Part shown: in pieces, positions 1 to 14,650 of the stretch
How the letters are laid out: each line of letters opens with the position of its first letter
Position numbering within the stretch: position 1 is the first letter of the stretch
Virus genome (UHGV): UHGV-0042153
Direction: 5' to 3' (one strand)
Origin: a virus
DNA: 14,650 nucleotides
Notes under the pieces: generated by a model
The model's input: the letters and a program-made list of their open reading frames with translations, nothing else
What the model was told of the DNA's origin: nothing
The model's database searches: none
Translations under genes and position numbers: made by a program

Positions 1-1149
1 TTGCTCCATGCTGGCACGAGGAAGATAAGGCAATCCCCAGTCGGTGTTGATAACCGCCCTGAGTGTTTCTTCGCTTCCTGTCGCTTCATACTCCTGTTCT
101 GCAGTCAGTAATTTGTAAACCAGTTGCGCCCAGGTCTGATACGCAGCAGCTGGCCCTTCCATCCAGAAACTGGCGATACGGGAGCGGCGCGGTTCACCGG
201 AAACGTTGCCGTTACGATCAATGACCTGACCTTCACGCAACCAGACTCCTGCACTATTGAGCTCACGCTTTTTCTCCGCAGTGATAATGCCGCTGCAGTG
301 CGGGCAAAGTAGATACGCCGCCTCACTGGCTTTAAAGGGATCCGGTTCATTACGGTAGCCGGTCATGGCATCCATGGCTGGCTGAAAATATTCACCGCAG
401 TGCGGACATGACCAGTACCAGCGGCGGCGGTCACCACGATTGTAAAGGGAAAGAATACCAGTCGTCGGTGGCGCTTCATGAGGCGACTTACGTCGCCATT
501 TGCTGTCGCAGATGTCACGTCCCGGCGAGCTCTCCACCAGAGTCATCCCGGCGGACATAAATGTGGTGGTACGTTTTGAGGCCAGGGAGAAACCATCACC
601 CTCGCTGTCGATATTCTCCGGAAAACGGTCGTAATCGGTTAAGGCGACAAACCGGTAATCCGACGACGACATAATGTTGACCGAGGGCCAACCAATTTTA
701 AGGAACGAGCCATCCCTGAACGTCTTATCATGGACATTATTGTCGTTACGACGTGGACTCATTCTTTTCTTTACCGCCGCACTGCTTCTGAACGTTCTGT
801 CGAGGCGCTTTTTAGAATGCTCGCGGGCCTTATCTTCGGTCATCTGCACAACGAGCATGTCCGAAGGATCGCAAACGATGGTATAGACAATCCATCCATC
901 GATCAGACCAATGGTCTTCCCTGTTCGCGCAGGACCAACAAAAATCACCGCATCGTATTCACGCGATGCCAGGCAGTTCATGGGCTCAATGATGTAGGGT
1001 GTCAGTTCAGGATCCCATGGCACCGAGTTACCAGCCCCCTTGGGAACACGCATGAATTTTTTAACAGCCTCCGAAATCGGCATGCGACGTGGTGGGGAAA
1101 ATCCTGCCGATATGTCCCTTCCCAAATTTCGGGCTGATGAAAAACCCAT
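1..1149 (-). CDS. Terminase large subunit (lambda gpA-like), N-terminal 383 codons; C-terminus lies beyond the window start
   Basis: Manual minus-strand translation from ATG at 1149 (GGAGG 6 nt upstream) is open to position 1: MGFSSARNLGRDIS...VGPARTGKT (Walker A P-loop)...CPHCGEYF...CPHCSG. Not in the ORF track because its stop is outside the window. Start sits 9 nt after the small-subunit stop. Confidence 0.85.
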   Translation of the reverse strand, partial: MGFSSARNLGRDISAGFSPPRRMPISEAVKKFMRVPKGAGNSVPWDPELTPYIIEPMNCLASREYDAVIFVGPARTGKTIGLIDGWIVYTIVCDPSDMLVVQMTEDKAREHSKKRLDRTFRSSAAVKKRMSPRRNDNNVHDKTFRDGSFLKIGWPSVNIMSSSDYRFVALTDYDRFPENIDSEGDGFSLASKRTTTFMSAGMTLVESSPGRDICDSKWRRKSPHEAPPTTGILSLYNRGDRRRWYWSCPHCGEYFQPAMDAMTGYRNEPDPFKASEAAYLLCPHCSGIITAEKKRELNSAGVWLREGQVIDRNGNVSGEPRRSRIASFWMEGPAAAYQTWAQLVYKLLTAEQEYEATGSEETLRAVINTDWGLPYLPRASMEQ

Positions 1150-1157
1150 TATTCCTC

Positions 1158-1685
1158 CTAGAGACTCTCTCCTTCCTCATCAGGAATTAATTCAGCAGCA
1201 CAAGCCTCGTAGGATTTTTCCTGAAGAGTGTATCGCAGGTCATCAATTGCCTGCTGTACAGCGCCGACGGCCTGAGGAGTCAGGGCGCAATCGCGTTCAA
1301 GAACATCCGGAATTGTCTCCAGAACCTGGACGACAGCCTTTCTCATGGACGAATAGACGATGACTACTTCATCAACGGGGATGAGTTTTCGCTGCTCCTT
1401 TTCCAGCTTGATCCTTTCATTTTCAGACTGGTACCAGTCCTTTCTCTCTTTCGGCTCCATACGGGATGGATCATGAACAGAGTCTGCTGCCTCATGCTTC
1501 ACACTAAACAGGGCTGGCCCGACATGCTGCAGGGCGTAAACGGGGTTCCCCCTGACAGTCGCAGCCACAGGAGTGTTGGCCGCGAGAAGCCGTTTTTTTA
1601 CTGTGTCCCGGTGAAGCCCAAAGGCCTCAGCGATTTTAAAAACACTCCAGTAATAAGCATCACCGATCCCGCTCACATTTGACAT
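1158..1685 (-). CDS. nohA: Terminase small subunit (lambda Nu1-like)
   Basis: Track ORF 1158..1715; I prefer the internal ATG at 1685 (MSNVSG..., GGAG upstream). N-terminal helix-turn-helix-like segment (IAEAFGLHRDTVKKRL) and acidic C-terminus as in Nu1; lies directly upstream of the large subunit and about 185 nt from the cos-like site. Confidence 0.8.
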   Translation of the reverse strand: MSNVSGIGDAYYWSVFKIAEAFGLHRDTVKKRLLAANTPVAATVRGNPVYALQHVGPALFSVKHEAADSVHDPSRMEPKERKDWYQSENERIKLEKEQRKLIPVDEVVIVYSSMRKAVVQVLETIPDVLERDCALTPQAVGAVQQAIDDLRYTLQEKSYEACAAELIPDEEGESL

Positions 1686-1864
1686 AAGCAACTCCATCTG
1701 GCAGGTGAAAATCATGTTTATTTATATATTTCAATTAATTGTAAACTGGTCTAATGACAGGGAGAAAAAAATATTGTACAGGTAAAAAGAGAAATAACTT
1801 TTAATTATCAATAAATTACCAAACATGCTGCCGCCGCCATGGAAATGCAAAAACTAGCCTTTTT

Positions 1865-1885
1865 CCGCGACGCTCCCGCCCCGTG
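1865..1885 (-). other. cosN-like cohesive-end site
   Basis: Minus-strand reading CACGGGGCGGGAGCGTCGCGG resembles lambda cosN (ACG GGGCGGCGACCT CGCGG, from memory) and sits at the lambda-like distance upstream of the Nu1 homolog, with an AT-rich stretch (candidate IHF/cosB) between them. Confidence 0.45.
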
Positions 1886-1910
1886 GCAGGGGCCCCCACC
1901 GGGAGGACCC

Positions 1911-1934
1911 GACAGCCTGACAGCCTGACAGCCG
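1911..1934. repeat. Three tandem copies of an 8-bp unit (GACAGCCT GACAGCCT GACAGCCG) next to the cos-like site
   Basis: Direct reading of the sequence. Confidence 0.7.
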
Positions 1935-2257
1935 TGACGAGCATCTGATACAGCGCTTTACATAATGGCATAGGAATAATTCAGAAGGACATCACAGCAT
2001 GCCCACACAAATTAGTGTGAGTGTCCTGTTTCTTCCTACGCACAGGACTGACGAGCATGAGGGGAAAATATGCGAACCATAAATGCCTCATCTTCAGCAA
2101 TGCAGCCGGCATCCGAACAGGACGATATTGTAAATTCACCTAATTACGAGGACATTGCAGTAGTTGAATTGCAGCTCTGTATTAGCCTGACAGTGACAGA
2201 ATGCGATATTGACTCTGTCACAGGTGAAATAGTTTGAATGATTAGCAGTTATGGTGC

Positions 2258-2464
2258 TCAGTCAACCACCAGGGAATAATCCTTCGAATTCTTATCGTGC
2301 TTCACCAACGCTGCCTCAATTGCCCTGAATGCTTCCAGAGACACCTTATGTTCTATACATGCAATTACAACATCAGGGTAACTCATAGAAATGGTGCTAT
2401 TAAGCATATTTTTTACACGAATCAGATCCAACGAGAGTTCATCAGCAGATTGTTCTTTATTCAT
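2258..2464 (-). CDS. Small hypothetical prophage protein (YnfO position)
   Basis: Track ORF, 68 aa, ATG with GGAG about 9 nt upstream; position matches ynfO in the recalled Qin order. Confidence 0.55.
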
Positions 2465-2764
2465 TTTGTCGCTCCATGCGTTTGCTCGTCATCTAGCGGT
2501 TAAAATATTACTTCAAATCTTACTGCATAAAAGAGGAAAAGTATGAAAGTTTGAGTACATCGACCTTACATACATCTGTCGGTTGCATATCCCTCCTGGA
2601 TGCCAGCAAGGCTCAATTTTGTTACGCAATCAACACTATTCATTAAAAACAGGCTTAATATTTGACATAAATCATCAACAAAACACAAAGAGGTCAGACC
2701 AGATTGAAACAATAAACACGATAATGCAAACTACGCGCCAGCGTATCACATGGAAGGTTTACCA

Positions 2765-3208
2765 ATGGCTCAGGCTGCCATTTTTAAAGAAATATTCGAT
2801 CAAGTGCGTAAAGATTTAAACTGTGAATTATTTTATTCTGAGCTAAAACGTCACAATATCTCACTTTATATTTACTATTTAGCCACAGATAATATTCACA
2901 TTGTGTTAGNNNNNNNNNNAGATAATATTCACATTGTGTTAGAAAACGACAACATAGTGTTAGTAAAAGGACTCAAAAAGGTTGTAAATGTTAAATTCTC
3001 CAGAAACAAACATCTTATAGAGACCTCCTATAATAAGTTGAAATCAAAAGAAATCACATTTCAACAATACAGGGAAAATCTTGCTAAAGCAGGAGTTTTC
3101 CGATGGGTTACAAATATCCAGGAACACCAAAGATATTACTATGCCTTTGATAACTCATTACTATTTACTGAAAGCATCCAGAAAACTACACAGATCTTAC
3201 CACGCTAA
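2765..3208 (+). CDS. ydfO: YdfO-like (DUF1398) prophage protein; reading frame passes through a 10-N gap
   Basis: Track ORF 2750..3208; I prefer ATG 2765 ([11 protein letters not shown]..., GGAAGG upstream). The gap plus a 23-bp duplicated flank adds 33 nt in frame (DNIHIVL-XXXX-DNIHIVL). Confidence 0.65.
2887..2942. repeat. Identical 23-bp sequence (AGATAATATTCACATTGTGTTAG) on both sides of the first N run
   Basis: Direct reading; typical of an unmerged contig overlap or an assembly break in a tandem repeat. Confidence 0.8.
2910..2919. other. Assembly or masking gap (10 N)
   Basis: Run of n characters. Confidence 0.95.
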
Positions 3209-3359
3209 ACCATAACGTCCGGCTTCTCTCACTCCTGAGCCGGACTGCATTGGTTTAATAAAAACCATCAACAATTGTGATTTAGATATTCGGAACCATT
3301 CAAATATAACAAAACCCCGTAAAAACGAGGTTTATGGATAAATTTTATTATTGAATACA

Positions 3360-3533
3360 TCAGATTAAATTAATCTTGACATCATAGCTTTCAAGACCCG
3401 TCATTTTTTCCCGTGCGGTAAACTGAATACTGGTAACTTCTTTCCCGGTCTTTTTCTTAAGTTCAATAATTTTTTTTGTTATATATTCAGAAATATCTGC
3501 TTCTGCTTTTGTTTTTAAGTTTTCAATATTCAT
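3360..3533 (-). CDS. gnsB: GnsB-like small protein (57 aa)
   Basis: Below the track cutoff; manual translation MNIENLKTKAEADISEYITKKIIELKKKTGKEVTSIQFTAREKMTGLESYDVKINLI with AGAGGA upstream of the ATG; matches the GnsA/GnsB family as I recall it and the gnsB position in Qin. Confidence 0.7.
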   Translation of the reverse strand: MNIENLKTKAEADISEYITKKIIELKKKTGKEVTSIQFTAREKMTGLESYDVKINLI

Positions 3534-3704
3534 CGTTTCCTCTTTTAGTCTGTTATGACTTTCCAGTTACACAGTAAGTCGATTATATGGTGCAAACGTG
3601 TAAAAGATAAGATGAAACATCGCAATAATCAACATACGATAGTCTAAATTTTACACAAACAGACAAAGAGAATTTTCCTGAATTATCAATACAATAGCAT
3701 CAAA

Positions 3705-3935
3705 TCAACTCAAGAGCCTTATTGCTGCTTCCAGAATTTCTTCTGAAGTAACATGTCGATCCGCGGCTACATAAATGACTTTATGATCTCCGGTCAGAGA
3801 TGGAAACCCTGCGGCCATTACAGTAAGGTGTGTTTTTTCGCCATTTGGATATTCACGCATGATGGTGTTAACTCCAGTCATCGCTGGCACTACCACTGCT
3901 GGTTCAGAGTTAAAAAAAACTATGATTTTTTTCAT
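3705..3935 (-). CDS. Hypothetical small protein (YnfN position)
   Basis: Track ORF 3705..3977 begins at TTG; the internal ATG at 3935 (MKKIIVFFNSEP...) is more plausible because the TTG overlaps a terminator. Weak RBS; assignment is by position only. Confidence 0.4.
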   Translation of the reverse strand: MKKIIVFFNSEPAVVVPAMTGVNTIMREYPNGEKTHLTVMAAGFPSLTGDHKVIYVAADRHVTSEEILEAAIRLLS

Positions 3936-3979
3936 GATGTTACCGTAGTATGTGAGTATCCATCGAATAGATACCAAGC

Positions 3980-3999
3980 AAAAAAGCTCCCGAAGGAGC
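3980..3999 (-). terminator. Intrinsic terminator-like hairpin downstream of cspI
   Basis: GCTCC-CGAA-GGAGC stem-loop followed by a U-run on the minus strand. Confidence 0.4.
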
Positions 4000-4206
4000 C
4001 TTCATTTTCACTTTTTTAAATCCAACGACAGACGGCTGGCATTTAAGTATTGTGAAATATTATCAAATGTAATCATCATTGATTTACAAAAGATACATTT
4101 TGCCCCGAAAGGATTCATGTCAGAAACATCAAAAGATGATGTTCTATACTGGGAACCATGACAACACGGGCATCTAAAGTGAATATGGTTTGTAATATTG
4201 TCTACC

Positions 4207-4419
4207 TCAAAGCGCCACTACATGAACAGCGGCAGGACCTTTAGGTCCGTTCTCAATACCAAATTCAACTTCCTGATTCTCAGTTAATGTTTTGAAATCG
4301 TTGCTCTGAATTGCTGAGAAATGGACAAACACATCTTTGCTGCCATCTTTCGGCGTGATGAAACCAAAACCTTTTTCAGGGTTAAACCATTTCACTAAAC
4401 CAGTCATTTTGTTAGACAT
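4207..4419 (-). CDS. cspI: Cold-shock protein, CspA family
   Basis: 70 aa; RNP1 KGFGFI and RNP2 VFVHF motifs; sequence matches CspI as I recall it. Confidence 0.9.
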
Positions 4420-4782
4420 AATTATTACCTTTTGAAGAAATTAGCCCTTGGGCAGAATGGTCCGAAAAAAAATATCAGAGAGAAAAACCAACAAGGAAAT
4501 CTCAAGAGGTACAAATAATAAAATTATAACAATGACTGCTTCAGATAAATTTGTAACAAACCAGAACACCATTAACGCATGATTAACCACCCATAGCAAG
4601 GATTACTTTTGTAAAGAAAAACACAGCAATGAAAGAATAGCTTTATTTATTAATAATAACGTGTCATTCTGATTAAGACCTTTTATCTTACCCTTAAGAT
4701 TTCAGGAATTTTGGCTCATGGAAGAGTCCTTTTTATTTAAATTTTACATTCCGCGATGTAAATGTTCCGATTTAATATTACC

Positions 4783-5806
<1,024 letters not shown>

Positions 5807-5810
<4 letters not shown>

Positions 5811-6118
5811 ATATATTTATGATGAGGACGCTCGTGCTTATTGGCAGGATTTTCAATCTTAAAGGAGTACTGATGCTGCAGATAAGACTCAACTTTTTCT
5901 GACAATTTTTCTGCTACTTCCAGGAAGACTTGCCGGACGCTCCTTCTGGCTGCTGCCTCATAAAACTCCAGCGCAGCTCCTTCAACACGGTCCATGGCGA
6001 CATCCAGGTCAAAAATTTCACCGTCAAAGCGTTTTTTGTCCCGTAACGCTAAAGTTACCGTAACTTTATTCTCAAAATTGCGGATCCCTTTCACAATCAG
6101 TTCATAGTTTTGAGTCAT
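5807..6118 (-). CDS. ydfR: YdfR-like (DUF1327) protein between holin and endolysin
   Basis: 103 aa, GGAGAG RBS; position matches ydfR in Qin. Confidence 0.7.
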
Positions 6119-6122
6119 TGAA

Positions 6123-6338
6123 TTACTCTCCTCTCGCAGCCTTACGCCTGTCTTCTTTAATCTTGAAATAAAGATTTGTCAGATACGTCAGCAGGCCAAA
6201 AACCAGGCTACCCAGCACACCGATTGCAGCCCACTGTGACGGAGTTACTTTATCGAGTAACTGCAATGCCCAGAAACCAGCATTACCCGCCGATGTGCCA
6301 TAGGCAACACCTGTTGTTAACTTATCCATTGATTTCAT
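6123..6338 (-). CDS. essQ: Class II pinholin (phage 21 S-like) with dual-start motif
   Basis: Track ORF trimmed to [10 protein letters not shown]... (71 aa); Met1 and Met4 dual start, two transmembrane segments, basic C-terminus [11 protein letters not shown]. Confidence 0.85.
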
Positions 6339-6557
6339 ATCCTCACCCCGATGTACACGGATGGTGCAATATGTTTGAAAAGATCGGAGTCTACGGGGTA
6401 GTTTTGACAGCACACGTTGTTCTCAACGGCGCTAAAAAAACATACACATTAAAAATGTGGGTAATTATTTTGAAAGAAAATCATATATAAAATAATAATA
6501 CGAGAAATGTTTTCATATTTAGTGTACTGTATACGGCCATTTATACAGGAAAAGCCT

Positions 6558-6728
6558 ATGTCAGAACGTAAAGACTCAAAATCACGCCGTAATTATCTCG
6601 TTAAATGCTCCTGCCCAAACTGCACCCAAGAGTCAGAACACAGTTTTTCAAGAGTACAAAAAGGTGCCCTTTTGATCTGCCCTCATTGCAACAAAATATT
6701 CCAGACAAATCTTAAAGCTGTAGCCTGA
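6558..6728 (+). CDS. Small zinc-ribbon protein (56 aa), possibly YnfU-like
   Basis: Internal ATG of track ORF 6507..6728 with AGGA RBS; two Cys pairs, CSCPNC and CPHC, about 20 residues apart. Confidence 0.5.
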   Translation: MSERKDSKSRRNYLVKCSCPNCTQESEHSFSRVQKGALLICPHCNKIFQTNLKAVA

Positions 6729-6784
6729 TTGATTTTATTAGTAACAAGTATTTTTTATATTTTAATAATATATTTAAAGCAGAT

Positions 6785-6809
6785 AATAAAAAACCCGCCT
6801 GAGCGGGTT
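6785..6809 (-). terminator. Intrinsic terminator (minus-oriented)
   Basis: AACCCGC-CTGA-GCGGGTT hairpin followed by a U-run on the minus strand. Confidence 0.5.
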
Positions 6810-7090
6810 TGAGATTGTGGTGCTTTTTGTGGGAGTCATCCACTTACGCACTTTGTTTTGCCATGCCAGCAGTTAGCTTCTGCTGTAAAACTATTCATGC
6901 AGCAAACCTGCACTTCACCACAATGGTTAGCATACTTTTCCTGATTAAGGTTTTGCCAAATATGCTGGCCATTGTTTCATGTATTGGACCTCCTTATTTT
7001 TATTAAAGAGATCCAATATTCACTACTCTGTCCGTATCTCTACTCAGGCATCAGCCTTCTTCGTTATCGTATACAGACGAGCGATGAATT

Positions 7091-7306
7091 TTAATCAGTA
7101 ATGATGACATTTGCTGCTGCAGGACCTTTAGCACCACTCTCTATAGAGAAGGTAACCTTTTGACCTTCAAATAAGGTTCGATAATTATCATTCTGAATCG
7201 CAGAAAAATGCACAAACACATCTTTACTACCATCAACAGGAGAAATAAAGCCGAAACCTTTATCAGCGTTAAACCATTTTACTAAACCAGTCATTTTATT
7301 TGACAT
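7091..7306 (-). CDS. cspB: Cold-shock protein, CspA family
   Basis: 71 aa; KGFGFI and VFVHF motifs; matches CspB as I recall it. Confidence 0.9.
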
Positions 7307-7606
7307 TCTACATTCCTTAACTTGAGCCTTTCGGCATAAATGGTTTGCATAACAGAAACGACTTCGTACTTAATTGGAGAGACTCAAAGAAGGAATAAGT
7401 GAATAACACCTGAAATGAGAACTGCTTTAGTAAACTACTTCGTATATCGTCTGTTCTTCAAACCGACGCAATCATTAACGCATAGTTGAACATATGAAGC
7501 AATGTTTATTTTAGACATCCAGCCATCTTCAACCCCATCAAAAAACTATAGCTTTCTTCAGGAACGTGTGTATAGTGCGCCAAGTTATCAGTATTAAGGA
7601 ATTTTT

Positions 7607-7819
7607 TTGTCCCGTAAAATGACAGGAATTGTCAAAACCTTTGACGGCAAAAGCGGCAAGGGTCTTATCACCCCATCCGATGGTCGTATCGATGTCCAGC
7701 TTCATGTTTCAGCGCTCAATCTCCGCGATGCAGAAGAAATTACCACCGGATTACGCGTGGAATTTTGCCGGATAAATGGTCTGCGTGGCCCTTCAGCTGC
7801 CAATGTTTACCTTTCATGA
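7607..7819 (+). CDS. cspF: Divergent cold-shock-domain paralog (CspF/CspH type)
   Basis: 70 aa beginning [10 protein letters not shown]; TTG start at 7607 with AAGGA 6 nt upstream; the aromatic RNP1/RNP2 residues are replaced ([16 protein letters not shown]). Confidence 0.8.
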
Positions 7820-7873
7820 GCTATATTAAAGCTTTAATTTCAGGCCCCATCGGATCACACATGGAGAGTTTTT

Positions 7874-7963
7874 ATGAATAACCCCGTCTGTCTTGATGAC
7901 TGGATGATTGGCTTTAAAAGCTTATGCTGTACTTTGGCCGTAATAGCTCTGCTAATAATATAA
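7874..7963 (+). CDS. Candidate 29-aa hydrophobic peptide
   Basis: ATG with GGAGAG upstream; [29 protein letters not shown]. No other support. Confidence 0.2.
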
Positions 7964-8112
7964 TAAGCAGACTCATTGTGTTTAGGGACATTGTACTGGA
8001 AGAAAACATTTTAAACATCAGGCAAATAACCAAGTCACCAGCTAAATAATAAGTTAACAGACATGAGTCCCGGGATGAGATTCAACATTACCATTGCCCC
8101 ATTTAAAGCACA

Positions 8113-8147
8113 AAACCCGCTCATCAGCGGGTTTTCTACTTTTTCTT
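8113..8147. terminator. Intrinsic terminator, usable in both orientations (cspF terminator and candidate tR')
   Basis: AACCCGC-TCATCA-GCGGGTT hairpin with a T-run on the plus strand and a shorter U-run on the minus strand. Confidence 0.5.
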
Positions 8148-8180
8148 AACGTCGGGTATACAAAGCCCATCGTTGAAAAA

Positions 8181-8209
8181 ATTTTATCCATATTTTTTGA
8201 AAAATGCAA
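8181..8209 (-). promoter_or_regulatory. Candidate late promoter (PR'-like) just downstream of quuQ
   Basis: Minus-strand TTGCAT, 17-bp spacer, TAAAAT; predicted start about 65 nt upstream of the hairpin at 8114-8133. Confidence 0.35.
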
Positions 8210-8240
8210 ACATCATGTCGCCATCTTCAGCAAAAATCAT

Positions 8241-8993
8241 TTATCTCGTCACCTTCCTCAATTGCGCTTCCGCGTATGCTTCTTCCTGCCAGCACTTTGT
8301 TACCAGTTTACCAATGACGTCCGCATACCCCTTATACCACTGATAATCGGTCAGGTCTGGTACCAGCTTCTGGACATGACGTCGTGCCAGCGTGGTCGGT
8401 AAACGACTAAACCGGTTTCCATTACAACGCCCACAAATCTTATATACCGGTACGCCATGAAACCGGGTTCTTTTTTCATCCAGAACAATCCCTTTACCCT
8501 TACACCCTCTGCACGCTGTGCTGACTTCGCCCTTACCATGGCAATGCTGACATAGTTCCTTCACCCATTCTTCCTTGATTACAGATTCCCCGCGTCTGTA
8601 GTGTTTCACCACTTCGCGCAATACATTATAAAATCCCGTACCTGAACAATGCTCACAGCGAGCCTTACTTGCCGCAGACCTGGAGTAATCAGCAAAGGCA
8701 AAACTCACGAGGTAAGGAATAATCTGTAACCGGATTTCTTCACTCAATTTGTTCAATGTCGGGTTATCCAGTGCCATCGCGTAATTTAGCAGGCCTTCAA
8801 TCGCAAACTGAGGGTCCTGAACACCAACTTTTGCCAGAAATAAGGCCAACCCAAGTGGTGCTTTCGACTGCACCATCCCCTGCGCTGCCATTACATCCGT
8901 AATTGTTAAACAACCGGTGCCTGTCGCTGGAGCGTCATCGCTCAATTTTGGAGATTTTGGGGAGTAATATTTTGGTAAGGCTTCAAGGTTCAT
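8241..8993 (-). CDS. quuQ: Late-gene antiterminator Q, lambda type
   Basis: Track ORF trimmed to ATG 8993 (GGAG upstream); strong resemblance to lambda Q (YSPKSP...TDVMAA...FAFADYSRSAA...CxxC zinc-finger pairs). Confidence 0.85.
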   Translation of the reverse strand: MNLEALPKYYSPKSPKLSDDAPATGTGCLTITDVMAAQGMVQSKAPLGLALFLAKVGVQDPQFAIEGLLNYAMALDNPTLNKLSEEIRLQIIPYLVSFAFADYSRSAASKARCEHCSGTGFYNVLREVVKHYRRGESVIKEEWVKELCQHCHGKGEVSTACRGCKGKGIVLDEKRTRFHGVPVYKICGRCNGNRFSRLPTTLARRHVQKLVPDLTDYQWYKGYADVIGKLVTKCWQEEAYAEAQLRKVTR

Positions 8994-9006
8994 GCTCGTT
9001 CTCCAC

Positions 9007-10095
9007 TTACGCCAGTACGCCAATTGCCAGCGCGCGATCGATAAAACGAAATATCAGCTCCAGTTGGGAGCCATACTTCTCTTCAAATGCCACTGTATCC
9101 GTATGCAGCTCGTTGTGATGCTTTCTGCACAAAGGCAACACAAAGAGATCATGTGCTTTTGTTCCCATTCCGCCCTGCCCGTGACCAATCAGATGATGCG
9201 GATCGTCGGCTGGCATACCGCAGCAAGCACACGGCTGTGTCTTAACCCAACGTGTGTATTTCTCCTTAACCCAGCGGCGACGTTTAGGCAGCTTCATGAA
9301 AGATTCCGGAGACTCTGGATCAACGGTGATGCTTACCACCGTCTTTTCCTGTGGTGGTTTTTGTTGCTGGTAGGCGTAAGGCAACGGTGCAAGATTTTTT
9401 GTGCGTTGTTTCAATATGCTGGTGGCGGTCTGCTCTCCCGGTACGATGTCGCTTTCGCGGTACACCGAGCAGATTTTTTCCGCTGGTAATCCCAGCGAAC
9501 GACGCGATACAGCCTCAGGTAGTGCATCCACCACCTGATTGCAGACCGCCCACCAGGATAATTCAGCCAAAGATAATTCCCGCTCCTGCGTACCGCTTAT
9601 TGCGTGACGGATGACGTCAATCACCCATGCTGTCAGATTTTGTTGAGCAAGCAGATCCAGTGATTCCGATGTCTGGTCACGCAGTTGGTTGTCGCAGTGC
9701 CAACACAACACCATTGCGCCGGTACCATAACGGTGAATGACTGTTTCAGAGTGATGGTAATCGCCATTAGGCCACTGGCAGGATGTAACATGACGTAATA
9801 GCCAGTCAGACAATGCGCCAACGCCGCCAGCAGCACGAATCACCCGTTCGTTACTAAAAAACGGCAGCAATGTTTTGTCTTCCACCAGCGGCTGGCGAAC
9901 GGCAGGAACGACTCCGGATGGCAGATTACGCATGCTTTTTGGTTCCGGTTCCACCAGCACTCGAGGATTATGAAATATCTGTATGGATTCACGGCCCGGC
10001 TTAAGGACCACCAGCCCAAGCTCAGGCACCAGAACAGGTCTAAGTAATACCCGCACGTTACCTCCAGATCCGTTGCTGGAAAGTGCGGGACGCAC
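9007..10095 (-). CDS. ydfU: DUF968-type nin-region protein with C-terminal HNH-like Cys/His cluster
   Basis: 362 aa, GTG start; motif QPCACCG...DDPHHLIGHG...CRKHHNELH; position between rem and Q as in Qin. Exact start uncertain. Confidence 0.8.
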   Translation of the reverse strand: MRPALSSNGSGGNVRVLLRPVLVPELGLVVLKPGRESIQIFHNPRVLVEPEPKSMRNLPSGVVPAVRQPLVEDKTLLPFFSNERVIRAAGGVGALSDWLLRHVTSCQWPNGDYHHSETVIHRYGTGAMVLCWHCDNQLRDQTSESLDLLAQQNLTAWVIDVIRHAISGTQERELSLAELSWWAVCNQVVDALPEAVSRRSLGLPAEKICSVYRESDIVPGEQTATSILKQRTKNLAPLPYAYQQQKPPQEKTVVSITVDPESPESFMKLPKRRRWVKEKYTRWVKTQPCACCGMPADDPHHLIGHGQGGMGTKAHDLFVLPLCRKHHNELHTDTVAFEEKYGSQLELIFRFIDRALAIGVLA

Positions 10096-10336
10096 GTGGT
10101 GGGCGTTCGGAGTAAGGCAATCTGACTGAGATTATCCAGTGACGGTAGTCGAGGCTAAGGGCTTTCTTAACCTCGTATCCGCGCCTGCGGTAACACTGAA
10201 TTATCCATTCAGCCTGCTCTTCAGTGCATGGAGGGTGTTGGAACCATTCAGACTTGAATGCGTGAGAATACCGCTCGTGCGTGCAGACAAGAACGGGCGA
10301 ATTATCAGAATTGTAATATTTTACGTTGCGTGCCAT
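10058..10336 (-). CDS. Conserved small phage protein (92 aa) overlapping the DUF968 start
   Basis: ATG with GGAG RBS; a paralog at 14010..14282 shares most residues and the same overlap arrangement. Confidence 0.55.
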   Translation of the reverse strand: MARNVKYYNSDNSPVLVCTHERYSHAFKSEWFQHPPCTEEQAEWIIQCYRRRGYEVKKALSLDYRHWIISVRLPYSERPPRASRTFQQRIWR

Positions 10337-10402
10337 CGGTTTTCTCCGGTGGCACGGTGTTACTCAGCGGGAGTTCAGCCCCGCGCAAGATTGTAGATGA
10401 GT

Positions 10403-10654
10403 TTATTCTTCTGCAAAAGCTGAAAAGCCTGCTTTTATTCCGATCTCTTTCAGTGCCTGTAATGAAGTGACAAACTCACCTTCGCGCAAGATAAATCCGT
10501 CCGTGACTCGAGCATCCACAAAATTAATTAACGCAGCCCCATTCTTTCGCAAACACAGAATGCGGTAATGACTAACAATGTTTCCATTTTCAACGCACAC
10601 AGCATAGAGGCCATCTTCACAAAAAATTTTACGCAGTTCTTCGATGTTCATCAT
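10403..10654 (-). CDS. rem: Rem-like small protein (83 aa)
   Basis: ATG with GGAAGG RBS; length and position match rem in Qin; function unknown. Confidence 0.65.
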   Translation of the reverse strand: MMNIEELRKIFCEDGLYAVCVENGNIVSHYRILCLRKNGAALINFVDARVTDGFILREGEFVTSLQALKEIGIKAGFSAFAEE

Positions 10655-10770
10655 CAGAATCCTTCCGGATAATTAACTCTCCCCTTTAAGGGACCATCCC
10701 TCTTATCCCTGCGCGCTACTTAAGTATTTTTGATTCTATTCCGGCACCGTCCAGAACTTCAAACGCGTTG

Positions 10771-10802
10771 AAAATAAAAACAAAAACCCGCCGAAGCGGG
10801 TT
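10771..10802 (-). terminator. Intrinsic terminator (minus-oriented) immediately left of gap 2
   Basis: AACCCGC-CGAA-GCGGGTT hairpin followed by a U-run on the minus strand. Confidence 0.5.
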
Positions 10803-10812
10803 AAGTGCGGGT

Positions 10813-10822
10813 NNNNNNNNNN
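10813..10822. other. Assembly or masking gap (10 N)
   Basis: Run of n characters. Confidence 0.95.
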
Positions 10823-10999
10823 TTTGAAATACAGGTTAGTCAGATATGTCAGGAAGCCCAGAACCAGACTCCCCAGTACACCAATCGCAGCCCACTGTGA
10901 CGGACTGACCTGATCAAGCCACTGTAAAAACCAGTAGCCAGCACTGCCTGCGGAGGTGCCGTAGGCAATGCCCGTTGAAATTTTATCCATGGATTTCAT
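10823..10999 (-). CDS. Second S21-like pinholin, truncated at its 3' end by gap 2
   Basis: [59 protein letters not shown] then N run; GGAGGTGAGG RBS; the track ORF's N-terminal extension (GTG 11098) is not credible. Confidence 0.7.
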
Positions 11000-11136
11000 A
11001 GCCTCACCTCCGCAGCGAACGGATGGCGTAGTTATAAGGGGAGCGAAAAAGAAAGAATGCGCGATTGCGCAATATGGTAACGTCAGGGTATTATCCACTG
11101 GCTGAATAGATCACTTCACGTTTTTTGTTCCTTGCC

Positions 11137-11164
11137 GCCCGTATCCATATGCGGGCTTTTTTTT
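11137..11164 (+). terminator. Intrinsic terminator (plus-oriented)
   Basis: 8-bp stem GCCCGTAT/ATATGCGGGC with 4-nt loop followed by eight T. Confidence 0.45.
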
Positions 11165-11170
11165 GCATGT

Positions 11171-11200
11171 AAAAAGGCCCCAACACATGTGCGTGGGGCC
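11171..11200 (-). terminator. Intrinsic terminator (minus-oriented) between the tRNAs and the holin
   Basis: GGCCCCA/TGGGGCC stem followed by a U-run on the minus strand. Confidence 0.45.
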
Positions 11201-11440
11201 TGAGAGTATACATGGTTTCAGTCAACTGCATGGTGCCGGGTGCCTCCCGGTGAATTCAGTACCAGCACCTGAATCCGCGATTATCCCATATACCTACTCG
11301 CTGATTGCCCCTCCGCACAGGGGGATTCACCATGCCAGTTTCTTTTAACAAACTCCCCGCAAAACAGACAACTGTCAACCGTCTGAATTGTGAGACATTT
11401 AAAAAAAAGGCCCGCAAAAGCGAGCCGGGAAAAATAAGTC

Positions 11441-11517
11441 TGGCGCGTTGTACTGGATTCGAACCAGTGACCGATTGCTTAGAAGGCAATTGCTCTGTCC
11501 GGTTGAGCTAACAACGC
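11441..11517 (-). tRNA. tRNA-Arg, anticodon TCT
   Basis: Manual fold: 7-bp acceptor stem GCGTTGT/ACAACGC, D-arm GCTC...GAGC, anticodon loop CTTCTAA, T-loop GGTTCGAATCC, encoded CCA. Confidence 0.85.
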
Positions 11518-11530
11518 AGGGTACAGATAA

Positions 11531-11607
11531 TGGACCGCCATCGAGGACTCGACCCCCGCGCAACCAGCTTCGAAGGCTGGTGCTCTATCCTGATGAGCTA
11601 ATGGCGG
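11531..11607 (-). tRNA. tRNA-Arg, anticodon TCG
   Basis: Manual fold: acceptor CCGCCAT/ATGGCGG, perfect anticodon stem CCAGC/GCTGG with loop CTTCGAA, encoded CCA. 5' end could be offset by 1 nt. Confidence 0.75.
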
Positions 11608-11614
11608 TATGTGA

Positions 11615-11690
11615 TGGTGGCCCTTGCTGGATTTGAACCAGCGACCTGGCGATTATGAGTCGCTCGCTCTCACCTCTGAGCTAAAGGGCC
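11615..11690 (-). tRNA. tRNA with anticodon CAT, ileX-like (tRNA-Ile2 type)
   Basis: Acceptor GGCCCTT/AAGGGCC; anticodon loop CTCATAA; closely resembles E. coli ileX as I recall it. Ile versus Met cannot be settled from the fold alone. Confidence 0.8.
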
Positions 11691-11810
11691 GGGCGCAGGA
11701 TAATAACGTTACGAAATCAATGTTGCAAGCATTCAAAAATCACCTGGTTAAAAATCACCCTTAGCTCCTCCACCAGCGCATTCACCATGTCTATCCGAGA
11801 TAAGTGGCAC

Positions 11811-11848
11811 AAAAAAACCCGCTTGTGGGCGGGTTTTGTTTGCTTTTG
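11811..11848. terminator. Intrinsic terminator usable in both orientations (candidate tR' for the second Q module)
   Basis: AACCCGC-TTGTG-GCGGGTT hairpin flanked by an A-run and a T-run. Confidence 0.5.
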
Positions 11849-11888
11849 CCATCACGTACAAAATCGGCAAAATATCAGATTTGCATGA

Positions 11889-11917
11889 AATATATGCCTT
11901 TCAATCTACTTTTGCAA
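11889..11917 (-). promoter_or_regulatory. Candidate late promoter (PR'-like) overlapping the 3' end of the second Q-like gene
   Basis: Minus-strand TTGCAA, 17-bp spacer, TATATT; predicted start about 65 nt upstream of the terminator at 11811-11835. Confidence 0.35.
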
Positions 11918-12590
11918 CACTTTGCTTTGAAAATGCCGCCTTTTGTTTTGAACGTGTTCTCATTACAAACAATAAAGCCTCACTATCCAGTCGTTGAAAA
12001 ATGTGTTTCATTGCAACCCAGTGACGAGTAAATGTTTTGGACCAGTTTTTAGTTGTCACTCCCGCCAGTAATGCCAGCTCCTGGTATTCATAACCTTCCC
12101 CACCAAAAAGTTCTGCTTTTACTGCCTGCGCCGCCAGCCAGATTAATTTTTTCAGGCGTTCCTGCGTTTTCCCTGCAATTTTTCTGGTACCGGATTGAGT
12201 ATTAAATTCATTCCACGCCCACTGTGTTATCGCGATCTGATATTCCCAACAAATACTCTCGCCGTAACACCACAACAACCAGGCTTTATGATGCTCTTCA
12301 AGAGACAGCAAAGCCCGCCGCCATGATGATGTCGAAAACTCAACCGGGCTGACCAGGGCAATTGATGAGCCATTCGCCAGTGATTGTTTTCCCGGGATTG
12401 GTGGATTATCCCGCGTTATCATTTTTCCAGTCACTTCATCGCGGTACCGGATTTTTTTTCGCCTGTAACGCCCTGTATCGAACATGGCATTCTCCTGCCA
12501 GGCTTCAAGCTGACCTTTTGTTGCCCCACTCAAATCAGCGGTGGCGATAATGAGCTGCTCACGCACAAACTGTAAATACTGGTTATTCAT
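11901..12590 (-). CDS. Putative second late antiterminator (Q-like by position); family not recognised
   Basis: 229 aa from ATG 12590 (GGAG upstream, ATGA overlap with rusA stop); sits between RusA and a promoter/terminator/tRNA/holin arrangement. No similarity to lambda Q visible by eye. Confidence 0.5.
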   Translation of the reverse strand: MNNQYLQFVREQLIIATADLSGATKGQLEAWQENAMFDTGRYRRKKIRYRDEVTGKMITRDNPPIPGKQSLANGSSIALVSPVEFSTSSWRRALLSLEEHHKAWLLWCYGESICWEYQIAITQWAWNEFNTQSGTRKIAGKTQERLKKLIWLAAQAVKAELFGGEGYEYQELALLAGVTTKNWSKTFTRHWVAMKHIFQRLDSEALLFVMRTRSKQKAAFSKQSVAKVD

Positions 12591-12946
12591 GCGCACTCCA
12601 GTTCTGTGATTTTTATCCCCAGCCGCCCACCAGGAACGAGCTGACCGCGCACAATATTGATTTCATCAAACTGCTCGTCGTCTATGAGAAGTCCGGCATG
12701 CGTCAGCGCATCCAGTGGTGCTTTCAGGATATTGTCCAGGTCACGACGGCGCTTATCCGGTGGCTCTGCAATAATTTTTATTGCCAGCCGTCCGGACAGG
12801 CTTAATTTCAGCCGCTGCTGGCGAACAATAAGCGCCACAGCCCGGCGATAACGCTTTCCCTCCTCCGAGATAAAATATGTGCTGCCACGGCGTCGCCAGT
12901 AAGTGTTCACCGTCGGCGGGTAAGGTAAAACCAAATCTATGAGCAT
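12587..12946 (-). CDS. rusA: RusA-family Holliday junction resolvase
   Basis: 119 aa; PDKRRRDLDN and LDDEQ acidic motifs typical of RusA; AGAGGTGA RBS. Confidence 0.85.
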   Translation of the reverse strand: MLIDLVLPYPPTVNTYWRRRGSTYFISEEGKRYRRAVALIVRQQRLKLSLSGRLAIKIIAEPPDKRRRDLDNILKAPLDALTHAGLLIDDEQFDEINIVRGQLVPGGRLGIKITELECA

Positions 12947-12958
12947 CAGTCACCTCTT

Positions 12959-14080
12959 TTACCCGAGCACGCCAGTTGCAAAGGCGTGATCAAGAAAACG
13001 AAAAATTAAATCAACCTGAGAACCATGCTTTTCTTCGAACGCCAGAGGATCCGCATGAAGCTCGTTGTGATGCTCCCGACACAGCGGTAGCGTGAAAATA
13101 TCGTGAGATTTTGTCCCCATTCCGCCCTGACCATGACCAATCAGGTGATGGGGATCGTCGGCTGGCTTACCACAACACGCACACGGCTGTGTCTTCACCC
13201 AGCGTGTGTATTTCTCGTTAACCCAGCGGCGACGTTTAGGTCGTTTCATGAAAGATTCCGGAGACTCAGGATCAACGGCAATGCTGACCACCGTCTTTTC
13301 CTGTGGTGGGTTCTGTTGCTGGTGGGCGTGAGGCAGCGGCGCAAGATTTTTTGTGCGCTGTTTCAGTATGCTGGTGGCGGTCTGCTCTCCCGGTACGATG
13401 TCGCTTTCACGGTACATTGAGCGGATTTTTTCCGCACGCAACCCCAGCGAACGACGTAATACCGCTTCCGGTAGCGCGTCCGCCACCTGATTGCGGACCG
13501 CCCACCAGGATAATTCAGCCAGAGATAATTCACGCTCCTGCGTACCGCTTATTGCGTGACCGATGACGTCAATCATCCATGCTGACAGGTTTTGATGAGC
13601 AAGTTGCTCGAGTGATTCGGATGTCTGGTCACGCAACTGGTTGTCGCAGTGCCAGCACAACACCATTGCGCCGGTACCATAACGGTGAATGACGGTTTCA
13701 CTGTGGTGATAATCACCGTGTGGCCACTGGCAGGATTTAATATGGCGCAACAGCCAGTCAGACAGTGCACCAGCGCCGCCAGCAGCACGAATCACACGCT
13801 CATTGCTGAAAAATGGCAGTAATGATTTATCCTCCGCCAGCGGCTGGCGAACGGCAGGAACGACCCCGGACGGCAGATTACGCATGCTTTTCGGTTCAGG
13901 CTCCACCAGCACTCGAGGGTTATGAAATACTTGCATGGATTCACAGCCCGGCCTAAGGACCACAAGCCCGAGTTCCGGTACCAGAACAGGTCGAAGTAAT
14001 ATCCGCACGTTACCTCCAGATCCGTTGCTGGTATGTGCGGGATGGGCGCGGTGGGCGTTCGGAATAAGGGAGCCTGACAT
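12959..14080 (-). CDS. DUF968-type protein, second copy (paralog of 9007..10095)
   Basis: 373 aa; same HNH-like motif (QPCACCGKPADDPHHLIGHG...CREHHNELH); most positions identical to copy 1 with scattered substitutions. Confidence 0.8.
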   Translation of the reverse strand: MSGSLIPNAHRAHPAHTSNGSGGNVRILLRPVLVPELGLVVLRPGCESMQVFHNPRVLVEPEPKSMRNLPSGVVPAVRQPLAEDKSLLPFFSNERVIRAAGGAGALSDWLLRHIKSCQWPHGDYHHSETVIHRYGTGAMVLCWHCDNQLRDQTSESLEQLAHQNLSAWMIDVIGHAISGTQERELSLAELSWWAVRNQVADALPEAVLRRSLGLRAEKIRSMYRESDIVPGEQTATSILKQRTKNLAPLPHAHQQQNPPQEKTVVSIAVDPESPESFMKRPKRRRWVNEKYTRWVKTQPCACCGKPADDPHHLIGHGQGGMGTKSHDIFTLPLCREHHNELHADPLAFEEKHGSQVDLIFRFLDHAFATGVLG

Positions 14081-14282
14081 AGATTATCCAGTGACGATAA
14101 TCGAGGCTGAGGGCTTTCTTAATCTCGTATCCGCGTCTGCGGTAGTTATGAATTAGCCATTCGGCCTGTTCTTCAGTACATGGTGGGTGTTGGTACCAGT
14201 CGGTTTTAAATGCGTGTGAACGCCGCTCATGCCGGATGGCAAGGTCGGTATCAGAATTGTGAAATTTGGTTTTGTGCGCCAT
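14010..14282 (-). CDS. Conserved small phage protein, second copy (paralog of 10058..10336)
   Basis: 90 aa; shared C-terminal half HPPCTEEQAEW...YRRRGYE[VI]KKALSLDYRHWII.VRLPYSERPPR. Confidence 0.55.
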   Translation of the reverse strand: MAHKTKFHNSDTDLAIRHERRSHAFKTDWYQHPPCTEEQAEWLIHNYRRRGYEIKKALSLDYRHWIIYVRLPYSERPPRPSRTYQQRIWR

Positions 14283-14354
14283 CTGTTTTCTCTGCTGGCG
14301 CAGCAGGTGTCAGGTGTTCAGGCTGACGTGCGAATTGTAAACCAGAATGCCAGG

Positions 14355-14381
14355 AAAAAACAAAACCCGCCGAAGCGGGTT
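14355..14381 (-). terminator. Intrinsic terminator (minus-oriented) downstream of hok, immediately left of gap 3
   Basis: Same AACCCGC-CGAA-GCGGGTT hairpin as at 10785-10802, followed by a U-run on the minus strand. Confidence 0.5.
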
Positions 14382-14391
14382 AAGTGCGGGT

Positions 14392-14401
14392 NNNNNNNNN
14401 N
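14392..14401. other. Assembly or masking gap (10 N)
   Basis: Run of n characters. Confidence 0.95.
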
Positions 14402-14437
14402 GATGCACTCACTGGCGGTCACTGAACAACGGGTCTC

Positions 14438-14593
14438 TTACTCCTCATGTTCGTAAGCTGTGAAGACAGCGGCCTCCGTCTGGCCGGTTCGGATTCGTAC
14501 CCCCCAGAGGTCTTTCCTCGTTACCAGTGCCGTCACAATGACGGTTAAACAGATGACGATCAGGGCGATTAACATCGCCTTTTGCTGCTTCAT
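14438..14593 (-). CDS. Hok/Gef-family type I toxin (51 aa), HokD/RelF-like
   Basis: Internal ATG of track ORF 14438..14650 with GGAG RBS: MKQQKAMLIALIVICLTVIVTALVTRKDL...; single transmembrane helix; an overlapping upstream frame (mok-like) starts at the window edge. Confidence 0.8.
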   Translation of the reverse strand: MKQQKAMLIALIVICLTVIVTALVTRKDLWGVRIRTGQTEAAVFTAYEHEE

Positions 14594-14650
14594 AGCCTGC
14601 TTCTCCTTGCCTTTCGGCACGTAAGAGGCTAACCTACATGTGTCTAGCAT

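Follow-up and report, generated by a model that had tools for sequence, protein, structure and literature searches.

The window analysed here, a 14,650-nucleotide stretch of the virus genome UHGV-0042153, very probably carries two late-gene switches that come from distinct lambdoid prophages of E. coli: one of the Qin type with a Q protein of the lambda family (the first module) and one with a Q protein of the Q82 family (the second module), each with its own PR' promoter, pause element and terminator. This is textbook biology, and nothing here is new; descriptions and annotations exist for both Q families, for their promoter-pause-terminator units and for the two genes themselves. The import of the analysis goes little beyond correct annotation, the formerly unassigned gene of the second module gaining a firm Q82 family.

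The two antiterminator genes

8241-8993, minus strand: Q-lambda-family antiterminator gene, 250 aa, ydfT/quuQ homologue (PF03589, 7UBM, PHROG 127, collinearity with Qin)
11901-12590, minus strand: Q82-family antiterminator gene, 229 aa (PF06323, phage 82 Q, WP_001064896.1)
11441-11690, minus strand: three tRNA genes 3' of the terminator (CAT anticodon, tRNA-Ile in RefSeq; Arg-TCG; Arg-TCT)

Judged by its sequence, the 229-aa gene is firmly assigned to the Q82-family antiterminators. Its product matched PF06323 with E=2.3e-91 and 305.8 bits (cutoff 25) over profile positions 1-217 of 220 and PHROG 304 with E=1.2e-107, and it aligned without gaps to phage 82 Q, with 176 of 229 residues identical (77%, E=8e-132). 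PF06323 corresponds to Q82 among the three Q families that are recognised (PMC9388147). The protein is also identical to RefSeq WP_001064896.1, "bacteriophage antitermination protein Q", encoded in complete genomes within a prophage stretch of 100% identity. An earlier note on this DNA had taken the gene for a Q-like antiterminator on the strength of the repeated PR'/tR'-like layout, and both the PF06323 match and the identity to phage 82 Q bear this out; it had also held that the family could not be assigned, but the profile search that it proposed places the protein in an antitermination family, easily and in agreement with the existing RefSeq annotation. A structure search and the literature (PMC9388147) returned no solved structure for the Q82 family, a question to which the present copy adds nothing special. 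The gene order in the window is DUF968 - RusA - Q - promoter/terminator - tRNAs - holin, which places Q at the close of the early/nin region with the late promoter and the lysis genes directly 3' of it, and a complete prophage with the second module reads RusA - Q - tRNAs - holin - lysozyme - terminase, with Rz also present. The three tRNA genes are cargo heading the late transcription unit, before the holin gene.

The gene of the first module, which the earlier note had called lambda-type, does belong with lambda Q: it matched PF03589, the Q-lambda family (PMC9388147), with E=3.5e-54 and 181.3 bits (cutoff 26.7), PHROG 127 with E=3e-106, and the Q-lambda structure PDB 7UBM with E=5.6e-36, the latter alignment covering N- and C-terminal parts. 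The entire contig that carries the first module (window 2920-10812) is collinear with the Qin prophage of K-12 at 98.5% identity, and the gene is ydfT there. PhiR42_1, deposited as a complete phage genome record, carries the module at 99.7% identity. Sequence comparison confirmed, as had been claimed, that the two Q proteins (PF06323 and PF03589) are unrelated.

Promoters, pause signals and terminators

8181-8209, minus strand: predicted PR'-type late promoter, first module (sequence; alignment with lambda PR'; conservation in Qin and SfV)
8166-8174, minus strand: sigma70-dependent pause element, AACGAT (+1 to +6) and GGG (+7 to +9), identical to lambda PR'
8108-8135, minus strand: intrinsic terminator of the tR' type, first module (10-bp stem, loop GAUG, U-rich tail)
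11889-11917, minus strand: predicted PR'-type late promoter, second module (sequence; conservation in eight Q82-family phages)
11858-11882, minus strand: initial transcribed region with 82-type pause signal (published 82 PR' features; identity with PhiR47_2)
11811-11837, minus strand: intrinsic terminator of the tR' type, second module (9-bp stem, then seven U)

The predicted promoter of the first module consists of a -35 hexamer TTGCAT (8209-8204), a 17-bp spacer and a -10 hexamer TAAAAT (8186-8181), and it aligns with lambda PR' (TTGACT-N17-TAAATT). It is identical in K-12 Qin, as are the pause element and the terminator, and is kept in phage SfV. From the predicted start, an A at 8174, positions +1 to +9 read AACGATGGG, identical to the pause element of lambda PR', which has GGG at +7-9 (PMC5001585); the lambda sequence TCAACGATGGG likewise occurs here, spaced from the -10 hexamer as it is in lambda. 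Downstream, the hairpin AAAACCCGCTGATGAGCGGGTTTT (8135-8112; -23.6 kcal/mol, z = -8.7 against shuffled sequence) is followed by a U-rich tail to about 8108, giving a predicted leader RNA of about 63-67 nt (8174-8108). In SfV the corresponding stretch, just 3' of the Q gene, is annotated with a rho-independent terminator, and SfV and the window share a conserved hairpin sequence at this place. The QBE of lambda, for its part, falls in the promoter spacer, and the spacer of the first module is the corresponding place.

In the second module the -35 hexamer TTGCAA (11917-11912) falls inside the final codons of Q and is separated by 17 bp from the -10 hexamer TATATT (11894-11889). Counted from the predicted +1, an A at 11882, there follow TG at +6/+7, TATTTT at +9 to +14 and GCC at +15 to +17, with a predicted pause at the U at +25 (11858). 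They sit exactly where 82 PR' is published to have its extended -10-like element, its GCC (+15-17) and its U at +25 (PMC5001585). Phage PhiR47_2 has the same bases from +1 to +17, and the last 458 nt of its Q gene share 98.3% identity with phage 82 Q. The promoter-and-pause block is conserved in eight Q82-family phages from five genera (Escherichia, Enterobacter, Klebsiella, Salmonella and Cronobacter), and the sequence further 3' diverges among them; the promoter spacer, which overlaps the coding end of Q, is only partly conserved. The terminator, AAAACCCGCCCACAAGCGGG followed by U7 at 11837-11811, forms a hairpin of -16.4 kcal/mol (z = -3.9 against shuffled sequence) and would end a leader RNA of about 72 nt (11882-11811).

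The two promoter-terminator layouts that the earlier note had described on the minus strand are thus present, with 17-bp spacers and leaders of about 65 and 72 nt; its wording of near-consensus promoters was too strong, the hexamers matching at 8-9 of 12 positions. A promoter scan of the window found 27 such sites (9/12 hexamer matches) where shuffled sequences gave 22.3, and taken by themselves the hexamers do not exceed chance. The evidence rests on the family-specific pause elements at the right offsets and on conservation across relatives. It is extremely unlikely that the hexamers occur by chance and that the hairpins merely end the early Q operon or convergent transcripts, with no dedicated late-control unit. 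Such a reading could point to the scan result, to the fact that both hairpins also score as terminators on the plus strand and to cspF, which converges on the hairpin of the first module, but against it stand family-specific pause elements at exactly the expected distances from the -10 hexamers and a promoter-and-pause block kept across genera while its flanks diverge. The site is moreover canonical: lambda and phage 434, the latter with a Q82-like gene, also have PR' immediately behind Q. On the plus strand the hairpins may serve further transcripts, for example cspF beside the first module. The short distance from promoter to terminator is not a fixed family feature, since, by our reading of the aligned sequences, the leader of phage 434 ends near +54 and that of PhiR47_2 near +80. 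The family membership of both proteins is observed, and so are the promoter, pause element and terminator, with their spacing and their conservation.

Proposed mechanism and probable origin of the two modules

Promoter activity, pausing, Q binding and readthrough are to be expected here by analogy with characterised members of the two families. RNA polymerase would start at PR' without Q, and sigma70 would re-bind the -10-like element and hold the early elongation complex at about +16 in the first module or +25 in the second. When Q is absent, the transcript would stop at the terminator, yielding a short leader RNA. Q produced from the early operon would bind its site in the promoter and join the paused polymerase, with the assistance of NusA; for 82Q, a QBE, a pause at +25 and stimulation by NusA have been described (PMC4914094). 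Moving with the polymerase, Q would then allow it to pass this terminator and those beyond, so that the genes for lysis and morphogenesis are transcribed; in the second module the tRNA genes would be reached first. A strain with both prophages would possess two late switches with unrelated Q proteins and separate pause signals, and we infer that these Q proteins should not cross-activate.

Since Qin is cryptic in K-12, the first module may have ceased to support productive late expression. The modules might be intact-looking relics, one or both of them, chiefly the Qin-type one, being dead as switches in a defective prophage. This would fit the match of window 2920-10812 to a cryptic prophage in which ydfT is listed only as a "putative" antiterminator, but we consider it unlikely: the sequences show an intact gene, promoter, pause element and terminator, the first module recurs in the complete phage record PhiR42_1, and the second occurs in complete genomes within a prophage having full lysis and packaging genes.

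The two modules lie in series across a scaffold gap.

10813-10822, no strand: run of 10 N, scaffold gap between the contig of the first module and that of the second

Both contigs end in a direct repeat of 47 nt (37 nt of sequence and the 10 N) with 96% identity, the final 30 bases ahead of the N run being identical between the two copies, and the contigs themselves are paralogous segments, 78-80% identical. Among 5,426 complete E. coli genomes, none had the two modules in this order and none covered at least 80% of window 8100-12600 at one place. The adjacency of the modules is a scaffolding artefact, because they meet across a 10-N contig join and their order is absent from those genomes. 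A hybrid prophage with tandem late switches truly about 3.7 kb apart would account for the series as given in the window, yet it is very improbable. Besides the gap and the genome survey, paralogous contigs ending in nearly the same 37 nt are the pattern expected if an assembler breaks at repeats common to two prophages, and complete genomes carry the second module in a separate prophage of its own. Because of the scaffold gap, the apparent tandem of late switches should not be taken as one hybrid phage; we retain two separate prophages.

Comparison with known late-control systems

Between the first module and K-12 Qin, with its ydfT (quuQ), there is essentially no difference: it is the same element in another strain. 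Lambda Q is homologous, as the 7UBM match indicates, but has 207 aa against 250 aa in the first module, where the extra stretch holds two further CXXCXGXG zinc motifs, bringing the total to four. This extra stretch scores as a DnaJ central domain. The lambda termination site lies at +193 (PMC4914094), as against a terminator end near +65 in the first module.

The second module is close to the phage 82 system. In both, the Q gene comes after rusA and encodes 229 aa, and the -35 hexamer lies in the last Q codons; 23% of residues differ between the two proteins, and because of these differences the DNA-site specificity of the second-module Q may differ from that of Q82. Unlike phage 82, the second module has three tRNA genes after the terminator. 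In the 82-like phage PhiR47_2 the spacer is AACTGGATTAAAAATCA, compared with AAGTAGATTGAAAGGCA in the second module, several positions being different, and the leader past +17 and the terminator sequence also differ.

The leader of the second module further shows a sub-threshold likeness to small RNAs. uguAaauCUGAUAuC opens the consensus of IsrJ from Salmonella Gifsy-1, and the first 15 nt of the leader are near-identical to that consensus. Searched against Rfam, 11812-11885 (minus strand) gave full-length matches to isrJ (RF01393, 24.5 bits, cutoff 37) and isrK (RF01394, 22.7 bits, cutoff 50), both under the gathering cutoffs and hence short of membership. Antitermination-regulated phage promoters give rise to the short RNAs StxS and IsrK (PMC7547250, PMC4825925), and the short leaders of about 72 and 65 nt might by the same token be trans-acting small RNAs of lysogens in addition to by-products of antitermination control. 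We regard this as improbable: what the 5' ends have in common is the pause element itself, so that the similarity may reflect only a common promoter architecture, and both Rfam scores fall short of the cutoffs. It seems quite doubtful that the constitutive leaders (11882-11811 and 8174-8108) could be working small RNAs like StxS or IsrK; if they were, 82-type late promoters would be the source of the leader RNAs that Rfam lists as isrJ and isrK. Processing of a 258-nt transcript yields StxS, which has 74 nt (PMC7547250), whereas the leader of the second module, of about 72 nt, is predicted to be a direct termination product.

Beyond the leader, the late region of Stx phages (Q - PR' - tR' - tRNAs - stx - lysis) shares with the second module the order of Q, promoter, terminator and tRNAs. 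It differs in having stx genes, which the second module is without; in both, the tRNAs number three (Ile-CAT, Arg, Arg) and precede the holin. Near-identical copies of the second-module Q gene are found in PPompW prophage records deposited alongside Stx2a-converting phages.

The modules and their Q proteins

Two late-control modules are carried by the stretch: module 1, with a lambda-type Q gene, and module 2, with an 82-type Q gene, each completed by a PR'-type promoter, a pause element and a terminator.

Features of the two modules; the signals outside the ORFs are read from the sequence

8241-8993, minus strand: module 1 Q ORF, 250 aa counted from ATG
8209-8181, minus strand: module 1 promoter, TTGCAT-N17-TAAAAT, 3' of the Q ORF
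8174-8166, minus strand: module 1 AACGATGGG
8135-8112 (hairpin), minus strand: module 1 hairpin AAAACCCGCTGATGAGCGGGTTTT and U-rich tail
11901-12590, minus strand: module 2 Q ORF, 229 aa
11917-11889, minus strand: module 2 promoter, TTGCAA-N17-TATATT
11837-11811, minus strand: module 2 terminator, AAAACCCGCCCACAAGCGGG and seven T

The earlier note had proposed that the 229-aa gene encodes a Q-like antiterminator, and an HMM search against Q families confirms this inference: the protein scores 305.8 bits (cutoff 25, E=2.3e-91) across the whole profile of Pfam PF06323, 'Phage antitermination protein Q'. There are three unrelated families of Q, and PF06323 corresponds to that of Q82 (PMC9388147). 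PHROG 304 is matched too (E=1.2e-107), and a translated search of phage genomes shows 77% identity to phage 82 Q over all 229 residues without a gap and 74% identity to the 'Q82-like' gene of phage 434. No NCBIfam model matches the protein. A PDB sequence search returned nothing at E<=0.01, so sequence comparison detects no relative of the Q82 family with a solved structure.

The lambda-type label that the same note gave to the module 1 Q also holds, the 250-aa protein matching PF03589, the Q-lambda family, and the solved Q-lambda protein 7UBM (E=5.6e-36); the two Q proteins are unrelated in sequence, as claimed, with no detectable similarity to each other. The module 1 Q gene is ydfT/quuQ, from the Qin cryptic prophage: K-12 Qin aligns collinearly with window 2920-10812 at 98.5% identity. 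This Qin-type Q (8241-8993, minus strand) scores for the DnaJ central zinc domain and has four motifs of the CXXCXG(X)G type (CEHCSGTG, CQHCHGKG, CRGCKGKG and CGRCNGNR). It probably contains an insertion of ~40 aa bearing the second zinc-motif pair, since lambda Q aligns with just two of the four. Neither module is unusual: both belong to known families and have been annotated already. The sole mildly open idea is that their short leaders, the RNAs predicted to run from late promoter to nearby terminator, might also act as small RNAs.

Promoter, pause and terminator signals

If the seventh base past the -10 hexamer is taken as +1, both modules have their -35 element at -35 and their -10 element at -12, and the terminators span +40 to ~+67 (module 1) and +46 to +72 (module 2), so that a terminator "about 65 nt later" was a correct description. 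The hairpins are well above shuffled sequence in stability (z = -8.7 and -3.9 for modules 1 and 2, respectively). "Near-consensus" was too generous a term for the promoters: only 8-9 of 12 hexamer positions match in either module, and 27 such sites occur in the window vs 22.3 expected by chance, which deprives the hexamers by themselves of evidential weight. The geometry shared by the two modules is partly coincidence. Leaders of the Q82 family, read from aligned sequences, end between ~+54 (434) and ~+80 (PhiR47_2); the lambda termination site is at +193 (PMC4914094).

Comparison with relatives indicates that the downstream signals of both modules are real. For module 1, this is because TCAACGATGGG is an exact match to lambda at an equal distance from the -10 hexamer in the alignment, and because everything from promoter to terminator is the same in K-12 and is conserved in phage SfV, whose record annotates a terminator there. 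AACGAT serves lambda as its -10-like pause element, and GGG occupies +7-9 (PMC5001585). For module 2, two references were used. One was the published description of 82 PR', in which the extended -10-like pause element is accompanied by GCC at +15-17, an AT-rich stretch and U at +25 (PMC5001585). The other was phage PhiR47_2: over the last 458 nt, its Q gene and that of phage 82 are 98.3% identical; a search for the 82 PR' sequence in paper texts gave unrelated matches only. The module 2 signals are considered real because these features recur (TG at +6/+7, TATTTT at +9-14, GCC at +15-17 and T at +25), because +1 to +17 is identical to PhiR47_2, and because a block, TTGCAAAA...CATATATTTCATG.AAATcTGATAT...GCC, is conserved 3' of Q in an alignment of eight Q82-family phages of Escherichia, Enterobacter, Klebsiella, Salmonella and Cronobacter. 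Past ~+20 the eight diverge throughout; in 434 and PhiR47_2, the two read by eye, a terminator hairpin is present at a different distance.

On the plus strand, TTGCAACACTTTGC (11912-11925) agrees with the consensus for a lambda CII site, TTGC-N6-TTGC; it is antisense to Q and overlaps the palindromic -35 TTGCAA of the module 2 late promoter. In the phage 434 record, a CII site and a paQ -35 are annotated at the corresponding position. The pattern TTGCN6TTGC occurs twice in the window vs 1.2 expected, which is not above chance alone.

Contigs and the apparent tandem

Three runs of exactly 10 N (2910-2919, 10813-10822 and 14392-14401) make the window a scaffold of four contigs, and modules 1 and 2 therefore lie on separate ones. 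A 23-base sequence, AGATAATATTCACATTGTGTTAG, is found on either side of the first gap (2910-2919) and indicates overlapping contig ends. The contigs of modules 1 and 2 are paralogous (78-80% identical, DUF968 and holin genes) and have near-identical 37-nt ends: the contigs that stop at 10812 and 14391 agree in all of their final 30 bases ahead of the N, and the repeat reaches 96% identity over 47 nt, N run included. Such ends are the expected assembler output for two prophages with shared flanking repeats. Among 5,426 complete E. coli genomes, none has a locus covering at least 80% of 8100-12600, and a real tandem of the two modules was thus not found there. In complete genomes module 2 occupies a separate prophage of its own; prophages of many complete E. 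coli genomes match window 10823-12700 at 100% identity, their Q gene being WP_001064896.1, 'bacteriophage antitermination protein Q'. Given the shared ends, the absence from complete genomes and this separate prophage, what looks like a tandem of two late switches is almost certainly an artefact of scaffolding.

The last contig includes a hokD toxin region (14438-14650, minus strand), where a match to the sok antitoxin RNA (RF01794, 33.6 bits) is incomplete, truncated at the edge of the window; comparison with K-12 Qin indicates that this contig could come after either of the two contigs before it. Paralogues lie 5' of each Q: DUF968/YdfU genes at 9007-10095 (module 1) and 12959-14080 (module 2), both minus strand, with ~80% DNA identity over the first 300 nt, and genes for ~90-aa proteins without a Pfam match (10058-10336 and 14010-14282, minus strand). 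A RusA resolvase gene (12587-12946) sits between DUF968 and Q in the 82-type module only.

Predicted mechanism and the leaders

By analogy with characterised members (PMC4914094; PMC9388147), polymerase would initiate at PR' independently of Q and be held at ~+16 or ~+25 by sigma70 rebinding at the -10-like element. Without Q, the terminator would end the transcript. Q, supplied by the early operon, would bind its own element within the promoter, join the paused complex with NusA helping, and render the polymerase resistant to this and later terminators, allowing expression of lysis and structural genes. The module 2 late transcript would cross three tRNA genes first and the holin gene next.

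Within 11441-11728 (minus strand), these tRNA genes form a cluster directly past the module 2 terminator (a CAT anticodon, called Met by ARAGORN and tRNA-Ile by RefSeq, Arg-TCG and Arg-TCT), and an extra promoter-like site, TTGCAA-N17-TATTAT, occurs at 11728-11700 (minus strand). Between the tRNA genes and the holin gene is a strong Rfam match to the small RNA family STnc100 (RF02076; 11165-11364, minus strand; 140 bits, cutoff 47). Within the Qin-type late transcription unit, two prophage cold-shock genes, cspB and cspI, have Rfam cspA thermoregulator matches (7075-7467 and 4180-4565, minus strand; 159 and 113 bits) that extend over both 5' leader and coding region. Stx phages have a similar tRNA-cluster layout, but stx genes are absent here.

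Rfam gave only sub-threshold matches for the two leaders, most being generic terminator/leader look-alikes (Phe, Trp and Leu leaders, OrzO-P). The predicted 72-nt module 2 leader (11812-11885, minus strand) has full-length, sub-threshold matches to the Salmonella small RNAs isrJ (24.5 bits, cutoff 37) and isrK (22.7 bits, cutoff 50). This likeness may reflect promoter architecture alone. The consensus start of isrJ, uguAaauCUGAUAuC, is almost that of the leader's pause-element region, which suggests that the isrJ and isrK families are leaders of 82-type late promoters. The short leaders might double as small RNAs, as do StxS and IsrK (PMC7547250; PMC4825925).

Follow-up and report, generated by a model that had tools for sequence, protein, structure and literature searches.

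Layout of the Scaffold

The 14,650-nt stretch of virus genome UHGV-0042153 analysed here (the window) contains runs of N, two of which follow the same hairpin sequence, and this raises the question of whether the segment between them belongs to the same prophage as its neighbours. In total, there are three such runs, each exactly 10 N long, at positions 2910–2919, 10813–10822 and 14392–14401 (gaps 1, 2 and 3, respectively). The window is probably a scaffold of four short-read contigs with conventional 10-N spacers, the likely contig bounds being 1–2909 (A1), 2920–10812 (A2), 10823–14391 (B) and 14402 onward (C). One well-known assembler writes gaps of less than 10 bp as 10 N, although a literature search on this point yielded no usable paper. 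The reading favoured here, with a probability of about 0.9, is that segment 10823–14391 originates from a second prophage and was misplaced by assembly at a shared hok terminator, and that the arrangement is an artefact rather than new biology.

At gap 1, the flanking 23 nt are duplicated (2887–2909 = 2920–2942) and no sequence is missing. The corresponding site in the closed genome of E. coli MS 85-1 is continuous and carries a single copy of AGATAATATTCACATTGTGTTAG; compared with MS 85-1, gap 1 adds 33 bases to the window (23 duplicated and 10 N). In some collections, stretches of sequence are masked with N, and the N runs could in principle be masked bases inside a continuous genome rather than contig boundaries. 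However, all three runs have exactly the same length, the 23 nt duplicated at gap 1 are single-copy in the closed genome, and the sequences on either side of gap 2 are separated by 510 kb there, so that masking has a practically negligible probability.

The Repeated Hairpin

The 30 nt AAAACCCGCCGAAGCGGGTTAAGTGCGGGT that precede gaps 2 and 3 are identical (10783–10812 = 14362–14391). The preliminary description had pointed to this identity and quoted 28 nt, two fewer than observed here. The likeness of the copies reaches about 6 nt further leftward, with a one-base difference in an A run. The repeat gave two matches in the window versus none in 200 shuffles, even with three mismatches allowed. 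The first copy forms the end of A2, and the second that of B.

The hairpin previously noticed before both gaps is real. It occupies positions 10785–10802 and 14364–14381 on the minus strand and consists of a 7-bp stem (AACCCGC/GCGGGTT) and a 4-nt TTCG loop. Read on the minus strand, AACCCGC-TTCG-GCGGGTT is followed by a T run, either TTTGTTTTT or TTGTTTTTT (at about 10775–10784 in the first copy), and the scan marks both copies as terminator-like, whereas no T run was found on the plus strand of the hairpin. The folding energies of the two copies are −12.8 and −13.8 kcal/mol. A G+C-rich stem-loop with an immediate T run is the hallmark of an intrinsic (rho-independent) terminator, and, in closed genomes, about 95 nt separate the hok stop codon from the hairpin, which lies downstream on the same strand as hok. 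Judging by these features, the hairpin that closes the hokD cassette at its 3′ end is a predicted intrinsic terminator and would end the hok mRNA. Hairpin and hok are present in both of the MS 85-1 prophages described below (94.7% identity over 435 nt), and the median number of hok places per closed genome is two.

The Qin-like Prophage

Window positions 1–10812 (A1 and A2, together A) correspond to one continuous Qin-like prophage block of MS 85-1 at 2.464–2.475 Mb, with five mismatches and the 33-nt insertion at gap 1. This part of the window is colinear with the MS 85-1 order cspI ... essD, cspB, cspF, ydfT (Q), ydfU, rem, hokD, and thus shows the gene order of a Qin-like lambdoid prophage (P1). 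The last gene of A2 is rem (10403–10654, minus strand), which maps onto rem WP_000980983.1 of MS 85-1. There, P1 runs contiguously from rem through the hairpin and 51 nt to hokD, with a KwaB-like gene beyond hok. Within ydfR of A2, three bases at 6034–6047 (6034, 6042 and 6047), lying between 31-nt and 84-nt stretches identical in both prophages, are of the type found in the second prophage (P2), which suggests that paralogous P2 alleles were mixed into A2 at ydfR.

The Second Prophage

Contig B matches MS 85-1 positions 2,985,828–2,989,396 with 100.0% identity over all 3,569 nt (0 mismatches). This locus is a different lambdoid prophage, 510 kb from A, where B is flanked by the remainder of the holin gene (followed by YdfR and lysozyme) on one side, and by the hairpin, hokD and QueH on the other. 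In strain 20KM2222, A and B are likewise found at separate loci. The earlier proposal that 10823–14391 comes from a different prophage is therefore borne out by both genomes.

All features of B are on the minus strand. It begins with a truncated class II holin gene (10823–10999), comprising exactly 59 whole codons that correspond to residues 1–59 of WP_000839574.1, while 12 codons and the stop are missing. The break is thus inside the gene at a codon boundary, and not in mid-codon as had been described. Further along are a match to the STnc100 sRNA family (11165–11364; 140 bits versus a gathering score of 47), three phage tRNA genes (11441–11690; Arg-tct, Arg-tcg and one with a CAT anticodon, which is tRNA-Ile according to RefSeq), the antitermination protein Q gene (11901–12590; WP_001064896.1, 100% DNA identity), the RusA Holliday-junction resolvase gene (12587–12946; WP_000904096.1), a DUF968 protein gene (12959–14008), which shares 84.5% DNA identity with the P1 ydfU copy at 9007–10056, and a gene for a hypothetical protein (14010–14282; WP_001323868.1). 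The second prophage of MS 85-1, at 2.98 Mb, has a late-control module (DUF968, RusA, Q, tRNAs, holin) that agrees with B in its gene order and in its right-end hairpin; there is no difference inside the contig, and its placement in the window alone differs.

Junctions in Complete Genomes

Junctions were counted in 5,426 complete E. coli genomes. The preliminary description had named two arrangements that would speak for the scaffold as deposited. One of them, rem and its hairpin adjoining this holin, was found in none (0/5,426). The other, hokD following the second DUF968 module, occurs in 2,118 of the genomes; it is true of the other prophage, yet it does not rescue the scaffold order. Adjacency of rem and hokD, expected beforehand from the Qin order, holds in MS 85-1 and in 2,782 of the 5,426 genomes. 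Since the rem–hokD and DUF968–hokD adjacencies are both real, each contig is legitimately followed by its own hok copy. The genomic matches for both adjacencies are about 50 nt longer than the corresponding joined query. In a search with the whole window, no record covered more than 84% of it in one place, and the best single places span about 11.05 kb, which equals A plus C without B. On these junction counts (0, 2,782 and 2,118), gap 2 is, as far as genome comparison can tell, a false adjacency of two prophages.

Had the scaffold order been right, the window would represent a recombinant prophage with a second late-control module (the partial holin, tRNAs, Q, RusA and DUF968) placed after rem and before hokD, and each gap would hide no more than a few bases. 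The contigs were indeed placed in this order by the scaffolder, lambdoid prophages are mosaic, and two hok terminators could act as recombination sites. Recombination at these terminators, however, would give rem–hairpin–hok or DUF968–hairpin–hok, and not hairpin–holin. Besides the lack of the hairpin–holin adjacency among the complete genomes, the holin gene would be cut after codon 59 at a junction without homology, and the two parts lie 510 kb apart in a near-identical closed genome. Such a recombinant is thus extremely improbable.

hokD and the ccmF Fragment

Gap 3 is followed by a 30-nt exact piece of chromosomal ccmF (14402–14431, plus strand), which is foreign to the locus and meets hok via a 2-nt CG overlap (junction 14431/14432). 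As a single-copy gene, ccmF is present in 5,419 genomes. None of the closed genomes searched has the junction, the exact junction was not found in the viral contigs scanned, and a 28-mer scan of species-representative genomes returned ccmF loci alone. The possibility that C begins with an inverted copy of neighbouring sequence was rejected, as no match was found in the window or at either prophage locus. Three points had been missed in the preliminary description: the ccmF stub with the probably erroneous bases at the start of C, the overlapping flanks of gap 1 (23 nt) and the codon-boundary break of the holin gene.

Contrary to the earlier statement that only the 3′ end of hok lies to the right of gap 3, C contains the complete hokD coding sequence (14438–14593, minus strand; 51 codons), with only 8 nt of the 3′ untranslated region. 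About 51 nt of this region are replaced by gap 3 and the ccmF stub, and this sequence is missing whichever contig truly adjoins on the left. The window hokD is 97.7% identical to annotated hokD at the DNA level. Compared with WP_000813254.1, its product carries four substitutions, P49H (14447), V42A (14471), E32G (14501) and C31W (14503); all of the underlying changes are nonsynonymous, and they are found at most 72 nt from the ccmF junction and within about 100 nt of the contig end. None of the closed-genome hok copies has these changes. In the CCCCCC variant test, performed with megablast and aligned across mismatches, the best full-length identity was 96.5%, and both variant bases mismatched in every genome. 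The exact variant Hok sequence was also absent from protein records.

With its length, the coding sequence agrees with a toxin of about 50 codons, and it matches the NCBIfam Hok family with an E-value of 2.2e-9, albeit below the curated cutoff (37 vs 73 bits). Conserved residues and a 3′ untranslated region that are both intact characterize hok/sok, and the window shows neither. The antisense Sok RNA and the overlapping mok reading frame would lie upstream of hok, where the window extends by 57 nt, and no Rfam match to such a locus was obtained in the window. In comparison with the hokD (relF) cassette of the E. coli Qin prophage, where rem, terminator hairpin and hokD of 51 codons follow in this order on one strand, as in MS 85-1 and the 2,782 genomes, the window cassette is broken by gap 3, has a 3′ untranslated region that is shorter by about 51 nt, and carries four substitutions seen nowhere else.

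It could be argued that the ccmF–hok junction and the four Hok substitutions are real and represent a decayed hok beside a disrupted ccmF, given that the junction stands in the deposited sequence and that its CG microhomology is of the kind that illegitimate recombination can leave. A real junction with single-copy ccmF would nevertheless run far into that gene instead of ending in a stub of exactly 30 nt. In addition, neither the junction nor the substitutions occur in any closed genome, the changes, all nonsynonymous, are crowded near the contig end, and elsewhere the window shows just five differences from MS 85-1 in 10.8 kb. A decayed hok is accordingly highly improbable, and it is most likely that the substitutions and the 3′ loss are errors of assembly and not features of the genome. 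There is similarly very little chance that either a hybrid prophage carrying tandem pairs of Q antiterminator and DUF968 genes exists or the ccmF–hok junction is a real chromosomal rearrangement.

As to the origin of C, it is of the P1 (Qin) type at seven of the eight sites that distinguish P1 from P2, including all six in 14633–14650, and P2 of MS 85-1, WP5-S17-ESBL-10 and LAU-OXA all differ from C across this stretch. The visible upstream diagnostic stretch is 18 nt long, after which the window ends, and a single base (14536) is of the P2 type. Because of the agreement at seven of the eight sites, C most likely belongs to P1 and follows rem, as the preliminary description had supposed, with some uncertainty between P1 and P2. 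The competing view holds that B is from P2 but gap 3 is a true adjacency, C being the P2 hok and the hok that follows rem lying elsewhere in the assembly. It would be in keeping with the P2-type base at 14536 and with the B hairpin and subsequent hokD in P2 of closed genomes, whereas the seven P1-type sites contradict it; both copies may also have been collapsed into one consensus in C, which would leave no clean answer. Overall, a true adjacency at gap 3 appears unlikely.

Probable Origin of the False Join

We infer the true layout from near-identical closed genomes, and not from the source strain itself. The source genome would contain at least two lambdoid prophages, with A1, A2 and most likely C derived from the Qin-like P1, and B derived from P2. 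In the early-right region of each, there would be a hokD toxin cassette ending in the same terminator hairpin, and the cassette would thus constitute a repeat. The assembler may have stalled at this repeat, leaving A2 and B to end exactly 30 nt into it, and a scaffolding or contig-ordering step may then have strung A2, B and C in one line. The true order would be rem, hairpin, about 51 nt and hokD, while the proper place of B would be about 0.5 Mb away, with the rest of the holin gene and the lysis genes on its left and its own hairpin and hokD on its right.

The marks by which a false join is recognized were found here, namely, fixed-length spacers (the three 10-N runs), contig ends in multi-copy sequence (the repeat occurs twice in the window, and hairpin and hok in both prophages), flanks at different loci in a closed near-identical genome (MS 85-1), and a junction missing from closed genomes. 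As in short-read de Bruijn-graph mis-scaffolding at a collapsed repeat, the window combines fixed N spacers and two contigs that end 30 nt into a multi-copy element with a junction found in no closed genome, mixed paralogous alleles and a chimeric stub at a contig end. A de Bruijn-graph assembler with k = 31 is suggested by the 30 nt that A2 and B share at their ends and by the 30-nt ccmF stub of C, both of which equal k − 1. The first ~102 nt of C may go back to a single chimeric read with errors, or to a few of them, as the spacing between the four mismatches and the junction stays below 31 nt and leaves no correct 31-mer there.

The value of k rests on these two 30-nt coincidences and does not account for the gap-1 overlap, which is 23 nt rather than 30, or for the left end of B. 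Moreover, the DUF968 genes of A2 and B have stretches of 42 and 38 nt in common without any mismatch, yet no contig break is found there; a plain k = 31 graph is therefore not the whole story, and reads must have resolved short repeats. The left end of B was considered as a P1/P2 repeat boundary, but this was rejected, because B starts 30 nt past the end of the nearest exact match (84 nt) and not 30 nt ahead of it. Either a third prophage copy or partial merging of similar paths may explain this end.

Implications

Reading 1–14650 as one prophage is unfounded, and this applies to the two holins, two Q genes and two DUF968 genes, to the tRNA cluster downstream of rem and to any operon that bridges the gaps. 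Sequence within ~100 nt to the right of gap 3 is unfit for use, and errors most likely underlie both the apparent Hok variant without its conserved cysteine and what looks like a ccmF fragment. The relevance of these results is confined to the correct reading of the window; the biology behind it, the recurrence of a hokD cassette with its terminator in several lambdoid prophages of one genome, each time in the early-right region, is already known.

Gaps in the Sequence and Placement in Closed Genomes

The window is interrupted by three N runs, each 10 bases long (2910–2919, 10813–10822 and 14392–14401; gaps 1, 2 and 3), which separate the pieces A1 (1–2909), A2 (2920–10812), B (10823–14391) and C (14402–14650). 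When the window was searched in full against 5,426 complete E. coli genomes, coverage at a single place did not exceed 84% in any record; the best places extend over no more than about 11.05 kb, corresponding to A (A1 plus A2) and C without B. The best record was E. coli MS 85-1 (NZ_CP146650.1), where window 1–10812 aligns as a single block with five mismatches and one alignment gap, caused by 33 additional bases in the window. The flanks of gap 1 (2887–2942) carry a 23-nt duplicate, AGATAATATTCACATTGTGTTAG, which is present as a single copy, with no bases missing, in the closed genome. As the 33 surplus nucleotides consist only of the 10 N and this duplicate, gap 1 hides nothing, and A1 and A2 overlap by 23 nt.

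According to the annotation of MS 85-1, the region matching A is a Qin-like prophage (P1) with the order terminase, cspI, rzpQ, rrrQ, ydfR, essD, cspB, cspF, ydfT (Q), ydfU (DUF968), rem and hokD; from the hairpin that follows rem to the hokD stop codon there are 51 nt plus the stop-proximal bases. Two cspA-type thermoregulator leaders were found in A2 on the minus strand (4180–4565 and 7075–7467); they lie upstream of cold-shock genes of the prophage, which in the closed genome are cspI and cspB.

All 3,569 nt of B match MS 85-1 at 2,985,828–2,989,396 with 100.0% identity, 510 kb from the place of A. This second lambdoid prophage (P2) has the order lysozyme, YdfR-family protein, class II holin, three tRNAs, Q, RusA, DUF968, hypothetical protein, hairpin, its own hokD and QueH. 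B is also found at 100% identity in five further closed genomes; the hairpin and hokD follow its end in both of the two whose region was fetched, and in strain 20KM2222 A and B lie apart, as in MS 85-1. The earlier proposal that 10823–14391 belongs to a different prophage is thus supported by the separate locations of A and B in these two strains.

The holin fragment that opens B (10823–10999, minus strand) comprises exactly 59 whole codons and lacks a further 12 codons and the stop; the break falls on a codon boundary, and not in mid-codon as was previously described. The STnc100 sRNA family is matched over its full length (140 bits) at 11165–11364 on the minus strand, between this holin and the tRNA genes. 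The tRNA with a CAT anticodon at 11615–11690 (minus strand) is assigned to Met by ARAGORN, and the identical gene of MS 85-1 to tRNA-Ile by RefSeq.

The Repeat at Gaps 2 and 3 and Junction Tests

Gaps 2 and 3 are preceded by the same 30 bases, AAAACCCGCCGAAGCGGGTTAAGTGCGGGT (10783–10812 and 14362–14391), which bears out the preliminary description, the identity being two bases longer than quoted there. With up to three mismatches permitted, the repeat matched twice in the window and not once in 200 shuffles. It contains a hairpin with a 7-bp stem and a 4-nt loop, reading AACCCGC-TTCG-GCGGGTT on the minus strand and followed there by a T run, which is absent from the plus strand. Both copies were detected by the terminator scan, with folding energies of −12.8 and −13.8 kcal/mol. 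In closed genomes, the hairpin is on the same strand as hok, about 95 nt downstream of its stop codon and beyond a second strong stem-loop. From its sequence and position, we infer that it is a predicted terminator of the hok transcript and probably bounds the hok cassette on the left, where P1 and P2 would begin to resemble each other.

The junctions were examined with joined queries of 400 nt (200 nt per side), counting the genomes that carry both halves in one place. The join of rem (10403–10654, minus strand) and its hairpin to the holin at the start of B was found in none of the 5,426 complete genomes, so that no case of the holin fragment directly following rem was observed; the join across gap 2 is false. 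The same rem and hairpin end joined to hok was present in 2,782 of the 5,426 genomes, and the end of B joined to hok in 2,118. Matches to both of the latter queries span 450 nt each, which, against the query length of 400 nt, indicates that about 50 nt are absent from the window. It is true that hok follows the second DUF968 module, but this holds for the other prophage, and shows only that A2 and B each legitimately precede a copy of hok.

Origin and Quality of the hok Segment

For assignment of the hok copy, C was aligned with three loci of the Qin type and three of the P2 type. Within its range, eight sites separate the two types in MS 85-1, and C is Qin-type at seven of them (G at 14432 and all six in the last 18 nt, 14633–14650) and P2-type at one (14536). 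Thus, judging by these sites, C is most likely the neighbour of rem, as had been suspected; alternatively, the P1 and P2 hok copies may have been partly collapsed into one consensus in this piece. Just past the right end of the window in MS 85-1 (L001 17401–19040), hokD of P1 is followed by a gene with the annotation Kiwa KwaB-like anti-phage protein and a hypothetical gene; in P2, QueH comes directly after hokD.

The entire hok coding sequence is present to the right of gap 3, and not its 3′ end only, as was stated before. Among complete genomes, only bases 29–249 of C match hok loci, with a best identity of 97.7%. The first 30 nt of C (14402–14431) are an exact piece of the cytochrome c heme lyase gene ccmF, which occurs exactly once in 5,419 of the 5,426 genomes, and this stub is fused to the hok 3′ region via a 2-nt CG overlap. 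Such a junction was found in none of the 5,426 complete genomes. A real ccmF–hok junction is very unlikely, since a single-copy gene would give a contig reaching far into ccmF rather than a 30-nt stub.

Four bases within hokD (14447, 14471, 14501 and 14503) are found in none of the hok copies of the 5,426 genomes. Each of them alters the protein (P49H, V42A, E32G and C31W), and a run of six C arises from two of the changes. By contrast, there are five differences between A and MS 85-1 across 10.8 kb. The four bases are likely to be read errors at a contig end, and the first ~102 nt of C, in our interpretation, stem from a single read or a few reads that were chimeric and contained errors. The left end of this piece should not be relied upon.

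Possible Origin of the Arrangement

A2 and B each end after exactly 30 nt of shared identity; in MS 85-1, the identity of P1 and P2 runs 16 bases beyond these ends. In C, exactly 30 nt precede the point of departure from ccmF. Both lengths equal k−1 for k = 31 and would suit contigs of a de Bruijn graph ending at a convergence and at a branch, respectively. From the ccmF junction through the four odd bases of C, no interval between neighbours reaches 31 nt, so 14402–14503 holds no correct 31-mer; an erroneous path of this kind would stay apart from the true one. At gap 1, the 23-nt overlap is shorter than k−1, and a k = 31 graph could not have merged A1 and A2. B may have been chained between A2 and C by read-pair links from both A2 and B to the hok contig, or by ordering against a reference that lacks the second prophage.

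A2 also carries P2-type bases at 6034, 6042 and 6047 in ydfR of P1, between stretches of 31 nt and 84 nt that are identical in P1 and P2. This looks like the merging of similar paralogous paths by the assembler; a real gene conversion is a possible explanation as well. The only other differences of A1 and A2 from MS 85-1 are at 2347 and 2375, 28 nt apart in a small hypothetical gene.

Two observations are at odds with a plain k = 31 graph. The DUF968 genes share exact matches of 42 nt (13367–13408 and 9415–9456) and 38 nt (13656–13693 and 9704–9741), at which A2 and B are unbroken, and the left end of B is located 30 nt past the 84-nt stretch shared by P1 and P2 rather than inside it.

What was initially observed is confirmed, and its interpretation is supported. 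The arrangement seen in the window is an artefact of scaffolding at a repeated element that is already known, and the biology behind it is nothing new.

Follow-up and report, generated by a model that had tools for sequence, protein, structure and literature searches.

An STnc100-type small-RNA gene at a toxin-free Shiga-toxin insertion site, identified by homology in an Escherichia coli prophage

Comparison with related phages identifies the 442-bp interval between the tRNA cluster and the holin gene of an Escherichia coli lambdoid prophage (10999-11440) as the known Shiga-toxin insertion site minus the toxin, a hotspot for cargo. By its match to an RNA family model, the gene at 11165-11364 within this interval is STnc100, a known phage small-RNA gene. 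The window analysed here is UHGV virus genome UHGV-0042153, 14,650 nucleotides of one strand, in which the late genes of the phage lie on the minus strand. We hold with considerable confidence that the interval is the minimal, cargo-free leader of a lambdoid late operon, made up of small self-contained units strung between the late promoter PR' and the holin gene. The identity of the parts, their positions and the breakpoints between them were observed directly and are described below, followed by a model of how they might work together.

Results

Candidate late promoter, tRNA cluster and holin

An earlier note on this DNA had sketched a backbone of a Q-like gene, a late promoter, Ile/Arg/Arg tRNAs and a holin, with about 440 bp between the last two. 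PF06323, a promoter scan, ARAGORN with Rfam, and PF04971 bear out that order, the promoter being a candidate, and the length is also close to that measured here. The late-gene antiterminator Q (minus strand, 11901-12596) matches PF06323, which represents the Q82 family (PMC9388147), over its full length (217 of 220 profile positions, E 2.3e-91), and is followed by promoter-like and terminator-like sites. On identical DNA, RefSeq labels the equivalent of 11901-12590 as antitermination protein Q. The late promoter of lambdoid phages lies just past the Q stop codon. Here the candidate PR' (TTGCAA-N17-TATATT, minus strand, 11889-11917) is sigma-70-like, with its -35 element at 11917-11912 and its -10 element at 11894-11889, and it straddles and then passes the stop codon of Q. 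A leader transcript of ~75 nt is predicted from PR' to a candidate tR' terminator (minus strand, 11807-11837), a hairpin followed by U7 from a T-run, and the 76-nt PR'-tR' leader folds at -24.3 kcal/mol (z = -3.3). The scan listed the tR' hairpin on the plus strand as well, and Rfam gave weak sub-threshold matches only (isrK, isrJ) in the tR' region.

Further along the minus strand, a candidate promoter of the tRNA cluster (TTGCAA-N17-TATTAT, 11700-11728) sits within a module, 11755-11400, that is 92% identical to Stx2 phages. Three tRNA genes follow it on the same strand: tRNA-Ile2 with anticodon CAT, of ileZ type (11615-11690; ARAGORN, and 70.6 bits with the Rfam tRNA model), tRNA-Arg (TCG), of argN type (11531-11607), and tRNA-Arg (TCT), of argO type (11441-11517), the two latter identified by ARAGORN, Rfam and the Sakai annotation. 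The order CAT, TCG, TCT is that of the ileZ-argN-argO cluster, and the DNA is 92% identical to that of Sp5 and WGPS6. The CAT tRNA is called Met by ARAGORN, as against tRNA-Ile (ileZ) in RefSeq and in the Sakai record. The cluster closes with an intrinsic terminator (minus strand, 11401-11426), a stem of seven pairs at 11426-11409 followed by T8, which folds at -14 kcal/mol (z = -4.1).

The class II holin gene (P21 S-like; PF04971, E 1e-30) starts at 10998 on the minus strand, and the window holds its 5' part (10823-10998), the ORF being broken after ~58 codons by a run of N. Three runs of exactly 10 N occur in the window (2910-2919, 10813-10822 and 14392-14401); that the second of them falls inside the holin gene had been overlooked in the earlier note. 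In complete genomes with identical DNA, a full 71-aa holin gene is followed by ydfR, lysozyme and Rz. Strain MS 85-1 matches both sides of 10813-10822 at 100% identity, and there the two flanks lie ~520 kb apart and in opposite orientation, so an assembly join interrupts the holin, with two unlinked contigs connected there through 10 N. A prophage end beyond 10813-10822 was rejected: what lies there is the sequence of another prophage across the assembly gap, the DNA left of the gap being a separate, Qin-like prophage.

Match to the STnc100 small-RNA family

A permissive Rfam scan of 10824-12000, followed by a rescan of the whole window, returned RF02076 (STnc100, the EcOnc05/EcOnc27/sRNA103 type) on the minus strand at 11165-11364. 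The score was 140.2 bits against a gathering score of 47 (E 1.3e-32), the alignment covered model positions 1-206 of 206, and the match recurred in the whole-window scan. The 3' hairpin of the gene is the minus-strand terminator of the interval (11200-11171, followed by U5). STnc100 occupies the same position in all seven annotated relatives, always 3' of the cargo, and both in these seven and in 120 IMG/VR contigs it lies in the lambdoid late region downstream of the moron site. Across 31 distinct IMG/VR homologues, RNAalifold reproduced the Rfam helices with 33 pairs, four of which carry compensatory double changes; one pair is A-U in 15 sequences and G-C in 14.

A candidate convergent unit on the plus strand

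Facing STnc100 on the plus strand is a candidate antisense sRNA of the EcOnc08 type (~11100-11164), suggested by its terminator, its fold and an Hfq peak on its Sp4 counterpart. The terminator consists of a stem at 11137-11156 followed by T8, and the 66-nt unit folds at -22.7 kcal/mol (z = -5.2). Upstream of it, a candidate promoter found as an exact pattern match (TTGCGC-N18-TATTAT, plus strand, 11065-11094) aligns with the TTGCGC ... TAAAAT upstream of AsxR in Sp5; the 5' end of AsxR has been mapped (PMC4104026). Furthermore, the Hfq-CRAC peak EcOnc08 spans the homologous 73 nt of Sakai Sp4 and begins within ~5 nt of the predicted start. STnc100 and this unit together explain the convergent terminators that the earlier note had placed at 11137-11200: both terminators are present, one on each strand, but they are not alone in the interval, as each closes a unit, one a full-length STnc100 match and the other a candidate promoter-terminator unit on the opposite strand.

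In Sp5, the matching position belongs to AsxR itself (88 bits with Rfam), which lies on the strand opposite STnc100 and meets that gene at its 3' end. The scan found no AsxR beside the STnc100 of phage WGPS6, so an antisense partner is not universal. Among 107 IMG/VR loci, 22 carry an EcOnc08-type unit together with its promoter and 66 have neither known antisense type; the variant seen in the window is rare, being found in one of the 22, and differs in its 5' region and terminator stem.

AsxR and AgvB (RF02703, RF02702; Tree et al. 2014) resemble the unit in position, orientation and promoter context, and, like the RNA predicted here, each is short and is closed by an intrinsic terminator that adjoins STnc100 back to back. 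Members of this anti-sRNA class sequester a core-genome sRNA and are 51-60 nt long, antisense to the late operon and convergent with the sense sRNA at the moron site. The unit agrees with the class in where it lies, in orientation, in promoter alignment and in terminator, at a predicted length of ~65 nt. Membership of the Rfam AsxR/AgvB families was nevertheless rejected. In a focused permissive scan the AgvB model reached 11.9 bits at 11103-11163 (plus strand) against a threshold of 56, and the AsxR model gave no match at E up to 10. The ~42-nt 3' region conserved among AsxR, AgvB and EcOnc03 is missing from the unit, both motifs of the AsxR/AgvB sequence (GTATCTCATGC...TTGCCCGAACCCA...) being absent and TTCCTTGCCGCCCG standing there instead.

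A serious competing view, to which we give roughly a third of our belief, is that 11100-11164 is not an sRNA gene but the terminator of antisense transcripts originating further downstream, of which the ~271-nt EcOnc08/21 RNA of Sakai would be an example, and that it survives as a relic in the window, where the region upstream is missing. The Sakai northern probe overlies the predicted promoter, 5' of the start predicted for the unit, and the RNA that it detects measures ~271 nt rather than ~65 nt, so a longer antisense transcript does exist in Sakai; the failure of both Rfam models to recognise the unit points the same way. However, the promoter aligns with that of an RNA whose 5' end is mapped, EcOnc08 is a separate 73-nt Hfq peak with a start close to the one predicted, and unit and promoter are kept together in those 22 loci. 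We regard a ~65-nt plus-strand RNA from the window as probable. It is a more speculative proposal, and one less likely than not, that the unit is functional and represents a second, uncharacterised family (EcOnc08 type) of phage anti-sRNAs or cis-antisense RNAs, which might act as a sponge for a different host sRNA or might base-pair with the leader of the late operon immediately 5' of the holin and so damp leaky expression of the lysis genes.

Mosaic joints and their cargo

Two joints at which related phages carry additional genes were located in the interval. The first lies at 11397-11400, where the BLAST breakpoints of seven loci fall (11400 and 11397-11405). Homology to Stx2 phages covers 11755-11400 at 92%, stops there and restarts at 11397, and between the two the phage has 1333 nt that hold stx2A and stx2B. 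In one IMG/VR contig, Q, the PR' region and the tRNAs are 96% identical to the window over 12650-11400, and stx2AB (1332 nt) sits exactly at the joint. Of 5426 complete E. coli genomes, 187 contain an unbroken match to a 111-nt probe across the joint; the half-matches of this probe break at query positions 52-56, which correspond to 11400-11404 of the window. Other relatives fill the same place differently, strain G1/2 with TerB and DUF3927 and strain E2348/69 with a ~620-nt segment that has a DUF3927 ORF. Among 120 IMG/VR contigs picked by an STnc100 core motif, 31 had nothing in this first slot, ~25 had TerB, 18 a segment of the E2348/69 type and five stx2AB.

The second joint (11057-11061) separates the sRNA pair from the holin gene. 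Homology to Sakai Sp4, E2855 and G1/2 stops at 11059 and restarts only within the holin, and the cargo that relatives carry between these points is IraM, a SASA esterase, DUF1378/DUF826 or two lipoproteins with a TolA-C domain. Of 52 contigs in which a holin is visible, only one has this slot empty, so that the holin follows the sRNAs directly, the arrangement of the window.

Both slots are vacant in the window, which is not itself a Stx-converting phage, as it has no corresponding ORF and its BLAST alignments with Stx2 phages pass over the 1.33-kb stx cassette. The earlier note had proposed a toxin-less relative of Stx phages or a cargo-insertion hotspot, to be sought by BLAST against Stx phages for a break in homology and by inspecting the same interval in related prophages for cargo. 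Both searches gave positive results and both proposals hold: the break falls at the first joint with stx2AB in the gap, and the occupants of the two joints include genes quite other than the toxin. It had also regarded the slot as empty, while naming a conserved small gene that it might have missed as what would speak against this. STnc100, present in every relative examined, is such a gene, and the slot is vacant of cargo only.

The vacancy could have arisen secondarily, by loss of cargo from an ancestor that carried stx, TerB or the esterase, rather than reflecting an ancestral cargo-free backbone. Zhu et al. argue that stx linkage is often lost in chromosomal prophages, and the rarity of an empty second slot in the sampled contigs also favours a deletion. 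Neither joint retains any remnant of stx, TerB or esterase, however, and a clean first joint is shared with the 187 complete genomes and with Sakai Sp4, so we regard secondary deletion as the less likely history, though a credible one.

Comparison with known loci

Pairs of convergent sRNAs have been described at the moron site, which lies 3' of PR', in Sakai Sp3, 4, 5, 9, 10, 11, 15 and 17 (Tree et al. 2014, PMC4104026). Of these, Sp4 (ileZ1-argN1-argO1, EcOnc05, EcOnc08/21) gives one contiguous 88% match to window 11693-11059, and has in common with it the three tRNAs, their terminator, an uninterrupted first joint, STnc100 (as EcOnc05) and the antisense unit (as EcOnc08). Sp4 differs in having another Q, extra genes between Q and the tRNAs and a SASA esterase that separates the holin from the sRNA pair, and the body of its antisense unit is 6 nt longer, with a different terminator stem.

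Stx2 phages (Sp5/933W type, Stx2a_WGPS6) share the tRNA module 11755-11400 at 92% identity, as well as STnc100 and, further 3', a class II holin; in Sp5, AsxR also abuts STnc100. Unlike the window, they carry stx2AB (~1.33 kb) between the tRNA terminator and STnc100 and ~3 kb (esterase, DUF1378, DUF826) before the holin, and most have a different Q type. Their STnc100 is only ~70-84% identical to that of the window.

The closest matches are exact. Escherichia phage PhiR49_2 (PV340570) is 100% identical from argO to the holin and has nothing in either slot, but its Q differs and a methylase fragment precedes the tRNAs. Complete genomes (for example WP5-S17-ESBL-10 and MS 85-1) are also 100% identical from argO to the holin, and in them the holin-ydfR-lysozyme-Rz cassette is intact. 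Meanwhile, PasD1 and PasD2 of the EPEC strain E2348/69 reportedly have structure and origin in common with STnc100, with esterase and holin genes as neighbours; at the corresponding position the E2348/69 locus matches STnc100.

Expression of STnc100

Two Sakai orthologues of STnc100 were detected by Hfq cross-linking and on northern blots, EcOnc27 of the Stx2 phage Sp5 at ~235/247 nt and EcOnc05 of Sp4 at ~222 nt (PMC4104026 supplement). In EDL933 the gene is named sRNA103 (PMC12711010), and it has been placed 75 nt 3' of stx2B (PMC12370729). Effects of STnc100 on fimZ and espA come from an overexpression study, as cited in PMC12711010, and STnc_100 has been seen in vesicles by RT-qPCR. The northern probes for both orthologues map onto the RNA of the window; that for EcOnc05 has the very sequence of window 11272-11306, and the STnc_100 qPCR primers in the literature also match the window exactly. 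By analogy with EcOnc05 and EcOnc27, the gene in the window is a candidate for an expressed and Hfq-associated RNA.

Because the Sakai RNA is ~222 nt on northerns, the 5' end of STnc100 is probably near 11389-11397, upstream of the start of the Rfam model and close to the first joint. This upstream region holds a conserved 5' hairpin (CAGAC...GTCTG). The consensus promoter scan yielded no convincing sigma-70 promoter for STnc100. A TTGACA at 11378-11373 was rejected as its -35 element, as no usable -10 follows at 16-19 nt and the 5' end indicated by the northern sizes lies upstream; the motif is within the loop of the 5' hairpin, where relatives replace an A-U pair by G-U. Since the sequence 5' of the inferred start is not the same in the empty forms as in those that carry stx, and since the scan gave no promoter, STnc100 may arise by processing of read-through transcripts and not as a primary transcript.

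The result of the promoter scan, together with the fact that STnc100 is without an established function, could be taken to mean that the interval is a non-functional spacer in which two terminators insulate the tRNAs from the lysis genes, the Rfam match being conserved but unexpressed phage DNA. This is very improbable: the Sakai orthologues, 88% (Sp4) and 70% (Sp5) identical, are Hfq-bound and visible on northerns, the RT-qPCR signal in vesicles was obtained with the exactly matching primers, and the helices are kept by compensatory base changes.

Open reading frames

Ten ORFs of at least 20 aa overlap the interval. None of the five tested has a Pfam or NCBIfam match, and in five homologous loci (Sp4, G1/2, Sp5, E2348/69, WGPS6) the interval ORFs meet stop codons and differ in length by non-multiples of three. 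Protein-coding cargo was rejected on both counts, in line with the earlier impression that the interval has no credible ORF. Two CDS features annotated here are best read as annotation artefacts, a PGAP pseudo-CDS (plus strand, 11187-11345) that overlies the sRNA gene and a 46-aa CDS of PhiR49_2 equivalent to 11091-11231 (minus strand) that spans both terminator hairpins. Although two annotation pipelines have put such features here, that either the 46-aa ORF or the pseudogene fragment marks an overlooked small protein is scarcely credible, given the missing domains, the broken frames, the coverage of both hairpins by the 46-aa ORF and a pattern of variation that tracks RNA pairing and not codon structure.

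Discussion

The cargo-free leader described here can be placed in a model whose read-through logic is drawn from established lambda and Stx-phage Q biology; we infer that the units are transcribed in this strain and where their exact 5' ends lie. In a lysogen without Q, polymerase leaving PR' would halt at tR' after ~75 nt, and the tRNA cluster would be read from its own promoter to its own terminator at 11426-11401. STnc100, a minus-strand RNA of ~200-230 nt closed by the 11200-11171 hairpin, would build up as an Hfq-binding regulator, and the opposite-strand RNA of ~65 nt would end at the 11137-11164 terminator, back to back with it. Together the terminators would hold the holin silent. On induction, Q-modified polymerase would pass all of them and reach the holin and the lysis genes.

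The boundaries of these units may also serve as points of module exchange among lambdoid phages. The joint between the tRNA terminator and the 5' end of STnc100 (11397-11400) takes stx2AB or TerB/DUF3927 in relatives, and the joint near 11059 takes esterase, IraM or TolA-like genes.

The arrangement is an ordinary one that has already been described. Tree et al. (2014) set out the architecture, the RNA family is on record, and the exact sequence is present in complete genomes and in PhiR49_2, so the finding was already known.

The locus shows, at base resolution, where Shiga toxin and other accessory genes enter the late operon of lambdoid phages, and that the conserved neighbours of the entry point are regulatory RNAs and not spacer. 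It is of use in annotation, two pipelines having laid spurious CDS features over sRNA genes. Variation 3' of stx2 has been associated with clinical outcome (PMC12711010), and the locus also bears on how that variation is to be read.

The STnc100 5' end and flanking annotation

The 5' end of STnc100, as inferred from the sizes of its orthologues on northern blots of Escherichia coli O157:H7 Sakai, falls on the cargo joint, at 11385-11400. Upstream of this end lies the T-run of the tRNA terminator in the empty form, whereas in the stx form it is the 3' flank of stx2B. STnc100 RNA may be transcribed from its own promoter or, alternatively, may be cut out of read-through transcripts.

Two coding features have been annotated over the genes for STnc100 and the candidate antisense sRNA: a pseudo 'hypothetical protein' on the plus strand (11187-11345) in the public PGAP annotation and a 46-aa CDS on the minus strand (11091-11231) in the annotation of PhiR49_2, a phage identical to the window from argO to the holin gene. 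Neither frame is conserved in relatives, and both features therefore look like annotation artefacts. Against Rfam, the ~75-nt PR'-tR' leader (11808-11885, minus strand) resembled isrK and isrJ only weakly, scoring below threshold at 22-25 bits; the equivalent leader of Stx phages is the source of the sRNA StxS.

Relatives with the same Q carry different tRNA sets at the tRNA position, namely Ile-Lys-Arg, Thr-Arg-Gly and Asn-Gly (phage PPompW_132418, L008, at 4446-6228; IMG/VR contigs L098 and L124). In PPompW_132418 an ISEc20 element directly follows the first joint, the site of cargo in relatives, and the phage is without the sRNA and lysis genes.

Assembly and the second Q-to-holin interval

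The window contains three runs of exactly 10 Ns. The DNA on one side of the middle run (10813-10822) comes from a different prophage than that on the other, and in the closest complete genome the two prophages are separated by ~520 kb; the window is thus a scaffold join. The run at 2910-2919 stands in place of 21 nt of E. coli MS 85-1, and a colinear match to L001, a relative's sequence, runs across the one at 14392-14401. Such breaks were probably caused by inter-prophage repeats such as the DUF968/YdfU paralogues, one in each prophage (9007-10095 and 12959-14080, both minus strand), which share 85% DNA identity. A hokD-like sequence lies at 14430-14650.

Rfam cspA thermoregulator matches were found on the minus strand for the prophage cold-shock genes cspB (7075-7467, 158.8 bits) and cspI (4180-4565, 112.8 bits). 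The Qin-like prophage has another Q-to-holin interval (6124-8994, minus strand), in which cspF, cspB and ynfU form the cargo between ydfT, a Q-lambda-family antiterminator gene (PF03589, ~8242-8994), and the essD holin gene (~6124-6339). This interval, which has neither tRNAs nor STnc100, is a filled counterpart of the empty, toxin-less slot.

Follow-up and report, generated by a model that had tools for sequence, protein, structure and literature searches.

A tRNA trio of probable ileZ-argN-argO type in the late-control region of a lambdoid Escherichia prophage

The tRNA genes and their surroundings

The window analysed here is the whole 14,650-nt stretch of UHGV virus genome UHGV-0042153. 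In these 14.65 kb, ARAGORN calls exactly three tRNA genes, all on the minus strand at 11441-11690. Their order of transcription is CAT, TCG and TCT, with spacers of 7 nt and then 13 nt, and all three encode the CCA end and are drawn by ARAGORN as standard cloverleaves. Matches to the Rfam tRNA family RF00005 coincide with these calls and reach 70.6 (CAT), 51.2 (TCG) and 70.1 bits (TCT). The corresponding E-values of 5e-14, 1e-8 and 7e-14 lie far beyond chance, and each score exceeds the Rfam gathering score of 29 bits, which served as the criterion for tRNA membership. An earlier note, written from the sequence alone, had placed a CAT, TCG and TCT trio at these positions within a prophage and had named a tRNA finder as the check. 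Coordinates and anticodons proved exact, and the finder returned the same anticodons; the strand had been left unstated. The features around the trio are listed in the order of minus-strand transcription.

11901-12590, minus strand: antitermination protein Q, 229 aa (PF06323, 305.9 bits; annotated as Q in identical records)
11889-11917, minus strand: pR'-like late promoter TTGCAA-17-TATATT from a consensus scan, overlapping the end of Q
11808-11837, minus strand: tR'-like intrinsic terminator AAAACCCGCCCACAAGCGGGTTTTTTTG with a T-run, between pR' and the cassette
11700-11728, minus strand: promoter-like site TTGCAA-17-TATTAT from a consensus scan, candidate cassette promoter
11615-11690, minus strand: tRNA-Ile2 (CAT), ileZ-like (ARAGORN and Rfam)
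11531-11607, minus strand: tRNA-Arg (TCG), argN-like (ARAGORN and Rfam)
11441-11517, minus strand: tRNA-Arg (TCT), argO-like (ARAGORN and Rfam)
11399-11426, minus strand: intrinsic-terminator-like hairpin GGCTCGCTTTTGCGGGCC followed by T8, 14 nt past argO
11165-11364, minus strand: full-length prophage sRNA of the STnc100 family (RF02076, 140.2 bits), not a member of the cassette
10823-10999, minus strand: 5' part of a class II holin gene, codons 1-59 (PF04971), cut by the scaffold gap
10813-10822, no strand: run of 10 N, a scaffold gap joining a Qin-like piece to the tRNA-bearing piece

The trio thus lies between the Q antiterminator gene and the holin fragment, in prophage DNA as the earlier note had it, just after the late-control module of Q, pR' and tR' and ahead of the lysis genes. 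The fragment was also identified by alignment to the L001 holin. The late promoter is a putative pR', a role assigned from its position relative to Q. The tR'-like hairpin was detected on the plus strand, and its T-run is seen in the minus-strand reading. Other neighbours of the trio in the window are RusA, DUF968 and hokD. The STnc100 gene begins 76 nt downstream of argO and lies near the trio in most IMG/VR relatives. STnc100 is related to the PasD sRNAs of pathogenic E. coli (2026 preprint), and PGAP annotates a pseudo 'hypothetical protein' over it on the opposite strand.

The scaffold itself constrains which genes can be regarded as neighbours. Positions 1-10812 match a Qin-like prophage (terminase, cspI, rzpQ, rrrQ, essD, cspB, cspF, ydfT, ydfU, rem), and 10823-14636 match another lambdoid prophage. 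The junction across 10813-10822 is present in no complete E. coli genome, and in strain MS 85-1 about 0.5 Mb separates the Qin-like piece from the tRNA-bearing one. Their juxtaposition stems from scaffolding and is an artefact, as is the ORF at 10736-11098 (minus strand) that spans this second gap. Given the gap, the true downstream genes are those found in complete genomes and not the Qin-like genes of the window. Complete genomes with a 100% identical tRNA region show the order DUF968, RusA, Q, tRNAs, holin, YdfR, lysozyme, Rz, terminase, and head and tail genes. The Qin-like lysis and late genes (cspB, essD, rrrQ and others) were considered as clients of the trio and dropped because of the N-gap, the lack of any genome with the junction and the separation in MS 85-1; these late genes, left of the trio, lie beyond the gap.

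Several side observations concern the same scaffold. Another run of exactly ten N lies at 2910-2919, and its flanks repeat about 23 nt (AGATAATATTCACATTGTGTTAG), like overlapping contig ends. Two unrelated Q families are present, a ydfT-type gene at 8241-8993 on the minus strand (PF03589 with a DnaJ-like zinc finger) and the PF06323-type gene at 11901-12590, each with a DUF968 gene ahead of it; these two DUF968 genes share 85% identity. The cspA thermoregulator (RF01766) is matched on the minus strand at 7075-7467 and 4180-4565, with 159 and 113 bits, in stretches that take in both the 5' UTR and the coding region of cspB and cspI, the cold-shock genes of the Qin prophage.

Signals on both sides of the trio give it the appearance of a compact unit of about 330 bp, made up of a promoter-like site, three tRNA genes and an intrinsic terminator. 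After the TTGCAA-17-TATTAT site comes a GC-rich discriminator, CCTGCGCCC, which ends 9 nt before the 5' end of ileZ. Among 117 related loci, nothing else in the upstream flank is as well conserved as the two promoter hexamers, and the rest of that flank is variable; the terminator stem and T-run are conserved in relatives. In 99 of 120 loci, similarity to phages with other Q genes sets in at about 11720-11729, and the other border of similarity among such phages commonly falls at 11400-11429; similarity to the Stx2 phage L002 stops at 11400. The module borders therefore coincide with promoter and terminator, and the cassette behaves as a self-contained unit. We infer that it would also be read through from pR' while Q is active.

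Between the cassette terminator and STnc100 (11365-11440) lies a slot of 76 nt that is empty in the window and holds no ORF. In IMG/VR loci (for example L101, L104, L105, L091 and L111), this gap is an insertion hotspot for cargo, with discrete size classes. The empty class of about 77 nt comprises 36 loci, the window included. Inserts of about 700-830 nt hold either a 108-aa ORF or a TerB-like ORF of 143 aa, and those of about 1.1 kb a methyltransferase-like ORF of 311 aa. A class of about 1.4 kb, with seven loci, holds Stx2 A and B; L111, the one representative translated, encodes both. Stx2 A and B also fill the slot in L002. The trio here is a marker for the late-control region of a lambdoid prophage that lacks stx and whose cargo slot is empty.

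Identity of the three tRNAs

The closest named counterparts are the ileZ, argN and argO genes of Stx2 phage Stx2a_WGPS6 (NC_049945), which follow Q in this order and precede stx2AB. Identity per tRNA is 99%, 90% and 97%, respectively, and window positions 11400-11755 align with that phage at 92% identity over 357 nt. The trio has the CAU-UCG-UCU order, a single strand, short spacers, a place after Q and pR' and homology to the named genes. The stxA and stxB genes that follow the tRNAs in Stx-converting phages are absent from the window; their absence is not defining for the cassette, and every other defining feature examined was found. We therefore consider it likely that the trio is the ileZ-argN-argO cassette of lambdoid (Stx-type and related) Escherichia prophages, supplementing the decoding of rare codons.

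The CAT gene has been labelled in two ways. ARAGORN calls it 'tRNA-Met', as do many GenBank phage records, and 'tRNA-Met' is listed in several phage papers (PMC7946995). The gene would then be an extra elongator or initiator tRNA-Met and the trio would not be aimed at AUA, a reading to which we assign next to no probability. The Met label comes from taking the anticodon at face value, and the gene is 91% identical to K-12 ileY and 88% to ileX, against 68% to metT and metU. It (GGCCCUU...AAGGGCC) keeps C4:G69 and C5:G68, where metT has U4:A69 and A5:U68 instead. These are the major identity pairs used by E. coli TilS (PMC11947777), and they are typical of tRNA-Ile(CAT) genes, of which E. coli O157:H7, with nine, had the most among 234 genomes surveyed (PMC1635315). 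Initiator features are absent as well: the pair G1-C72 and the lack of a G29-G31 run show that it is not an initiator by the criteria of PMC1635315. In identical records, PGAP annotates the gene as tRNA-Ile. Identity to ileX and ileY together with the TilS pairs effectively refutes the Met reading. With a CAU anticodon, the TilS pairs and greater closeness to Ile2 than to Met tRNAs, the gene is, by its sequence, an Ile2 paralogue of the ileX/ileY type that keeps the TilS identity pairs, and the earlier description of it as ileX-like holds. Conversion of C34 to lysidine by host TilS, and reading of AUA, are expected of it.

Both arginine tRNAs carry the major elements on which charging depends. 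The major identity elements of E. coli ArgRS are A20 and C35, together with G36 or U36, and they are present in the two genes of the window. The argO-like tRNA, 71% identical to K-12 argU, has A20, C35, U36 and G73. It is predicted to read AGA and probably AGG as well. In three IMG/VR loci (L067, L022 and L066), argO is cut short just past the anticodon loop and fused to unrelated GCTGTGGTTGCACTCC..., which points to a recombination breakpoint within the tRNA gene.

The argN-like gene is the unusual member. No K-12 Arg tRNA is more than 71% identical to it. Seven annotated Arg tRNA genes of K-12 were fetched; they read ACG (four genes), CCG, UCU and CCU and make up the established complete K-12 set. 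The UCG tRNA is foreign to the host tRNA set, in line with the earlier remark that no such tRNA came to mind for E. coli. It has A20, C35 and G36, and all 21 of its stem pairs are standard. The allele in the window is atypical, with C1-G72, U73 and a G54 in the T-loop (GUCGAGU). All 83 related TCG loci share A20, C35 and G36 as well as C1-G72 and U73, and the A73 or G73 discriminator of all K-12 Arg tRNAs fetched is thus replaced by U73. Position 73 is a minor determinant, so charging of argN is still expected.

Position 54 is T in 73 of the 83 TCG loci, G in five and C in five. The canonical U(T)54, which pairs with A58, is present in the ileZ-like and argO-like genes and is missing from the window argN. 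Rfam gives the G54 allele 51.2 bits, against 56.2 for an otherwise identical T54 allele (L039), and its minimum-free-energy fold shrinks the T-loop to 5 nt. An outright pseudogene is an unsupported description, since the stems all pair, A20, C35 and G36 are kept and the score is 51 bits, although G54 and U73 may still leave it without function. With intact stems and G54 in place of the near-universal U/T, the window argN may be the least active of the three.

Codon demand and proposed function

The earlier note had proposed that all three tRNAs decode codons rare in E. coli and supplement codon reading for late or cargo genes. Codon use was compared with a baseline of 42 K-12 core genes (14,790 codons), the late set of the native prophage comprising 6,820 codons. 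In the core genes, ATA, CGA and AGA occur at 2.4, 2.6 and 1.2 per 1000 codons, so that all three are indeed rare; AGG, CGG and CTA stand at 0.7, 3.5 and 4.1. Enrichment relative to this core was as follows.

ATA: native prophage late genes 2.4-fold (p=2e-4); early genes 3.4-fold; window genes 4.9- to 5.0-fold
AGA: native prophage late genes 4.6-fold (p=4e-8); early genes 6.1-fold; window genes 5.7- to 7.5-fold
AGG: native prophage late genes 7.2-fold (p=1e-9); early genes 14-fold; window genes 7.8- to 9.5-fold
CGG: native prophage late genes 3.5-fold (p=6e-13); early genes 3.3-fold; window genes 1.8- to 3.3-fold
CGA: native prophage late genes 1.6-fold (p=0.086); early genes 3.9-fold; window genes 2.1-fold (not significant) to 2.6-fold

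The anticodon set matches the codon demand of the prophages. ATA, AGA, AGG and CGG are significantly enriched, and the control CTA, a rare codon without a phage tRNA, is not (0- to 1.2-fold). AT bias as the cause was rejected, since GC-rich CGG is enriched and A-ending CTA is not. The classic cargo gene stx2A contains 15 ATA and 6 AGA in 319 codons. To this extent the supplementation proposal stands, as a correlation. For CGA the enrichment is weaker, and it is not significant in either late-gene set (1.6-fold, p=0.086; 2.1-fold, p=0.13). Nor is there a restriction to late or cargo genes: early genes are enriched equally or more strongly, a Qin-like prophage that has no tRNAs is enriched as well, and the cargo slot of the window is empty. 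Because the enrichment is not specific to late genes and is present in the tRNA-less Qin-like prophage, its support for supplementation is correlative only, and it may simply reflect the composition of foreign DNA.

The following sequence of events would link the cassette to this demand. Transcription would start at its own stable-RNA-like promoter and, after induction, would also come from Q-modified RNA polymerase passing through tR'. RNase P would cut the polycistronic precursor, which would then be trimmed. Host TilS would convert C34 of the first tRNA to lysidine, leading to charging with isoleucine and reading of AUA. The UCU tRNA would top up the scarce host argU pool for AGA and AGG. 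Where intact, the UCG tRNA would read CGA and CGG directly, with no need for the inefficient I:A wobble of the host's tRNA-Arg(ICG). Overall, genes of the phage and others of horizontal origin, in which the codons served by the cassette are 2 to 14 times as frequent as in the core, would be translated faster or more accurately. The case for cassette function is correlative, with expression, modification, charging and phenotype all predicted from the DNA.

The rare-codon interpretation is the standard one for these genes and fits the general literature on phage tRNAs. It has reportedly been attached to ileZ, argN and argO since the 1999 paper by Plunkett and colleagues on the 933W genome. A search for the three gene names in the literature collection consulted found nothing relevant. 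The trio is long known and nothing about it is new in kind.

Variation among relatives, rival readings and known counterparts

Cassettes of this type are common in E. coli. A 901-bp query around the trio matched 306 phage records, mostly of Stx2-converting phages, and 3,266 of 5,426 complete E. coli genomes. The 250-bp trio itself is covered to at least 80% in 2,578 of these genomes, a single genome holding as many as 11 such places. When one genome was scanned for each species, five matched: E. coli, E. albertii, one Escherichia sp. and two metagenome-assembled genomes. The last two are probably contaminated, and the cassette is essentially confined to Escherichia. In the same scan the exact trio pattern occurred in a contig from a 'Proteobacteria bacterium' assembly and in one binned as uncultured Collinsella (L133 and L137); the latter most likely belongs to an Escherichia phage and was placed in an actinobacterial assembly by faulty binning.

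The three genes vary to very different degrees. From IMG/VR, 120 loci were gathered by exact match to the anticodon arms of ileZ (15 nt) and argO (13 nt), leaving the middle gene free; this anchoring somewhat deflates the diversity of ileZ and argO and leaves the ranking unchanged. Seven alleles of ileZ were found, with 108 of the 120 loci identical, as compared with 27 of argO and 50 in the middle slot. Loci-weighted diversity per site is 0.0024 for ileZ, 0.022 for argO and 0.079 for argN (TCG alleles only), about 30 times the ileZ value, against 0.20 for the 13-nt inter-tRNA spacer and 0.25-0.45 for the flanks. In argO, stems are perfect in 107 of 116 loci and one compensatory C-G to G-C swap was found. 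Among the 83 TCG loci, argN keeps all stems in 49, has at least one broken stem pair in 34 and shows no compensatory change.

The middle position also departs from argN altogether. ARAGORN calls no middle tRNA in 34 of the 120 loci, nearly all of which hold a conserved 80-nt variant (type B; for example L110, L125, L126 and L059). This variant keeps the argN acceptor, D and T arms, has a 7-bp stem with a 3-nt loop where argN has its anticodon arm, and carries in the T-loop a G-run of variable length, from 5 to 12 G. It is called by none of ARAGORN, Rfam and PGAP, and the representative L110 falls below the Rfam threshold. Two loci have a Lys(TTT)-like middle tRNA, below the Rfam gathering score, and one has Arg-UCU. 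In locus L019 (1909-2001), of PPompW-type phages, the slot is given as tRNA-Lys(TTT) by ARAGORN and by GenBank annotators; this form arose from argN as its anticodon arm changed, with a compensatory exchange of G30-C40 for A-T, and it has C33.

Selection thus appears to act very strongly on ileZ, clearly on argO and weakly on argN. The near invariance of ileZ, the good conservation of argO and the frequent loss of argN suggest that any benefit is carried by the AUA and AGA/AGG tRNAs and not by the CGA tRNA.

The same pattern bears on the most serious alternative, in which the cassette, or at least argN, is a largely neutral passenger that hitch-hikes with the Q-to-lysis region and slowly decays, with a benefit limited to ileZ and perhaps argO. 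The contrast between the diversity of argN and that of ileZ fits such a course. So do broken stem pairs in 34 of 83 TCG alleles with zero compensatory substitutions, a middle form without an anticodon loop, recognised by neither ARAGORN nor Rfam, in about one third of the 120 loci, the 5 bits by which the G54 allele falls below its T54 twin, and the lack of significant CGA enrichment in late genes. However, argN is still 2.5 to 5 times less diverse than the adjoining spacer and flanks, 49 of the 83 loci keep every stem, and A20, C35 and G36 never vary. Strong purifying selection on ileZ and argO also means that the cassette as a whole is not neutral. We regard this explanation as a real possibility, though clearly the less probable one.

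Two further readings start from the lability of the middle position, and both are unlikely. The position could be a fast-evolving, swappable tRNA slot rather than a decaying gene, its turnover driven by conflict with tRNA-targeting nucleases of the host or of competitors, or its non-decoding form could have taken on another tRNA-like role; we give this little credence. Marginally less probable still, the phage tRNAs could be counter-defence spares for host Arg, Ile or Lys tRNAs cut during infection or induction by anticodon nucleases (colicin D-like or of the PrrC/PARIS type), with no part in codon bias, an idea that comes from published work on virulent-phage tRNAs. The turnover of the middle slot between Arg-UCG, Lys-UUU in PPompW-type phages and Arg-UCU in one locus has the look of an arms race, and the phage Arg tRNAs are only 63-71% identical to those of the host. 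Yet the anticodon loops of argO and argN equal those of host argU and argQ except at position 34 and show no sign of changes that would evade a nuclease. In sequence, ileZ hardly differs from host ileY, the window holds no linked gene for defence or for a nuclease, and codon enrichment offers the simpler explanation.

It is very improbable that the tRNA genes serve chiefly as punctuation for RNA processing, with RNase P cuts splitting the pR' leader from the late or cargo mRNA and setting its 5' end and stability, and decoding as a by-product: the cassette does always lie downstream of tR' and ahead of the first late or cargo gene, cargo being inserted immediately behind it, and its spacers are very short, but its own terminator right after argO argues for a self-contained unit, its anticodons and identity elements are conserved far beyond processing needs and its anticodon set fits codon demand.

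The reading of the trio as the ileZ-argN-argO cassette places it among known systems. Recognising the cassette here adds no new biology, and what little it contributes is comparative. Modest additions come from the argN allele with G54, from the strongly unequal constraint on the three tRNA genes, from evidence that the cassette has a promoter and a terminator of its own, and from the cargo slot that stands empty.

The nearest counterpart is the ileZ-argN-argO set of Stx phages (933W-type; NC_049945), which shares the anticodons, their order, the 7- and 13-nt spacers and the place after Q. Unlike NC_049945, the window has no stx after the cassette and a Q of a different family (PF06323). The argN genes differ at eight positions; the window allele has G54, whereas the Stx2 allele has T54 together with an A:C mismatch and three G:U pairs.

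Host tRNAs provide the second comparison. The CAT tRNA shares with ileX and ileY the CAU anticodon, the anticodon loop, C4:G69 and C5:G68, at 88-91% identity. It differs in having A27:C43 instead of G27:U43 atop the anticodon stem and in its D-loop and T-loop, and its gene lies in a prophage, in tandem with two Arg tRNAs. The argO-like tRNA has its anticodon, anticodon loop, A20, G73 and encoded CCA in common with host argU, the classic rare-codon tRNA. Its acceptor, anticodon and T stems differ, and at 71% identity it is not a recent copy of argU.

The tRNA clusters of virulent phages, such as T4 and T5, have been read as compensation for codon usage (Bailly-Bechet et al. 2007, as cited in PMC7946995). 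Like those tRNAs, the trio has anticodons that match codons which the phage over-uses relative to its host. In contrast to those clusters, it resides in a temperate prophage, comprises only three tRNAs, has its own candidate promoter of the stable-RNA type and occurs in about half of E. coli genomes, so that the host itself may gain from it during lysogeny. The cassette represents the textbook case of temperate-phage tRNAs for codons that the host reads poorly, and in Stx phages it stands directly before the toxin genes.

What the first reader, a model, noticed from the sequence alone, without database searches (positions are those of the whole stretch)
14438..14650. Hok-family toxin at the window edge; regulatory partner lies outside
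The 51-aa Hok-like ORF has an overlapping upstream frame (mok-like) that begins at the last bases of the window, so the Sok antisense RNA and promoter would be just beyond 14650. The sequence reads RKDLWGV where I recall a cysteine in HokD, but that recollection is uncertain.
Basis: partly seen in the sequence, partly recalled or inferred. Interest (0 to 1): 0.4.

Follow-up and report, generated by a model that had tools for sequence, protein, structure and literature searches.

The report
Ordinary prophage hok/sok toxin locus
This is an ordinary copy of the well-known Hok membrane-toxin gene and the start of its antisense-RNA control region from an E. coli prophage. Its one odd feature, a missing key cysteine, sits on a tiny chimeric piece of a draft assembly and is probably a sequencing or assembly error.

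Summary
The ORF is real. Window 14438-14593 (-) encodes a 51-aa Hok/Gef toxin (Pfam E=1.2e-19), and an in-frame ATG at 14650-14648 extends it to 70 aa. The window comes from E. coli draft scaffold GG771603.1 (GCA_000164215.1).

It is a prophage hok/sok locus of the hokW-sokW type, not the K-12 relBE-hokD operon. The 57 nt upstream of hok match the hok/sok leader, not relE. The scaffold shows no relBE upstream; it has a second hok leader, a queH fragment and Kiwa genes.

The sok promoter (-35 at 14607-14612, -10 at 14630-14635, + strand) lies inside the window and is identical to the tested sokW promoter. Only the body of Sok lies beyond 14650.

The W30-G31 version (TGC GAG to TGG GGG) is a singleton among about 15 billion proteins, 5,426 E. 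coli genomes and 185,579 species genomes. It sits on a 314-bp contig between two 10-N gaps, and the last 30 nt of that contig are ccmF sequence. hok is multi-copy in this genome and broke the assembly.

I rate the variant as a probable artefact (about 65%). If real, it removes the conserved periplasmic cysteine and probably disables the toxin. Already known; low interest.

The parts
14438..14593 (-). hok coding sequence (51 aa plus stop), HokD/HokW clade
   Evidence: ORF list. Pfam HOK_GEF E=1.2e-19. PGAP calls the homologous gene hokD in thousands of E. coli genomes.
14501..14506 (-). Codons 30-31, TGG GGG (Trp-Gly), where relatives have TGC GAG (Cys-Glu). Singleton variant.
   Evidence: The exact protein is a 1-member, 1-contig cluster. 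No hit in genome contigs. The best of 7,402 E. coli places is 96.8% identical.
14453..14455 (-). Tyr47 codon TAC followed by G. This is the TACG motif at which TadA recodes Tyr to Cys in hokC/D/E mRNAs, creating the partner of Cys30.
   Evidence: Sequence. Editing and disulfide literature: PMC5630033 and PMC12214031.
14603..14608 (-). hok Shine-Dalgarno sequence AAGGAG
   Evidence: Direct reading. Invariant in alignment A1.
14588..14650 (-). 3' part of the hok mRNA leader, from the mok-equivalent start (ATG at 14650-14648) through the 19 in-frame codons, cut by the window end
   Evidence: Rfam RF01794 'sok' model positions 97-157, 33.6 bits, E=4.4e-6, flagged 5'-truncated. The full-length match in the relative L001 scores 119.9 bits.
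14607..14635 (+). sok promoter: -35 TTGCCT (14607-14612), 17-nt spacer, -10 TAACCT (14630-14635)
   Evidence: Identical to the hokW-sokW sequence. Primer YO-406 (the promoter-side end of the fragment that expressed functional sokW) matches 14590-14611. Probe YO-597 matches 14605-14634. Mutagenic primers YO-421/422 change exactly the TAACCT box in the 'pro-less' construct (PMC8621323; mapping). The promoter falls below the generic consensus scan threshold.
14642..14650 (+). Inferred first ~9 nt of Sok antisense RNA; the rest lies beyond the window
   Evidence: Start inferred from the -10 position. The 74-nt antisense stretch in the source scaffold (L002 3394-3467, - strand) folds as a 5' tail plus long hairpin plus U-tract: -30.3 kcal/mol, z=-5.5. 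The paper states that sokW has 71 nt of complementarity.
14402..14431 (.). Foreign tail of the 314-bp contig: 30 nt identical to the core gene ccmF, replacing the hok 3' UTR (chimeric contig end)
   Evidence: 100% match to ccmF in more than 5,300 E. coli genomes. Junction read. Relatives continue ...GAGACCCGGCGAGGGAG... here.
14392..14401 (.). 10-N scaffold gap, present in the public record and not a mask. It hides about 50 nt of hok 3' UTR, including most of the fold-back (fbi) element.
   Evidence: Alignment A1.
14354..14391 (-). End of the hok transcript: last 4 nt of fbi (ACCC), terminator hairpin 14381-14364 and T-run
   Evidence: Terminator scan. Identical to L001.
10785..10812 (-). Second hok 3' end with terminator, next to rem. 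It starts after another 10-N gap at exactly the same base (ACCCGCACTT), which shows hok is a multi-copy repeat that broke the assembly.
   Evidence: K-12/BL21-type 3' end in A1.

Best explanation
[quoted passage not shown] It sits at its usual place upstream of the 90-aa ORF, DUF968, RusA and Q late-control genes of a lambdoid prophage in an E. coli draft genome.

Mechanism, inferred from R1 hok/sok and Sp5 hokW-sokW. The hok mRNA is made from a promoter about 230 nt beyond the window edge. It is kept inert by 5'-3' (tac-fbi) fold-back and becomes translatable only after 3' trimming. Ribosomes starting at the mok-equivalent ATG (14650-14648) open the hok ribosome-binding site. The short-lived Sok RNA is transcribed on the + strand from the promoter at 14607-14635. 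It pairs with the mok start region and triggers RNase III cleavage. When Sok falls, for example on prophage induction, the 51-aa Hok inserts into the inner membrane and depolarises it.

Shown here: family membership, leader homology, identity of the sok promoter to the experimentally mutated sokW promoter, presence of the Sok hairpin in the source scaffold, and absence of relBE. Inferred: transcription, processing and toxicity.

The unusual Trp30-Gly31 is most likely (about 65%) an error of the draft assembly rather than biology.
For: Family and clade: Pfam HOK_GEF 1.2e-19; 97.7% DNA identity to annotated hokD across 221 nt in thousands of genomes.

Architecture: a 5'-truncated Rfam sok-family hit at 14588-14650, with full hits in the relative L001 (119.9 bits) and in the source scaffold (101 bits). 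The hok promoter TTGGCG-17-TAGAAT lies directly upstream of the leader in L001. The sok promoter and flanks are identical to the primers and probe of the hokW-sokW study. The Sok hairpin has z=-5.5.

No relBE: alignment A1 and scaffold gene content.

Artefact reading of W30-G31:
- The exact 51-aa protein is a 1-member, 1-contig cluster, and the 70-aa form is on one contig only.
- The variant DNA has 0 hits in 185,579 species genomes.
- None of 7,402 E. coli places exceeds 96.8% identity over the 3' 93 nt.
- The gene sits on a 314-bp contig between two 10-N gaps.
- The end of that contig is 30 nt of ccmF.
- The scaffold carries three hok leader pieces and two hok 3' ends that break at the same base, as expected for a collapsed or fragmented repeat.
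Against: I could not inspect reads, so the artefact verdict is circumstantial. The change is two substitutions that keep the reading frame, which is not the typical indel-type error. The other two amino-acid differences on the same contig (V41A, P49H) are genuine natural polymorphisms (L004; P0002, P0003 and P0006), so the contig is not generally garbage. An independent assembly (L007) also has Trp at position 30 (W-P), so Cys30 loss can occur or recur. The generic sigma-70 scan finds no promoter in 14250-14650, so the sok promoter call rests on identity to sokW, not on consensus strength. The fold-back element and the 5' tac region of this particular copy are not visible, because both fall in gaps.
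Confidence: 0.85

Rival explanations
1. Trp30-Gly31 is a real allele. This would be a hok gene that lost the conserved periplasmic cysteine, so the Cys30-Cys47 (edited Tyr47) disulfide cannot form. The toxin would be attenuated or dead: a naturally disarmed prophage hok copy.
For: The frame is preserved, and the neighbouring differences V41A and P49H are natural. Other Cys30 replacements exist: C30Y in 86 collection blocks, W-P in L007 and S-E. In HokB, toxicity requires the corresponding disulfide (PMC12214031), and the Cys is hard-coded in all other E. coli Hok proteins (PMC5630033). Loss of function under selection is therefore plausible.
Against: It is a singleton in every collection searched. 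It lies on a 314-bp chimeric contig between gaps. It needs two nearby substitutions that create a G6 run. Unlike L007, the change does not perfect the local inverted repeat: the hairpin goes from -17.6 to -14.4 kcal/mol.
Confidence: 0.3
2. It is the K-12-type hokD (relF), the third gene of a relB-relE-hokD operon with no mok or sok, as the first reader half expected.
For: PGAP names the orthologous CDS hokD. The coding sequence is about 97% identical to K-12 hokD. The downstream neighbours (rem-like ORF, DUF968) resemble the Qin prophage.
Against: In K-12, similarity starts only about 18 nt upstream of the hok ATG, and relE sequence lies upstream of that. Window 14612-14650 instead matches the hok/sok leader of BL21 and MB06231 base for base and the Rfam sok family. 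The source scaffold has no RelB or RelE domain gene upstream.
Confidence: 0.02
3. The real product is the 70-aa protein started at 14650-14648: an N-terminally extended Hok (a 'Mok-Hok' fusion) rather than separate Mok and Hok peptides.
For: The upstream ATG is in frame (57 nt). It has a GAGG 8 nt upstream in relatives. 85 of 120 homologue representatives are called with a 19-residue extension. A few representatives lack the internal ATG yet keep the long ORF.
Against: The extension peptide is not conserved: MLDTCRLASYVPKGKEKQA versus MLVTYRLPLTDRKVKEKQA arise from compensating frameshifts. This fits 'translation, not product, matters', as shown for R1 mok (PMC9841398). The internal ATG has a strong AAGGAG. 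HokW was toxic when expressed as the 51-aa form (PMC8621323).
Confidence: 0.15

Closest known systems
hokW-sokW of Sakai prophage 5 (E. coli O157:H7), PMC8621323
   Same: Lambdoid-prophage location. 51-aa toxin beginning MKQQKAM. The DNA from the hok ATG through the sok -35 and -10 boxes is identical to the published primers and probe. The antisense Sok is about 71-74 nt.
   Different: The HokW C-terminus differs: its reverse cloning primer decodes to ...DYESEK, against ...AYEHEE here. HokW, like Hok of R1 with which the paper aligns it, is expected to carry Cys at the position where this copy has Trp; I did not retrieve the HokW sequence to check. The mok-region sequence differs slightly (CAATCCATGCTGAAC versus CCAATTTCATGCTAGAC).
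hok/sok/mok of plasmid R1 (the paradigm type I TA system)
   Same: Same Pfam family and same leader RNA family (Rfam RF01794). GAGG followed by 8 nt before the mok start. 19 mok codons before the hok ATG. The sok promoter lies between the mok and hok starts. A tac/fbi fold-back is visible in complete relatives.
   Different: HokW, a close relative of this toxin, shares 44% identity with R1 Hok. R1 mok is out of frame with hok (58-nt offset), whereas here it is in frame (57 nt). Chromosomal prophage rather than plasmid, so the role is probably not plasmid maintenance.
hokD (relF) of the Qin prophage, E. coli K-12
   Same: Nearly identical coding sequence and 3' UTR/terminator, and the same downstream neighbours (rem, ydfU/DUF968).
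   Different: K-12 hokD has lost the promoter, tac, mok and sok, and sits behind relBE. This copy keeps the hok/sok-type leader. K-12 has Cys30-Glu31, Val41 and Pro49.
HokB (E. coli K-12), the disulfide and TadA-editing model
   Same: Two periplasmic positions (29/30 and 46/47), one hard-coded as Cys and the other a TACG tyrosine. The TACG at Tyr47 is intact here.
   Different: In HokB the edited site is position 29 and Cys46 is hard-coded. Here the hard-coded Cys (position 30) is replaced by Trp, so no disulfide partner would exist.

Membership tests
Hok/Gef toxin family (Pfam PF01848) | Significant full-length match to the family profile | tested here: met
   70.1 bits against a cut-off of 22, E=1.2e-19, profile positions 1-42 of 42.
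Hok/Gef toxin family (Pfam PF01848) | About 50-aa peptide with an N-terminal hydrophobic helix containing the conserved membrane Cys (HokB C14 equivalent) | tested here: met
   51 aa. MLIALIVICLTVIVTALV with Cys15 (TGT at 14551-14549). Conservation of this Cys is stated in PMC12214031.
Hok/Gef toxin family (Pfam PF01848) | Periplasmic Cys (or TACG-Tyr) at the position equivalent to HokB 29 / HokD 30 | tested here: not met
   Trp (TGG) at codon 30. 116 of 120 homologue representatives have Cys. The literature says one of the two positions is always hard-coded Cys. The deviation is probably an assembly error.
Hok/Gef toxin family (Pfam PF01848) | Cys or editable TACG-Tyr at the position equivalent to HokB 46 / HokD 47 | tested here: met
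   TAC followed by G at 14455-14452. Tyr in 107 of the 107 representatives that could be placed in register.
Hok/Gef toxin family (Pfam PF01848) | Toxicity: membrane depolarisation on expression | not testable with these tools
   Shown for HokW and other homologues (PMC8621323; bioRxiv 10.1101/2025.08.07.668861) but not for this allele.
[quoted passage not shown] | mok-type leader ORF starting about 19 codons upstream of hok, with its own SD | tested here: met
   ATG at 14650-14648. GAGG 8 nt upstream in the source scaffold and relatives. The ORF is in frame with hok, unlike R1.
[quoted passage not shown] | Antisense sok promoter between the mok and hok starts, and a Sok RNA complementary to the mok start region | tested here: met
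   The promoter at 14607-14635 is identical to the mutated sokW promoter. The Sok hairpin and U-tract are present in L002 3394-3467. Transcription itself was not tested.
[quoted passage not shown] | hok promoter and 5' tac/ucb leader | tested here: inconclusive
   These lie outside the window. On this 314-bp contig they are cut off by a gap (L002 3384-3393). A separate, non-identical leader copy with promoter lies just upstream (L002 3160-3383, 101 bits).
[quoted passage not shown] | 3' fold-back (fbi) element complementary to the 5' end | tested here: inconclusive
   Relatives have CCTCAATGCACCC opposite the 5' GGGTGCTTGAGG (by inspection). Here only the final ACCC survives next to the N-gap, and a ccmF fragment replaces the rest.
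relB-relE-hokD operon (K-12 Qin arrangement) | relE stop codon about 70 nt upstream of hokD, with relB-relE directly upstream and no mok or sok | tested here: not met
   Alignment A1 shows K-12 diverging from this locus about 18 nt upstream of the hok ATG. There are no RelB or ParE/RelE domains in the 3.4 kb upstream in the scaffold.

The most novel reading that the evidence does not exclude
Trp30-Gly31 is genuine. Together with the W-P allele of L007 (which turns a quasi-palindrome into a perfect inverted repeat), it would mark codons 30-31 of prophage hok genes as a recurrent mutational hotspot where the toxin's essential periplasmic cysteine is knocked out. That would be a natural route for disarming multi-copy prophage Hok toxins.
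Probability: 0.2. Interest if true: 0.25.

Novelty: already known. Interest (0 to 1): 0.1.

Why it matters
It matters little for biology. hok/sok loci are among the best-studied toxin-antitoxin systems. This clade is abundant in E. coli prophages: 4,724 of 5,426 complete genomes have a match, with a median of 2 copies. This very protein is already annotated as Hok/Gef in the public record.

The useful lessons are practical. First, multi-copy prophage TA loci fragment draft assemblies, so odd residues on sub-kilobase contigs next to N-gaps should not be read as biology. Second, the name 'hokD' given by annotation pipelines does not imply the relBE operon context. Third, the antitoxin promoter of a hok/sok locus lies between the mok and hok starts, so a window that contains hok's ribosome-binding region already contains the sok promoter.

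Tried and rejected
- An exact-sequence look-up of the 51-aa protein in the gene-position index found nothing. The 70-aa form located the source scaffold.
- A scan of 185,579 species genomes for the variant 23-mer gave 0 hits.
- The generic sigma-70 consensus scan of 14250-14650 found no promoter. I rejected this as evidence against sok, because the TTGCCT/TAACCT pair scores 7 of 12, below the tool's threshold of 9, yet is the experimentally mutated sokW promoter.
- I considered that all four amino-acid differences were read-end errors. I rejected that for V41A and P49H, which occur in other isolates.
- I tested whether W-G could be a templated quasi-palindrome correction like L007. It is not: it lowers hairpin stability.
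- I looked for Cys31 loss-of-function data in the FASTBAC-Seq supplement. The file is not held.
- A literature search for an in-frame mok description found nothing specific.
- Weak Rfam hits (isrK, CRISPR-DR, RsmY and similar) at the terminator hairpin are chance matches far below the gathering scores.

Full report
OBSERVATION. The ORF list shows a 70-aa ORF at 14438..14650 on the minus strand. Its internal ATG (14593-14591) follows an AAGGAG ribosome-binding site and gives the 51-aa peptide MKQQKAMLIALIVICLTVIVTALVTRKDLWGVRIRTGQTEAAVFTAYEHEE. Pfam HOK_GEF matches it end to end (70.1 bits, E=1.2e-19). The reported motif RKDLWGV is present (TGG GGG at 14506-14501). The upstream ATG at 14650-14648 is 57 nt, or 19 codons, before the hok ATG, so it is in the same frame. 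In plasmid R1 the published coordinates put the mok ATG at 116-118 and the hok ATG at 174-176, a 58-nt offset in a different frame (PMC9841398).

SOURCE. The 70-aa protein occurs on exactly one public contig, scaffold GG771603.1 of assembly GCA_000164215.1 (E. coli), fetched as locus L002. The reverse complement of the window is identical to L002 from position 3459 for the 6,213 bases up to the end of L002. The runs of ten N in the window (2910-2919, 10813-10822, 14392-14401) are in the public record, so they are scaffold gaps and not masking.

WHAT THE LOCUS IS. I aligned the source scaffold with complete E. coli genomes (MB06231, BL21(DE3), K-12) and an IncFII plasmid hok/sok locus (alignment A1).
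- The window's last 57 nt are base-for-base the hok/sok-type leader found in MB06231 and BL21.
- In K-12, similarity begins only about 18 nt upstream of the hok ATG, and relE sequence lies upstream of that.
- Rfam's sok family (RF01794, which models the hok leader strand) hits 14588-14650 as a 5'-truncated match to model positions 97-157 (33.6 bits, E=4.4e-6). It hits the complete leader in MB06231 at 119.9 bits.
- In MB06231 a TTGGCG-17-TAGAAT promoter sits directly upstream of the leader. The 3' UTR carries CCTCAATGCACCC, complementary to the 5' GGGTGCTTGAGG with one bulge (by inspection). This is the tac/fbi fold-back of the R1 paradigm.

The locus is therefore a full hok/sok-type system whose coding sequence annotation pipelines happen to name hokD. 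It is not the truncated relBE-hokD operon.

WHERE SOK IS. The hokW-sokW study of Sakai prophage 5 (PMC8621323) cloned functional sokW on a fragment whose promoter-side primer (YO-406) anneals to TCATAGCCTGCTTCTCCTTGCC. It abolished sokW with primers YO-421/422, which change TAACCT to GAGCCG.
- These sequences are all present, identical, in the window: YO-406 at 14590-14611, probe YO-597 at 14605-14634, -35 TTGCCT at 14607-14612 and -10 TAACCT at 14630-14635 on the + strand.
- The sok promoter and the probable start (about 14642) are thus inside the window, and only the body of Sok lies beyond it.
- In the source scaffold that body (L002 3394-3467, antisense) folds into a 5' single-stranded tail, a long hairpin and a U-tract (-30.3 kcal/mol, z=-5.5).
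- A generic sigma-70 scan misses this promoter, because the boxes match only 7 of 12 consensus positions. The assignment rests on identity with the tested sokW promoter.

NO relBE. The called genes upstream of hok in L002 are a QueH fragment, KwaB, KwaA (the Kiwa defence system) and QueH. There is no RelB or ParE/RelE domain. The scaffold also carries two further hok-leader pieces (L002 2819-2884 and 3227-3383).

THE Trp-Gly ODDITY. K-12, BL21, MB06231 and DAX4 all read TGC GAG (Cys-Glu).
- Among the 120 best cluster representatives from a collection of about 15 billion proteins, 116 have Cys at this position. The exceptions are W-G (this one), W-P, Y-E and S-E.
- The exact 51-aa protein forms a cluster of one member on one contig (P0001).
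- The variant 23-mer is absent from 185,579 species genomes.
- None of 7,402 matching places in 5,426 complete E. coli genomes exceeds 96.8% identity over the 3' 93 nt.
- The other two amino-acid differences are ordinary polymorphisms: V41A in strain DAX4 and P0006, and P49H in P0002 and P0003, the latter a 900-member cluster.

ASSEMBLY CONTEXT. The gene lies on a 314-bp contig (L002 3394-3707, equal to window 14402 to beyond 14650) between two 10-N gaps.
- The last 30 nt of that contig (14402-14431) are 100% identical to the core gene ccmF in more than 5,300 genomes. They replace the normal hok 3' UTR, which resumes after the gap at ACCCGCACTT and runs into the terminator.
- A second hok 3' end, next to rem, starts after another gap at exactly the same base (window 10785-10812).
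- E. coli genomes typically carry two or more such loci.

hok is therefore a repeat that broke this assembly. The contig carrying the variant is chimeric, and its placement is uncertain.

VERDICT ON THE VARIANT. I put about 65% on W30-G31 being an artefact and about 30% on a real allele. Three points count against an artefact. The change is two frame-preserving substitutions. The contig's other differences are natural. An independent assembly (L007, GCA_053565815.1) also has Trp30 (W-P). In L007 the change TGCGAG to TGGCCG makes the local inverted repeat perfect (CTGGCCGGT...ACCGGCCAG), and the hairpin goes from -17.6 to -26.9 kcal/mol. That is the signature of a template-switch event. The window's change does not do this (-14.4 kcal/mol).

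CONSEQUENCE IF REAL. In E. coli Hok proteins one of two periplasmic positions is always hard-coded Cys. The other is a TACG tyrosine that TadA editing recodes to Cys (PMC5630033). In HokB the resulting intramolecular disulfide and DsbA are required for toxicity (PMC12214031). Here the TACG tyrosine (Tyr47, 14455-14453) is intact but its partner Cys30 is Trp, so the toxin would be predicted to be attenuated or inactive. This is inference and was not tested.

MECHANISM. The following comes from R1 and hokW-sokW and is inferred for this copy. A stable hok mRNA is held untranslatable by 5'-3' fold-back. Slow 3' trimming refolds it and exposes the mok start. Translation through the 19 leader codons opens the hok ribosome-binding site. 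Abundant but unstable Sok pairs with the mok start region, and RNase III destroys the duplex. In a prophage, Sok falls after SOS induction, and HokW then accumulates in the inner membrane, which advances lysis and doubles phage release (PMC8621323).

NOVELTY. None. The locus type, its prophage location and its regulation are all described, and the protein is already annotated as Hok/Gef in the public record. Interest is low (0.1). The most novel surviving reading is a recurrent Cys30-destroying hotspot that disarms prophage Hok toxins. I give it a probability of about 0.2, and it would be of modest interest.

Noticed in passing
L002 941-2580 (source scaffold, 0.9-2.5 kb beyond the window end): KwaA and KwaB (the Kiwa anti-phage defence system) lie between a full queH-like gene and a hok leader copy, just upstream of the hok region. 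The stretch upstream of hok differs in every genome examined: relBE in K-12, DUF977 in BL21, an 850-bp AT-rich spacer plus a large hypothetical protein in MB06231, and Kiwa/queH here. This suggests a cargo or defence hotspot bordered by hok/sok.
   Followed up: partly
window 10785-10822: A second hok 3' end with terminator sits directly next to rem. It begins after a 10-N gap at the same base as the copy at 14391. On the other side of the gap a P21-type holin gene is cut off. The scaffold appears to join the late region of one lambdoid prophage to a Qin-like prophage (rem, DUF968, Q, csp genes, DUF1327, lysozyme, Rz-like).
   Followed up: partly
window 14594-14650 and homologue set P0001-P0120: In this Hok clade the mok-equivalent ORF is in frame with hok. 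85 of 120 representatives are called with a 19-residue extension. The extension peptide differs between alleles by compensating frameshifts (MLDTCRLASYVPKGKEKQA versus MLVTYRLPLTDRKVKEKQA). A few representatives lack the internal hok ATG. An IncFII plasmid hok locus (L005) also has a 57-nt in-frame offset, unlike R1's 58 nt. I found no paper that discusses this.
   Followed up: partly
L008 and L009, 601-756 (protein P0004): A widespread HokD allele has Cys30 replaced by Tyr (TGC to TAC). It is listed in 86 blocks of the collection. In two of the three places shown it sits behind relB and relE; the third (L009) has no called gene upstream. The new codon lies in a TACG context (CTC TAC GAG), the TadA editing motif, so both periplasmic positions would be editable tyrosines as at HokB position 29.
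   Followed up: partly
L007 410-565 (GCA_053565815.1, 584-bp contig): A diverged hok allele has Trp-Pro at codons 30-31. The 3-nt change makes a perfect 9-bp inverted repeat with the sequence 20 nt downstream, and the hairpin goes from -17.6 to -26.9 kcal/mol. This looks like a quasi-palindrome template-switch event or a hairpin-related sequencing artefact.
   Followed up: partly
window 11165-11690: Downstream of the Q antiterminator gene is a prophage tRNA cluster: Met-CAT (possibly an Ile2-type tRNA), Arg-TCG and Arg-TCT. It is followed by a full-length STnc100 sRNA match (140 bits).
   Followed up: no
window 4180-4565 and 7075-7467: Two cspA-type thermoregulator leaders with csp genes (112.8 and 158.8 bits), as in the cspI and cspB/cspF genes of the Qin prophage.
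   Followed up: no
window 12959-14080 and 9007-10095: Two paralogous DUF968 genes with weak, sub-threshold HNH-nuclease (HNHc_6) hits. Each follows a small ORF and precedes a Q-type antiterminator of a different family (Phage_antiter_Q versus Antiterm with a DnaJ-type zinc finger).
   Followed up: no
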